A DNA stretch of 64,000 bases, taken from contig OX597816.1 of the NCBI GenBank assembly GCA_951406725.2, forward strand, positions 174,964,001 through 175,028,000, in the 5' to 3' direction. Shown here piece by piece: positions 1 to 64,000 of the stretch. The first letter of the stretch is position 1, and every line of letters begins with the position of its first letter. The stretch comes from Octopus vulgaris. Its lineage: Eukaryota. The notes below the pieces were generated by a model, which saw only the letters and a list, made by a program, of their open reading frames with translations, was not told the DNA's origin and searched no databases. A program made the position numbers and the translations under genes.

Positions 1-354
1 ATATATATGCGCATATAAAAATAAAAAATATATAGAAGTACCTGTCAAGAAAAAGTATATATAAATCGACTAAAGTAGTTGATCAAAATGAATTACTAAA
101 ACATATCAACTGACTAAAAAGTTTTTACTTCTTGATTAAAAATATATCAAAATAGTTTGTTTTTAAAAATGAAGCGATCCATGGTAGGTCCATGGTAGCT
201 TTTTTCCTTCAAAGTACTTGATATAGTTACTTGCTGCTGCCACCCTTCCAAGTCTATTGCTTTGCTCCAAAGGCCATGTCAAGTACACTGTTCTACCACC
301 ATGCCACCCTAGGTCTTGTTGGGACTTTACATCAGCCACAAATTTGGTCTGTAT

Positions 355-385
<31 letters not shown>

Positions 386-426
386 AGTATAGGGGAGGGC
401 AAAATATAAAATTCATGTTAACTTAC

Positions 427-534
427 TGATAAATTAAAAAGTTCTTTCCCAGTTTGTACATCCCACAGCTTTGCATCTGTATCCATACTGCCAGTTGCAA
501 CTATAGTGCTTTGGGGGTTAAAACTCAAACATAC
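427..534 (-). CDS. DAW1: DAW1 coding exon 8 (WD40); gene continues beyond the left edge
   Basis: Encodes [44 protein letters not shown]. 108 nt. Confidence 0.95.
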
Positions 535-581
535 CTGGCAAAAGGTAAAAAAAAAATGTAACACAAATTAGTATGATTATT

Positions 582-838
582 CACATATTTATTCTTAATG
601 TGCCTAGGCAGGTTCAGATGCAAAATATGCTGGTTGCAGTGGTGTATGTCATAGGAGAATAACTTCTTTTTTTTACAATGATGGTGTGTTCAACAGATTT
701 GGCTCATTGGCACACAGGATTCTGGAGGGGACACTAGTGTTTCAATATGTTGTGTCTTATCAGCTGGAGAGACACTGCAGCAATCAGCATATTTTTGAGC
801 CTGAACTTGCCTAGATGTATTAAGAATAAATATGCAAA
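582..838. mobile_element. Degenerate MITE (imperfect ~60-bp inverted ends)
   Basis: catatttattcttaat...ggttgcagtg at ~584-642 is complementary to cactgcagcaatc...taagaataaatatg at ~773-834. Confidence 0.5.
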
Positions 839-2683
839 TAATTTATCCAGGTCTTGCTGGAACATGGTATAAATAATGATTTGTTAATGAATCAGTGTAT
901 AAATATCTTTTTAAAACAGTGTCTGGACTTGAATTTATAGAAAATGAAACTAATACCATAATAGGGGATCTCACATCTGCTTCAATGAACAAGAAATGCA
1001 GTTGTTTGATAAACTACTTATTTATTGAATTTTTGTATAATTAAGTAAGTGGTCGAGTGTTCCATAAAATTTGTACACTTAATGTTGTAATGCACAGACA
1101 GAATCATATATATGTGCATATACTGTATTTATTTTGAGATGCTCTGTGTTTCTTTCAACTACTTTAACTATAACAGACAATTTAGTAAAATAACTTAGTT
1201 ATCATTAAGCTAGTGTTAGGGACATAAATTGTGACTAAGGTTTGGTGGAAGATTTTAATTCAAAACTTATGAAAACAAGACATTTGTCACTCAGAACCAG
1301 AGCCGGTTTCAGCCTGGTTGGTAACGAAAGGGTTAACATTGTGTGTGACAAGGATTGCACTCAAATCATGGATAAAGTATATTCAACAGGTTTCCACACA
1401 GTTTTCATTGATCCAAAAATGTATGTTAGTCTACTTTAATAATACAAAATAGTGATATAATAATGATTTCAAGTTTTGGCACAAGGCCAACAATTTTGAG
1501 GATGGGGGTAAATTGATTACACCAATCCTAGTGCTAAACTGGTATTTATTTTATTGACTCCAAAAGGATGAAAGGCAAAGTCAACCTTGGTGGAACTTGA
1601 ACTTAGAACATAAAGACATATGAAATGCCACTAAGCATTTTGCCATACTGTACCAACTTAATTCCTTCAGTGAAATTGCTGGCCTTGAGCCAAAATTTGA
1701 AACCAATATCATACAGTAATATAATATTCAACTGGCAATAAGAAAGCTTTCTATTTATCATATGACTATGTGCGCACACACACACACATAGATATACATA
1801 TACACAATACTTCATTTTTTTTTACTATTAAGTTCATCTTTTATGGATTTTTCTCCACCACTATTCTGATTGTTTATCGGTCTTAATTGTAGATTGTAGT
1901 TGTAATTGTAGCAGTGTGTCTTAAAGGCAGTAGAGCAATAGAAATTATGCCTCAATAGATTAAATGTTTGGCAGTGCTTACTTTCATGCCTCAACAATTT
2001 TGCTCTTCATTCCAAGAAATAAATATAAGAAATGTGCTGGGAGTTGATTCAATCAACTACACCGTGTAAAACTCATTACTAATGACTCTGCAGTGTCCAT
2101 AGTTTTTCATCACAAAGCAAGCAAGATTAACTTTTAGTCAACTGGTACTTTTTCATTGAAGCATGGAAAGATGAAATGTAAGTTTAATATCACTGAGATT
2201 TGAACCGAGAGAAATTAGATACCAAACTGCATATTACAACGCACATAATTCTGATGTTCTAATAACTGAACTATCTGTACCTGTTTAGACAATAAAAAAA
2301 ATAAGAAATTTTTAGTTCAATTTAGAAGCTTCCTAACAGATAGTAGAAAGTATTTGAGAGGAAATGAATAATTCATTTCCTCTCATGCCATTATCACTGA
2401 CCATATCATCATATATCAGAATGCATATGATACAGAGATACACATTCTCCGGTTCTTTGAGTAACAGAAATATCTACTAGTTATAGCCTTTGTGACTGAG
2501 TATTCCTCCAATGCTTCTATCCTTAGTATAATCCTCAGGCAGAGCCAGCCCAACACAATGTCTGATAAGGTTGGCCCTTTGAATTACAGTTTACCTTCTA
2601 AGTTCTATCTCTCAAATTTCTATACATACACATTTACAAATGTACAGACACTCAAAGTAAAAAAATTAAAGTTAAAACTTAAC

Positions 2684-2783
2684 AATTTCAGCTGTGTGAC
2701 CTCGGTGGGTGCGGTAACAATTTCCTGTTTCTGTATTCCATAACCTAAATGTCTTGTCAAATGATCCAGTTGCTATTTTGTCT
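2684..2783 (-). CDS. DAW1: DAW1 coding exon 7 (WD40)
   Basis: Encodes [37 protein letters not shown]. 100 nt. Confidence 0.95.
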
Positions 2784-3229
2784 CTAAATAGAAAAAAGTA
2801 CGGAAACTATCAAAACTTAGTTGTTAGTTGCCAAGTGAATGATGAACAATTACAATGACAATAGTAATGATGTTGATTGTTATTTCTATTTGAAATAACA
2901 TAGTGGTAGTAGTTAAAATCCATGAGAGTTCACTTTGCAAATTTGTGTCTTTGACTCTTATCTATGTTAGAAAAAATAATGTCATTTCTTCACAACAACA
3001 GACACACTCGATATTGTTATATTGATCTGGTATTATTATTTTTATCTTGGAAAATGATGTCAAGCTTACATGTATCTGGTAGTCTATCTGTATGCTAAAG
3101 TTTCATAATGTCTTTACACTGTCATTTCTGAAACAGGTAGAGGTTTGGAAGAGAATTACATGGTTTTTTTCCCCGCCCCAAGTTGTTGAAAAACTGAGTA
3201 GAGCAGTATTACATGACATTGTCTCCAAG

Positions 3230-3425
3230 TATTGGGTCAGCCCATAAATAATGCGGGTTTTTCAATTGCATGAACTAAAAGTCAGAGGAGGACAGGATAA
3301 ACTACCTGCATCAACTTGCTATAAAAGCAGGTAGTAATTTAACCTTGTACTTATTCTTAGTACAAGTTCTGAAGAGTGCAGTTCGATTTTAACAGTTATT
3401 TTTTAAAAGCTATAATGGAAGTGAC
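3230..3425 (+). mobile_element. Mariner-type left end fragment
   Basis: TATTGGGTCAGCCCATAAATAATGCG resembles a mariner TIR and is followed by the start of a transposase (ATGGAAGTGAC). Confidence 0.45.
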
Positions 3426-3529
3426 AGCACACACTTGCAGAGGAAGGTGAACAAACCTTCTAGCATGAACCTGTAGGCTAGAAAACATCTAGGAAAGGAT
3501 GCTATTTTTGGTAGTAAGGTTAAACCTGA

Positions 3530-4690
3530 ATCTTTGGGGTTCTTTCATTGGTTTTAGGCAGCAGTTTCATTTCATATCTTTATTGTTTTTTCATGCTTGT
3601 TTTTCTCAATAAGTCTATGATGAAAATCTCTACCATCTTTGTAACTAGTTCTTGTAATGGTTTTTCATTCATTACCAATGTGGATAATAGAAGGAAGGCT
3701 TCATTTGAGAGAGTGGAAAAATTTGCTCTATCACTTTTTGTAGAAGGTCACACTCCACCAATCAAGTTGTCCATCTGCTATGTTCCTGCATGCAGTAAGG
3801 CTGTGACATCAGCAGAGATTCCTATATGGCATGCAGGTGAGGTTGTGCTTTGTATAGCCTATCACTTTGATGGAAATGTGATTTTGGAACAAAGATCAAG
3901 ACTGGGTGCCTGGTATCTGGTATATCATCAGATGTTTTTTACCAGTTGGACAATTGGACAATAAATACTACACATTAGCTTTCTATAGAAGACTAGCAGA
4001 GGGAGGGGACAATGACAAAGTTCTCAAACGTCTGGGCATTGATGAGAATCACTTGGCTAGTCTTTCCTGGAGGATCTGTAACCTAGGAACTGATGAACAA
4101 TTTCTAGAAATCCCTGGACTGGCTGTTCTACCAGGGGTAGAAATGAAATAAATTCAACAGTCCTGAAAGTGCAGTCATTTGGGTCTGTACAAGGTGCATA
4201 TAGAGTACAGAAACCATTCTACATCCACTCATTCTGGCTTGAGGAGTTTTGCTGAACAGTTGTTGTTGCATGTAGGTCGGATACAGCTGTGGCTGAAGCC
4301 CATTGTAAAGCTCACCCTACCACTTTCTTGTGATCAGGAAGAGCAGACACTTTTTCTTTATCTAATGATTATGGTGAAAGAGAGAATTTCATAGATATGA
4401 CTGAAAGGACTGAGGGCAGACATCTTCCTCTCCAACGAAGCTCTCATTGACTTTTTCAAACTTCACTAGAAGAGATGGTAAGAATAGCGAGGCTGATGTT
4501 CCCTTCAATAAATTTGCTGAAAAGTGGGTGAAAGTAGCATGTATGGTTTGAGTGAAAGGAGTTTCCCTCAGTATGCATCTATATATGATGGAATTAATAG
4601 CTGTGAGTGATCACTTATCCTTGGTCAGATCCTAGTCCTGGATTTGTGAGGCTTCTCGACTAGCCCTACATTATGGTCCCCCTCTTTGGA
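3530..4690 (-). mobile_element. Degenerate non-LTR retrotransposon RT fragment (CR1/L2/Jockey-like)
   Basis: Minus-strand translation shows a decayed RP(I/L)SL-like RT region around 4420-4300, with many stops. Confidence 0.45.
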
Positions 4691-4799
4691 CACACTAGCA
4701 TACATTTGTATAGTATGTACAAGAATGTAATGTAGTGAGATAAAGTTAAATGCTTTGTCTTATTGAGTTACATCCCTTCTCTTAGTTCATATTCAATAT

Positions 4800-5290
4800 A
4801 TGAGGACTATATTGAAAGTAAAGCAAAATTAGACATAACTGATATAGGTCATTCAAATTCCATATGTTGGTAGTATAACTCTTCCTTTATACAAAGGTAC
4901 TACTCAGCGGTCTCTATCACAAGTAATGCATTTACACCATCATTGAATACCATTCATGAATGCTCTTTGAAAATATTCAGATGTGCACTGTTGTACCCAC
5001 TTCTTTACAATCACTTTCACCTCTTCTACATCATCAAATTTTTATCTCCAAAGATTGTCCTTCAATGGCCGAACAGGTAAAAGTCAGAAGGTGTCAGATT
5101 GGGGTTGTGTTGTAGATGGGGAAACACTGGCCATCTAATTTGCAAATTGACTGATTTCTTGCCAAAGATATGTGGTCAGATATTGTTAAGGTGAATGTGG
5201 ATTGTTTTCAGATTTTTGTGTGATCTCTTTCACATATGGCTTCTCTAAGCTCTCTGAGTGGCTTACCATACCACTTGCTGTTCACAGTAC
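4800..5290 (-). mobile_element. Decayed mariner transposase 3' fragment
   Basis: Minus strand has a PxxxDLAPSDFYLFGxLKD-like motif at ~5110-5055. Confidence 0.55.
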
Positions 5291-6771
5291 AGACATATAG
5301 AAAACCAGGGAGAATGATTGGAACCTATTATTTGCCTGCAATAAAGGTCAGGAGGAAGAGTTACATAAAGAGTTATTCTACTTAGTCAAATGAACAACTC
5401 ATGTTAGTTAGTGAAAAAGTTATGCCTACTCTTGCATTACTTTCAATACAACCATATATCATTCTGCCTTTTCTACTGGAATTGTCATTGGTTGTGGTAT
5501 AGTTCTAGTATGAATAATATTAAAAGTCAATTGTAAACTAAAGGAGAAAAACACAAAATAGATAAATAAATGAAAGCAATTTTTTACTTTCTCAAACTTT
5601 AGCTGGTACCAGTTTGTTTGGCAGTTGCAGTTTGGCAGTTGTTTTACACTGTGCTATGACCAACTTGTGTGTAATATAATATGTTTTAAGATTTCATCTT
5701 TGTCTCAGATAGGATGGTGTGATTGTATAATGTTATTTAAATTTTATTGTTGTTCATATTTGTGTTTTTGTAAAAATGGAAAGGTGTAATTGTGTTTGCT
5801 TAAAATTTTGTTATGTTTGAAAGAATATAAATTTAGGGGAAGATGATATATAACATACAATTTTCATTCTTAAGAAAAGTGATTTTCACTTGATTTAGGG
5901 ACTCTCCATTACTAATATATCACCTATCCCTTTTGCAGGTGATTCCCAATCTTTGGCTTTCAGTTTGTCTAGGACCATTAGTTATCTTTGCAGACTGTTA
6001 GTTAGATTATTACTAAAGATACCTGACTACATAGGTAAATTCTTCTAGGAAAATTATCCTTGTTTCTACACAATTATAAATAATAGACCAAACATTGAAA
6101 AGATTAAGATTGCTATCCATGAACAATATATTCTGTCATTGTTCATTTCATAGATCTGCTGTTTCATAATATAAAATTACTCTAATTGACTGTAAATTAC
6201 AGGGGTCAAATAGTGGCCAAAATTTTCTATTATTTTTTTAAGATTATAGTTGTTATAACAATATTAATTTCACATATCTGAAATCATTCACTTGTGAAAG
6301 CGAAAAGTAAGTGTTCGGAAACTGAAAAGAAAGTGCTATTTTGTGTGAATAATTTATCTTATTTATCTTTTTTTCTAAGAAAAAAAAAAAAGAAGAAGAA
6401 AAAAGAAACAGAAATGAGTTAATTTTGTATTTGAAGTTATAAAAAAATTAATTGAATAATTTCTATTATTTTACCTTGTGGTGAAGCCCTTAATCAATCA
6501 CTTAACCTGCTAGAAAATGAAACCAAATCTTTATATAATCACACCCTTCCATCTCACAAAAATGAGAAACAACAAAAACAAAAAGTCTAAATAATTTGAT
6601 ATAATCACACTCCCCCATATTAAATAACAACACAAAAAATACTGAATTCATCAAAAAATAGACTCCATAATTAAAAAAACAAACAAACTGGTACTCAATT
6701 TGAGAAAGTGAAAGTGGTATGCTACTTAGGGCCTAAATATAACCATTCTAAAAGAAAGATGGATGGCATAC

Positions 6772-6894
6772 CCAAAAGGGTTATTAAAAGAGATTGCATA
6801 GACGACGTTGTTGTGACCATACAGTGTATGAAGTTCCTCTCCAGAGGCTGTATCCCATATCTTACATGTACGATCATAACTTCCTGTGATGAAA
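6772..6894 (-). CDS. DAW1: DAW1 coding exon 6 (WD40)
   Basis: Encodes [40 protein letters not shown](G). Canonical AG/GT. 123 nt. Confidence 0.96.
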
Positions 6895-7092
6895 CTGTAA
6901 TAGACAATGAGATCTCCTCATGTTACTGTGTTTGATATTATTCATATTACAACATCAACAACAGCATCAGTAGCAGTGACAACAACAACAACAACAATAA
7001 TGACGAAGCTGGAAACAACAACAACAGCAGCAGCAGAAGCAGCAGCAGTGAGAAAAGCAAAATTAACAGCAACAAGAGTTCATCATGGTATT

Positions 7093-7981
7093 CGTGATCT
7101 GATCAATAAGTATCCGGACTGTTGCCGTAGTAACAAAGCTAAAGCACACAAAGTGAAACCACTTGGCACAGATTGACCTTGAACTCTGCTGAGCATGTGC
7201 ACTAAGTTTTAACGTTCTATCTCACTTCTGCCGTTTACAGCAGTGCTTGGAAGGAAGGTATGTAGTGTGTGATTGTCACATCGATTATGACAGAAAGTTG
7301 AACAGAGAATCTGCATCAAATTTTGCCAAGAGTTTGGTGATACCTGCTCAGAGGCCAACACAAAGTTTTCAAAAAGTTTTCATCATTCTCAGCACAATCA
7401 AGGAGATCTTGTGCAACTGAAACCCAAGTGTCTTTTTGGTCAGCTGAAAGCAGTTTTGGCACAAAAAAGGCAGATACGTGTCTCATACCCAAATCTTCAG
7501 TGATAATGGACTGAACTGAACTGTAACTAATCTGCACATCCTCTGATACCTCAGGACAATTCGACGATTTCTCCTCATAGCTGCATGCACATCTGCGATG
7601 TTTTTCTCAGTTCTGCTGGTTGAAGGTCTCCCAAAATGTTCGTCAATATCAACATTTTTTAGGCTATCTTGGAAACGTCTGAACCACTCATACACTTGTG
7701 TGTGAAGCATACACTCCTCTCCATACACTTTCTTAAACTTTGCATCAGTCTCTAAGCAAGTATTGTCATGACGACGTTCTCTGTCATGGTCAATATGACA
7801 ATCACATGCTACACACCTTCCTTCCAAGCACTGCTGTAAACAGTGGAAGTGAGCTAAAATGTTAAAACTTAGTGCTCGTGCACAGCAGAGTTCAAGGTCA
7901 ATCAGTGCCAAGTGGTTTCACTCTGAATGCTTTAGCTTCATTACTATGGCAACAGTCCGGATACTTATTGATCAGACCTCA
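7093..7981. mobile_element. Mariner-derived foldback made of two left ends head-to-head
   Basis: TIR gtctgatcaataagtatccggactgttgc at both ends. A mariner N-terminal HTH remnant (QVYEWFRRF...DEHFGRPSTS...LGMRHVSAFFVPKLL) is on the minus strand. Confidence 0.8.
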
Positions 7982-10751
7982 ATGTAATAACAATAGTAAA
8001 AACAATAGTAATTATTATTTCTAACAAAGGCATAAAACCTCATTAATGGAGAGTCTGGTTGTTTATATCAAGAACAGTATTTGCCTGGTACCTTCTTTTA
8101 TTGATCCCAGAAGATCCCAGGAGGATGAATATCAAAGGTAATCCTGGTGGAATTTGAACTCAGAACATAAAAGAATATAACAAAACATTTTGTCCTATAC
8201 ATTACTGATTCAGCCAATCCACCAGTTTTTAATGGTTTCTAATTTGGACATAATGTCATAAGATTAGGGAAGAGGTTTAATTGATTTAATTGACTCCCTC
8301 AGTAATTGACTGGTAATTATTTTTTCTCAGATCAGGAATATCATAATGTAAAGCTGATCAATGTGATTTAAATTCACAAAATAGTAGGAATAAACTAAAT
8401 ACTATTAAACATTTAGTTTGCAGTTGTATTACTGCTGCCAAATCCATAGGCATTAGCAAAAATAATATGATTTGTGACATAGACACACGATCATAAAGTA
8501 TTGAGGACAGATGAAAGGTAGTTAACCTCATCAGGTTAAATACCTTTAATCAAATTTAAATATATAACATATAATGGATGTTACTAAAACAGCACAAAAT
8601 GTCATCCATCACTCTATCACTTCAGCCAATTCACCTAAATATAATAACTTATTATTTCATAAGACACCATAAATTTACAATGGAATCAGCTGATAGTGGT
8701 TGACTGATACTTTTTTCCAACCCAGAAGGCATGGAAGGTGAAGTAAATGTCAACAGGAATTAGAAAACAGAACATATAGGAACATAACTAAATACCACCC
8801 CAAAACCACACAACAATTCATTCAGCACCCAAAGAATCCTGATGCCATCCACTTCTTTAAATACAATATTACTAAAAAAAAAAAAGCAGTAATAGCAACA
8901 AAACCACCTGTTGAATTGATAAACTAGGCTACAAGAGTGGGATATAATTGAATTGGATCCCCCTTAGTATAAAATTGGTACTGCCTTGTGCTATTAAGGG
9001 AACTTCCATATGGTCACTCAATCTGGAAATCACAGCCAAATTTCACTCAAATCACATCCATCTTGGAAAACGACATACTGGATATGTGGTTGTGATTTTC
9101 TTGTATTCATGATGGGCACAGCTGAAATGCTTTTGGCCATAGGTTTACTTAATCAAGACTGACCAGTGGTTAAACAGCAACAACTACTATTGTCAGGGGT
9201 GGTGGAGATGTCAACCCAGTAGGACTTGAAAACAGAAGGTAGAAGAGCTGTATTAAATACAGTCTCTACTCTTTAACTAGGAGAAATAACTGTAATATTA
9301 ACAGTAATAATGATTTCATCCATGGATTTAGAGTCTTACATTTACAGGAGAAGGATGTAGTCCACTACATAACCAGAAATGATTTTGTTGATTCTGGCTT
9401 AGAGGAATGTAAACTAAAGTTGGGTCAGATTTGATTTGAATCTAGAACATAGATGGCAAGACTAAATACTGCAAAACACCTAATTTGGTACTCTGCTATT
9501 TCTGTCATTCCACTTTCAGAAACAGCAGTAGTAGCAACTACAAAATCATCAACCCCAGTAACAACAATAGTAATTATTTTTTTTAATTGACACAGGACCA
9601 CAAACTCGCAGTATTTGATTAACTAAATAGATATCACAATACTGACATAACTATCCCTGATGAACCTACAACTTCCTTGCTTTCATTTCCTTATGTTTGC
9701 ATATCAACCCTGCCTAAGCTAACTTAAAGAGTTGGCTCTCTGTTGAGTCAACCAGCTGATATTTTTCATTCAACTATCTCTTGTAGTAACATGACCATAC
9801 CTCTTTATTTCACTGTTACTAAGAACCATCTTGTTGGTGCCATTTCAAAACAAATTTTCCCAATGACAGGCTAGTTATATGAACACAGTGACTTGAAATT
9901 CAGTTTGTTAATGCCGTGCACAACATTCTATTCTTGTCTTCTTCCCTGACAAGATCAACCATCTTGCTTCATGATTTTGTTCTTACATAGGTAGTTGTTC
10001 ACATTTTCTTACCTTTTGATATTACAGCTCTATCTAATATTCTATAGCATCACCATGTCATTTACTGTTTGGATAAGAGTCTGTTTAAGCTACAGCTTAC
10101 AGCAGGTTGTCTCTTAGGAATGTCCAGCTGTCTACTATATTATCTCCTTTTCCAGTCTCTCCATCCTGTGGAAACACGTGTGACCTAGTACTGAGATTCC
10201 ATCATAGAGGGATCTTTTAACTGGACCTTTTTTCTCCTAGTTGTAATTTACTTCCTAATCTTCATTCTCAACCTGAAATTGTTAAAACTAGTTAAAGTTA
10301 AAGGTAGTGCCTTTTTCGTCAAGGTAAGAATAATTTCTCACACCATTTGTCTGTCCCTTTTTCTACTAACAAAAATACAGTCTGATCCTTATGTTCACCT
10401 GAAAAGTGTAAGTGACTAATAGCTTTCCAAATTTTAAGTTTCAAATGATATAATTATTTGCATCCCAAAATTCAGAAGCCTTCTTTTCTAACATCATGGT
10501 CATAACTTCTTCTATACTTGTCCTGATGTTTTCCAACAGAAACATCAAAATCACAAGGTCAAAAAGTAACTTGCTCAAGAGTTTTTCACAAGAGCCCTTT
10601 CAATAACAATAAAATAAGAGTAAAACAAGCAATTATAGCACCAACACAACTACTATAACTATCATAACATGACCACCACCAACAACAATAATAGTAACAT
10701 TACACCAGAAACTATATATATAAACATCAGGCACAACAACAAAGAGCTTAC

Positions 10752-10810
10752 CATGAACCAGACTTGTTAAAAGCCACATTAGTCAGTGGTAATATGTGGG
10801 CTCTAAGTAC
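10752..10810 (-). CDS. DAW1: DAW1 coding exon 5
   Basis: Encodes VLRAHILPLTNVAFNKSGS(C). Canonical AG/GTAAG. 59 nt. Confidence 0.95.
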
Positions 10811-11593
10811 CTGTAAGTAGAAATTCATGCAAGTTAGATAATGGTTTATTTTCTTCTTATCTGTTACCATTCTGTAATTAATAAACTGTCCTTATCAACT
10901 TACCCTTCATTATATATCTTATTCATTACAAGACTATTTAGTTTATAATGTATTTATAGCATATTAATGGGTATAAAAATACATCAGGATAAATATTTAT
11001 TAATCCCAAGCACAAGTATGATAAATAGAGTAATCAGTTCTATTAACTACAAGAGATGCACGGGATGCTAGATGCAACATCCATATCTTGTATAAGGGCA
11101 TTTATTAATAGAGCAAGTGAAAGAGCTAAAACTAGACTCATTACACTGGGAGTTTGTGACATAATCTCATCTTCACAGAGTGAAAGCTCCAACCTTATAT
11201 AACATTAAGTGGATAAGTGATGTATCTTCCTCTGGAAAAATTGTTATTATTGCAGGATACAACATTCATAATAAATCAATTGAATTTAATTAAAATGTAG
11301 GTATGACTGTTTTCTTTAATTGAATTAGCATGTGGATTTAATTGTCTTCTTTAATTGAATTAGCATGTACATTTAATTATCTTCAGAGAAAAATTTTCTG
11401 GAACTGGTAGGACCTGTGGAAATTCCACAGTATAAGTCAGAGTACATTTGAAAACATTATGTTAGTAGTTAGAAGTTTCAAAAAATTCTTTTGATAAGGA
11501 ATTGCTTATTTACATTGGACAGATATGATGTGCTTTACCGTTTAAGGAATGATGAATTAAAAAGATAAAAATTTATTCATAATATATTGATTA

Positions 11594-11947
11594 TTTGACT
11601 GCGGCCATGCTGGAGCACCGCCTTTAGTCGAGCAACTCGACCCTGGGACTTATTCTTTTTGTAAGCCCAGTACTTATTCTATCAGTCTCTTTTTGCCGAA
11701 CCGCTAAGTGACGGGGACATAAACACACCAGCATCGGTTGTCAAGCAATGCTAGGGGAACAAACACATATATATATACATATATACGACAGGCTTCTTTC
11801 AGTTTCCGTCTACCAAATCCACTCACAAGGCATTGGTCGGCCCGGGGCTATAGCAGGAGACACTTGCCCAAGATGCCATGCAGTGGGACTGAACCTGGAA
11901 CCATGTGGTTGGTAAGCAAGCTACTTACCACACAGCCACTCCTGCGC
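11594..11947 (-). mobile_element. tRNA-derived SINE (family with head GCAGGAGTGGCTGTGTGGTAAG)
   Basis: Near-identical to the copies at 29341, 41134 and 44460. Confidence 0.85.
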
Positions 11948-12269
11948 TGTAAATGTTTATTATTTACAATTTTTATTAAATGACTGTCCCTGTATCAGAG
12001 AGGAACTGAACTCTTCTGAAATGAAATGTAAGCTGGAGTCATTTGGAGTCAGCTTCTTGTGAGGTATCAGGAAGAGTTTTCCTTCTTATGTATCTGTTAT
12101 TGAAGTGGCTTCAATGCAATTATTGTGGAGGCTGACACATCCTACACATAGTAGATGCTTATTTTTTGAAAAATAATCCTTTTCATTCTTTCTCTTTTTA
12201 GCTAATGTTGCCAATCATTGTCCATGTTTTATAAACAAATGCTTTGATTGTGCAAGAGATAATTAATTG

Positions 12270-12701
12270 TGTAGTGATGCTGCTGTGTAAGGTTCAGTGC
12301 ACATGCGCAGAATGAGATTACTTCCGGTTGGCCACCGGAAGTCTTCCCCATGCGCATGTGCAGGAAACTGACCCCTAAAATGCGGTTCGCTCATTCATTC
12401 TTTCTGGCCCTAGCAGCACTCAAGAACGGACGTGTACTGGCAGTCTCTGAGGACTTCATACCAACCAAGCAGCGAACCACAACGAATCATTTCGACTAAC
12501 AAACAAGAATCAGTACTACAGATTTGGCTGTCGGTTTCCCTCCAGAGAACACGTACACCAGTTCTACATTACGACGAGAAATAAACAACATTTTTGCTAT
12601 GTTCGTAGATCGCCTGATTTGTCTGTTATTTTAACTAAAATTGAATGAGACGGGATCAGATCGGACACCCCTCCAGTGATACCGAAACCGATCCTGTTAC
12701 A
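12270..12701. mobile_element. Solo LTR (Gypsy-type), 432 bp
   Basis: TGTAGTG...TGTTACA termini with a 4-bp TSD ATTG (12266-12269 / 12702-12705). Related to 52651-53085. Confidence 0.8.
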
Positions 12702-12760
12702 ATTGCATTAAAGCTTATGCATAAAATGAAGGAATTTTTTAAAATAAATACCAGCGACCG

Positions 12761-13510
12761 AGACCTTTGGAAATATTCTGTACGTGAGAAGACCAGGCAG
12801 GACAAGTGAGCCCAGCCCACTTATGAATGCCTTTCCTCCCTTGGACACAAAGACCTGTTGAGGCAAGCGAAGTCGATATAGAACCTCATCCGACGACAGG
12901 CACCCATGCCAACCCCCTCTGCTTGCGAAGACATGTTGGGGCAAGCGAAATCGAAATCGAAACCGAATTGAACCAGCCAGGATCCCTGGTCTGGTGGTAC
13001 GTAAAAAGCACTATCTGACTCGTGGCCGATGCCAGCGCCGCTTCCACTGGCTTCCGTGCCGGTGGCACGTAAAATACTCCAATCCGACCGTACAACAGGC
13101 ACCCATGCCAACCCCCTTTGCTTGTGAAGACATGTTGGGGCAAGCGAAATCGAAATCGAATTGAACCAGCCAGAATCCCTGATCTGGTGGTACGTAAAAA
13201 GCACTATCCGACTCGTGACCGATGCCAGCACCGCTTCGACTGGCTTCCGTGCCGGTGGCACATAAAATACACCAATCCGACCATGGCCGTTGCCAGCCTC
13301 GCCTGGCACCTGTGCAGGTGGCACGTAAAAAGCACCCACTACACTCACGGAGTGGTTGGCGTTAGGAAGGGCATCCAGCTGTAGAAACATTGCCAGATTA
13401 GACTGGAGCCTGGTGCAGCCTTCTGGCTTCCCAGATCCCCGGTCGAACCGTCCAACCCATGCTAGCATGGAGAACGGATGTTAAACGATGATGATGATGA
13501 TGATGATGAT
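12761..13510 (+). mobile_element. SINE/non-autonomous element with RTE-like 3' tail ending in (GAT)n, with internal tandem duplication
   Basis: Ends ...gagaacggatgttaaacgatgatgat. A ~200-bp unit is repeated internally. Related copies at 43318, 58708 and 59892. Confidence 0.8.
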
Positions 13511-13859
13511 AACAAACTACACTGTTTTCTGTTCAGCCACCAACAAAGCTTGGTCCAAGTTAGATACCAGTTGAGGATATTTTCATTTCATTTGGGTTCA
13601 GCTATTTGTATATCTGTTACTATATCTCTCTATTTGCATAGCTTACGATATATCAGTAGGCTCACTGACCTGCATGCCTGTCTGTAGGTCTAAGTAACTA
13701 TCATATCTACTTTACCTTCTGCCGATATCTGTTTAATTTCATAATATCAATAAGCATTTAAACCTAATAACAAAAAAAAAAAAAGGAATAGCAACATTGC
13801 CCCAGCATGGCTACAGTTTTTAGTCTGGAACACATAAAAGTGTAACATCCACAGCTACT

Positions 13860-14700
13860 GGATTTCTTCTGTTTGGCTTCACTTTTTGAAATTTTAAAAC
13901 TAAGTGAAAATTTTCAAATTTGGTATATTTATGTAATTTTTCATGCTGAATCTGATGTTGTTATTCACTCGTTTCAAGAAAAATTTTTGAAAAATGTTAC
14001 TGAGGTTTAAAGTGTGATTATTTTTACCTAATCAGAAAACAGGATTTGGAAGCTGGCATTTTGTATGTGATGACATTACAACGACTGATGACATAATGAT
14101 GACAAAACATTCAATGAAGGAAATTTTAAGTTTTAATGAGTAAAGTCATGTGAAATGTTGGAACAGGCATGTAATGCAGAAAATTGCCAAAAAAAAAAAC
14201 AAAAATAAGACACTGAAACTGAACATTAAATTACAAAAAAAGCAAGCTGTAGTTCAGTTTGTGTAAAGAATACATATTTTCTTTACACAAGTTGGCTGAA
14301 GTCATACTTCTATTTAGGTTTAAAATGCCCAGGAAAACACATATAAACCATTCGTTCCTCAAAAATATATGGATGGTGGTTGGCAAGCAGACTATCAGGA
14401 CTGCAACAGATGAATATAAGCAGGAAAATACAACCGAAAATATTAATTTGTTTGTCAGACAGCAACAGATGGATAAATGCAGGAAAACACAACATAAACT
14501 ACATGTAGTTAAACAGGACAACAACAGGCAGGTAAGCAGACTACGCAACAGCTTGGCTTGTTATTATGGCTAAAATGGCCCAAAATTTGTAAACTTTAGA
14601 AACTATTAACTTTTTATTTATTAAATTAGGCCAAAATGAATTTCATTTTCATAATTAGCATACAAAACTACATCAATACACCAAATTTGAAATCAATTGG
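13860..14700. repeat. Old interspersed repeat (probable non-autonomous DNA element)
   Basis: Reverse-complement similarity to 38040-38400 and 39130-39260 (e.g. catcaatacaccaaattt; aaatagaagtatga). Confidence 0.45.
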
Positions 14701-14880
14701 AACAAAATCAAAGGAATAGAAAAGTGAAAACGAAACAGAAAAGGTTTTCCCCATCCCCTTTCTATATATATATATATATATATTTCTCCATTCAAGTTAT
14801 AATTTCTCTTGATTATATAAGTATAACACATGGAAAAGAAAAAGAAAAAAAATCAAGCAAAATAATAATATAATACTTAC

Positions 14881-14933
14881 CTTGAACAGGTAAAACTCAT
14901 GGTTTATAGAGAGTGACAGTTTTTCCTGTAAAC
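14881..14933 (-). CDS. DAW1: DAW1 coding exon 4
   Basis: Encodes (R)LQEKLSLSINHEFYLFK followed by GTAAGT. The 5' boundary follows a U12 branch site TTCTTTAAC and an AA acceptor (alternative AG 3 nt upstream). Confidence 0.88.
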
Positions 14934-15103
14934 TTACTTGAAGTTAAAGAATTTTAAATAAAGAACAATTGGCCATCATTTTAGACATGATTCAAAAGTC
15001 TTTCAAATTCAACACATATATAGATCAATGATATCTTTTTTATTAATAGAAATATTAAAATTACTAAGTCTCTCTAAAGGAGATTACGGCAGCGTTACTG
15101 GAT

Positions 15104-15233
15104 ATTAATAGTTATTGCCATACTAATATGGCAGTCATATAAATATAAGACTAAAGCTGTCGCTGATTAGCTCCAAGAAGCCACCGCCTTATATTTATAA
15201 GACTGCCATATTAGTATGGCAATAACTATTAAT
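15104..15233. repeat. ~46-bp-arm near-perfect inverted repeat inside the U12 intron
   Basis: attaatagttattgccatactaatatggcagtcatataaatataag pairs with cttatatttataagactgccatattagtatggcaataactattaat. Confidence 0.85.
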
Positions 15234-15687
15234 CTTTTTTATTGTTTTGATTGTAATGTCTACTCTAAACACACGTCAACCACTACCAAAATCATTTACC
15301 AGATTTCTGTTTTTCTGTATCTAATCTCAATTACCAAATCCTGCATAAACCAATCAAGAAAATATTGCATATATTTGTGTGTGTGTGTGTGTGTGTGTGT
15401 GTTATAACTAAATTATCATCCCAATATCTTCTCTTTTCAAAAGCCACGTGATACCATGATGGACACTGTCGCTGTCTGATTAAAATGTTCACTCACAAAA
15501 ATGTAGTTTTAGAACCACTCTCACTTTATTACCACACAGTGTAGATAAGTGTCTTCTACCATGGCTTCTGTTTGACTCAAGCTCTGTGAATGAAAGTTGG
15601 CAGAGTCTGTATGAAAGCCTATCAGAGGGACAATCTTTGTTGTTGGGATGTAGACTTATACTGTCACCTGCTTTAATACCACCATCC

Positions 15688-16072
15688 GGAGGCGCAATGG
15701 CCCAGTGGTTAGGGCAGCGGACTCGCGGTCATAGGATCGCGGTTTCGATTCCCAGACCGGGCGTTGTGAGTGTTTATTGAGCGAAAACACCTAAAGCTCC
15801 ACGAGGCTCTGGCAGGGGATGGTGGTGATCCCTGCTGTACTCTTTCACCACAACTTTCTCTCACTCTTACTTCCTGTTTCTGTTGTACCTGTATTTCAAA
15901 GGACCGGCCTTGTCACTCTCTGTGTCACGCTGAATATCCCCGAGAACTACGTTAAGGGTACACGTGTCTGTGGAGTGCTCAGCCACTTATACGTTAATTT
16001 CACGAGCAGGCTGTTCCGTTGATTCGGATCAACCGGAACCCTCGTCGTCATAACCGACGGAGTGCTTCCATC
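15688..16072 (+). mobile_element. tRNA-derived SINE (GGAGGCGCAATGGCCCAGTGGTTAGGGC head), full length
   Basis: Pol III A/B-box-like head. 12-bp TSD AATACCACCATC (15675-15686 / 16073-16084). Confidence 0.88.
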
Positions 16073-16773
16073 AATACCACCATCTAGCCTTTGGGTATCC
16101 TTTTCAGAGTACACACTGTTGAAATCATTTGAACCAAGTTTCCAGAGTCAATTTAAGTTCTCCTTTCTTCACGCTTGTAAAACCTGGAAATGGATTATGA
16201 ATGCTGTCTTTCGAACTCTGATAACAGCATCAAAAGAAGGAAAGTCAAGATGTTGGCAGCTCATATTTCCTCATCAGCACTGGAAATGCGTTCAAACCTG
16301 AGACACCTAACTTGGCTGTTTATGTAACTGTAAATATCAGTGAGCAGTGTGGCTGATCAGAGGAAACACAGGTAGTACAGTAAAATTAATTAATGGTGGT
16401 TTGGAGAGACAAATTTTTATTCTATGAAAAGCAGGTAGAATATAACTGTAAGAGAACTGGATTACATTAGACTTACCTAAGTAATCAGAGAATAAACTTA
16501 CTAAAATTGCATGTAAAACCACAAAAACTGTCCTTCATTCATAAACCTCATGTATGATCTAAATGACTCTATAAAGTGAGAGTGAAATTCAACCTGAGTA
16601 ATGGAGCATTGTTTTTCTAAAGCTTGGACTGATAAATCTATTTAGCATACCCAGATTTGGACATAATATCCTGTTTCTTCATAGGATAAAGGCTAGTGAG
16701 TATAGGGATATTCATGACCTGACTGCTATTGAGAAATAATGTAAATTTATGACAGAAATTAGCAAAAGGATAT

Positions 16774-16865
16774 GAGAAACAAGTGTCTTCAATTGGCCTG
16801 ATTTTGCTGCAGTAACTAATGGTTCCTTTAAGGTGATCTCATCTACAAGAGCATCAATATTGGTA
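16774..16865 (-). CDS. DAW1: DAW1 coding exon 3 (ends at a U12 donor ATATCCTTT)
   Basis: tgcag acceptor. Encodes TNIDALVDEITLKEPLVTAAKSGQLKTLVS, followed directly by ATATCCTTTT. 92 nt. Confidence 0.9.
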
Positions 16866-17034
16866 CTGCAATGGATATCATTACATCTGATATAACAATA
16901 TATAATAATATACAACAATGTACAATGTTTTATATCTATATCCATACACAAACACACAGATACATGTGTGTGTGCATGTGTGTGTGTTCAACCTATACCA
17001 GCATGGAAAATGAACCATTCAATGATGATTAGGT

Positions 17035-17066
<32 letters not shown>

Positions 17067-17229
17067 AATAAGAAAATGGAGAAATACATCCAAATCAAAT
17101 ATCAATTACCAGATAATACCCAATCACATACTTTATTAAACCACCACATAAGAAACTTTAAGGTCACTAGCAGTATATTGGATATATGTTATCCCATGGA
17201 GGGTTGCATTTACAACCCCTATCTCAATT

Positions 17230-17264
<35 letters not shown>

Positions 17265-17270
<6 letters not shown>

Positions 17271-17761
17271 GGCAGTTTGTCTGTCTGTGTGTCTGTCAGG
17301 TTGTACCCTCACCCTGACCACGGCTTTCAACCGATTCTGATGAAACTTGACACACACATAGCCCAATGTCATAATTCAAAACTAACACAGCGAAAATTTT
17401 GAAAAGTTCCCCCAGTTCTGAAAAAAATCGATAAATTCGACATGGAGTCGAGAATCTAAGCTTTTTATATGCAACACATTTTCTGTTGTAGTTTTCGCAA
17501 CTTACATTTGGGCGAACAGTGCTTCGCCCACGGTCAACTCTACGTGGGCTGTTCACGCGTTGGGAGGCGCAATGATGTTTTCATGTTTTCGCCCAAAGGG
17601 ACAGCTAGGAGCATCGTATACACAGAAGTATTCGAGTGAAGAGAAGACATTGCAACCTACACATGCGCCTTCGTTCCCTAGAGGGAAAGGACTAGATTGG
17701 GATTAGTCGTTGCCTACTAGGGGCTCTTACATACCCGGGTAATGCCGGGCTATGCTGCTAG
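17265..17761 (+). mobile_element. Non-autonomous Helitron retaining the Pif1 helicase C-terminal motif
   Basis: Encodes EQCFAHGQLYVGCSRVG...VYTEVF*. Has a 3' hairpin cccgggtaatgccggg and ends in CTAG, within a (TA)n context. Confidence 0.8.
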
Positions 17762-18429
17762 TATATATATATATATATCATCCTAATCATCATCATTATA
17801 TATATAAATCATCATCATCATAATCTAAAATCCATTTTCCATACTGGCATGAGTTGGACAGTTTAACAGGAACAGGGAAGTCAGAAGACTACACCAAGAA
17901 TCTGCTGTCTGTACTGCCATAGTTTCTATGGCTGGATGCCCTTCCTAACACCAACCACTTTACATAATGTACAGGGTGCTTTTTATGCAGCACTAACAGC
18001 AGCAGTGAGGTCACCAAGTAACTTACAGGACAAGACTCTTCAACTGGATGGGGGAGTACTATTGAGGGGTAGAAAGGTGTCTTGCATTAGAAGAGGGAAA
18101 TGGCTTCTTCAGATGGAGAAGGTAGAGAAAAGAGAAACAAAGTGAAAATGTGATAGAGAGGACAGGAGTCGTTCACTCGAGTTACAGAGGGGTAGTATAT
18201 AGTGGAGTGAAGAGGGTGAGTAGGTGAGTGAGTTCACAAGATTTTGAAAGGAGAGAGAGAGATAGAGGAGCTGGGTGGGGCTGAGGGTGAGGGTGGAAAT
18301 TAACAGGAGCATATTGTGTGAGAGTGGGTAGGTGGACACATGATGGACAATAGAGGGGAGGGGGAACAAACAATGTTGGTGAGCATGAAAGGGTTGTGAA
18401 GAGGGAGGGGGTTATGGATATGGATTTTA

Positions 18430-19895
18430 TTTTGATGGGCAAGTCTTCTCAAACGCATCATATCACCAATTGTTTCAGTCCTTTGTTGTTTCAGTAAGGC
18501 TCAAACTCTGAGGATCATTTCTCACATCTCCCTCTTCCACAAGTTCCTCCCACACTTAATGATTTACACTTCTTTAAGAAGCTGTCCTCATCCATATGCA
18601 TCATATGACACACACTCCTACCTGCACGCTATATTTGTCATTGTGCTCAATACTGACTTTCTCCTTACTGACAGCTTCCCTGTACATGGCTTGAACACTT
18701 CTCACCAACTACTCATCTACCATTAGCGTCTGCATTGACCACCAGATGAGTGAGCAAGGGACCCTGTCAAAGGCTTTCTCCATGTTGACAAAAGCCAAGT
18801 ACAGCAGTTCATTTTTTTTTTTTTAAGTTCTTCTCCTGAAACTGCTTCACCAGCATCATTAGTGCTTCTCCCTGGAACAAAGCCAAACTGTATCTCATCG
18901 AGATTAACTTTCTAATTAATTGAGCTATGATCAATTTTGTAACTTTCATCACCTGGTCCAGCAACCTGATACCTCTGCAATTACTTCTGTCTGAGACATC
19001 ACCTTTCCCTTTGTAGAAGTTGACTACACAAGTTGTTGAGTATGACCCCTTCCTGAACAACTTGATTCACTATACAGGTGACTAGGCCATATCCTACCCC
19101 ACTGTATATTTTAACAATCTCAGCAGTAATTCCTGAGGGGTCAGGGGTTTTCTCAGTCTTTATATCCTTAATTGTTTTATCTATCAAGATGCTGTCAACT
19201 CAGAAAGCTGGTCCCTTAGCTGGATCCACATTGGATAAACTCTTCTTCTCCCATGCATTCTCCACATTTAATAGCCTTTCATAGTGAGACTTCCAAGCCT
19301 CTTTCTTTGCAGAATCACTAAATGCAAGTGCGCCATCATCCATCTGAACACATTTCTCTCCTACAACATCATGATTTTCTCTGATATACTGTCTTGCAAT
19401 CCAGAACACATCATGCCTTTGGTTCTCATGCTGCAGAACATTGGCAAACTTCTTCCTTTCAGCTTCTCCCTTGGCTAAATATGCCTGTCACTTAGCTTCT
19501 CTTCTAGCTACCTAGTATAGTTATCTGATACCCCAACCCTTCCAGTCCTCTCAAGCCTGATTCTTTCCACTAATGGCTCTGTCTACTACACTGTTCCACC
19601 ACCTTTCCATCCTAGGTCTGGTTGGGACTTTGCACCAGTTACAAGTTTAGTCTGTGGCTCTCAGTAAGTTGTACCATGGGAACTTCCAGTTGTTCTCTAT
19701 GTTAAATGTCTGTAACTCCTCTTCCTTCTTGGCAAATGCTTCAGTTATGACAGCTTTTACTATTCAAAGGATCCATAAGCTTCCAAATCCTTCTTTTCCA
19801 GATTGGTCTGCTTCTTGGAACCCTTCTAACCTGAAGTCTGAAGTCACTATAACCTATGCTGAGGAGTACATTCATCGCCTGGGAAGGTCTTTGTG
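18430..19895 (-). mobile_element. RTE-clade LINE fragment (decayed RT)
   Basis: YKGKGD...NCRGIRLLDQVMKV; WKSHYERLLNVEN. Same family as 20683-22325 and 63340-64000. Confidence 0.85.
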
Positions 19896-19899
19896 TTCA

Positions 19900-20680
19900 T
19901 GAGCGGATGGAACTGTTCAAATTGTGGAATACACCCATAAGTGTTTTGTGTGGGAATATAGTCAGATCAGTCGAAGGTTCAAATGCAGCTGAGGGATTAA
20001 AACAAAAAATGTGTTTTCTCGGATGAACTGGGCTGCTGTACAAAAACAAAGGCAAAAATTGTGGTAAAACAAAGTGCAACACCTGTATATAAGCCAAAAC
20101 ATAATGTACCATTCACAACACTAGAACAGGTAAGTAAGGAACTTGAAAGACTTGGAAGCCTAGGAATAATTGAAAAGACAGATTGCTCACATTGGGCAGC
20201 ACCTACGGTCTATGTAAAAAAGGAAAATGATAAGTTATGAGTTTGTGCAGATTTTTCAATGGGTTTAAACAATTGCTTAAGCCCACATAACTACCCATTG
20301 CCAAGCCCTTAGGATGTGTACACAAAGATGAATGGAGAGAAATTCTTCTCAAAAGTAGACCTCTCAGAGGCATATGTACAAATCCAAGTAGAAGAAGAAT
20401 GCTCACATTTATTAGCCATTAATACACACCTTGGCTAATTTAAATTTAAGCGGCTTCCCTTCAATGTAAAAGTTACTCCTTCCATGTTTCAACAAGTAAT
20501 GGATACAATGCTGTTGGGCTGTAATTTTGCTATTGCCTGTTTAGACAATATCCTAATAAAAAGTGAATCACATGAACAACATGTAGAACACATAAAAAAG
20601 GGTATTCAAAAAGATAAGAGGAATATGGTTTTAAGTTAAGTGAAGAAAAATGTGAGTTCTTTTTGAAAAAATTAAATACT
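19900..20680 (+). mobile_element. Gypsy RT fragment (decayed)
   Basis: WAAPTV..KK...VCADFSMGLN...FSKVDLSEAYVQI...FQQVMD-type motifs with stops. Confidence 0.75.
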
Positions 20681-20682
20681 TG

Positions 20683-22325
20683 CACACCACATCCGATGCT
20701 TCTTATGTCTAACACTTCTCTTGGGGCACTTACACTCTGTCATGTATGCACACTGACATTACACATCCAGCGGATCATGCTAGCTTAATTTCTTTCAAGC
20801 CTAAGCATGTCTTCAGCAGTCACGGCCCACGTTTCACTGCCGTGAAGCATGGCAGTTCGCACACATGCATCATACAATCTACCTTTCACTCTGAGTGAGA
20901 AGCCCTTTGTCACCAGTAGGGTAGAAGGTTTCTGAACTTTGCCCAAGCTATTCTTATTCTAGTGGTAACACTCTCTGAGCATCCACCCCCACTACAGATT
21001 TAGGTAGCAGAAGTTATCAACTGCTTATAGTTTCTCACCCTGCATGTGATGGAATCTGTTTTCTGAGCATCTGTGGTGTTCATCGCCCCTGTGCATCTGC
21101 TGCATGTGAAAGCTATTTTCCTGATTAATCTTCCTTTGATGTTGCTGCACTTCTTATGTGTCCATAGCTTACACTGGGTACATCTTATGGAGTTTCTACC
21201 TACACCTTTTCTACAGATCAAGCAGGGTCACCTACCAGAGGAGGTGTGTGATGAGTTCACCTTCCTACTTACTAGAACTTTGGTCTTTGCTACATTGACT
21301 CTAAGGCTTTTTGATTCTAAACCTTGCTTCCACACCCGAAATTTCTTTTCTAGTTCCAGTAGTGATTCTGCTATGAGGGCCAGGTCATCGGCATAGAGGA
21401 GTTCCCAGGGGCAACCTGTCTTGAATTCCTGTCATTGCTTGGAGGACTATGATGAATAAAAGGGGACTGAGGGCTGATTCTAGATGGACCCCTACTTCTA
21501 CCTGGAATTCTTCACTATATTCATTTTCAGTCCTAACCCTACTGACGGCATCTCTGTATAGGGCCTGTACAGCCCTTATTAACCATTCGTCAATCTCCAG
21601 TGTCTGCATTGCCCACCAGATAAGGGATCAGGGGATCCTGTCAAAGGCTTTCTCCAAGTTCACAAAAGCCAAATATAGGGGTTTCTCTTTGGCTAGGTAT
21701 TTCTCCTGCAGTTTCCGTACGAGGAATATAGCATCAGTGGTGCTTCTACCTGGCACAAAACCAAACTGTATCTCAATCTAAGTAGACTCTCTCCCTAATT
21801 AGTTGGGCTATGACCCTTTCTATGACCTTCATCACCTGATCCAGCAGTTTGATACCCCTGTAGTTATTTCTATCTAGAGCATCACCTTTACCTTTGTAGC
21901 AGTTGACTATGGTGCTGCTACGTCAGTTGTTGGGTATGAACTACCTGGTCTACAATACGGGTGACTAGGCCACAGCCCACACCACCAGATGTTTTAAGCA
22001 TCTCAGCAGTGATTCCTGATGGGCCAGGGGCTTTTCTTGATTTCATATCCTTAATTACTTTATCTACCAGGGTGCTATCGATTTGGGTAGCTGGTGCCTT
22101 AACTAGGTCAACATTTGGCAGGCTCTCCTCCTCCCATTCATTCTCCACATTCAGCAGTCTTTCATAATGGTATCTCCAAGCCTCTTTCTTTGCAGAATCA
22201 TTAAAAGCAAGTGCACCATCATCCATGCAGACACATTTCTCTCCTGTGACATCGCTATTTTCTCTCACTCACTGTCTTGCAATCTGGAATACTTCAGTTC
22301 TTTGGTCCTCACATTGCTGGACGTC
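20683..22325 (-). mobile_element. RTE-clade LINE fragment (decayed RT)
   Basis: GVHLESALSPLLFIIVL, YADDL-like region, SIRCTQCKLWTHKKCS zinc-like motif. Confidence 0.85.
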
Positions 22326-22329
22326 AAAC

Positions 22330-22825
22330 AGAATTTAAAAAAACTCAAATAGAAGAGAACACTAAGAATTTAAATGTCACTGAAAGAAAAACAACGCAAT
22401 TTAACATAGTTAATTACATCAAATCAAATAAAAGTTCAGCTAGAATTAGAACAAAGATTATGTTATCTAAAGGTGTAAATTGTAATAAAGAACTTGGTGG
22501 AAATGAATTTAATTCTACAATGAATGATCAAATTAAAACTAAATCTGAGTGAAATATAAGTGATTGTCTTTGTAATTTTTCTAAACAGGAATCCTGTTAT
22601 TTGAAAAATAAGTGTAAGACTAAAAATGCAATATATAGATGTAAAGTTACATCTGGGGGTAATGAATACTTTTACATTGATAGGATATCATTAATTAAGG
22701 AGACTGGCAAATTATTTGAGTTCATTTAGAGATAAAAATAGAATATTCCAAACTAGTGTTAGCAAATTAATCTGGTTTATTAAGGACAGAAACAAAGATT
22801 AGATTATTTGTTATAATCCTTAACA
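22330..22825 (+). mobile_element. Penelope-like element, GIY-YIG endonuclease remnant
   Basis: From ~22562: DCLCNFSKQESCYLKNKCKTKNAIYRCKVTSGGNEYFYI(D), a Cys cluster followed by IY...YIG-like motif. Confidence 0.65.
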
Positions 22826-24620
22826 TGTTGGATTATTATAACGCCCACTTCGGTATATACTATACTTAGTAAACCAGTAAAGACACAACTATCTCTGACT
22901 GCCTACTACATATTCTCTTTACTTATAGTAACTAGATTATTCCATTCATCACATGGGAAGGGTGTACCATTATTACTAATTCCCTACATCTCCCTTTTTA
23001 AGTTTTTCTTAGGAAGTGTCATTTTATTTCACAATAATATTTTTATTCACCCCACTTCCTTTTTTTGAGCTCTTTTTTCGAACAATTTAATATTTTTTTC
23101 TCTTGGTATCTATTTTCAGGAATTCTGTATGTTTTCTTTTCCTTTCACTTGTATGCCTAGGTTCAATCCCCTGCAGTGGCATTGGTACTTGGAACATATT
23201 GTACAGCCATTCCATAGCTTCCTCCAACTTCTTTGGTTCGCTTTCCATGAATCTCTTTTTCACTTGGTTCCTGTGTCTCTTTTGTATACCTTTTCTATTT
23301 TTTACTCGATACATCATTTTACCTATGCATTTGGTAATTACGCCATCTTCACAAATTTTCTTTTTATTCTTGTATGCTCTCATATACACCTTTTCACCAA
23401 CTTTAAAGAATTTTGCTATGTCTTCCTTCGCACTTTTTCTTTTCTTGCCAGGTAGTAATTTATCAAAGACTGATTTTACTTTCTTTGCAAACATCAGATC
23501 CACTGGTGATCTACCTGCTGATGTATTCGGATTTGGTGTCACATGGTACACTCTTAAAAACTGTTGTAGAGCTACCTCATCTGTGACTTCCTTATTCAAT
23601 TTTCTAAGAGCTTTTTTGAAGGTATCAACAAAGCATTCTGCCTATCCATTAGATCTGGGAGATATGGCACCATATGCATTGGGACTCCTTTTTTCACACT
23701 GTATATTGTCAGAAACATGCAATGCTCTGCTTGCAACCAGAAACGTCTTCCATGGATAAATCTATGGAACTTCTTGCCACCAAATATGATTCACAACACC
23801 TCTTTTTCTATCTGACTATAATTCTTTTCAGCTGGCAATAATGAAGTTAAAGCATGGGCTATAGCCTTTTTACTGCCATTATCATATTTATGCAGAAGTG
23901 TGGCTCCTACACTTGCATCTGTAGCCAGTATAGTCTCCAACTTTGGATCAAAATGTGTCAGTCATAGGTCCGAAGTTAAAATACTTTTCAATTCACCGAA
24001 TGCCTTCTGGCACTTATCCATCCAACACCATTTTGTATTTTTTTTCAACAGATCATTGAGTAAGGCCCTTACGTTATGTACGTTTGGAATGTAGATTTGG
24101 TAACAAATTACCAAACCCAAAAATGCCTGCAGTATGGTTACATTTTTTGGTGTGGGCATATTCTTTATTGCTGTTGCCCTTGATGGGTCCGATTTTTTCC
24201 TTTTTTGTCTATTACTTGTCCTAAGAATTTGATTTTATTCAACAAGAACTCAAATTTTTCCTCTGTTAACTTGAACCCATATTCGCTTATTTTCTCAAAT
24301 ACTCTTTTAATGTGTTCAAAGTGTTGTTCCTGTGATTCACTCTTTATTAAAATATCATCTACATAGGTGATAGCGAAATCACAATCCCTCAACACTGCAT
24401 CCATTACTTGTTGAAATATAGCAGGAGCCACTTTTACACTGAAGGGAAGCCACTTAAATTTAAATAAGCCACAATGTGTGATAACTGTTAATAAATGTGA
24501 GCAATCTTCTATTTGTATTTGTAGATAAGCCTCCAAGAGGTCTAATTTTGAGAAGAATTTCCCTACATTCATTTTTGCAAACACTTCTTCCAGACTTGGC
24601 AATGAGTAGTTATATGTGAC
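22826..24620 (-). mobile_element. Truncated Gypsy LTR retrotransposon (RT-RNaseH-integrase, PPT, 163-bp 3' LTR at 22826-22988)
   Basis: FSKLDLLEAYLQI, YVDDILI, FLGL..YQIYIPN, and an integrase tail. PPT AAAAAGGGAGA abuts a TGTAGG...CCAACA LTR. Confidence 0.85.
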
Positions 24621-24623
24621 TGT

Positions 24624-25050
24624 GGAGGCGCAATGGCCCAGTGGTTAGGGCAGCGGACTCGCGGTCATAGGATCGCGGTTTCGATTCCCAGACTGGGCGT
24701 TGTGAGTGCTTATTGAGCGAAAACACCTAAAAGCTCCACGAGGCTCCAGCAGGGATGGTGGTGATCCCTGCTGTACTCTTTCACCACAACTTTCTCTCAC
24801 TCTTACTTCCTGTTTCTGTTGTACCTGTATTTCAAAGGGCCGGCCTTGTCACTATCTGTGTCATGCTGAATATCCCTGAGAACTACGTTAAGGGTGCACT
24901 TAGCGGTTCGGCAAAAGAGACCAATAGAATAAGTACTGGGTTTACAAAAGAATAAGTTCTGGGGTCAATTTGCTCGACTAAAGGCGGTGCTCCAGCATGG
25001 CCACAGTCAAATGACTGAAACAAGTAAAAGAGTAAAAAAGAGTAAAAGAG
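24624..25050 (+). mobile_element. Chimeric SINE (5' part from GGAGGCGC family, 3' part from GCAGGAGT family)
   Basis: Matches the 15688 copy up to ...cgttaagggtgcac, then switches to ttagcggttcggcaaaagag... of the other family. Confidence 0.75.
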
Positions 25051-25139
25051 TAATACTCTTTTTTTGAGTTCTAGTTTTCCTGTTTGCATCACTAAACCTA
25101 TATATATATTACCAAGCCTGTATGTACATATGTATGTAC

Positions 25140-25170
<31 letters not shown>

Positions 25171-25552
25171 TGTATGTATGTATGTATGTATGTATGTATG
25201 TGTGTGTGTGCGTGTGTGTGTATAGATATTGGTGCTGGTGCCATGTTAAAAGCACCCAGTACACTCTGTAATTAGAAGAGCATTCAGCTGTAGAAACCAA
25301 GTCAAAACAGAATATGGAACTGGGTGCAGCCCCTGGTCTTGCAGGTGATGTCAAGCCATCCAACCCATGACAGTATGGAAAACAGACATTAAATGGTGAT
25401 GATGTTATTACTATTACTATATTTATCCTACTTTATACTGGCACGACTCAGTGCGACCCCAGAAATCTGCTATCACCAGTCGGCATCATTAGGCTGTAGC
25501 TGGCAGAATAAAAAAAGGGGCTTTTATCGGCATATTCAAAAGATTTCCCATA

Positions 25553-26671
25553 GTTTATTTATTTTTTATTTTTACCGTTATTGTTTTTACGTTTTTGTAT
25601 TCTTATTGGTGTCACGTATTCTGTATTTTTGTTCGTGTACTTCGTTCGTTTTCCGTCCTCGTGTTGTATACATTCGAAGCTTTCTTCCAGGGGATCTAAT
25701 GCGCTTGGCTTAGATTTCCCTTGGCGGGCTGCCCATATCGGAGCAATCTCAAGATTAATCAGCCGAAATTGCTAAGATGATCTGGTTCTTGACTGATGAC
25801 TGAGGGCTTCGAATGTCCCGTCCTGTAGTTCTTGTGTCGTCTCTGTGGTGTTTCATGTTCTTGTCCATGTCTGTAATTATTTTTACTGTTTACCTATATA
25901 ATCGGCGGCTACGTATCCACAATTGTCCTTATACGATAAGTATATTTTTTCTCTAGCATTGATACGACTCTTAATCTGTCTCTTTCTCTCTCTCTCTCTC
26001 CTCCCTTATTCCCCTTCCTTTCTTTCCCTCTCCATCCGTCTTCCCCCCTTCTACGTTTCTCTATCTCTCTCACCTCCAGCCCCCTCGATCTGTCTCTTTC
26101 TTCTCCTCCCTCGTCCACCTTCTCTCTCTTTTCATCTGTCCCTTTCTCCTGTCTTTTGTTCTCACGTGACCGCTAGCCGCTGTTGAGCGCTCTTTTCGTT
26201 CCAGCAGCCGCCGAAGCAACACGTATTTGTTCGTCTCCCTGCGGCCATTAGGTACAACTTCATAAGCCAGCCCCATACTCAACTCGTCCTGTCGAAAGAC
26301 CCTTGTCCTACGTCCTGGTCTTGTTTTGTTGTTTATTTATTTTTTATTTTTACCGTTATTGTTTTTACGTTTTTGTATTCTTATTGGTGTCACGTATTCT
26401 GTATTTTTGTTCGTGTACTTCGTTCGTTTTCCGTCCTCGTGTTGTATACATTCGAAGCTTTCTTCCAGGGGATCTAATGCGCTTGGCTTAGATTTCCCTT
26501 GGCGGGCTGCCCATATCGGAGCAATCTCAAGATTAATCAGCCGAAATTGCTAAGATGATCTGGTTCTTGACTGATGACTGAGGGCTTCGAATGTCCCGTC
26601 CTGTGGTTCTTGTGTTCTCTCTGTGGTGTTTCATGTTCTTGTCCATGTCTGTAATTATTTTTACTGTTTAC

Positions 26672-26678
<7 letters not shown>
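25553..26678 (+). mobile_element. Element bounded by 348-bp direct repeats (25553-25900, 26331-26678), probable Penelope-like pseudo-LTR structure
   Basis: Near-identical direct repeats lacking TG/CA ends. A diverged inverted homolog is at ~44980-45300. Confidence 0.6.
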
Positions 26679-26712
<34 letters not shown>

Positions 26713-27699
26713 TACATGTATATATATATATAAAAATGCACACATAAGTACATATAATCATCATCAGTATTTTACGTATATTTTTCCATGTTTGCCTGAG
26801 CTGGACAGGTTTATCAAAGCAATGTTTTACGTCCGAATGCTTTCCATGCTGCCAGCCCTCTATAAACTAGGATACACACATATATAAATTCACATCCATA
26901 CACACATATACATAAATGCTGGAAATATACATCTCAGGAAAAAAAAAACATGATATTTCATGTGTGAGAGGATTTTTAAAGAATTCAAAGTAAATTGGCA
27001 AAAACATTTACATATATTGCTAAATGTTGATATTTTAAAATATTCCATACTTGAATCTATTTAACACAGTAAAACAGAGGTTTTGACATATATATCAAAA
27101 CATAACAAACATTAAAGTATTACTGGCATACAAGTCAAATGCTGTAGTATTATGGGTTTCTTAAAGTATATCTACTTTAAGTAAGATATACAAATTGCTG
27201 TTTGGAACTTATACTGTTTCTGTCGCTAATAACAAACTTTTACCCAGCTTGCTGGTGCAACATCAGTGATTTGTTAATCACTTTTTTTCTATACCAGTAG
27301 ACAAAAAATTTGTCTAAGCATGCAGTTGATTGTGTATACTTGCTACCAATGGCATGCAAATACATAGAAATCCTGGGTTCTAGCCATTCTACTACCACTG
27401 CCTGACAGTTTTTCTCTGCTACTGATAGTACATTTTAGTATTATACATCTATAAGAAATACAGAGTGATATCAAAATTAATACTGTTTCCTTTGTTAATA
27501 ATGAGTATATAAGCCAAACAAGAATGTACAGTATGTCCATAGATTCTCTAACCTTCCACTTTTTGTTAGGAACGGCATAATTAAGAACATATCCATTAGG
27601 ATCTCTAATCTTTCTGCCAATCAAAAGATACTTGGAAATAATGCAGAATATTACAATGAAGTGGTTATGATCAAGCAATATCATACCATGATAACACTA

Positions 27700-28697
27700 A
27701 ACTTAAGTAGTGGGTACTTGCATTAATAACACTTCCATTTTAATTTTAATGAGTTCGCGCCCACCGATGACTGCAGCGAAATTCATCTTTGGACTTTCTT
27801 CTATCAAAGGCATTCTAACAAAAATGCTTCCATATAAACGGTCAAAATATTGTCAATTTCCCCAAACAGGGACACAATTCAATTTTTAAACAATAACCAA
27901 AGCTCCTTCTCCCAAAGGGGGAGGGTTACAGTTTACAATTATTTAACAAATGCAACACAACAACGTTTCTCTTACGAGGAACCAACAAACGTGATAACAA
28001 TAGTTAAACACTAATAATAATAATAACAAACCTTATGGTGAATCAAAAAGCAGTACACAGTTGAAGCTATAGTCCTTTATGTATAAGAAATAAACCAACA
28101 GCAGTACTCAGTAGAAGCGACTGTTCGAGAAAACAGACATTACATACAGCCAAACTTCATATTGATACTTAATGCTAGCTAATTAGCAGATAATCTAATG
28201 TAAAAGCCGTGGTAAAGGGTATGTGCACAGCTCCATCTGGACTATTCCATTTCTGCACACTAATTTTATTTTTAATTTATTCCCATTCATGTGAAACCAC
28301 TTATTCAAGTTTGAGTCATTGATGCAATTTTATACCAATTGCTATTTTTACTTTTAATTGTTATGTTACGATTTAATTTAGTTTGATTTTAATTATTACT
28401 TACTACATATAATTCAATTGTTATTATTATCTCTAATTTTTATTGTTAAAGTGAAAGTATCTGACATAAAATAGAGAAATGTTTTTGTTTCACTTTTAAC
28501 ATGTAATACTGAAATAGTGGAGAAGATATGATATTGCTATGGGCTTGCCCTAGGCAAGAAGTTGAACATTTTTTTTGCCCATGAAACTACATGGACCCTA
28601 AGTAAGGTATATGTAAAATTTGAACGAAATTGGTTGTGTAGTTCTCAAGTTTTAGGGAAACACACAGACACACATTCTCAGTTTTATATATATAGAG
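27700..28697 (-). mobile_element. Probable non-autonomous Helitron 5' portion
   Basis: Minus-strand start TCTCTATATATATAAAACTGAGAATGTGTGTCTGTGTG resembles the other Helitron 5' ends in this window. Confidence 0.45.
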
Positions 28698-28784
28698 ATA
28701 ATTTATTGTTCACTGACTTCACTCTATTTTCTATTTATTTTTCTTAATCTAATACTACCTCATGATATCTTGTACATGCACACA

Positions 28785-28787
<3 letters not shown>

Positions 28788-28864
<77 letters not shown>
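28788..28864. repeat. (CA)n microsatellite
   Basis: Directly visible. Many other (TA)n, (CA)n, (TATG)n and (GA)n tracts occur in the window. Confidence 0.95.
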
Positions 28865-28866
<2 letters not shown>

Positions 28867-28957
28867 ACAGTCATATCTAAATATTTCATTGAGCACAATG
28901 CTATGAATATATAATAAAACTACAATAACAATAATTATAAATGTATAAATTACTTAC

Positions 28958-29030
28958 TGAGCTTTTAAATCAAGTAAATCAATGGTCTTTGATTTAATCT
29001 CTCCACTTTTTTCATATTCTAGAATAATAC
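28958..29030 (-). CDS. DAW1: DAW1 coding exon 2
   Basis: AG acceptor and GTAAGT donor. Encodes GIILEYEKSGEIKSKTIDLLDLKA(H), in phase with exon 1. 73 nt. Confidence 0.95.
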
Positions 29031-29340
29031 CTGTTAAACAGTAGAAGGAAGTCACATGATATTTATAGATGGTGGTAGAATATTAAATCCACCCCCCACC
29101 TTTTTAATGGATATTAATAGATGAAGATGAGTTTTCCTATCAAACATATGTTAAATGATGGACAATTTAAAAATAACTAAGGCCCCAGGTAATAGGAATC
29201 CTAACCCTATTGATCTCAATACATTAAAATTAAGTGTTTTAACTAAGGAATTTACAGGATTTTATTGAAGGAACTTCATACATATTTTTCAAACCTCTCG
29301 CTAATTCAGTGGTCCTCCCCTTATTACTATGCATCCATAT

Positions 29341-29512
29341 AGGTGCAGGAGTGGCTGTGTGGTAAGTAGCTTGCTAACCAACCACATGGTTCCGGGTTCA
29401 GTCCCACTGTGTGGCATCTTGGGCAAGTGTCTTCTGCTATAGCCCCGGGCCGACCAATGCCTTGTGAGTGGATTTGGTAGACGGAAACTGAAAGAAGCCT
29501 GTCGTATATATG

Positions 29513-29553
<41 letters not shown>

Positions 29554-29762
29554 TTGTGTGTCTGTGTTTGTCCCCCTAGCATTGCTTGACAACCGATGCT
29601 GGTGTGTTTACGTCCCCGTCACTTAGCGGTTTGGCAAAAGAGACCGATGGAATAAGCACTGGGCTTACAAAGAATAAGTCCCGGGGTCGATTTGCTCGAC
29701 TAAAGGCGGTGCTCCAGCATGGCTGCAGTCAAATGACTGAAACAAGTAAGAGAGTAAAGAGT
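29341..29762 (+). mobile_element. tRNA-derived SINE (GCAGGAGTGGCTG family)
   Basis: Full-length copy with an internal (TA)(TG) microsatellite. Confidence 0.85.
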
Positions 29763-30099
29763 ATATAACCTAGTATTAGTGAATACTCTAGTATTAGTGA
29801 AATATTTGGTTCCTCCCCTTATTACTATGCATGCATATAATTCTATCTTCACAATGATGCTGGACATGTTTAAAAAGTTTAAAATCTCTTTGATTTTATT
29901 AAACATTGCAATTTGTTTACCTCTTTCCAATCTGCACAAACACCTATGAGAAATGCTTAATGAAACTTCTACAGAGTTGTCACTTTTGGAAAGCTTATGT
30001 TTTTTGAGGACATTACTTTCAATGCACATGATAGAAGGCAGATTCAATCACCGAAGCTCCATTGTGCTTCAATGTATCTTGCTTAATGCAAGTATTAGA

Positions 30100-30625
30100 T
30101 ACTAAGTGATATATCACTTTCACTTTGATCACTTTGACCGACCAGTCCGTCAGGCGTCCATTTGACACTGCTGGTCACAGCACGCTGCCCACTCCTCTCT
30201 GGATCGCGCCTTTCTCATCCACGTGATCCCAATCATTCTCTTGAAATCGTCACTCCACCGTCGTGGAGGTCTTCCGGGTGGTCTTTTCCGCTCACGCGGG
30301 TACCACTCAACAACTGCATGCGTCCACCGATTATCGGTGAGCCGGGCGACGTGTCCAGCCCATCTATACTTGCTGCGAGTATACTCTGCGATGAAATCTC
30401 TCACGCCGGACTTCTTTCTGATGATCTTGCTACTTATGTGCTCTCTCAACGAGATACCAAGCATTGACCTTTCCATGGCTCTTTGCTCTTCTCTCTTTGT
30501 GGTAGCCCATATTTCACTACCGTATAACATTGCAGGCAGAACTGCACTGTTAATGAGGTTGGCGCGGGTGGTCCTGTCCAACCTTCCCTTGAGCACATCC
30601 CTTATGCCATTGAACGCCTTCCAGA
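30100..30625 (-). mobile_element. RTE-clade LINE 3' end (5'-truncated)
   Basis: LPAMLYGSEIW...RWAGHVAR..DNRWT...WYPRERKRPPGRPPRRWSD. Confidence 0.85.
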
Positions 30626-32105
30626 GAAGTAATATATAGAGATCTATAATGCTTGAAATTTTAATGGCTAGTTAGATTCAAACATAGATTCTCTGTCCTG
30701 TTCACCCTCCCCACACACACATACACAGGCAAGTGATGCTTCAGAGCATCCAATAAAATATGCAACGATAATAGGATCTTTTCTGTTTGGCTCACACTTT
30801 TCAATTCCAAGTCGGTGCGTGCCAAATTTGGCACAGACATTAATGATTTCTAGCCAAAGGAAAAATCGGTGGTGGAGGAAAAGAATACTTTTTAAACAAT
30901 GCTCTGGAATGTGCTTCATGCTTTGACCACTAAACCACTGCAAATTAGTACCTCTGGCACCGTGGAATGCTTCCTGCATTTTCTCTCCTCTGCAGCAGCA
31001 ACACGTGTTTACATTGATCCCACTTCCTATTGTCGCTACAAAAAAATGTGAGTAGTACCACATGTTTTGCCCATATTTTCTTGTTGCATTGGTTGAACTG
31101 ACATTGCAATATTTGTATATAGTCACAATGTGCAATCTTTTGGCTATAGAATCACTTCAAAGTTCATGTGCCTAATTTGGTACTATAGGAATAAGTGGAA
31201 AATACGAAATACGTTTATGTGCCGTATAATGTGTGAATGTGCTTTCTTTAACTTTATTATTGTGCATAGCATTTCATATTGCACCAAATTTTTGTTTCAT
31301 GTTAGTTATGAGTTTCTTTTTTCAGCATGTCAACAAACGTCGCCATGACAAACCTGTTGCATCGTTGGTGCAAATGAAAGTGACTTTGAAATGTCAGAGA
31401 GTTCTGGAGATGAACGGATGCCTGAGGATGTTGATGCCTCCAATGATGAAGAGACAAGGTGTCAGAAAAATGGAAGAAAACTAAACCAGTGGAATAAGAG
31501 AGAATAGCTGCATCAACTTCCACAACCAGTGACAATGATAGGGACGATGACCATCCCCTGGCCAGTATTTGTAAAGCTGTACTGCAAGACAATGTGCTTT
31601 TGGCAACCTTACTCAGTGCTGGCTCAGATGACAATGATGATGTGCCATTAGCTTGCCTCTTGGAGAATGGAGATGATCTGAACCCGTATATGGACAAAGA
31701 TCTGATGTCCCTATTGTCCAGTCCAACATGGATGGACATTCCTTTCCAGGCACTTGATACTGAATTCAAAGGCACCCTGGAAAGAGCGCCAGATGACAGG
31801 AGTTTGAAGACTCCATACCAATTCTTCAAAGAATTCATAACAGACAAAATGCTCGATGATGTGATAAAAACAAATATCTACAGCCATCAGAAAACTGGAA
31901 CAATTATGAGAACAACAAAGAAGGAAATGGAGACTTTTACAGCACTTTGCCTCAGGATTGCTTTGTGTAGGCACATTGTCTTCACAGTTATTGGGAAAAT
32001 GGTACCCAATATGAACTAGTCACTGACCACATAGGGCGAGATCATTTCCAGAAGCTTGCATCAATGATTCACTTTGTCGACAACTTGAAAGTAAATGAGC
32101 AGGAC

Positions 32106-35100
32106 GTGGGATGACATCAGCAGCTGGGGTGCTGACCGGAACTTGGGGCTGACTGGAAGACGAAGGGCACAGGAGTGACGCATGTGCAGGTGGAGGAGCA
32201 CTGGGCCTTTCCGATCAGGGTAGCTGACAGGGCTGGACGTGTGAGCGCTTCGACAAAGTAAGGGAAAAGCAGCTGCTATTTTTAGCGTTCAGGTCGGGCC
32301 ATGTGGAAGGGTGCATTACCAACAGAGAGGTCTGCGTCGACGAAGAGAAGGTAGGTGTCTTTACTTCAAATCTCTCGCATACACCACAAGCTATTTCGGC
32401 ACTCCACATAAGACGTCACCACAATGGCAGTTAAAATCAGGATCGCCAGTGACGTTATCAGACCCTTTAATGGTGAGGGTGATGTAGTGACCCGGATGCG
32501 TAAAATCAGGCTTGTGGCGAGATTGCAAGACATTAGCGACATGGCAAGGCTTATGGTACTATATTTGAAAAGGAGCACATTGACTAGAGTACATCTCTAG
32601 ATGGACGAAGAAGGACTGAGTGAGGAGAAGATTGAGCAACGTCTGAGAGAGGCTTACACAGAGTTCACACTTTGTTAAGCTGGGCATGATTAGATGGACA
32701 GGAGAGCAGGTGGATGAATATGCAGTGGAGGTGCGGAGACTAGCCATGTTGGCTGGGTTTACAGGAGAAGGACAGGATAGAGCAGCGCGACTGGCATTTG
32801 TAAGTGGGTTCCCTGATGATGTAGGGATTCGACTGCAATAACTGCCTGGGGACAAAAAGGTGGCGCTGAGTGAACTTGTGACTCAAGCCCACATGTTGAC
32901 GCAAAACACTGGATGGAAGGCAATAGCGATGGTGGTAATGGAGACGCATAAAGACGGATGAGAGCCGGAGAAAGATGCGAAGAAGCCTACTGTGCAGCTG
33001 TCCTCAGGCCGGTGTTTTAGATGTCATTGGTTGCACATGGTGAGGGAGTGTATGTAACCGGGGCCTGTCTGCTATCGATGCAGGCAGACAGGGCACATCG
33101 ACCATGATTGTGACCAGGGAAACGACTGTGGGGAAGTTGCTGTCTCTTGAACTTTCCCCGCAAACAAGTAGAGGTGCTTCTGGAGATGCTACCCTCAATT
33201 GATGTTGAGGCTGAAGAGAAGATGTTCGAGGCCCTGGTGGATACGGGTTGCACGACCACCCTCATGACTTCAAGGGTGATGAAGAAATGGAATGGGGCAA
33301 GTAGCATCCAGGTGGTTGACAGCAGCGAAATCCGATGCAAAGGCAGCAACAATGTTGAGATAGTGGTGCAAGGCACAACGCTAAGGCTGCAAGCAATTGT
33401 GGCTGAACATGTGATAGACGGGGTTGATGTGGTGATGGAGATGGAAGCCATCAACCATCTCGGTGGTGTCAGTATTGTAGGAGATGAGGTCACGTTCAGA
33501 AGCGTGGGGGTGTCATGCGCTGTGAGTTAGGATCACCAGAGAGAGCAGAGCCCTGCAAGGGACTGCGCTGCTTACATGATTGAGGACAAGGATTTTCAGG
33601 TGGTGTTCGATGGTCAGTGGTGGACGATACAATAGTGGCAATGGAAAGACGAGCCCCCGATGCTGAAAAACAGAGTGAGCTGCTACCAGCATAACCTGAA
33701 AGGTCACGCCAGGGTTGAATTTGAAGACGAGGTAGAGAGGTGGATCGAGGAAGGAGTCCTTGTCCCATGGAAGGAGGAGGTAGTGGGTGGAATGCTACCT
33801 CTGATGGTGGTGGTGCAGCCTATGAAGGGAAAAGTCAGACCAGTGCTGGACTTCAGGGAGCTAAACCAGCATATATCGTGCCACACGGGAGGCGAGGCTA
33901 TGGACGTTTGTGGTGAGATTTTACGTGTGTGGAGACAGTCGACCAAGGCAGCGACGATTGTCAACTTGAAATCGGCATACTTGCAGCTCCATGTGAGCGA
34001 CAAACTGTGGCAATATCAGCTGGTGCAGTACAAGGGCCAGATGTACTGTTTAACCAGGCTGGGTTTCAGATTGAATTCTGCTCTGAAGATCATGGCAGCG
34101 GTGCTTAAGTCTGTCCTAGGGAAAGAGGACAAGATAAGAAAGGCCACTAGTTCCTACATAGACAACACTTTGGTGGACGAAACTGTAGTGCCAGCCAACG
34201 AGGTAGTGAGACATCTGGAGAAGTTCGGACTGATTGTGAAGCCACCGGAGTCAATGGAAGAGGGAGCTGCGCTGGGGCTGAAGCTGCAAAGAATAAATCG
34301 GGTGAGTTGGTGTTCCGGAGAGGGAATGAAATCCCAGAGCTAGGTTCCAGCGTCAGCAGCAGAGAGCTGTTCTCAGTGTGTGGGAAGTTGGTCAGTCACA
34401 ACCCGATCGCTGGATGGCTGTGCACAGCATGCAGTTACACCAAGAGACGAGCAGAGGGGGAGAGTTGGGGTGACAAGATAGGAGAAGGGATGGTGGTGAT
34501 GATGCAGGAAATCCTAGAAAAGATGAGAGTGGAGACTTGGTCAGGGGGAGCTGGTATGTGCCCAAGACAGAATGCTGGACCGTTTGGTGTGATGCTAGCA
34601 GTATAGCAATAGGGGTTGTGCTGGAGATCGAAGGCGCTGAGGTGGAGGACGTGGCCTGGCTTCAGAAAGTAGATGACTTTAACCACATCAATGTCGCCAA
34701 ATTAGACGTAGTGCTGAAAGGGGTGAACTTGGCCCTGAAATGGGGGGTGCACACAATTGAAATCCGGACGGATTCAGCCACTATGCTTGGCTGGGTAGGA
34801 TCGGTGATCACCGGTGAGAGGAGAGTTCAGACAAAAGGAGCCATGGAGATGTTGGTGAAGTGCCGTCTAGGAGTTCTAGGAGAATTGATTGCCGAGTTCG
34901 GACTGAAGCTGAACGTGGTTTTCATGCCTTCGGAGAGAAACAGGGCAGACACACTAACCAGGGTGAAGAGGGCGTGGTTGGAGGAGCCGGAGGAGGCACT
35001 TAAAGGGATAGCTGCAGTGTGTCAGTTGGATGACTCCGAACTGAAGAGACTGCACACTATGCATCACTTGGGTGTGGACAGGACCCTTTATCTTGCAAAG

Positions 35101-35945
35101 AAGATTGATGCTGACGTCACTAGGAGAAGCATCTGGAAAGTGCGTCGCTTGTTCAGAGAGTAGCGTATAGGCCAAGCGGTAACGGAATCATAGAGAGGCA
35201 CCATCGGACAGTCAAAGCCATAGTGGAAAGAGGACACATTTTGCTGCTGGAAGCAGTTTTCTGGTACAACATGTCTCCCCGATCTGGACAAGCTGAAGAA
35301 TCTGTGCCACACAGAGCGATATTTAAATACGAATCCAAGTAAAGAGCCGAAGAGAAGGGACCTGTCTATGTGAAAATAGGGGAGGAAGTCTGAGTTAAGC
35401 CACCGAAGGCACGCTGTATATCTCAATGGAGCAGAGGAACGGTGACGGCGGTCAATTCCAGAAACAACGTCTCCTTGGATGGAATTCTGCGACACGTCTT
35501 GGACCTTCGCAGGATTGTTGTTTCATCGGATGATGATTGTGGAGAGGGAGAGAACGAGGTGCCTAGCCTGAGAAGATCTCGACGTGCAAGGCGCCCTCCC
35601 GGTTGGATGGTGGACTGCAATGTGGTGTAGAGAGAATGTGAACTTTATGATCAGGGTTTCGTGAGAGATGACGTCAGTAGCAGGGGAGCTGACTGGAACT
35701 TGGGGTTGACCAGAAGAGGAAGAGTGCTGGAGCGACGTGTGCACAGGCAGGAGAGTATTGGGCCTTTTCGATCGGGGTAACTAACAGGGCTGGACGTGTG
35801 AGCACTTTGACAAGGTAAGGGAAAAGCAGCTGCTATTTTTAGCATTAGGGTCAGGCCACATGGAAGGGTGTGTTATCACCGGAAAGGTCTGCGTTGACGA
35901 AGAGAAGGTAGGTATCTTTACTTCAAATCTCTTGCATACACCACA
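32106..35945 (+). mobile_element. Ty3/Gypsy LTR retrotransposon nested in the piggyBac transposase (gag, protease, RT, RNase H, partial integrase)
   Basis: LTRs at ~32106-32388 (5'-clipped) and 35621-35945 (TGTGGTGTA...TACACCACA). Motifs ALVDTG, RPVLDFRELN, YIDN(D), WCDAS, TDS. Confidence 0.9.
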
Positions 35946-37207
35946 CAGTACAAGGATGATGACAAGTTGTGTCCATGGCTGAAGGACTTTCAAGCCAATC
36001 TCAAAAAGATCCCTCCGAAAAAACACCATTCTGTTAACAAAATAATGGTTGCCTTCAAGGGGAGAGCAGCTCTAAAACAGTACATGCGAGGAAAACTTCA
36101 CTCTTGGGGCTTCAAGCTCTGGGTTAGAGCAGGTGTATCAAGCATCCTGTATAACTTTGAAATCTATGAAGGTTCAGATGACGGAAAGCACAGAGCTCCA
36201 TCTACACAGGGACTTAATGGAAATGTGATCCTCCAAATGGTCAAGGAACTTGAGAGTAGGAAGAATTCTAAGATCTTTGCAGACAATTTTTTCTTTAATC
36301 TCTCTCTTCTCAAAGCTCTGAGAGCCAGGTCCATGTTTTTTGTTGGCACATTTCAGGCAATCAGGCTGAAAGGATGTCAACTGAAATCAGAGAAAGGTCT
36401 GAAGAAACTCAGGCATGGCTCTTCAGACATGAAAGCGGAGTTGGAATCGAACATCATTCAACAACAGATGTGTTGATACTCTGTCCTCATATATTGGAAT
36501 TAAACCAGTAGACTAGGCTGAGAGATACAACAAAAAAAAAATTCAAGTCTCCTTCGTTTGTGTTTTTTTTAATCTTTTTTTTGTTTTATTGATTTATCTT
36601 ATTTATTTATTTATTTATTTTGAGAAACGGATATTTTTGGTTGCTGCCCTGTAAACTACCTCCTTTTCATAATTTTGAACAGTGTATTTTCCTGAACTTT
36701 TTCAACTTAAATAGAAGTATGATCACAGTTAATTCGTTTAAACTTTCGAATATGATAGAGAAACTGAAAACACCTATCTCTCGACCAGCTATTGTACAAG
36801 AATATAATAAATTCATGGGGTGGGGAGTGGATCTCCTTGACAGTATTGTACAAGTACAACATGAGGTCCTGTCGTTGGTATATGTGCATCTTTTACCACA
36901 CATTGACCTTGACTGTTGTCAACAGCTGGTGTTGGATTTACAACCAATGAAACTCAGTGTTTTCCAAGGGATGATTGCTGAAGCACTGCTATCCATCAAA
37001 AGTCAGACACCCTTAATTCATGCACTGTGACACCACTCCTGGCAAAAATCATCTGTAGTAAAGCCCCGTGTTTTCAAGTAACATCAGCAAATCAACTCAG
37101 TTTGACTAACATTGTATTAAATAGTTTGTAAATAACAGTTTTGTTGTTTAATTGTGCTAGATGAAATTGGAACTCTTTGAAATGTTTACTGAGATGCAAA
37201 GACCTAT

Positions 37208-37313
37208 GTGCCAAATTTGGACCATTCGGTGGATTTCCTTAACAGCCTGTGGTGCCAAATTTGGACCATTCGGTGGATTTCCTTAACAGCCTGTGGTGCC
37301 AAATTTGGACCAT
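37208..37313. repeat. 44-bp tandem repeat x2.4 in the piggyBac subterminal region
   Basis: Unit gtgccaaatttggaccattcggtggatttccttaacagcctgtg. The core gccaaatttgg also occurs at ~30820. Confidence 0.85.
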
Positions 37314-37450
37314 ATCATATTTCACAACCTACTAATGATTTTGAAGGGAATCAACTTTTTGTTTTTTTAATCATTTAAATATCAAATTTACACTGAAAAT
37401 AATTTTTGTGTTACTGGATGTATGAACAGGTTCTAGAGGGTTAAATTTTG

Positions 37451-38029
37451 GGATCTTTACCGTTTGACGTACAGATTTAAAAAATAATTTTTTGTAACTA
37501 AACACTTTCAAACTTCGGACGCTGGTAGAATGTGTCATATAAAACATGTTTTACTCTTGGCATTTTTGAGAAAAACTTATATTTACAAAGTAATTTCACA
37601 TTAAAGTAGGCCTATTTCGGTAATTTCAACCAATCAATGACGTGTATTCAGCTGAATAAAATTACTGCCGTTGTTTGTCAACAAGAACTTCTGGCGGTGT
37701 ATTTTTTGTTTGTTACTGTTATTTATGACAACCCTAACCCTAACCCCTTAAAGCTAAAACCGGTACAAACGCACGAACGATGTCATAAATAACAGCGACA
37801 AATGAAATATACACCGCCGATACTTGTTGTTAACAAACAACGGCAGTAATTTTATTCAGCTGAATACACGTCATTGATTGGTTGAAATTACCGAAATAGA
37901 CCTACTAAAGTAGTGAAATTACTTCGCAAAAATATAAGTTATTCTCAAATTCTACCAGTGTCCGAAATTTGAAAGTGTTTAGTTACAAAAAATTATTTTT
38001 TAAATCTGTACGTCAAACGGTAAAGATCC
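37451..38029. mobile_element. Long-TIR foldback MITE (GGATCTTT termini) with central (CCCTAA)n
   Basis: ggatctttaccgtttgacgtacag...ctgtacgtcaaacggtaaagatcc. TSD AAATTTTG. Confidence 0.88.
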
Positions 38030-38760
38030 AAATTTTGTTCAACTAATTTAAAATTTGGTGTATTGATGTAGTTTCAGATGGTAATTATGGAAATGAAATT
38101 CAGTTTTGCCATTGCAAATTTTGGGTAATTTTAACCAATGAAAAGCCAGACATATTGATGCCAGTTTCCATAGTAACAAACCAAGTCTCCTTCGTTTGTG
38201 TTTTTTTTAATCTTTTTTTTGTTTTATTGATTTATCTTATTTATTTATTTATTTATTTTGAGAAACGGATATTTTTGGTTGCTGCCCTGTAAACTACCTC
38301 CTTTTCATAATTTTGAACAGTGTATTTTCCTGAACTTTTTCAACTTAAATAGAAGTACGATCACAGTTAATTCGTTTAAACTTTCGAATATGATAGAGAA
38401 ACTGAAAACCGAGGAGAATAGTGAACTAGAACGTTGAGTTCCTTAACTCGAAAGATGGTACCACACTCAATAATACATTCGCCTCTGTAAAACGAAGGAA
38501 TATCAACGAGCTGTGGAACCCACAGTTCTATAGTTGACTCGTATTTGGAGATACGACAATAGTCATTAGTTTGATAAACTTCTAGACTCTATTGTAAACT
38601 TTCGTTTATGATTCGCTACAAAAAATGTATTCATTGAGGATTTTTCAGTTTTTATATTGTTTACATGTCTGGTCCAACATTTCACTTGACTAATTATTAA
38701 AACTTATCAAAACTTCCATCATTGAAAGGTATGTCATTGTATTGTCATTACCGACAAAGT

Positions 38761-39120
38761 GGAGGCGCAATAGCCCAGTGGTTAGGGCAGCGGACTCGCG
38801 GTTTCGATTCCCAGACCGGGCGTTGTGAGTGTTGAGCAAAAACACCTAAAGCTCCACGAGGCTCCGGCAGGGGATGGTGGTGATCCTTGCTGTACTCTTT
38901 CACCACAACTTTCTCTCACTCTCACTCTTCCTGTTTCTGTTGTACCTGTATTTCAAAGGGCCGGCCTTGTCACTCTCTGTGTCACGAGAACTGCGTTAAG
39001 GGTACACGTGTCTGTGGAGTGCTCAGCCACTTACACCTTAATTTCACGAGCCGGCTGTTCCGTTGATCGGATCAACCGGAACCCTAGTCGTCGTAATCGA
39101 CGGAGTGCTTCCACTCCACG
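38761..39120 (+). mobile_element. tRNA-derived SINE (GGAGGCGC family)
   Basis: TSD GACAAAGT (38753-38760 / 39121-39128). Confidence 0.85.
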
Positions 39121-39262
39121 GACAAAGTGCTAGCTTCCAAATCCTGTTTTTTGATTGGGTAAAAATAATCACACTTTAACCCTTGAATATATTTTTCTAA
39201 AATTTTTCTGAAACGATCAATAACAACCCCAGATTATATACTTAGATAGCCATATTCTGATG

Positions 39263-39464
39263 CAGTGCTTTTCAAACTTTTTGCTGGAGCGGAACCCCAA
39301 GGAAACATTCCACTGGCTCGAGGAACCCCTGTGCAATAATTCAATAGTCTTATGCACACATATCTGCACAGGAGAATTAAAAATTACTGCCGATTTTAAC
39401 AGTTTTGTAAATTTTTGCGGAACCCCTGGACTGTGCTGGCGGAAACCCTAGTTGAAAACCACTG
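39263..39464. mobile_element. hAT-type MITE, 202 bp
   Basis: CAGTG(C/G)TTTTCAA TIRs. Perfect 8-bp TSD TTCTGATG. Confidence 0.9.
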
Positions 39465-39659
39465 TTCTGATGACAGTTAACAATTTTTGAATTATATTAT
39501 TAGAATGTTTTTTAATGAGACAATTTAATAAAGGCCATAAAAATTATTAGCTCTCCTTCAGAGACGGGATCCCAAAACTTGAACTAAAGATCGTTGTTTT
39601 ATGTATTTGTTCGGCAATTTCCGCATAAAATTTTTCACACACGAACCTATACATGAATA

Positions 39660-40161
39660 CCGTAAATCCTCGAGTATAGTCCGCCCTTGAGTATAATACG
39701 CAGGGAATTTTTAGCTCGTTTATATTCCTTCGTTTTACAGAGGCGAATATAATACGCACCCCTTCTCTAACTTGAGTCAAGGAGGTCTGTATAACGTCCT
39801 TGGCTTGTAAAAATGTATACGGTAACGTCCTTTATTATTATTGTACAAATAACGTGATGCAAACGTGTAGCTTTTTTGTGCATTTTGTTTGTAGAAAATA
39901 AAGAAATAACAGCAATAACGTTTAATAAATGTTGCCTAAAGCAAGTTATAGATGATTCTTTTATGACTTCATTGCTTTCAGGCTTTATTTTCACGCCCGA
40001 CATCACAAAATGCGTCTGAATAAACATTGCCGGACAGCAAATAGGGACTCGGACATTGCTTAGAAAATATTTTTCTTTTTTAACCTCATATATAGTACGC
40101 ACTAAGGGTTTTGACCTTTAAATTTTGGGTAAAAATGCGGATTATACTCGAGGATTTGCGG
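39660..40161. mobile_element. Pogo/Tigger-type MITE
   Basis: TA|CCGTAAATCCTCGAGTATA...TATACTCGAGGATTTGCGG|TA. Confidence 0.85.
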
Positions 40162-40266
40162 TACACAAATACACATGCATGCACATAAACACATCGTTAC
40201 TTACACATATATTCATACATACATACATGAAAAATTTATAAACAAGTGATTCATGAAAAAAAGATA

Positions 40267-40302
<36 letters not shown>

Positions 40303-40661
40303 AGCCCTTGTGTATCATTGCAAGTAAGAGAAAAAAAAAGAATTTTTAAGGAAATCAGTTTTGTGATACCATCTCCGAAGGATATCCAAATTATTAATGA
40401 AGGTTATCTAAGATCTCATTCAAAACATTTTTTTAAATGTGAACTAACAAGGATTCCTCTACCATAAATATTTATGTACCTCTATCTATTGTTTTCGTGT
40501 TCCCTTACGTCCAGCATTTCTATTATCGATAATGTAATACATTAAGAAATAATTTTGGCCGCAATATTTTTAACGAACATATTTCAAAGATACAAAAGTA
40601 TAAGTTAACAAGCGAAAAGATCGCTAAGCTAAAATTATCGGTGACAAGTGAAATAGGATAC

Positions 40662-40701
40662 CTGGTGGGTAGTATCGTACTAGGAACCTTTTCAGCTTCA
40701 T
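40662..40701 (-). CDS. DAW1: DAW1 (dynein assembly factor with WD repeats 1 / WDR69 / ODA16) coding exon 1
   Basis: Minus strand reads ATG...MKLKRFLVRYYPP-G followed by a GT donor. Matches the conserved DAW1 N-terminus (MKLK..LLRYYPPG). 40 nt. Confidence 0.95.
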
Positions 40702-40803
40702 TTTTGTCTCAGACACAAAGCAGATACAAAACAAACTTTAAAAGAATTTTAACTTCGTTTTCACAGAAATATTGTCAAGTGGCAACTTGCTTTGTTGGTA
40801 CCA

Positions 40804-40817
40804 GTTGCCATGGCTAC
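40804..40817. promoter_or_regulatory. RFX X-box in DAW1 promoter
   Basis: GTTGCCATGGCTAC, one mismatch from the palindromic GTTGCCATGGCAAC, about 100 bp upstream of the ATG of a ciliary gene. Additional GGCAAC half-sites lie on both sides. Confidence 0.75.
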
Positions 40818-41133
40818 TCACGGGAGGCAACTCTGAAAAACATTATACTCCTATACAAACGATAAAAAGTCTTTAAACACAATTGTACTAATTCCTTTCT
40901 TTCAACTTTCAAAGTATACCCGATCCGTCAATAACGACGATGGGTGTTTTACTAAACTTTGTGATAATTACATTTTGGCTTACATGTATGAATTTCAGAC
41001 TTTTTCAGTTAAAAAATGTACATGGCGAAAGTTGCTAGTGAGGATATAAATACAAGGATGTCAATAAAAATGCCGAAATAACAGGAAATTAAGGAAATTA
41101 TAATTATCACTTCTGAACTATTATACTGGTTTG

Positions 41134-41528
41134 ATTACTCTTTTACTTCAATCATTTGACCGCGGCCGTGCTGGAGCACCGCCTTTAGTCGAGCAAATCG
41201 ACCCCGGGACTTATTCTTTGTAAGCCCAGTACTTATTCTATCAATCTCTTTTGCCGAACCGCTAAGTGACGGGGACGTAAACACACCAGCATCGGTTGTC
41301 AAGCAATGCTAGGGGGGCAAACATAGATACAGACACATATACATACATATATATACATATATACGACAGGCTTCTTTCAGTTTCCGTCTACCAAATCCAC
41401 TCACAAGGCATTGGTCGGCCCGGGGCTATAGCAGAAGACACTTGCCCATGATGCCACGCAGTGGGACTGAACCCGGAACCATGTGGTTGTTTAGCAAGCT
41501 ACTTACCACACAGCCACTCCTGCACCTA
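41134..41528 (-). mobile_element. tRNA-derived SINE (GCAGGAGTGGCTG family)
   Basis: Reverse complement of the 29341 and 44460 copies. Confidence 0.85.
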
Positions 41529-41816
41529 TGATTGTTTATAATATGTACAAAATGTAGTCAACAAATCACTCATTATTCAAGATTATGTTATTTTCTATGA
41601 AAAATGTTCTACCTAATTTCAAAAATGTTCATATATTCAGATCTACTAAAATATATGCATATTTACACAGCGATCTTTCGGAGTTAGTAACAAGACTGAC
41701 ACGGCGACACATGGTAAACGATCTTATAAACAGGTTACATACATTTTCTAAAGGTTTTCAAGAGAGAGCCGGTTTAGTTTATGCAAAGATTTCACATTTA
41801 AAACATATCTGACATT

Positions 41817-43284
41817 CACTGAACCACAAAAGAAACGCGAGATGTGTGTGACTGAAATATGTTTTAATTTCATTGTCAGAGATAAATTTCGATAAATCTG
41901 ATAAAGTGAATTTCTTGGAGGCACTTTGGCCATAGTCTATGGGTTGTTGTCATGTGTTCTGGTAGTGGACGGATCTAGCACATCGAGATTGTAGGGCGTG
42001 ACATGTTCAATACCGTGTATACCCTCCCTGGGTGTTCAAAATGGCCATACACCATCAGTACATGGAGTGCACGACTCGGTTCACAAGACCCATTGGCACC
42101 TGTGCCCACACCCTGAGGAAAGCTCCCTTCAGTTCCACATGAGTTGTTGGCCTTAGGACCACCTGGTTCAGCCATCTCTGGATTTCATCTCGCAGGTGTT
42201 CAATTGGGTTCAAATCTGGGCTGAGAGCATGGTTCTAATGTTATACTGACACGGGTAGTCCATGGTGACGCTGGCTGTGTGGAAGGGAGTATTGACCTGC
42301 TAGAACACATAGCTACGGTGCTGCGCGAAGAAGGGCATGATGTAAGGTCTTAGAATCTAGTCAATGTAGCACTGTGCTGTGATGCCATTCCCTCTGCATG
42401 CACCAACATTTTGAAACACATGGGACCCAATTCTCTGATTCAGGTCGATAGCACCCCAAACCATGATGCTTTGGTCACCCCACATGTCTCTCTCCAAGAC
42501 ATATGCCTCTCTGTAGTGTTCACCCTGACTCTCATCAGAGAAGACTATCAACCTCCATTGTTGATGCCATTAATGTCAGTGCTATGTAGCCGACTGTAGT
42601 CGTGCCTGATGGTGGCAAGTGGTGAGGACAAGACCTTGAGCAGGCCGACAGTAACACAGGTTGTTGGCAGCCAGTCAATGTTGTACTGTGTCGCCACTGT
42701 CCAGTGCCAATGATCTCGTGAGCTGTCATACTGGTCAGTCTGAAGCAATCACGGAGGTGTTGCAGGTGGATGAAGCAGTCCTGCTTGGGCGTGGTTACCT
42801 AGGGACGCCTTCTGCGGGCATGGTTTACAGTGCTGTTGGTGTTGTCATATTGCTGTTGCAGGCGATAGATGGTTCTGACATGGACATTGTAAACTTTTGC
42901 AACAACCAAGGCATGCTGCCCTGTTTGCAATCAGCTGATAGCTTGTTCTCTCCGTGCTGCTGACAATTCGGTCATACAGGATGCTTCCAAAATATGAATG
43001 CCAGGAACACAGTTCAAGTTGATTTTTATACCCATAACTTCCATGAGATGCATGTGCATTTTGGTTTTCATGACAATTGTTTGCAACTGCCACCCACAGC
43101 ATTCAGTGCAGCTGCGTTTTGGCATCTCATTTCAGGGAAAGTTGAAAGGTTACCTGTAGTTTGGGTCTCAGTCATAAACCACTATGTCTTGGAATATTTA
43201 CACTTACATCCCCGAAATGAATTTTCAGAATTTACCATATAAAAATGACATTTGAAAAAATTGCATTTCTTTTACAGTTCACTG
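41817..43284 (-). mobile_element. Tc1-like transposon, decayed transposase
   Basis: CAGTGAAC-type TIRs with TA. Motifs IVFSDES, SIMVWGAI and SPDLNPIEHL. Confidence 0.85.
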
Positions 43285-43317
43285 TATTCTGTGCAAAAGC
43301 TACAAATGTTCATAATC

Positions 43318-43510
43318 ATCATCATCATTATCATCGTTTAACGTCCGTTCTCCATGCTAGCATGGGTTGGACGGTTCAACAGGGGATCTGGGAAGCCAGA
43401 AGGCTGCACCAGGCTCCACTCTTATCTGGCAATGTTTCTACAGCTGGATGCCCTTCCTAACGCCAACCACTCCGTGAGTGTAGTGGGTGCTTTTTACGTG
43501 CCACCTGCAC
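43318..43510 (-). mobile_element. 3' fragment of the (GAT)n-tailed SINE
   Basis: catcatcgtttaacgtccgttctccatgctagc... Confidence 0.8.
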
Positions 43511-44459
43511 AGTCATTATTCACATTATTCACATCCACTGTAAAATTCCTGAAGAACAATATTTCTTGGATAGACAAGATCACACCTTGGCTTTCTGAAT
43601 TTTCAGTTTGAAATTTCTAGTTATTTCTGGTCTTATTAAGTTGATATGATCCAGCAGTACTTGGACATTTTCCTCTTAGGGCTAGAGTATGAAGGTGTCA
43701 TCAACATATTAGTTCGCAGCAGCAACTGTTTTTTGAAACCTCATATTGTCGTTAATTGCTTGAAATTTGGAGTAGATGAACAGCTGACAACTGATGCAGG
43801 GTCGTTCTTTATGTTACATGTCTTGTTTTCCATTTGTTTCTCTCATTGTTTGCATACTCAACATTATTTTCGTATTTCATGTTGTTTACGTTTTGTGATA
43901 TCCTCTACCCATATATGCATATATATCTATACATATAAATTTGGCATGGGCGATTCTATCTTGTCTTGGGATTCACAGTCAAACAGCTGGGTGGAATTGC
44001 GTGAAAAATTACACAGATGTGTAGAATGATCCAGTGGTGTTGCTGGACTTTGTATTTTTTCAAAGCTCCCATGGTTACTGAGATAATCTACTATAATGAT
44101 ACTCTTGTGTTTATGAATGAGAAAGGAAGGGGTGACAGATGAATGAGGAAGGAAGAAAGAGGTGAGCGTCAGTGGATTTGGTTGACGGAAACTGAAAGAA
44201 GTCTGCCCTGTGTGTGTGTGTGTGTGTGTATTTGTGTCTGTGTTTATTTTCCCCCACCATCGCTTAGAAACTGATGCTGGTGTGTTTACATCCCCGTAAC
44301 TTAGTGGTTCAGCAGAAGACATCGATAGAATAAGCACCAGGCTTACAAAGAATAAGTCCAGGGGTTGATTTTATCAACTGAAAGGCAGTACTCCAGCATG
44401 GCCACACTAAAATGACTGAAAAAAGTAACAGAGCAAAAGAGAAATATATATATATATAT

Positions 44460-44870
44460 AGGCGCAGGAGTGGCTGTGTGGTAAGTAGCTTGCTAACCAA
44501 CCACATGGTTCCGGGTTTAGTCCCACTGCGTGGCATCTTGGGCAAGTGTCTTCTGCTATAGCCCTGGGCCGACCAATGCCTTGTGAGTGGATTTGGTAGA
44601 CGGAAACTGAAAGATGCCTGTCGTATATATGTATATATATATGTGTGTGTGTATGTGTTTGTGTGTCTATGTTTGTCCCCCTAGCATTGCTTGACAACCG
44701 ATGCTGGTGTGTTTACGTCCCCGTCACTTAGCAGTTCGGCAAAAGAGACCAATAGAATAAGTACTGGGCTTACAAAGAATAAGTCCCGGGGTCGATTTGC
44801 TCGACTAAAGGCGGTGCTCCAGCATGGCCGCAGTCAAATGACTGAAACAAGTAAAAGAGTAAGAGAGAGT
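44460..44870 (+). mobile_element. tRNA-derived SINE (GCAGGAGTGGCTG family); an older partial copy lies just upstream (44170-44430)
   Basis: Sequence identity with the other copies. Confidence 0.85.
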
Positions 44871-44888
44871 ATATATGTTCTTTCTCTA

Positions 44889-44966
<78 letters not shown>

Positions 44967-45889
44967 ACAAAAAAAAAATGTAACAAGAATGTAACAGGCG
45001 AAAACAAAACATCTGGACAGTTAGACAGTATAAAAAAGGATGGGTCATTCAGAGCTTTCTGTTAGTCGAGTTCCAGATCATCATTGCAGTTTCAGCCTGT
45101 TACACTCGAAACTGCTCCAATCTGGCTGGCCCAAGAAAATCTAAACTAAGAGCACTAGATTCTTTGGAAGAAAGCAAGCGAATGTTTACGAAAACAAGGA
45201 CCAAAAAATCATAGAAATGGTACACAATTACAAATACAAACAACATCACATTAACAACAGGTGTTTTTCGACTAAGGACGAATTAAATTAAGATGACATA
45301 TGTGGAAGTGAAGCCTTATAGCAGGAACATAAGAGATGAAAATCATGGGAAGGAACATAAGAGATGCTACACAGATGGTAGTCGAACCAAGAAAGAAAGG
45401 TCAGGCTTGGCAGAACACCGGTTACATGGAAGGAGAGGAGAGAGGTAAGGGGCAGAGGGATTGAAGAATTAGGGAGAGATGAGAAAGAGAGAAAAAGGAA
45501 GGAAAGGGGCAAAGTGAGGTAAAGAGAAGAGAAAATGAAGAGAGTGAAGGGAATTTATGGGGGAGCAGAGGGGGCAATTGCCCAGGCTTATAGATATTGG
45601 GGGCCCCCTGTTAAGAAGAGTATGTAGCACTGAATACAGGGTGGGTCTTCCTACTTCCCAGGAATTCAGGCAGGAAGAGGTCCACTTTCAATATATAAAG
45701 GGGTCTTGACTTCTTAAAAAATGTAATGGATCTTCCTTTTATGATAAATAAAAATAGATTTTGCCACCTTAGAGACACCAATTAGAATTAAAAAACAGTT
45801 TATACTCAGTCCCACCCAAAGGAATTGTAGCTACTTTTGGGACAACAGAGAAAATGGAAACAACAGAACACTTTTGACAATGAAGAATG

Positions 45890-46900
45890 GGATCATGTGG
45901 TGTGATGCCAGCAGCATAGCAACGGGAGTTGTCCTGGCAATTGGAGGTGTCATGGTGGAGGATATGGCCTGGCTCAGGAAGAAGGACGACTGCAACCACA
46001 TCAATGTGGCAGAGCTGGATGCTGTGTTGAAGGAGCTGAACCTGGCCTTGAGGTGGGGGCTGCATACCATTGAGATCTGGACTGATTCAGATGGGTGGGA
46101 TCAGTGGTCACCAGCGAGCAGAGAGTGCAAACCAAAGGGGATTATAAAATGCCGTTTGGGAATTCTGGGTGAGCTAGCTGCTAAGTTTGACCTGAGGTTG
46201 AGTGTGGTTTTTGTGCCCTCTGAGAGGAACAGAGTGGGCTTCCTGACCAGAATAAAGAAAGTGTGGTTGCAGATGCCAGAGGATCTAGAGCAAGGCTGCA
46301 GTGTATCCACTGAGTGACTCGGAGCTGAGGAGATTGCATACCATGCATCACATGGGGGTCAACAGGACCCTGTTTCTTGCCAGGAAAGTTGACTTTGACA
46401 TGACCAGGCAGAGTGTGCAAAGAGTAGTTGGGAGCTGCGACAGGTGCCAGTCCATTGACCCTGCTCTGGGTGTGCAGGAGGCAGGGAGCATTCCAGTGGA
46501 ACACAACTGGAAATGACTGGCAGTGAACATGATGCACTACCAGCAGGGGACGTACCTCTCGATGGTCGACTGCAGACCAGGGCAGTTGGCCATATGGAGG
46601 GAGATGAAGGCAGGGATCACGGAGGAAATCACAAAAATACTAAATGAGATATTTCTTGAATGAGGCCCCGTGGATGAGCTGCTGGTGGACAATGGCACTG
46701 CATTTCGCTTGGAGGTGCTGGGGGAAATGCTCAGCAAGTGGCATGTTAACTGTTTCTGTTTCTGGTAATGGGGTTGTGGAGAGGCATCATCGCACCATCA
46801 AGACCATAGCAGAGAGGGGCCACATCTCACCAGTCGAGGCCATTTTTGGGTATAATATGTTGCCCAAGTCGGGACAGGCTGAGGAGTGAGTGCCACATGG
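45890..46900 (+). mobile_element. Gypsy RNase H-integrase fragment, same lineage as the 32106-35945 element
   Basis: WCDASSIATGVVL, HINVAELDAVLK, HHMGV...CDRCQS (HHCC), GNGVVERHHRT. Confidence 0.85.
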
Positions 46901-46904
46901 AGAA

Positions 46905-47065
46905 ATGAGAACCCAGGTTTGAAATTTCCCCAAGACACCTGAAGGAGGCTGGAAGGTATATCAGCTGAAATGTTGTGTTAACAACAAACAAGATGAAGAC
47001 AAATATCCGTCAAATTAAATAATGTAAATAATGTACATAATTCCTCATCTCTTAAATATAGAATT
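46905..47065 (+). mobile_element. Penelope-type terminal repeat with a degenerate minimal hammerhead
   Basis: gacac-CTGAAGGA-ggctgg...tcagct-GAAA-tgtt-gtgtt at 46934-46979. Confidence 0.5.
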
Positions 47066-48134
47066 GTATTCAACAGTCAATCAAACAGTCAATTCAACAG
47101 CTGATGGAGAGATCAGTGAATCAAAATTAAAGATGTCTTTAAAGATTGCCTTCAACTGGTAATGTGGATTGCTTGTCTCTAGCAAGTGTTGAAACCATCT
47201 GTCATAATAAATGTTTGTAGCCTGAGATTTGGGTGAGTTGAGCTCAAGTCCAATTCCCAACAAGGCGGGGATTGCAGATACATTCATCAGGTCTGGCTTT
47301 TGTCACATCATCTAAATTCCAGACACTGAAAAGTACTGCGCTGCACGAGTCACACAAAATGCAAACAGAAAAGGGCCTAGGAAATTATCTGTTGGATGCC
47401 AGAGCAACATGCTATAATGAGACGGTGAGCTGGCAGAAACTTTAGCACACTGGGTGAAATGCTTAGCGATATTTCATCTGTCTTTACGTTCTGAAGTCGA
47501 TTTTGCCTTTCTTCCTTTCGGAGTCAATAAATTAAGTACCAGTTGCATACTGAGGGTGATCTAATCAACTGGCCCCCTTCCACAAAATTTTGAGCCTTGT
47601 GCCTAAAGTAGAAAATAATATTGGTGGTGTCTGTGGTTAGACAGACAAAACTTGACTTATTTCCAGCATGTCTTGATGTATGCAGTTCAATACCTTCTTT
47701 AATCCAAGCTTACATTAGCACAAGAACCAAAATTTGTTGTGGGATAAGAGGTCGTACTGATGTTGCCTTCTACTGTCGCCAGGCCAAGCTGAAGCTACCT
47801 TTCAAGTTCATTGTTGAGGAAAAGTAAGGCTCTTGACTATGCTTGAAAACTTCATGTGAAACAGATCTTCCTTACACAGGTGGAAAAATAAAAATAAGAC
47901 ATGTTTTTTCTTTTGTACTTTAGTGAATTAATTTCAAATTGTATTATTACTGTCCAATGATTTCAAAATACAATAATATGTGTTGAAAAACAGATTATCA
48001 CAAATTATTTCAAACAACATTATTACATATTCCAAAATATATTATCATATCCAAAATACATTAATACAATCAAATCATTTCAAGATTATGGATTCCAAAG
48101 TTCATTTAGATAACTTCAAAATACCTTATTAAAC

Positions 48135-48600
48135 TCTTCAAAGTCCAATGTAGGTTGTGCAAATCAAAAGAGGAAAAGGTTATTCATATAGTAAGTGGAT
48201 GTAGTAGTATGCTGGCAGAGAAAGAATACAAGAAAAGACATGACAACCTAGGGAGAGTAATCCACTTGGAGTTATGTAGAAAGCTAGGATTGGAACATAC
48301 TGATAAATGGTATGAACATGAACCTAGTAAAGTACTAGATAGTAAGAAATATAAGATGTTGCAAGACTTTAACATGCAGATGGACAGAGCAATGGAAGCT
48401 AGAAGGCTGATTTACTCTTGTAGTTACAGGTGCATTAGGAACTATTCCTAAAGATCTGAACAGATGGATAGAGGAAATAGGCATAAAAACCAGTTTAGTA
48501 CAGCTTCAGAAAACAGTGTTATTAGGGACAGCTAGGATACTTAAGAGGGTTCTTGGCATCTAAGGTCACTTGTTGTAGCCTGATGTAAGGAATTTTTCTT
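48135..48600 (+). mobile_element. R4/NeSL-like non-LTR element C-terminus (CCHC + restriction-like endonuclease remnant)
   Basis: CRLCKSKEE...HIVSGC...YKKRHD...WYEHEP..V...DFNMQMDR..EARR; terminal QKTVLLGTARILKRVL. Confidence 0.75.
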
Positions 48601-50387
48601 TTTCAACAGTCTAATCATCATCATCATTATTTCTAATTTAGATATAAAGCCAGTAACTTTTGTAAAGAGAAGGTTATTGACTCTAACACTTGACTAATAC
48701 ATATGTGTTCATACACACATGTATATAGATACATACATATATTTACTAAAGATCTCTTCAACACAGAGAGACAAGGCTCGACTGGCTCCTGTGCCAGTGG
48801 CACGTAAAATGCACCAACCAATAGTAATCAATGCTAGTACCACCTGACTGGCGCCTTGCTCATCCCAAACAACCAAGCAAAATGTTGGTGAATAGCCTTT
48901 TGCATCTCCTCTTGTCCTTTGATTGTATGCTCCTGCTTGTCAATCAAAGTCTTTATAGAGGTTTCTCTGCCTCTCCGACTCTCCACACGATGGGCCCATC
49001 AGGCAATGTTAATACCTTCTCTACCCACCACACATAACTTAGCACTGACTTTACACCCTTTGTGTTTGGCTTTGAGATGATGGAATAACACCGCTCTCGC
49101 TACTATCACTCTGGATGAAGAGCAGCTGTAGTGGTTAAAGGTGTATCAGAAGGTATTGGGGTAAACAGAGGCATTAGGCCTGTGGATGCCTTCGAAGAAA
49201 ATAATTGAATGACATTGATTTACAGTTTAAATAATTTATTTACTGTATTTGCATTATTTGTTGGTATTCACAATTCTTCACTACATGTATTTGTTTACAA
49301 CTGCTACAAGTGGAGAGGAATAAAAACAGGGTGCACCTGTGTAGGTGATGTGTTAGAAATGAATATGTTTGTACCTGTGCGTGTGTCGTTTATCTGAGAA
49401 AGTTGTCTGCCATGTCCCTTCGTTCAAACCTTTCCCACACTCTCTGTCTTTCTGCTTCTTGAACCTTTCAGTCTGTGTCCTAGGCCTTTCTTGTCTGTCC
49501 CTCTGCTGATCATGGTATTTATAATAGCTGTGGCAGCTAGGACAGACATACTGCAGGAGAGATTGTGTCTAAATAAATGGACTCCTGTCCATTTGAACTT
49601 TGCCTGACTTGGCTGAGGTCGTAGGTCAAAGGGAGATGATTTATGATTTTTTGACAGGACAAAGAAAATCTTTTTTTTTGCACCTGTTCGTCATGGTAGT
49701 TTAGATGAGCAAGAATCCTTAGATTTGGTTTCAAATCTAAGCTTGGAGAAGGGAAGTGTTAATTTTTACACAGCCATCAAGCCTGCAAAGACCATAGGCA
49801 CAGCTCTTGCCTTTCACCTCAGAAGGAATGCAAAAGCCAAGGATACAGCCCCTTCATCCAGCCAACTTGTTCAAATAAAACAGAAAAAACTTAAAAAAAA
49901 CAAAAACAGCAGCTTTTGCTATTCTTGTGAATTAATAAGCTGTATACTATATCAAACTGAGCCCACATCATCATCTTTAACATATCTCACTAAATATTTT
50001 ATCCAATCATTTGTCTCTAGAATGGCAACCCCTACAAGGAATCACTGTTTCTTAAAACATTAATTTACAGAAGTTACAAAAACATCATCTACATTCACAG
50101 TTTGGGAAAGCCTGCAGATGTTCTCTGAACACCATTTTTTTCTCTTGTTCACACTAAATAATAGTACTAATAAGAATTTCTAACAAAGGGATAAAGCAAG
50201 AAATTTTATAGGAGGACACAGTCAGCTATATTGACCCAGCATTTACTTATCTGGTATTTTATTTCATTGCCCTCAGAAACATAGAAATGTGAAGTAAAGT
50301 GTGTTGTCACTGCTAAACCTTTCATGACTTAATTTCTGATAGGTAATCTGTTTCAATTAATCTTTAGTGCCACTTTAGCATACATTA

Positions 50388-51030
50388 TGTAGTGGATGTT
50401 GCATACATGAAGTGGATTCGATTCACCACAGCCAAATTTAAATTAACACTGCAACAGAACTTTTCCCACAATGGAACAATGGTTTTTCTCTGGCTGCAGT
50501 TTTACATTTTCCAGATGCCTTTAGCTAGGCCGAAATAATGCCTTCACTTCTACTTCACCAAAAGCTAGAATAGAGATAACAAGATTACCAACTAAATCTA
50601 TTGTTCTCAATGATATAATCTATCCTTCTGGATAGTTATAAAAGCAAGAACACCACAAACAAAACTCAGTTAGTCACAGTTGGTGACAACTCAATGAAGT
50701 CTGGCTGACCAGCTAGAGAATTGAAATTTACTGTCAGCAGCTGTGAAACAATGTCCCACAACCCTACAACTTTCACTAGCTCTAATTCTGTTCTTTTACA
50801 ACATCATCTTTTGCTATCTGTGGATTACTACTAACTATTCGTATACGCCAAACTATGCAAAGAAACATTCCACTGTATCTTTCTTTCGCATGCTTTTGGA
50901 TTTATCATAACCTGTCCATTGAGGCAAGGTATCTGTAACGTAATGATAAATAAATATTTCTTTAAAATGTCATACATTGTTCATCTTTCACATCCTACTG
51001 TATGCAATTATAACAACAAATTTTTATTGT
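50388..51030 (+). mobile_element. Second, 3'-eroded copy of the 774-bp solo LTR
   Basis: Collinear similarity with 54008-54781, starting TGTAGTGG. Confidence 0.75.
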
Positions 51031-52166
51031 TACAAGTATATGTGTCCACTTACACTTTAGCATGCTATCTAACCCTAATTCTAAATTATAGCTATAACCC
51101 TAACCTAACTATATAATGAGGCATGTATACAATGTAGACAAAAGGAAAAACAATACAAACAGATAAAGATTAAATCAATTTTAATGTAGGATATTAATCT
51201 TTGAAATGCACTGTAAGATTTCATGGCAGTACATACACAGTTCAGGCAGAGGTGCATATGAAAAACTAACCAGGCAGGTGAAATACATACAAATTAACGC
51301 AGGCAAATAAACAAAATTAGTGAAAATAAACCTTGAAATTAACGCAGGGAAGTAAGCAAAAATGGTGGAAATAAATCACGAAATTAACGCAGGAAAGTAA
51401 ACAAAAATAAAATAAAACAGAGTGGTGAAAATAATCACAAGCAGTAAGTAAAAATATTCAAAAATACAGCAGCTTAGCTAAAAAAAACCATCCAAATAAA
51501 CCACACACAGTTGAAAAATGCATTTCGTAGAGATTAAACCCGGAAGTTGTTGCTCTTCCACGAACAGAAGTACATTTCTTCAGCTAAATACATGTCATTG
51601 ATTGGTTAAAATTACCCAAATACAACTTTAACACAAAATAATTTCTAAAATACGAAATTTTGTCAAAAACGTTCAGAGTAAACTGTGTTTTACGTGAGAA
51701 AGTCTCCCAGTATTTGAAGTTTCAAACTGTTTAGTTAAAAAAAAATCTGTGATTGAAACTGAATGGATCCTTAATTTTTTCAATTGTGTTCTCTGTTTTG
51801 TCCAATTTTAAAATTTAATTTTGTAAAGCAGTAAACACTGTGAAGGCAATAAAGTATATAGCTATATCTGTATATATAAAAGGCAGGGTGTGTGTGTGTA
51901 CGTGAATGTAGTTTATGCACGTCCACAAATAAGCACGCATGTTGCTCCAATTTTAGGAGGACATTCGTCACGATTCTAGCTGTATTTTCATCAAATTATT
52001 TTCTCCTAAACACCCGTGGGTAGCGGTAAAAATCGATTTTCAACCTTAACTTTTACCAATTTTGAAGTTTGCTAACATGAGTTAAGTCTCTTCTTGTCCA
52101 CAGTGAAGTGAAAATGTGTGTGTTTGTGTGAGGGAGGAAGGGAGAAGTTGTGTGTTGATGTATGCA

Positions 52167-52202
<36 letters not shown>

Positions 52203-52650
52203 TAAGTGACAGCGTTCACCAAAAATAAAAAAGTAAAATGTTTTTCTTTTCTTAAATACGAGATATAGTATTCAAATTTAGGATGTTTTTGAAAGACACT
52301 ATATTTTATAATCAGATTATATATACTTTCTCACACAACAATTAAAGTATATTTATTTTAAATCGTTCATGTTTCTCCCACCTCTCACACACACATTACT
52401 TTGGGCGCGAAAGTGTTTTGTTTTTATTTTATGCCGAGGAAAAAAGTGTTTTGTTGAGAATTCATTTATCTAGCAACATAGAAACAAAGAGGTAGGTAAG
52501 AATTTGTCAGTGAATTACACAATATAAATGGGTAAAATTTCCGAGGCTCACCCCACCCCACCCCGTTAATCGGACCACAAAAAGGGTTTTGTGGCATATT
52601 AGGAGGCCAGGGTAGTTGATTCCATGCAAAAAATCCGTGCGAGTGTTATC

Positions 52651-53085
52651 TGTAGTGACGCCATCTTGGAAATCTCCTGCACGCATGCGCAGAGTTGGAT
52701 TCTTCCGGGAGGCCTGCCGGAAGTTCCCTCATGCGCATGCGCAGAAAACTAGCAGCAGCAAAATTTCCCTCGTATCGGCCTCTCGAACGCTGACAGCCGA
52801 ACATGACGGTCGTGTTTTATCAGCTCTCTCAAGCTGCACCTCGTGGCGATGCTACGCTATGCTTGAACGGACAAGATTTAGCTCACTCCACTTGACTACT
52901 GCGACGAGCTCCTAGGCTGCCGATTCGCCCTGAAGAAGAATGTATATATTGCGAATCCAGAACTAAAAATATTTATTTTGTTAAGAAGATGATCGGAAGT
53001 CTTGGCTCTTTCCTTCGATTAATATTTCAATGCACAGGATGAGAGCTGTACCCATCCAGTGTTACAGACCTTTCATCCTGTTACA
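52651..53085. mobile_element. Solo LTR (435 bp), related to 12270-12701
   Basis: TGTAGTG...TGTTACA with a 4-bp TSD TATC. Confidence 0.8.
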
Positions 53086-54007
53086 TATCTAAAAATTTGC
53101 CTGAAGTTTTCCATGGTAAATTTGAGATTAAAAAAAAAAGTTTTCCATATTCTTAATCTCCGTATTTTTCCATGTACATTGAAAAATAGATGGTGGAAAG
53201 ATAAATGGGTATAGGGGTGAAATTTCCGAGGCTTCCACCACACAACACCCCGTTTTTCGAACCACAAAAAGAGTTTTGTGGCATATTAGGAGGCCAGGGT
53301 AGTTGATTCCACGCAAAAAATCCGATTTTTTTTTTCTTAATGAAAATCGTACAAGTGTTAATCTAAAAATTTAATCCAAAACCTTTTTCCCATTCATTTC
53401 TGTTTATGAAATTCTCTGTACGTAATTTTGCTTTCTCGGTGGTCAAGGCAAATGAGACTGGCAAAGCAACAGTGCCCTAATGCTGACATTGGATACAATG
53501 ACCTGATCTACAATAATGCGCTGATTGAAATCGGGGATGCCCTGCTCAAAATCGGTGGGGCAGCGTTGAACACATTCGGTTTGCCATCCTCATTGCGACA
53601 GGACGTTAACACACTCCCACCAAAGTTACTTCTGGAGTTGTCGTATGACGCTGATGGCCTTGTGGAATACCTGAGAGTAAATGAACCGAAATTGCTCCCT
53701 GATCAGAGGCTGTCGTCAGTGCCGTTGAAAAACAGGCGGGTGGCATTTTCCCCTCGATGCTGCTAGAGGTACCGGCAAATCCTTTGTAACACAATTAATA
53801 CTTGCTAAGATTCGTCGCGAGAAACAAATTGCGCTAGCCGTTGCTTCCTAGGGAATCGCTGCTACGTTATTGCCGGGAGGTAGGACGGCGCACTCAGCGT
53901 TCAAGCTGCCTTTACATTTGGTGAGGGCCGAGGTTCCTACTTGCAACATTGGCAAAAATTCAGAGGAAGAGGAAATTCTTAGACAGTGCCGTCTCATTGT
54001 ATGGGAC

Positions 54008-54781
54008 TGTAGTGGTTCTTGCATGCATGAAGTGGATTCGATCCACCATAATCAAATTTAAATTAACACTGCAACAGAACTTTTTCCACGATGGAACAAT
54101 GGTTTTTCTCTGACAGCAGTTTTACATTTTCCAGATGCCTTTAGCTAGGCTGAAATAATGTCTTCACCACTTGACCCTTTCTAACCTCTTCTACTTCACC
54201 AAAAGCTAGAATAGAGATAACAAAATCACCAACTAAATCTATTGTTCTCAATGATATATCTATCCTTCTGGATAGTTATATAAGCAAGCATACCCCAAGC
54301 AAAAATCAGTTAGTCACAGCCGGTGATGACTCAACCAAGTTCGTTGCATCGTCACGACTCAATTAGTTAGGGAACGGACTGATAGAATCATGATCACAAG
54401 GAAAACCTCTACTAAATATAATGGTCAGCGAGAGAAATGAAAATTACTGTCAGCAGCTGTGAGACAACACCTACAATTCTCTCTAGCTCGAATTCTGTTC
54501 TCTTACAACATTGTTCTATCTCTCTCTGTAATTACTACTAAACAATGAAGAGGACACAAACACAAACTGTACTTCGCATGCTTTTTGATGTATCATAACC
54601 TGCCCGTCGAGGCAAGGTATCTGTAACGTAACGGTAAATAAATACTTTCTTAAAACTTCATGCCTTGTCCTTCTTTCACATCTTACAACATGTCATTATA
54701 ACAACAAAGTATTAACGTTACCACTGCTTCCACCAACACATCATCAATAATAATATTTACCAATCAATCTCTACCGTTACA
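54008..54781. mobile_element. Solo LTR (774 bp) inserted in the Helitron helicase motif II
   Basis: TGTAGTGGT...ACCGTTACA with a 4-bp TSD GGAC. Removing it restores VWDECTM. Confidence 0.88.
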
Positions 54782-56089
54782 GGACGAATGCACAATGACC
54801 AATAAGGGTGCCCTTGAGGCACTGGACCGGTCACTGAAAGGTATCAGGGATTCTACAGCTTCTGTGGGTGATGTCGTGTAACTCTATTGCTTTCAGGAGA
54901 TTTCCGGCAAACCCTTCCTGTCATCCTTAAAGGGAGCTGGGCTGATGAAGTGCGCGCATGCCTTAAGTCATCCATGTTGTGGCTCCAGGTTAAGACCTTA
55001 AGCCTAAGCACAAACATGCGTGCGTACTTACTTGGTGATAACACGTCTGCAGCATTTGCTGAAGACATTTTAACCCTTGGAGAAGGCAAGGTCCCTAGGA
55101 ATGATAGGGGCGACATATCCATCTCTGAAGTGTGCAACACCGTGGACAACCCTTCCGATCTTTTGGAAACAGTGTTCCCCAATCTGGAAAGTAATTATGC
55201 AGACATCAATTGGCTCATTGAAAGAACCATCTTGGCCCCCCCCCCCCAAAAAAAACGTAGCTGTCGGTGCTACCAACGACCAGCTCACAAGCCGAATTAC
55301 GGGTGGGGAGCGCATCAACAAATCGATTAACTGGACCTCTGACCCCCAAGACATTGTCATTTACCCTATCGAGTTTCTCAACTCATTGGAGCCAGCAGGG
55401 CTTCCACCTCACATTCTTAGGCTAAGGGTTGGATACCCAATTATGCTAATCAGAAACTTGCTTCCACGTAAATAGAGCAACGGGACCCGCTTAGTAATCA
55501 AGTCCCTGACGCCTGACTTGATTGAGGCCACCATTGTTACAGGGTGCGGGAGGGGTGAAAATGTTTTCATTTCAAGGATGCAGCTTTATCCCTCGCAGTC
55601 AGACATGCCGTTTAACTTCCACAGATCGCAGTTCCCGGTGAGACCATACTTCGCCATGTCCCAAGGCCAAACGCTATCGGTGGCAGGCATCCATTTGGGG
55701 TTTTCCATTCAATCGGGATAAAAAATTGATGAGCCGATTCCTTATAGAATTTCCTACAAAAATTGGCTAAACCTCATTTTCAACCATAACTTTTACCAAC
55801 TTTGACATATTTTGCTCAAACTTGATGCCAGCATTACTTAGGACTCATGGGATCTTTGAATGCTTTAAGTTCTCAAAAAAAAATCGATGAGTGGAAATAA
55901 TCGATAAACCGATTCCTTATGGGATTTCCCAGTCAAATTGCCTGCAACCCATTTTCAGCCAAACGTTTACCAATTTCAGCGGATTTCGCTCAAATTTGAT
56001 GTCGGTGTCACTTATTTTGGTTTGAAATAAAGCGCTTGATCACTTAAATATCCTAACTTAATCCTGGGCAACGCCGGGCTATACTGCTA

Positions 56090-56131
<42 letters not shown>

Positions 56132-57112
56132 GACTATAATTTTCGGAGAACGTTGTCTTCTAAGACTGCATATTCAATGCTGTTTTGTGTGAATTTTTAC
56201 ACTACATTTATATGTAAGAGTAGCACACAGTCAGCAGCGAACGCGGTTTTCTATACTGTGTCACAATCCCCTCCCTTCCTTTTTAAATGTGTCTGTTTAT
56301 ATGTGTGTGTAAATGCACGTCTGTAATTCTATTCTTTTTATGTATCTTTCTAAATAAACACACACAAACACATATACACTCTCTCAAACATTATATAAAA
56401 AGAATATTTTACAGAAACACACATAAACACACACACACACACAAATATTCACAAACCCCCTTTTACAGGCACACACATATACACACACAGAATTGAAGCG
56501 CTGTTTGATTTTATTTTCACCGTTGAATTTTCACCATCCCACTTCCATCGGTGGATATCACCCCTTCCTTCGCCAATCATCTGTTGTGATGGCCAGAAAC
56601 ACAAGAGAATTATATGTTAGTAGATTCTAGTCAAGTTATTATCCTTGGTTAATTATGAGCTAAATCTACTTACTAAAAAAATCGATCAAAGCTGATGGGG
56701 AGTTGACATAACAAACCTGTCTATTCAGATTCATTGTGAAATTATAAAAGTTCCATAAAGGAAATTAATTTCCTTCAAACTCTTTTCCATTTTTCTATCC
56801 CCTTTTGTTGTCCACCAACTTCCCTGCACTTCTTTCTCAAGTAGTTCACTCATTCTCAGTTCTTTCTTTCTCACCTTTCTACTTAGTCTCTCGGTCTTTA
56901 AGCATCAATCACTTTAATTCCACTTTTTCACTTTCCTTCCCCACCACCGATATCGCTTAAGTCATTCCCCCGCACTCATTAATCCTCTATCTTTATCACT
57001 CATTCACTCTCCTTCTCTCTCTCTCTTTTAACAAATCACTCTCTTCTAAAGAACCCCATTTGTTTATTCGAGTGTGGAAGAGCGAAAGAAAACGACGCAG
57101 CAACACGTTGCA

Positions 57113-57393
57113 ATGTTGATAGTCGAAATTCTATTTCTCTTACGAGACATAGTCATCGCTTGCGTGGCAGCGGTGTGGAATTTCCTTATCACTCCCAAAT
57201 ATAAAGATGTAAAAAATGAAATTGTCCTGATCACTGGCTCTGCTAATGGCATCGGACGGGGCCTTGCCCTCGATTTTGCTCGACGTGGTTGTATCCTGGT
57301 CTTGTGGGACATTGATGAAGCAGAAAACGAGAAGACGGCCCAATTGGTTACGGAGGCAGGTGCTAAGGCTTATCCGTACTACTGTGACTTAAG
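57113..57393 (+). CDS. Short-chain dehydrogenase/reductase, SDR16C family (RDH10/SDR16C5/HSD17B11-like), first coding exon
   Basis: Begins MLIVEILFLL... with a hydrophobic N-terminal anchor, then VLITGSANGIGRGLALDFA (TGxxxGxG), LVLWDI and YYCDL, then an AG|GTAACT donor. No further exon recognised in the window. Confidence 0.88.
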
Positions 57394-57774
57394 GTAACTT
57401 TAGTTGCTCACATCTCTTATCTACATTATCACTTATTAGCAATAATGAATCGACTCACGTCCCAATTTTTAGCCGTTAAGGTTTAAAAAGCGGGCTGTGA
57501 GATTGAACCTAAAACTATATGGTGTGTATGGATGAGTGTATGTGTATGTATCTTTCGCTGATGTATATCGGAGAAGGATATAAACATCGGCGGAAGAACC
57601 GAAAAATGGGGGTTTTACGAATATAGTCATTCCCTATGTTAGGAGTTACGCAGATCCTCTCTTATCACTTCCTCTTGTCGAAAATTCAGCGAACTTGTAT
57701 TTAGCTCATTAGAAACCAATAACCAAAGGCGATGTAACAAACGAATATGTACGATGACAGTCTGAGCGCACGTG

Positions 57775-57829
<55 letters not shown>

Positions 57830-58154
57830 ACAGAGAGAGAGAGAGAGAGCAATAAGAAAATAGAGGGGATCAATAGGTGGTATTCATCAACTTTTAGACA
57901 TTGTATTATGTCAATTTATTTACTAAAATGTATATATATATATATATAAAACTGTCCAACAAACGGGACTCCAGTTGCATTGCGCGCATTTTTTTTTCAC
58001 ATTCGCTTCCCACACATTGTTTTACACCCATTCCAGTATTTTTTTTCTATTTTCATTTCCGGGTCAAGATGTAAACATTAACCGCGTAGAACTCTACCTC
58101 CGGTATTCGAATACTATTTCTTCCAGCTGGTTTCCGCATTTATGTGCTTACTCT

Positions 58155-58227
<73 letters not shown>

Positions 58228-60791
58228 GGTACTTGTCAATTGTCGTGGTCCCGGTTTTGCACACGCGAATTCGCGCGCGCCAGACGTAGGTACTCGATAC
58301 TCGAGATCCTACGAGGTGACTTGCGCATGCGCAGTGCAGAATTCGCGCGTGCGCGTTAGCCCCCCCCCCAAAAAAAAGGTGTTGGATTTCACTAAAAATA
58401 TATGTGTGTGTGTGTATATATAACATTTTCAATTTTACACAAAAAAATTACATAGTCGCTTTCCTCGCGGATTTACAGAGAAATGAATTAATTACTATTT
58501 TACAGAATAAAATTAATGAATTAATTATATAAATTAAATAATTCTTGAAAATTAATTAATATTAATAATATTTTTTGAACAAAGTAAATAATTTATAAAA
58601 CTTGGTTAATAATTTTTTTTACACAAACGCGAACGTATATAATTTGTGAAACTTTTTTTTTTTACAGACGTATATAATTTGGTAAACTTAATGAATTAAT
58701 TTCTTCTCATCATCATCATCGTTTAACGTCCGTTCTCCATGCCAGCATGGGTTGGACGGTTCGACCGGGGATCTGGGAAGCCAGAAGGCTGCACCAGACT
58801 CCAGTCTTATCTGGCAATGTTTCTACAGCTGGATGCCCTTCCTAACGCCAACCACTCCGAGAGTGTAGTGGGTGCTTTTTACATGCCACCCGCACAGGTG
58901 CCAGGCGAGGCTGGCAACGGCCACGGTCGGATTGGTGCCAGTCGAGGCGGCTCTGGCATCGGCCACGATTCGGATAGTGCTTTTTACGTACCACCAGTCC
59001 AGGGGTCCTGGCATTTGCCGGGTGCCACACTTGCCCCAACATGTCTTCGCAAGCAAAGGGGTTGGCATGGGTGCCTGTCGTGGGATGAGGTTCGATATCA
59101 ACTTCGCTTGCCTCAACAGGTCTTTGTGTATAAATGTATAAATTTTTCGCACTAAATTCTTTCCGTAGAATTTATAAAAAAACGCGCAAAATTATTCCGT
59201 AGACTTTATCAAATTAAAAAACGCAAAATTAATATATTTTTTGAAATTGCAAATTATTTAGAATATAAAACAAATTAAGTTAAATTTTAAAAATAAATGT
59301 CATATACTTATACTCTGTAAGGTGCTGTGTTCACACTTCAATTTACTATTTTCTAGAAATGTTGCTTTTCTAATTGAAACAATTTTTCTCAATCTCCATT
59401 TAAAAGTCCATAATGCCTCTTGAGCCATATCAAAATGAACAACTTTGAATTACCCGGTGGTGGTGGTGTGAGGTTCTAATTTTTTTTCTGATCTCTCTTT
59501 GCCCCCCCTAGATGGAGGTGTGGTGGGGAGACACAAAAAAAAATTAGAACCTCACACCACCACCACCGGGTAATTCAAAGTTGTTCATTTTGATATGGCT
59601 CAAGAGGCATTATGGACTTTTAAATGGAGATTGAGAAAATTGTTTCAATTAGAAAAGCAACATTTCTAGAAAATAGTAAATTGAAGTGTGAACACAGCAC
59701 CTTACAGAGTATAAGTATATGACATTTATTTTTAAAATTTAACTTAATTTGTTTTATATTCTAAATAATTTGCAATTTCAAAAATATATTAATTTTGCGT
59801 TTTTTAATTTGATAAAGTCTACGGAATAATTTTGCGCGTTTTTTTATAAATTCTACGGAAAGAATTTAGTGCGAAAAATTTATACATTTATACACAAAGA
59901 CCTGTTGAGGCAAGCGAAGTTGATATCGAACCTCATCCCACGACAGGCACCCATGCCAACCCCTTTGCTTGCGAAGACATGTTGGGGCAAGTGTGGCACC
60001 CGGCAAATGCCAGGACCCCTGGACTGGTGGTACGTAAAAAGCACTATCCGAATCGTGGCCGATGCCAGAGCCGCCTGACTGGCACCAATCCGACCGTGGC
60101 CGTTGCCAGCCTCGCCTGGCACCTGTGCGGGTGGCATGTAAAAAGCACCCACTACACTCTCGGAGTGGTTGGCGTTAGGAAGGGCATCCAGCTGTAGAAA
60201 CATTGCCAGATAAGACTGGAGTCTGGTGCAGCCTTCTGGCTTCCCAGATCCCCGGTCGAACCGCCCAACCCATGCTGGCATGGAGAACGGACGTTAAACG
60301 ATGATGATGATGAGAAGAAATTAATTCATTAAGTTTACCAAATTATATACGTCTGTAAAAAAAAAAAAGTTTCTCAAATTATATACGTTCGCGTTTGTGT
60401 AAAAAAAATTATTAACCAAGTTTTATAAATTATTTACTTTGTTCAAAAAATATTATTAATATTAATTAATTTTCAAGAATTATTTAATTTATATAATTAA
60501 TTCATTAATTTTATTCTGTAAAATAGTAATTAATTCATTTCTCTGTAAATCCGCGAGGAAAGCGACTATGTAATTTTTTTGTGTAAAATTGAAAATGTTA
60601 TATATACACACACACACATATATTTTTAGTGAAATCCAACACCTTTTTTGGGGGGGGGGCTAACGCGCACGCGCGAATTCTGCACTGCGCATGCGCAAGT
60701 CACCTCGTAGGATCTCGAGTATCGAGTACCTACGTCTGGCGCGCGCGAATTCGCGTGTGCAAAACCGGGACCACGACAATTGACAAGTACC
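58228..60791. mobile_element. Giant foldback (Mutator/FB-like) non-autonomous element, ~1.26-kb arms and ~47-bp spacer
   Basis: GGTACTTGTC...GACAAGTACC termini. 9-bp TSD CACATATAC (58219-58227 / 60792-60800). Arms nearly identical. Confidence 0.92.
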
Positions 60792-60829
60792 CACATATAC
60801 ATAATATATATATATATATGCAATTAAGT

Positions 60830-61010
60830 GCGCTTAGCTCTATGGACGACGCGTCAGACTCTTAATCTCTTTAACACAATAACCTCGGAGGGTGGCGTAC
60901 CTCTGTCGTAGAAATACGCCTTCCACTTCATCCGCCTTATGAAGTCTATCAGTTTCTCAAGTAGAATTTTCGTATAAACCTCGTTAGACGGTGTTGGAAT
61001 ATGCAGAAGA
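60830..61010 (-). mobile_element. Penelope-like ORF N-terminal fragment
   Basis: Minus strand encodes IPTPSNEVYTKILLEKLIDFIRRMKWKAYF, resembling the conserved FIRRMRWKA region of PLE ORFs. Confidence 0.6.
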
Positions 61011-61055
<45 letters not shown>

Positions 61056-61056
<1 letters not shown>

Positions 61057-61448
61057 TAGCAGTATCGCCCGGCGTTGCTCGGGTTTGTAAGGGAAATAAC
61101 TATATAAGCATTTTTAGAGAGTTATAGCCAAAAATAGCAAAAAAATGCATTAAAAATGGAAAAAAATGATGGTAAATTTTTTTTTTAATCGTTGACTCAT
61201 CGTAGACATTTTTAGAGAGTTACTTCCCTTATATAATAGCGAAAAAATGCATTAAAATTGAAAAAAATTATGGTAAATTTTTTTTTAAATCGTAGACTCA
61301 TCGTAGACGCGCGCTAATACCCAGAAGGGCTCGATATGAATCACGACAATAAGATACCCGGTTTTGGTTACACTGCACCGCAAAATGTGGGAGTAGTTAG
61401 GAATCTAAATCGTAGGAGACAGCACAACTTGACTTTTATATATAAAGA
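61056..61448 (-). mobile_element. Non-autonomous Helitron
   Basis: The minus-strand 3' end is a cccgagcaacgccggg hairpin plus CTAG. The 5' end is TCTTTATATATAAAAG. (TA)n context. Confidence 0.8.
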
Positions 61449-62138
61449 AGATATATATATATATATATATAATTATGCCGAACGTGTTTGTAGACAGCCC
61501 TCCACCCCAGTGGAATTCAAATTTATAATTCAAGGATTGTGTTAAAATCCTCGTTGAAGGCATGTGAAATATGAAAGGTCTGTTGGAATAGCAATGCTTG
61601 TTGTCACCAGTGGAGGCAGGTATTTTTGAAAAAACGCATTTCTTATGCTGAATTTAGGAGAGCTGCTCGGAACACTCCGCCACTGTAGTGAACAGGGAAA
61701 GTTTAGTCTGCTATACCAGTGGATGTGTTAAGCAAGAAAGAGCTGGGCTCATAAGTCACGAGCGGAGCCATAAGTGTAAAGTATAAATTGGGGATCTTTC
61801 GATTAGGGTCTCGAGATTATTAATTTTTCCAGCTGATTGTTCGGCAGTTTCTGTAAAGAATTTTTATTTATTTACTTTTGATTTTGAAGTTGGTGAGGGA
61901 GAAGTGACTCACGCTCCGCCCCCCCCCCCCGCCCACGGACTTTCATGTCCATGAGTCGAATAGTGAAATACACACACACAAACAAGGTCAACTTTTCCTT
62001 TCATCTTTTGAGTTGAGCATTGGACTCTATATAATCGACTTAGCCACTCACCCGAAATTGCTGGCCTTCTGACAAAATTTGAAATTAATATTCTCCTTTT
62101 GTTGGCATTTTTATTGTTTATTAACAAATTAGTAATTT

Positions 62139-62860
62139 GGATCTTTTCCTTTTGAACGGCACTTTGTAACATAATTTCTAGGCAACTAAATAGTTTTAAA
62201 CTTCGTATACTGGTAGAATGTGTTTATAAAACATCTTTTTCTCTTGGCTTTATTGAGAAAATTCTATAGTTTGTAAGATATTTCGTCTGAAATTTCTTGC
62301 ATTTCGGCAATTTTAACCAATCAATTACCTCCATTGACGTTAATAACATTCTGTGCATAATGAATATGTCCCTCCTTTAAGAAACAGATTGGGTTTATAT
62401 ACATTTGTGAAGAAAAAAGATACCCTTTTCCCCACCCCTAACCCTAACCCTAACTAACCCTAAATCTAAAATAGATTGAAATGCAATAGATCGATACTAG
62501 GATTATAATTTCATACGACACTGGTACGGAAAATAGATCGATACTAGGATTATAATTTCATACAACACTGGTACTGAAAATAGATCGATACTAGGATTAT
62601 AATTTCATATGACACTGGTACGGAAAATAGATCGATACTAGGATTATAATTTCATATGACACTGGTACGGAAAATAGATCGATACTAGGATTATAATTTC
62701 ATACGACACTGGTATGGAAAATGGGATTGTTTTCTAGCGGTGTCAAATGAAAATGTCACCCATAATTATGGCCCTAGTATCGATCTATTGCATTTCAATC
62801 TATTTTCGATTTAGGGTTACCTAGAAATGTTACAAAGTGCCGTTCAAAAGGAAAAGATCC
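62139..62860. mobile_element. GGATCTTT-terminated MITE with (CCCTAA)n and a 47-bp x5 tandem array (62486-62720)
   Basis: TIRs ggatcttttccttttgaacggcactttgtaac / gttacaaagtgccgttcaaaaggaaaagatcc. TSD (t/c)AGTAATTT. Confidence 0.85.
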
Positions 62861-63339
62861 CAGTAATTTTGCTGTTTCTAGTGTTTTTGTTAGCCTTATT
62901 GTTATATAGTTCATTCTTCTGCTACATTTCTTGTAATACTTGTTGCTGTTACTGCTTCTCTTACTGTTATTTATATTTTTTACTGGAATATGTCACATAA
63001 AAATGAACAATTATTTAATAATGCCAGCGTGATTTTAGTAAGTGTTATCCAATTCAATACTTACACCTAAAATTTGGTTTCAATTCCTCGTATGATTTCC
63101 TTAATATTACTTAAAGCATATATTTAGGGGCTACGAATTGGCAGAAACAGCAGATCACACGACTTATTACTTTACAGAATTTAGCTTTGCACCTCTTCAG
63201 GGATAGATCCAGAATTAAGATGTTGGGGATGGGATGCAATTTAGAAATAAACTCTGAGAATTCGAGATAAACAGTTATTTATGTGCATCATACATGCATG
63301 CATACGTACATACATACATACATACATAGGCTTGAGGCC

Positions 63340-64000
63340 AGAAGGACTCCAAGAAACAGACCAATCCAGAAAAGAAGGATTTGGAAGCTAAAGAACCCTT
63401 CAGAGATTTAGGGACATCCTCATCAAGAAATTTGATGAGAAGGAGGAGGAGCTACAGACGTCGGACATAGAAGGTAGCTGAAAATTCCTACGGGACAGCT
63501 TGCTGAGTGCCACGACCAAGTCTGTGGATGGTGCAAAGTTCCTTCCAGACCTAGAGTTATGTGGTGGTGGAATAGTACAGTAGACAAAGCCATTAGTGCA
63601 AAGAAACAGACCTGGAAAGCATGGAGGGATGGGGGTAGCAGGGAACTGTACCAGGTAGCCAAAAGGGAGGCTGGGCAGCAGGTATACATAGCCAAAGATG
63701 TAGCAGCAAAGAAGAAGTTTGCCAATGTCCAGCGACGTGAGGACCAAAGAACTGAGGTATTTCGTATTGCTAGACAGTGTGTGAGAGAAAATAGTGATGT
63801 TACAGGAGAGAAATGTGTCTGCATGGATGATGGGGCACTTGCCTTTAATGTTGGTGAAAAGAAAGAGGCTTGGAGAAGCCATTATGAAAGACTGCTGAAT
63901 GTGGAGAATGAATGGGAGGAGGAGAGCCTGCCAAATGTTGACCCAGTAGAGGGACCAGCTATCCGAATAGACGGCTCCCTAGTAGATAAAGCAATTAAGG
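63340..64000 (+). mobile_element. RTE-clade LINE fragment, runs off the right edge
   Basis: WWWNSTVD, RENSDVTGEKCVCMDDG, WRSHYERLLNVENEW. Confidence 0.85.

Follow-up and report, generated by a model that had tools for sequence, protein, structure and literature searches.

The 64-kb stretch of octopus DNA analysed here (the window) raises the question of how one and the same retroposon fragment came to lie, mirrored, at the same place in both arms of a palindromic element. Repeat search and global alignment of the arms delimited an element of 2564 bp (58228-60791), with a left arm of 1260 bp and a right arm of 1256 bp that make up 98% of its length. Of the 1255 aligned pairs, 2 are substitutions (at 58647/60374 and 58756/60264), an identity by substitution of 99.84%; the 5 indel events occupy 6 columns, four of these events lying in homopolymer runs and one being a G at 58944/60076. 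The near-perfect arms described in an earlier note on this DNA are confirmed in this way; its spacer of about 47 bp is corrected to 48 bp, with the right arm starting at 59536. The element begins with GGTAC and ends with GTACC, and its features are the following.

58219..58227, + strand: left copy of the target site duplication (TSD), CACATATAC, which ends a (TA)35 tract (alignment, repeat search)
58228..59487, + strand: left arm, a long terminal inverted repeat (TIR) of 1260 bp beginning with GGTAC (repeat search, alignment)
58259..58352, no strand: CpG-rich subterminal inner inverted repeat with a mirror counterpart in the right arm (folding, CpG o/e)
58708..59129, - strand: retroposon 3' fragment of the left arm, 5'-truncated, with a (GAT)n tail and without TSD (alignment)
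59161..59231, no strand: internal tandem repeat, 34 bp x2, with its mirror at 59790-59860 (repeat search)
59488..59535, no strand: non-palindromic spacer of 48 bp, which appears common to many family copies in the public runs X1 and X2 (alignment, public contigs, folding)
59536..60791, - strand: right arm, a long TIR of 1256 bp with the final bases GTACC (alignment, public contigs)
59892..60312, + strand: mirror copy of the retroposon fragment in the right arm (alignment)
60792..60800, + strand: right copy of the TSD, CACATATAC, with the junction in an X1 contig of single-copy depth (alignment, public contigs)

The 9-bp direct repeat CACATATAC abuts both ends of the element, as had been claimed. 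In the 64 kb the same word occurs 8 times when both strands are counted, and of 1816 other positions close to (TA)n tracts 1 carries it; the pair is therefore a credible TSD, with a chance probability of about 1e-3 or less. Beyond it, the flanks are not mirrored. The unique insertion flanks at 57950-58156 and 60822-61012 are CpG-rich (o/e 1.24 and 1.30, against 0.51) and may represent a promoter or CpG island; X2 lacked the right one (60822-61012) at 90% likeness. CpG is also enriched in the subterminal repeat at 58259-58352 (o/e 1.71, compared with 0.51 for the window), which we infer to be a candidate transposase-binding region; folding of 58228-58372 gave z -2.6, with 3 of 200 shuffles as good.

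The reported absence of coding capacity was borne out, since none of the nine reading frames tested in the element matched a Pfam family (0 families), and a hidden coding capacity is rejected on the same count. An RNA gene is rejected as well: 0 tRNAs were found in the element, and the 14 Rfam matches, on the hairpin centre or the TA tract, all fall far below the gathering score. Folding gave a strong hairpin at the centre of the palindrome (z -13.6, equalled by 0 of 200 shuffles). A degenerate palindrome inside the 48-bp spacer is unsupported, 195 of 200 shuffles folding equally well. This gene-less palindrome of 2.56 kb is likely a non-autonomous cut-and-paste transposon moved in trans.

The retroposon pieces of the two arms (58708-59129 and 59892-60312) differ from each other by 1 substitution in 421, while each differs from a copy elsewhere in the window (12846-13500) at 39-40 of 420-421 positions and from another (43322-43512) at 9-10 of 190. 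Both pieces have identical ends and the same 26-column internal deletion, and both arms share 5 of 190 letters against both other window copies. At eight sites, chosen because the window letter holds a minority of the X1 depth (<=5-42%), the left arm carries the minority letter of the right arm in 8 of 8 cases. Two independent retroposon insertions are rejected by the same ends, the same deletion and the same rare letters. Because these three kinds of evidence agree between the arms, the sequences indicate one retroposon insertion that was then copied to the other arm, as the earlier note had proposed.

The cargo is the 3' end of an abundant retroposon: it carries a (GAT)4 3' tail and its 5' end falls within the longer window copy, so that both a 3' simple-repeat tail and 5' truncation are present. 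The claim that the same truncated SINE lies in both arms stands for the fragment and its place, and falls for the name SINE. The piece gave no tRNA hit and no Rfam match (being 5'-truncated, it could have lost a tRNA-related head), no direct repeat forming a TSD of its own was found at its junctions, and the longer copy in the window, which also gave no tRNA hit (12780-13510), continues on the 5' side. For these reasons the cargo may be a truncated LINE 3' end, and the SINE label is unproven. The longer copy has an internal duplication of about 190 bp, and at its 5' end the sequence resembles the final codons of an ORF, a hint of a LINE 3' UTR. Capture of the cargo as repair filler is possible.

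The window holds other elements. A MITE-like palindromic element of 302 bp (37605-37906) has 126-bp arms (90%) and a 50-bp spacer with CCCTAA repeats; TTAA stands on its left flank only, and its ends are presumably Kolobok-like. At 62139-62860, nested inverted repeats (62139-62191/62809-62860 and 62455-62510/62764-62819) enclose a tandem array of 47 bp x5 (62485-62722), and this region is related to sequences at 37448-37663 and 37928-38034. A deleted mariner-like element (7098-7976) with 197-bp inverted arms (88%) gave a Mos1-type HTH_48 match with E 8.7e-05, below the curated cut-off. PiggyBac-like transposase fragments (DDE_Tnp_1_7) lie at 31498-36476 on either side of an LTR-retrotransposon-like insert with 279-bp direct repeats (32110-32388 and 35667-35945), and a frameshifted PIF1 helicase fragment at 54872-55475 probably derives from a Helitron.

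Part of the right arm and its flank is contained in 19 of the 24 public runs listed, under four organism labels. Four runs were compared over 59488-61012, two as contigs (X1 and X2) and two as raw reads (X20 and X21); in the latter only 14 and 30 reads matched, all on the retroposon. X1 may come from the same source sample as the window, and a 275-bp contig of this run (depth 32.6) passes through 24 bases at the right end of the element, the TSD and the flank, with 0 differences. In X1, summed depth, which is not copy number, was 12,472 for the spacer bin and had a median of 50,491 over the inner-arm bins, compared with 32.6 in the flank; the spacer and inner-arm values for X2 were 3,188 and 14,423. 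These depths point to a multicopy family that shares the 48-bp spacer under the two organism labels of X1 and X2. Its copies are known from contig pieces, and no contig listed spans 59488-61012. In X2, the depth of the outer arm is 3.9-fold that of the inner arm, which suggests relatives with different interiors.

Word shares were 0.76 in X1 and 0.26-0.44 in the other 18 runs; they hint that this exact form is low-copy, but contigs drop words and the hint was given no weight. CpG decay could account for the depth that remains of the window's rare letter at 59939, and therefore no count of cargo-bearing copies is given. A joint in X2 from 59838 to 60379 (depth 1948) corresponds to an arm without cargo. 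It skips 540 bp, 119 more than the cargo, and may be a deletion derivative and not a cargo-free ancestor; it was not seen among the joints listed for X1. Among the joints listed, 15 of 123, there was neither an exact skip of the cargo nor a strand change at the spacer. X2 also contains a shorter arm variant (60408 to 60715, depth 1645), in which 306 bp are replaced by 18 letters, and a CC-to-TT change at 60416-60417 reaches 67% in X2 and 1% in X1; together they represent subfamily turnover between the two organisms, A and B. A metagenome scan with the 20-base terminus gave 0 matches, and one with the 16-base terminus at least 119 loci, none with an inverted partner among the matches listed; the best extension among these matches was 27 bp (E 0.009), which we read as chance.

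If the arms were continually copied onto each other, differences between them should not persist in the family. At 59635 in X2 (organism B), the left-arm state of the 59383/59639 indel accounts for 4165.5 of a depth of 8218, a 51:49 split, and the spacer depth at 59502 is 4198, matching one arm of each state per copy. This split was measured in X2 alone, and the difference counts are partial. It could also arise from two symmetric subfamilies, or from recurrent slippage in the run of 4-5 bases. At the 59779 indel, the left-arm state makes up 7983 of 19700 in X2 (41%) and 25175 of 101393 in X1 (25%), and the X1 share, being 25% and not 50%, counts against one arm of each state per copy. At 60643, X1 holds the right-arm form at depth 37, the left-arm form at 49 and a third form at 20, with the adjacent repeat skipped and the depth low. 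The inner asymmetries, at 59383/59639 and 59237/59784, sit 104 and about 250 bp from the spacer. Considering that the inner indel states of both arms appear family-wide, these data argue against both an assembly artefact and routine homogenisation, and the arms appear not to be routinely homogenised. The ongoing homogenisation, or snap-back intermediate, that had been suggested is not supported, since the inner-arm asymmetries of this copy appear family-wide in another organism.

We therefore favour, with a probability of roughly 0.7, that the retroposon inserted in one arm and was copied once to the partner by repair. The palindrome and its spacer would pre-date the retroposon, whose 3' end would then have entered one arm. 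The cargo-free arm would have been broken, by hairpin or cruciform cleavage or at an excision gap, and the break repaired by strand invasion, with the partner arm of the same copy or of the sister copy as template. The inner asymmetries of the family survive, which would place the inner end of the copied tract between 59784 and 59892. Finally, the two-cargo copy would have arrived by ordinary transposition, or been converted in place. Fold-back priming from a break outside 59784 is possible and would be equivalent to this explanation.

The same product as by conversion could be reached through two reciprocal recombinations, in which an arm crossover flips the interior and an exchange in the inner arm with an unflipped sister or other copy then joins two cargo-bearing halves. 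This requires long TIRs only, it leaves part of the inner arm untouched, as observed, and Galileo copies are known, from the available literature, to recombine and form chimeras. We consider it unlikely, as two events would have to fall in short intervals, 480 bp outside and 358 bp inside the cargo.

A bolder reading, and a slightly more doubtful one, is that of an actively spreading octopus foldback Merlin family whose 2.56-kb master carries the retroposon 3' end in both arms, and whose transcripts would form a near-perfect hairpin RNA of 1.26 kb against the abundant retroposon. If true, this RNA would be a mobile source of silencing or a substrate for A-to-I editing, and the fixed left/right markers would let conversion tracts be mapped copy by copy. 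There are two weak pointers in this direction, namely the mean of 2.64 kb (28,998 bp / 11) of the 11 recently active O. vulgaris Merlin insertions in the available survey, and the CpG-rich flanks (o/e 1.2-1.3 vs 0.51).

Snap-back replication, in which a single half would serve to build every new copy through hairpin priming close to the centre and the arms would be re-homogenised in every cycle, is improbable. The strong central hairpin and the 99.84% likeness of the arms speak for it. Nevertheless, the asymmetries on either side of the spacer appear family-wide and are shared with organism B, and no substitution at >=5% was found among the differences listed for the non-retroposon arm in X1, so that the youth of the family may explain the identity of the arms. 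A one-off, local arm-to-arm repair fits better. An assembly or polishing artefact, from a chimeric fold-back read or a mis-polished arm, is very improbable: four of the five indels are in homopolymers and, of the two junctions, the right one was compared with contigs, but the flanks are unmirrored and show the 9-bp repeat in direct orientation, X1 contigs contain the right junction with 0 differences, and the indel states of both arms occur in short-read contigs at 59635, 59779 and 60643.

The superfamily is independent of the history of single insertion and arm-to-arm repair. An assignment to Mutator/Foldback had been proposed and is possible given the 9-bp TSD and long TIRs, whereas the terminus is a better fit to Merlin. 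Elements of that superfamily are characterised by TSDs of 8 or 9 bp and by TIRs that open with GG, originally given as 24-462 bp in the available descriptions; here the TIRs start with GGTAC and the TSD is 9 bp, and the 1.26-kb TIR exceeds this range and is near the 1000 bp of two zebrafish families. In the available text of PMC8101967 these are Merlin-1_DR and Merlin-N5_DR, whose TIRs measure about 1000 bp and whose two ends each carry tandem arrays. The first 8 bases of the terminus match a Euglena Merlin, and the first 6 match the record NW_003154740.1. The Merlin end motif GGNRM did not turn up in a relevant paper and was given no weight in this assignment. Merlin proteins are present in octopus, and for O. 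vulgaris the accessible part of the repeat survey lists 18 Merlin and 55 Mutator families; it also gives, as a weak pointer, a mean of 0.88 kb for 115 Mutator insertions vs 2.64 kb for the 11 recently active Merlin ones. Judged from termini, TSD and kb-long arms, which fit Merlin somewhat better than Mutator, we lean slightly towards Merlin.

The same history in a Mutator/Foldback derivative (MULE or Rehavkus-like) is a less probable, still plausible, assignment. The 8-11-bp TSDs and long TIRs that typify MULEs are found here too, the Rehavkus TSD is 9 bp (PMC6446971, available text), acquired DNA is reported to enter extended TIRs of MULEs in the accessible part of PMC3310237, and O. vulgaris has more Mutator than Merlin families (55 against 18). 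On the other side, the terminus matches Merlin ends at 6-8 bases, and the MULE TIRs analysed in the available text of PMC6446971 span 14-500 bp, whereas kb-long Merlin TIRs exist. Membership is proven for neither.

Set beside known systems, the element resembles Merlin (IS1016-like) families such as zebrafish Merlin-1_DR and Merlin-N5_DR in its GG ends, 9-bp TSD, TIRs of about 1 kb with tandem repeats, the existence of non-autonomous members and the presence in octopus (PMC8101967, as far as its available text goes). Unlike those elements, it has no transposase, and its arms are almost the whole of it. The literature searched yielded no Merlin described with a mirrored retroposon cargo. With Mutator/Foldback elements, including Rehavkus and Pack-MULEs, it shares the 9-bp TSD, the long TIRs and captured DNA that joins extended TIRs (PMC6446971, PMC3310237, both in part); in contrast to them, it shows no link to a MULE transposase and its terminus is closer to Merlin ends. 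Conversion between closely spaced inverted arms, as in chromosomal palindromes (PMC1803023, available text, and the human Y palindromes cited there), corresponds to the copying step inferred here; those palindromes are immobile, whereas the homogenisation of the octopus element looks episodic and not continuous. In willow palindromes, LTR insertions mostly have no counterpart in the opposite arm in the available text of PMC7023750, and therefore mirroring is not automatic.

No description of this family was found in the literature, although the O. vulgaris consensus library may hold it, and neither the terminus nor the retroposon motif was found in the supplement files searched of PMC9115989. 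The family is probably an undescribed one of foldback type. The mechanism, which had been put forward as undescribed, has a published precedent in Galileo, with foreign TE fragments in both TIRs and repair between TIRs proposed. In the available text on D. willistoni, both TIRs of TSD-flanked copies contain fragments of P, Mar and 1360, two such copies being independent insertions, and insertion in one TIR with transfer to the other is given as a pattern of TIR extension (PMC4168063); for D. mojavensis, it was proposed that one TIR is repaired with the other as template (PMC3573991, available text). The octopus element is like the long-TIR Galileo copies 112, 145 and 147 (PMC4168063, in part) in being gene-less with two kb-long TIRs, the Galileo arms being up to 99.9% alike, and in having AT-rich tracts, tandem repeats, TSDs and pieces of other TEs in each of its TIRs. 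It differs, within what these sources describe, in its spacer of only 48 bp, in its cargo, which is one retroposon 3' end of 421 bp as opposed to DNA-transposon fragments (P, Mar, 1360) of 36-202 bp, and in its TSD, the 9-bp CACATATAC departing from the 7-bp (rarely 8-bp) TSD with GTANTAC consensus of Galileo, a member of the P superfamily.

No new transposition mechanism is shown by this locus, and the mirroring of foreign DNA in both TIRs is an already known process. The element is a clean example of it outside Drosophila and probably outside the P superfamily. Given its family-wide left/right markers, a single long-read genome would be enough to map the arm-to-arm repair, which has been proposed but little tested. 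The octopus element works like Galileo and is not a member of Galileo.
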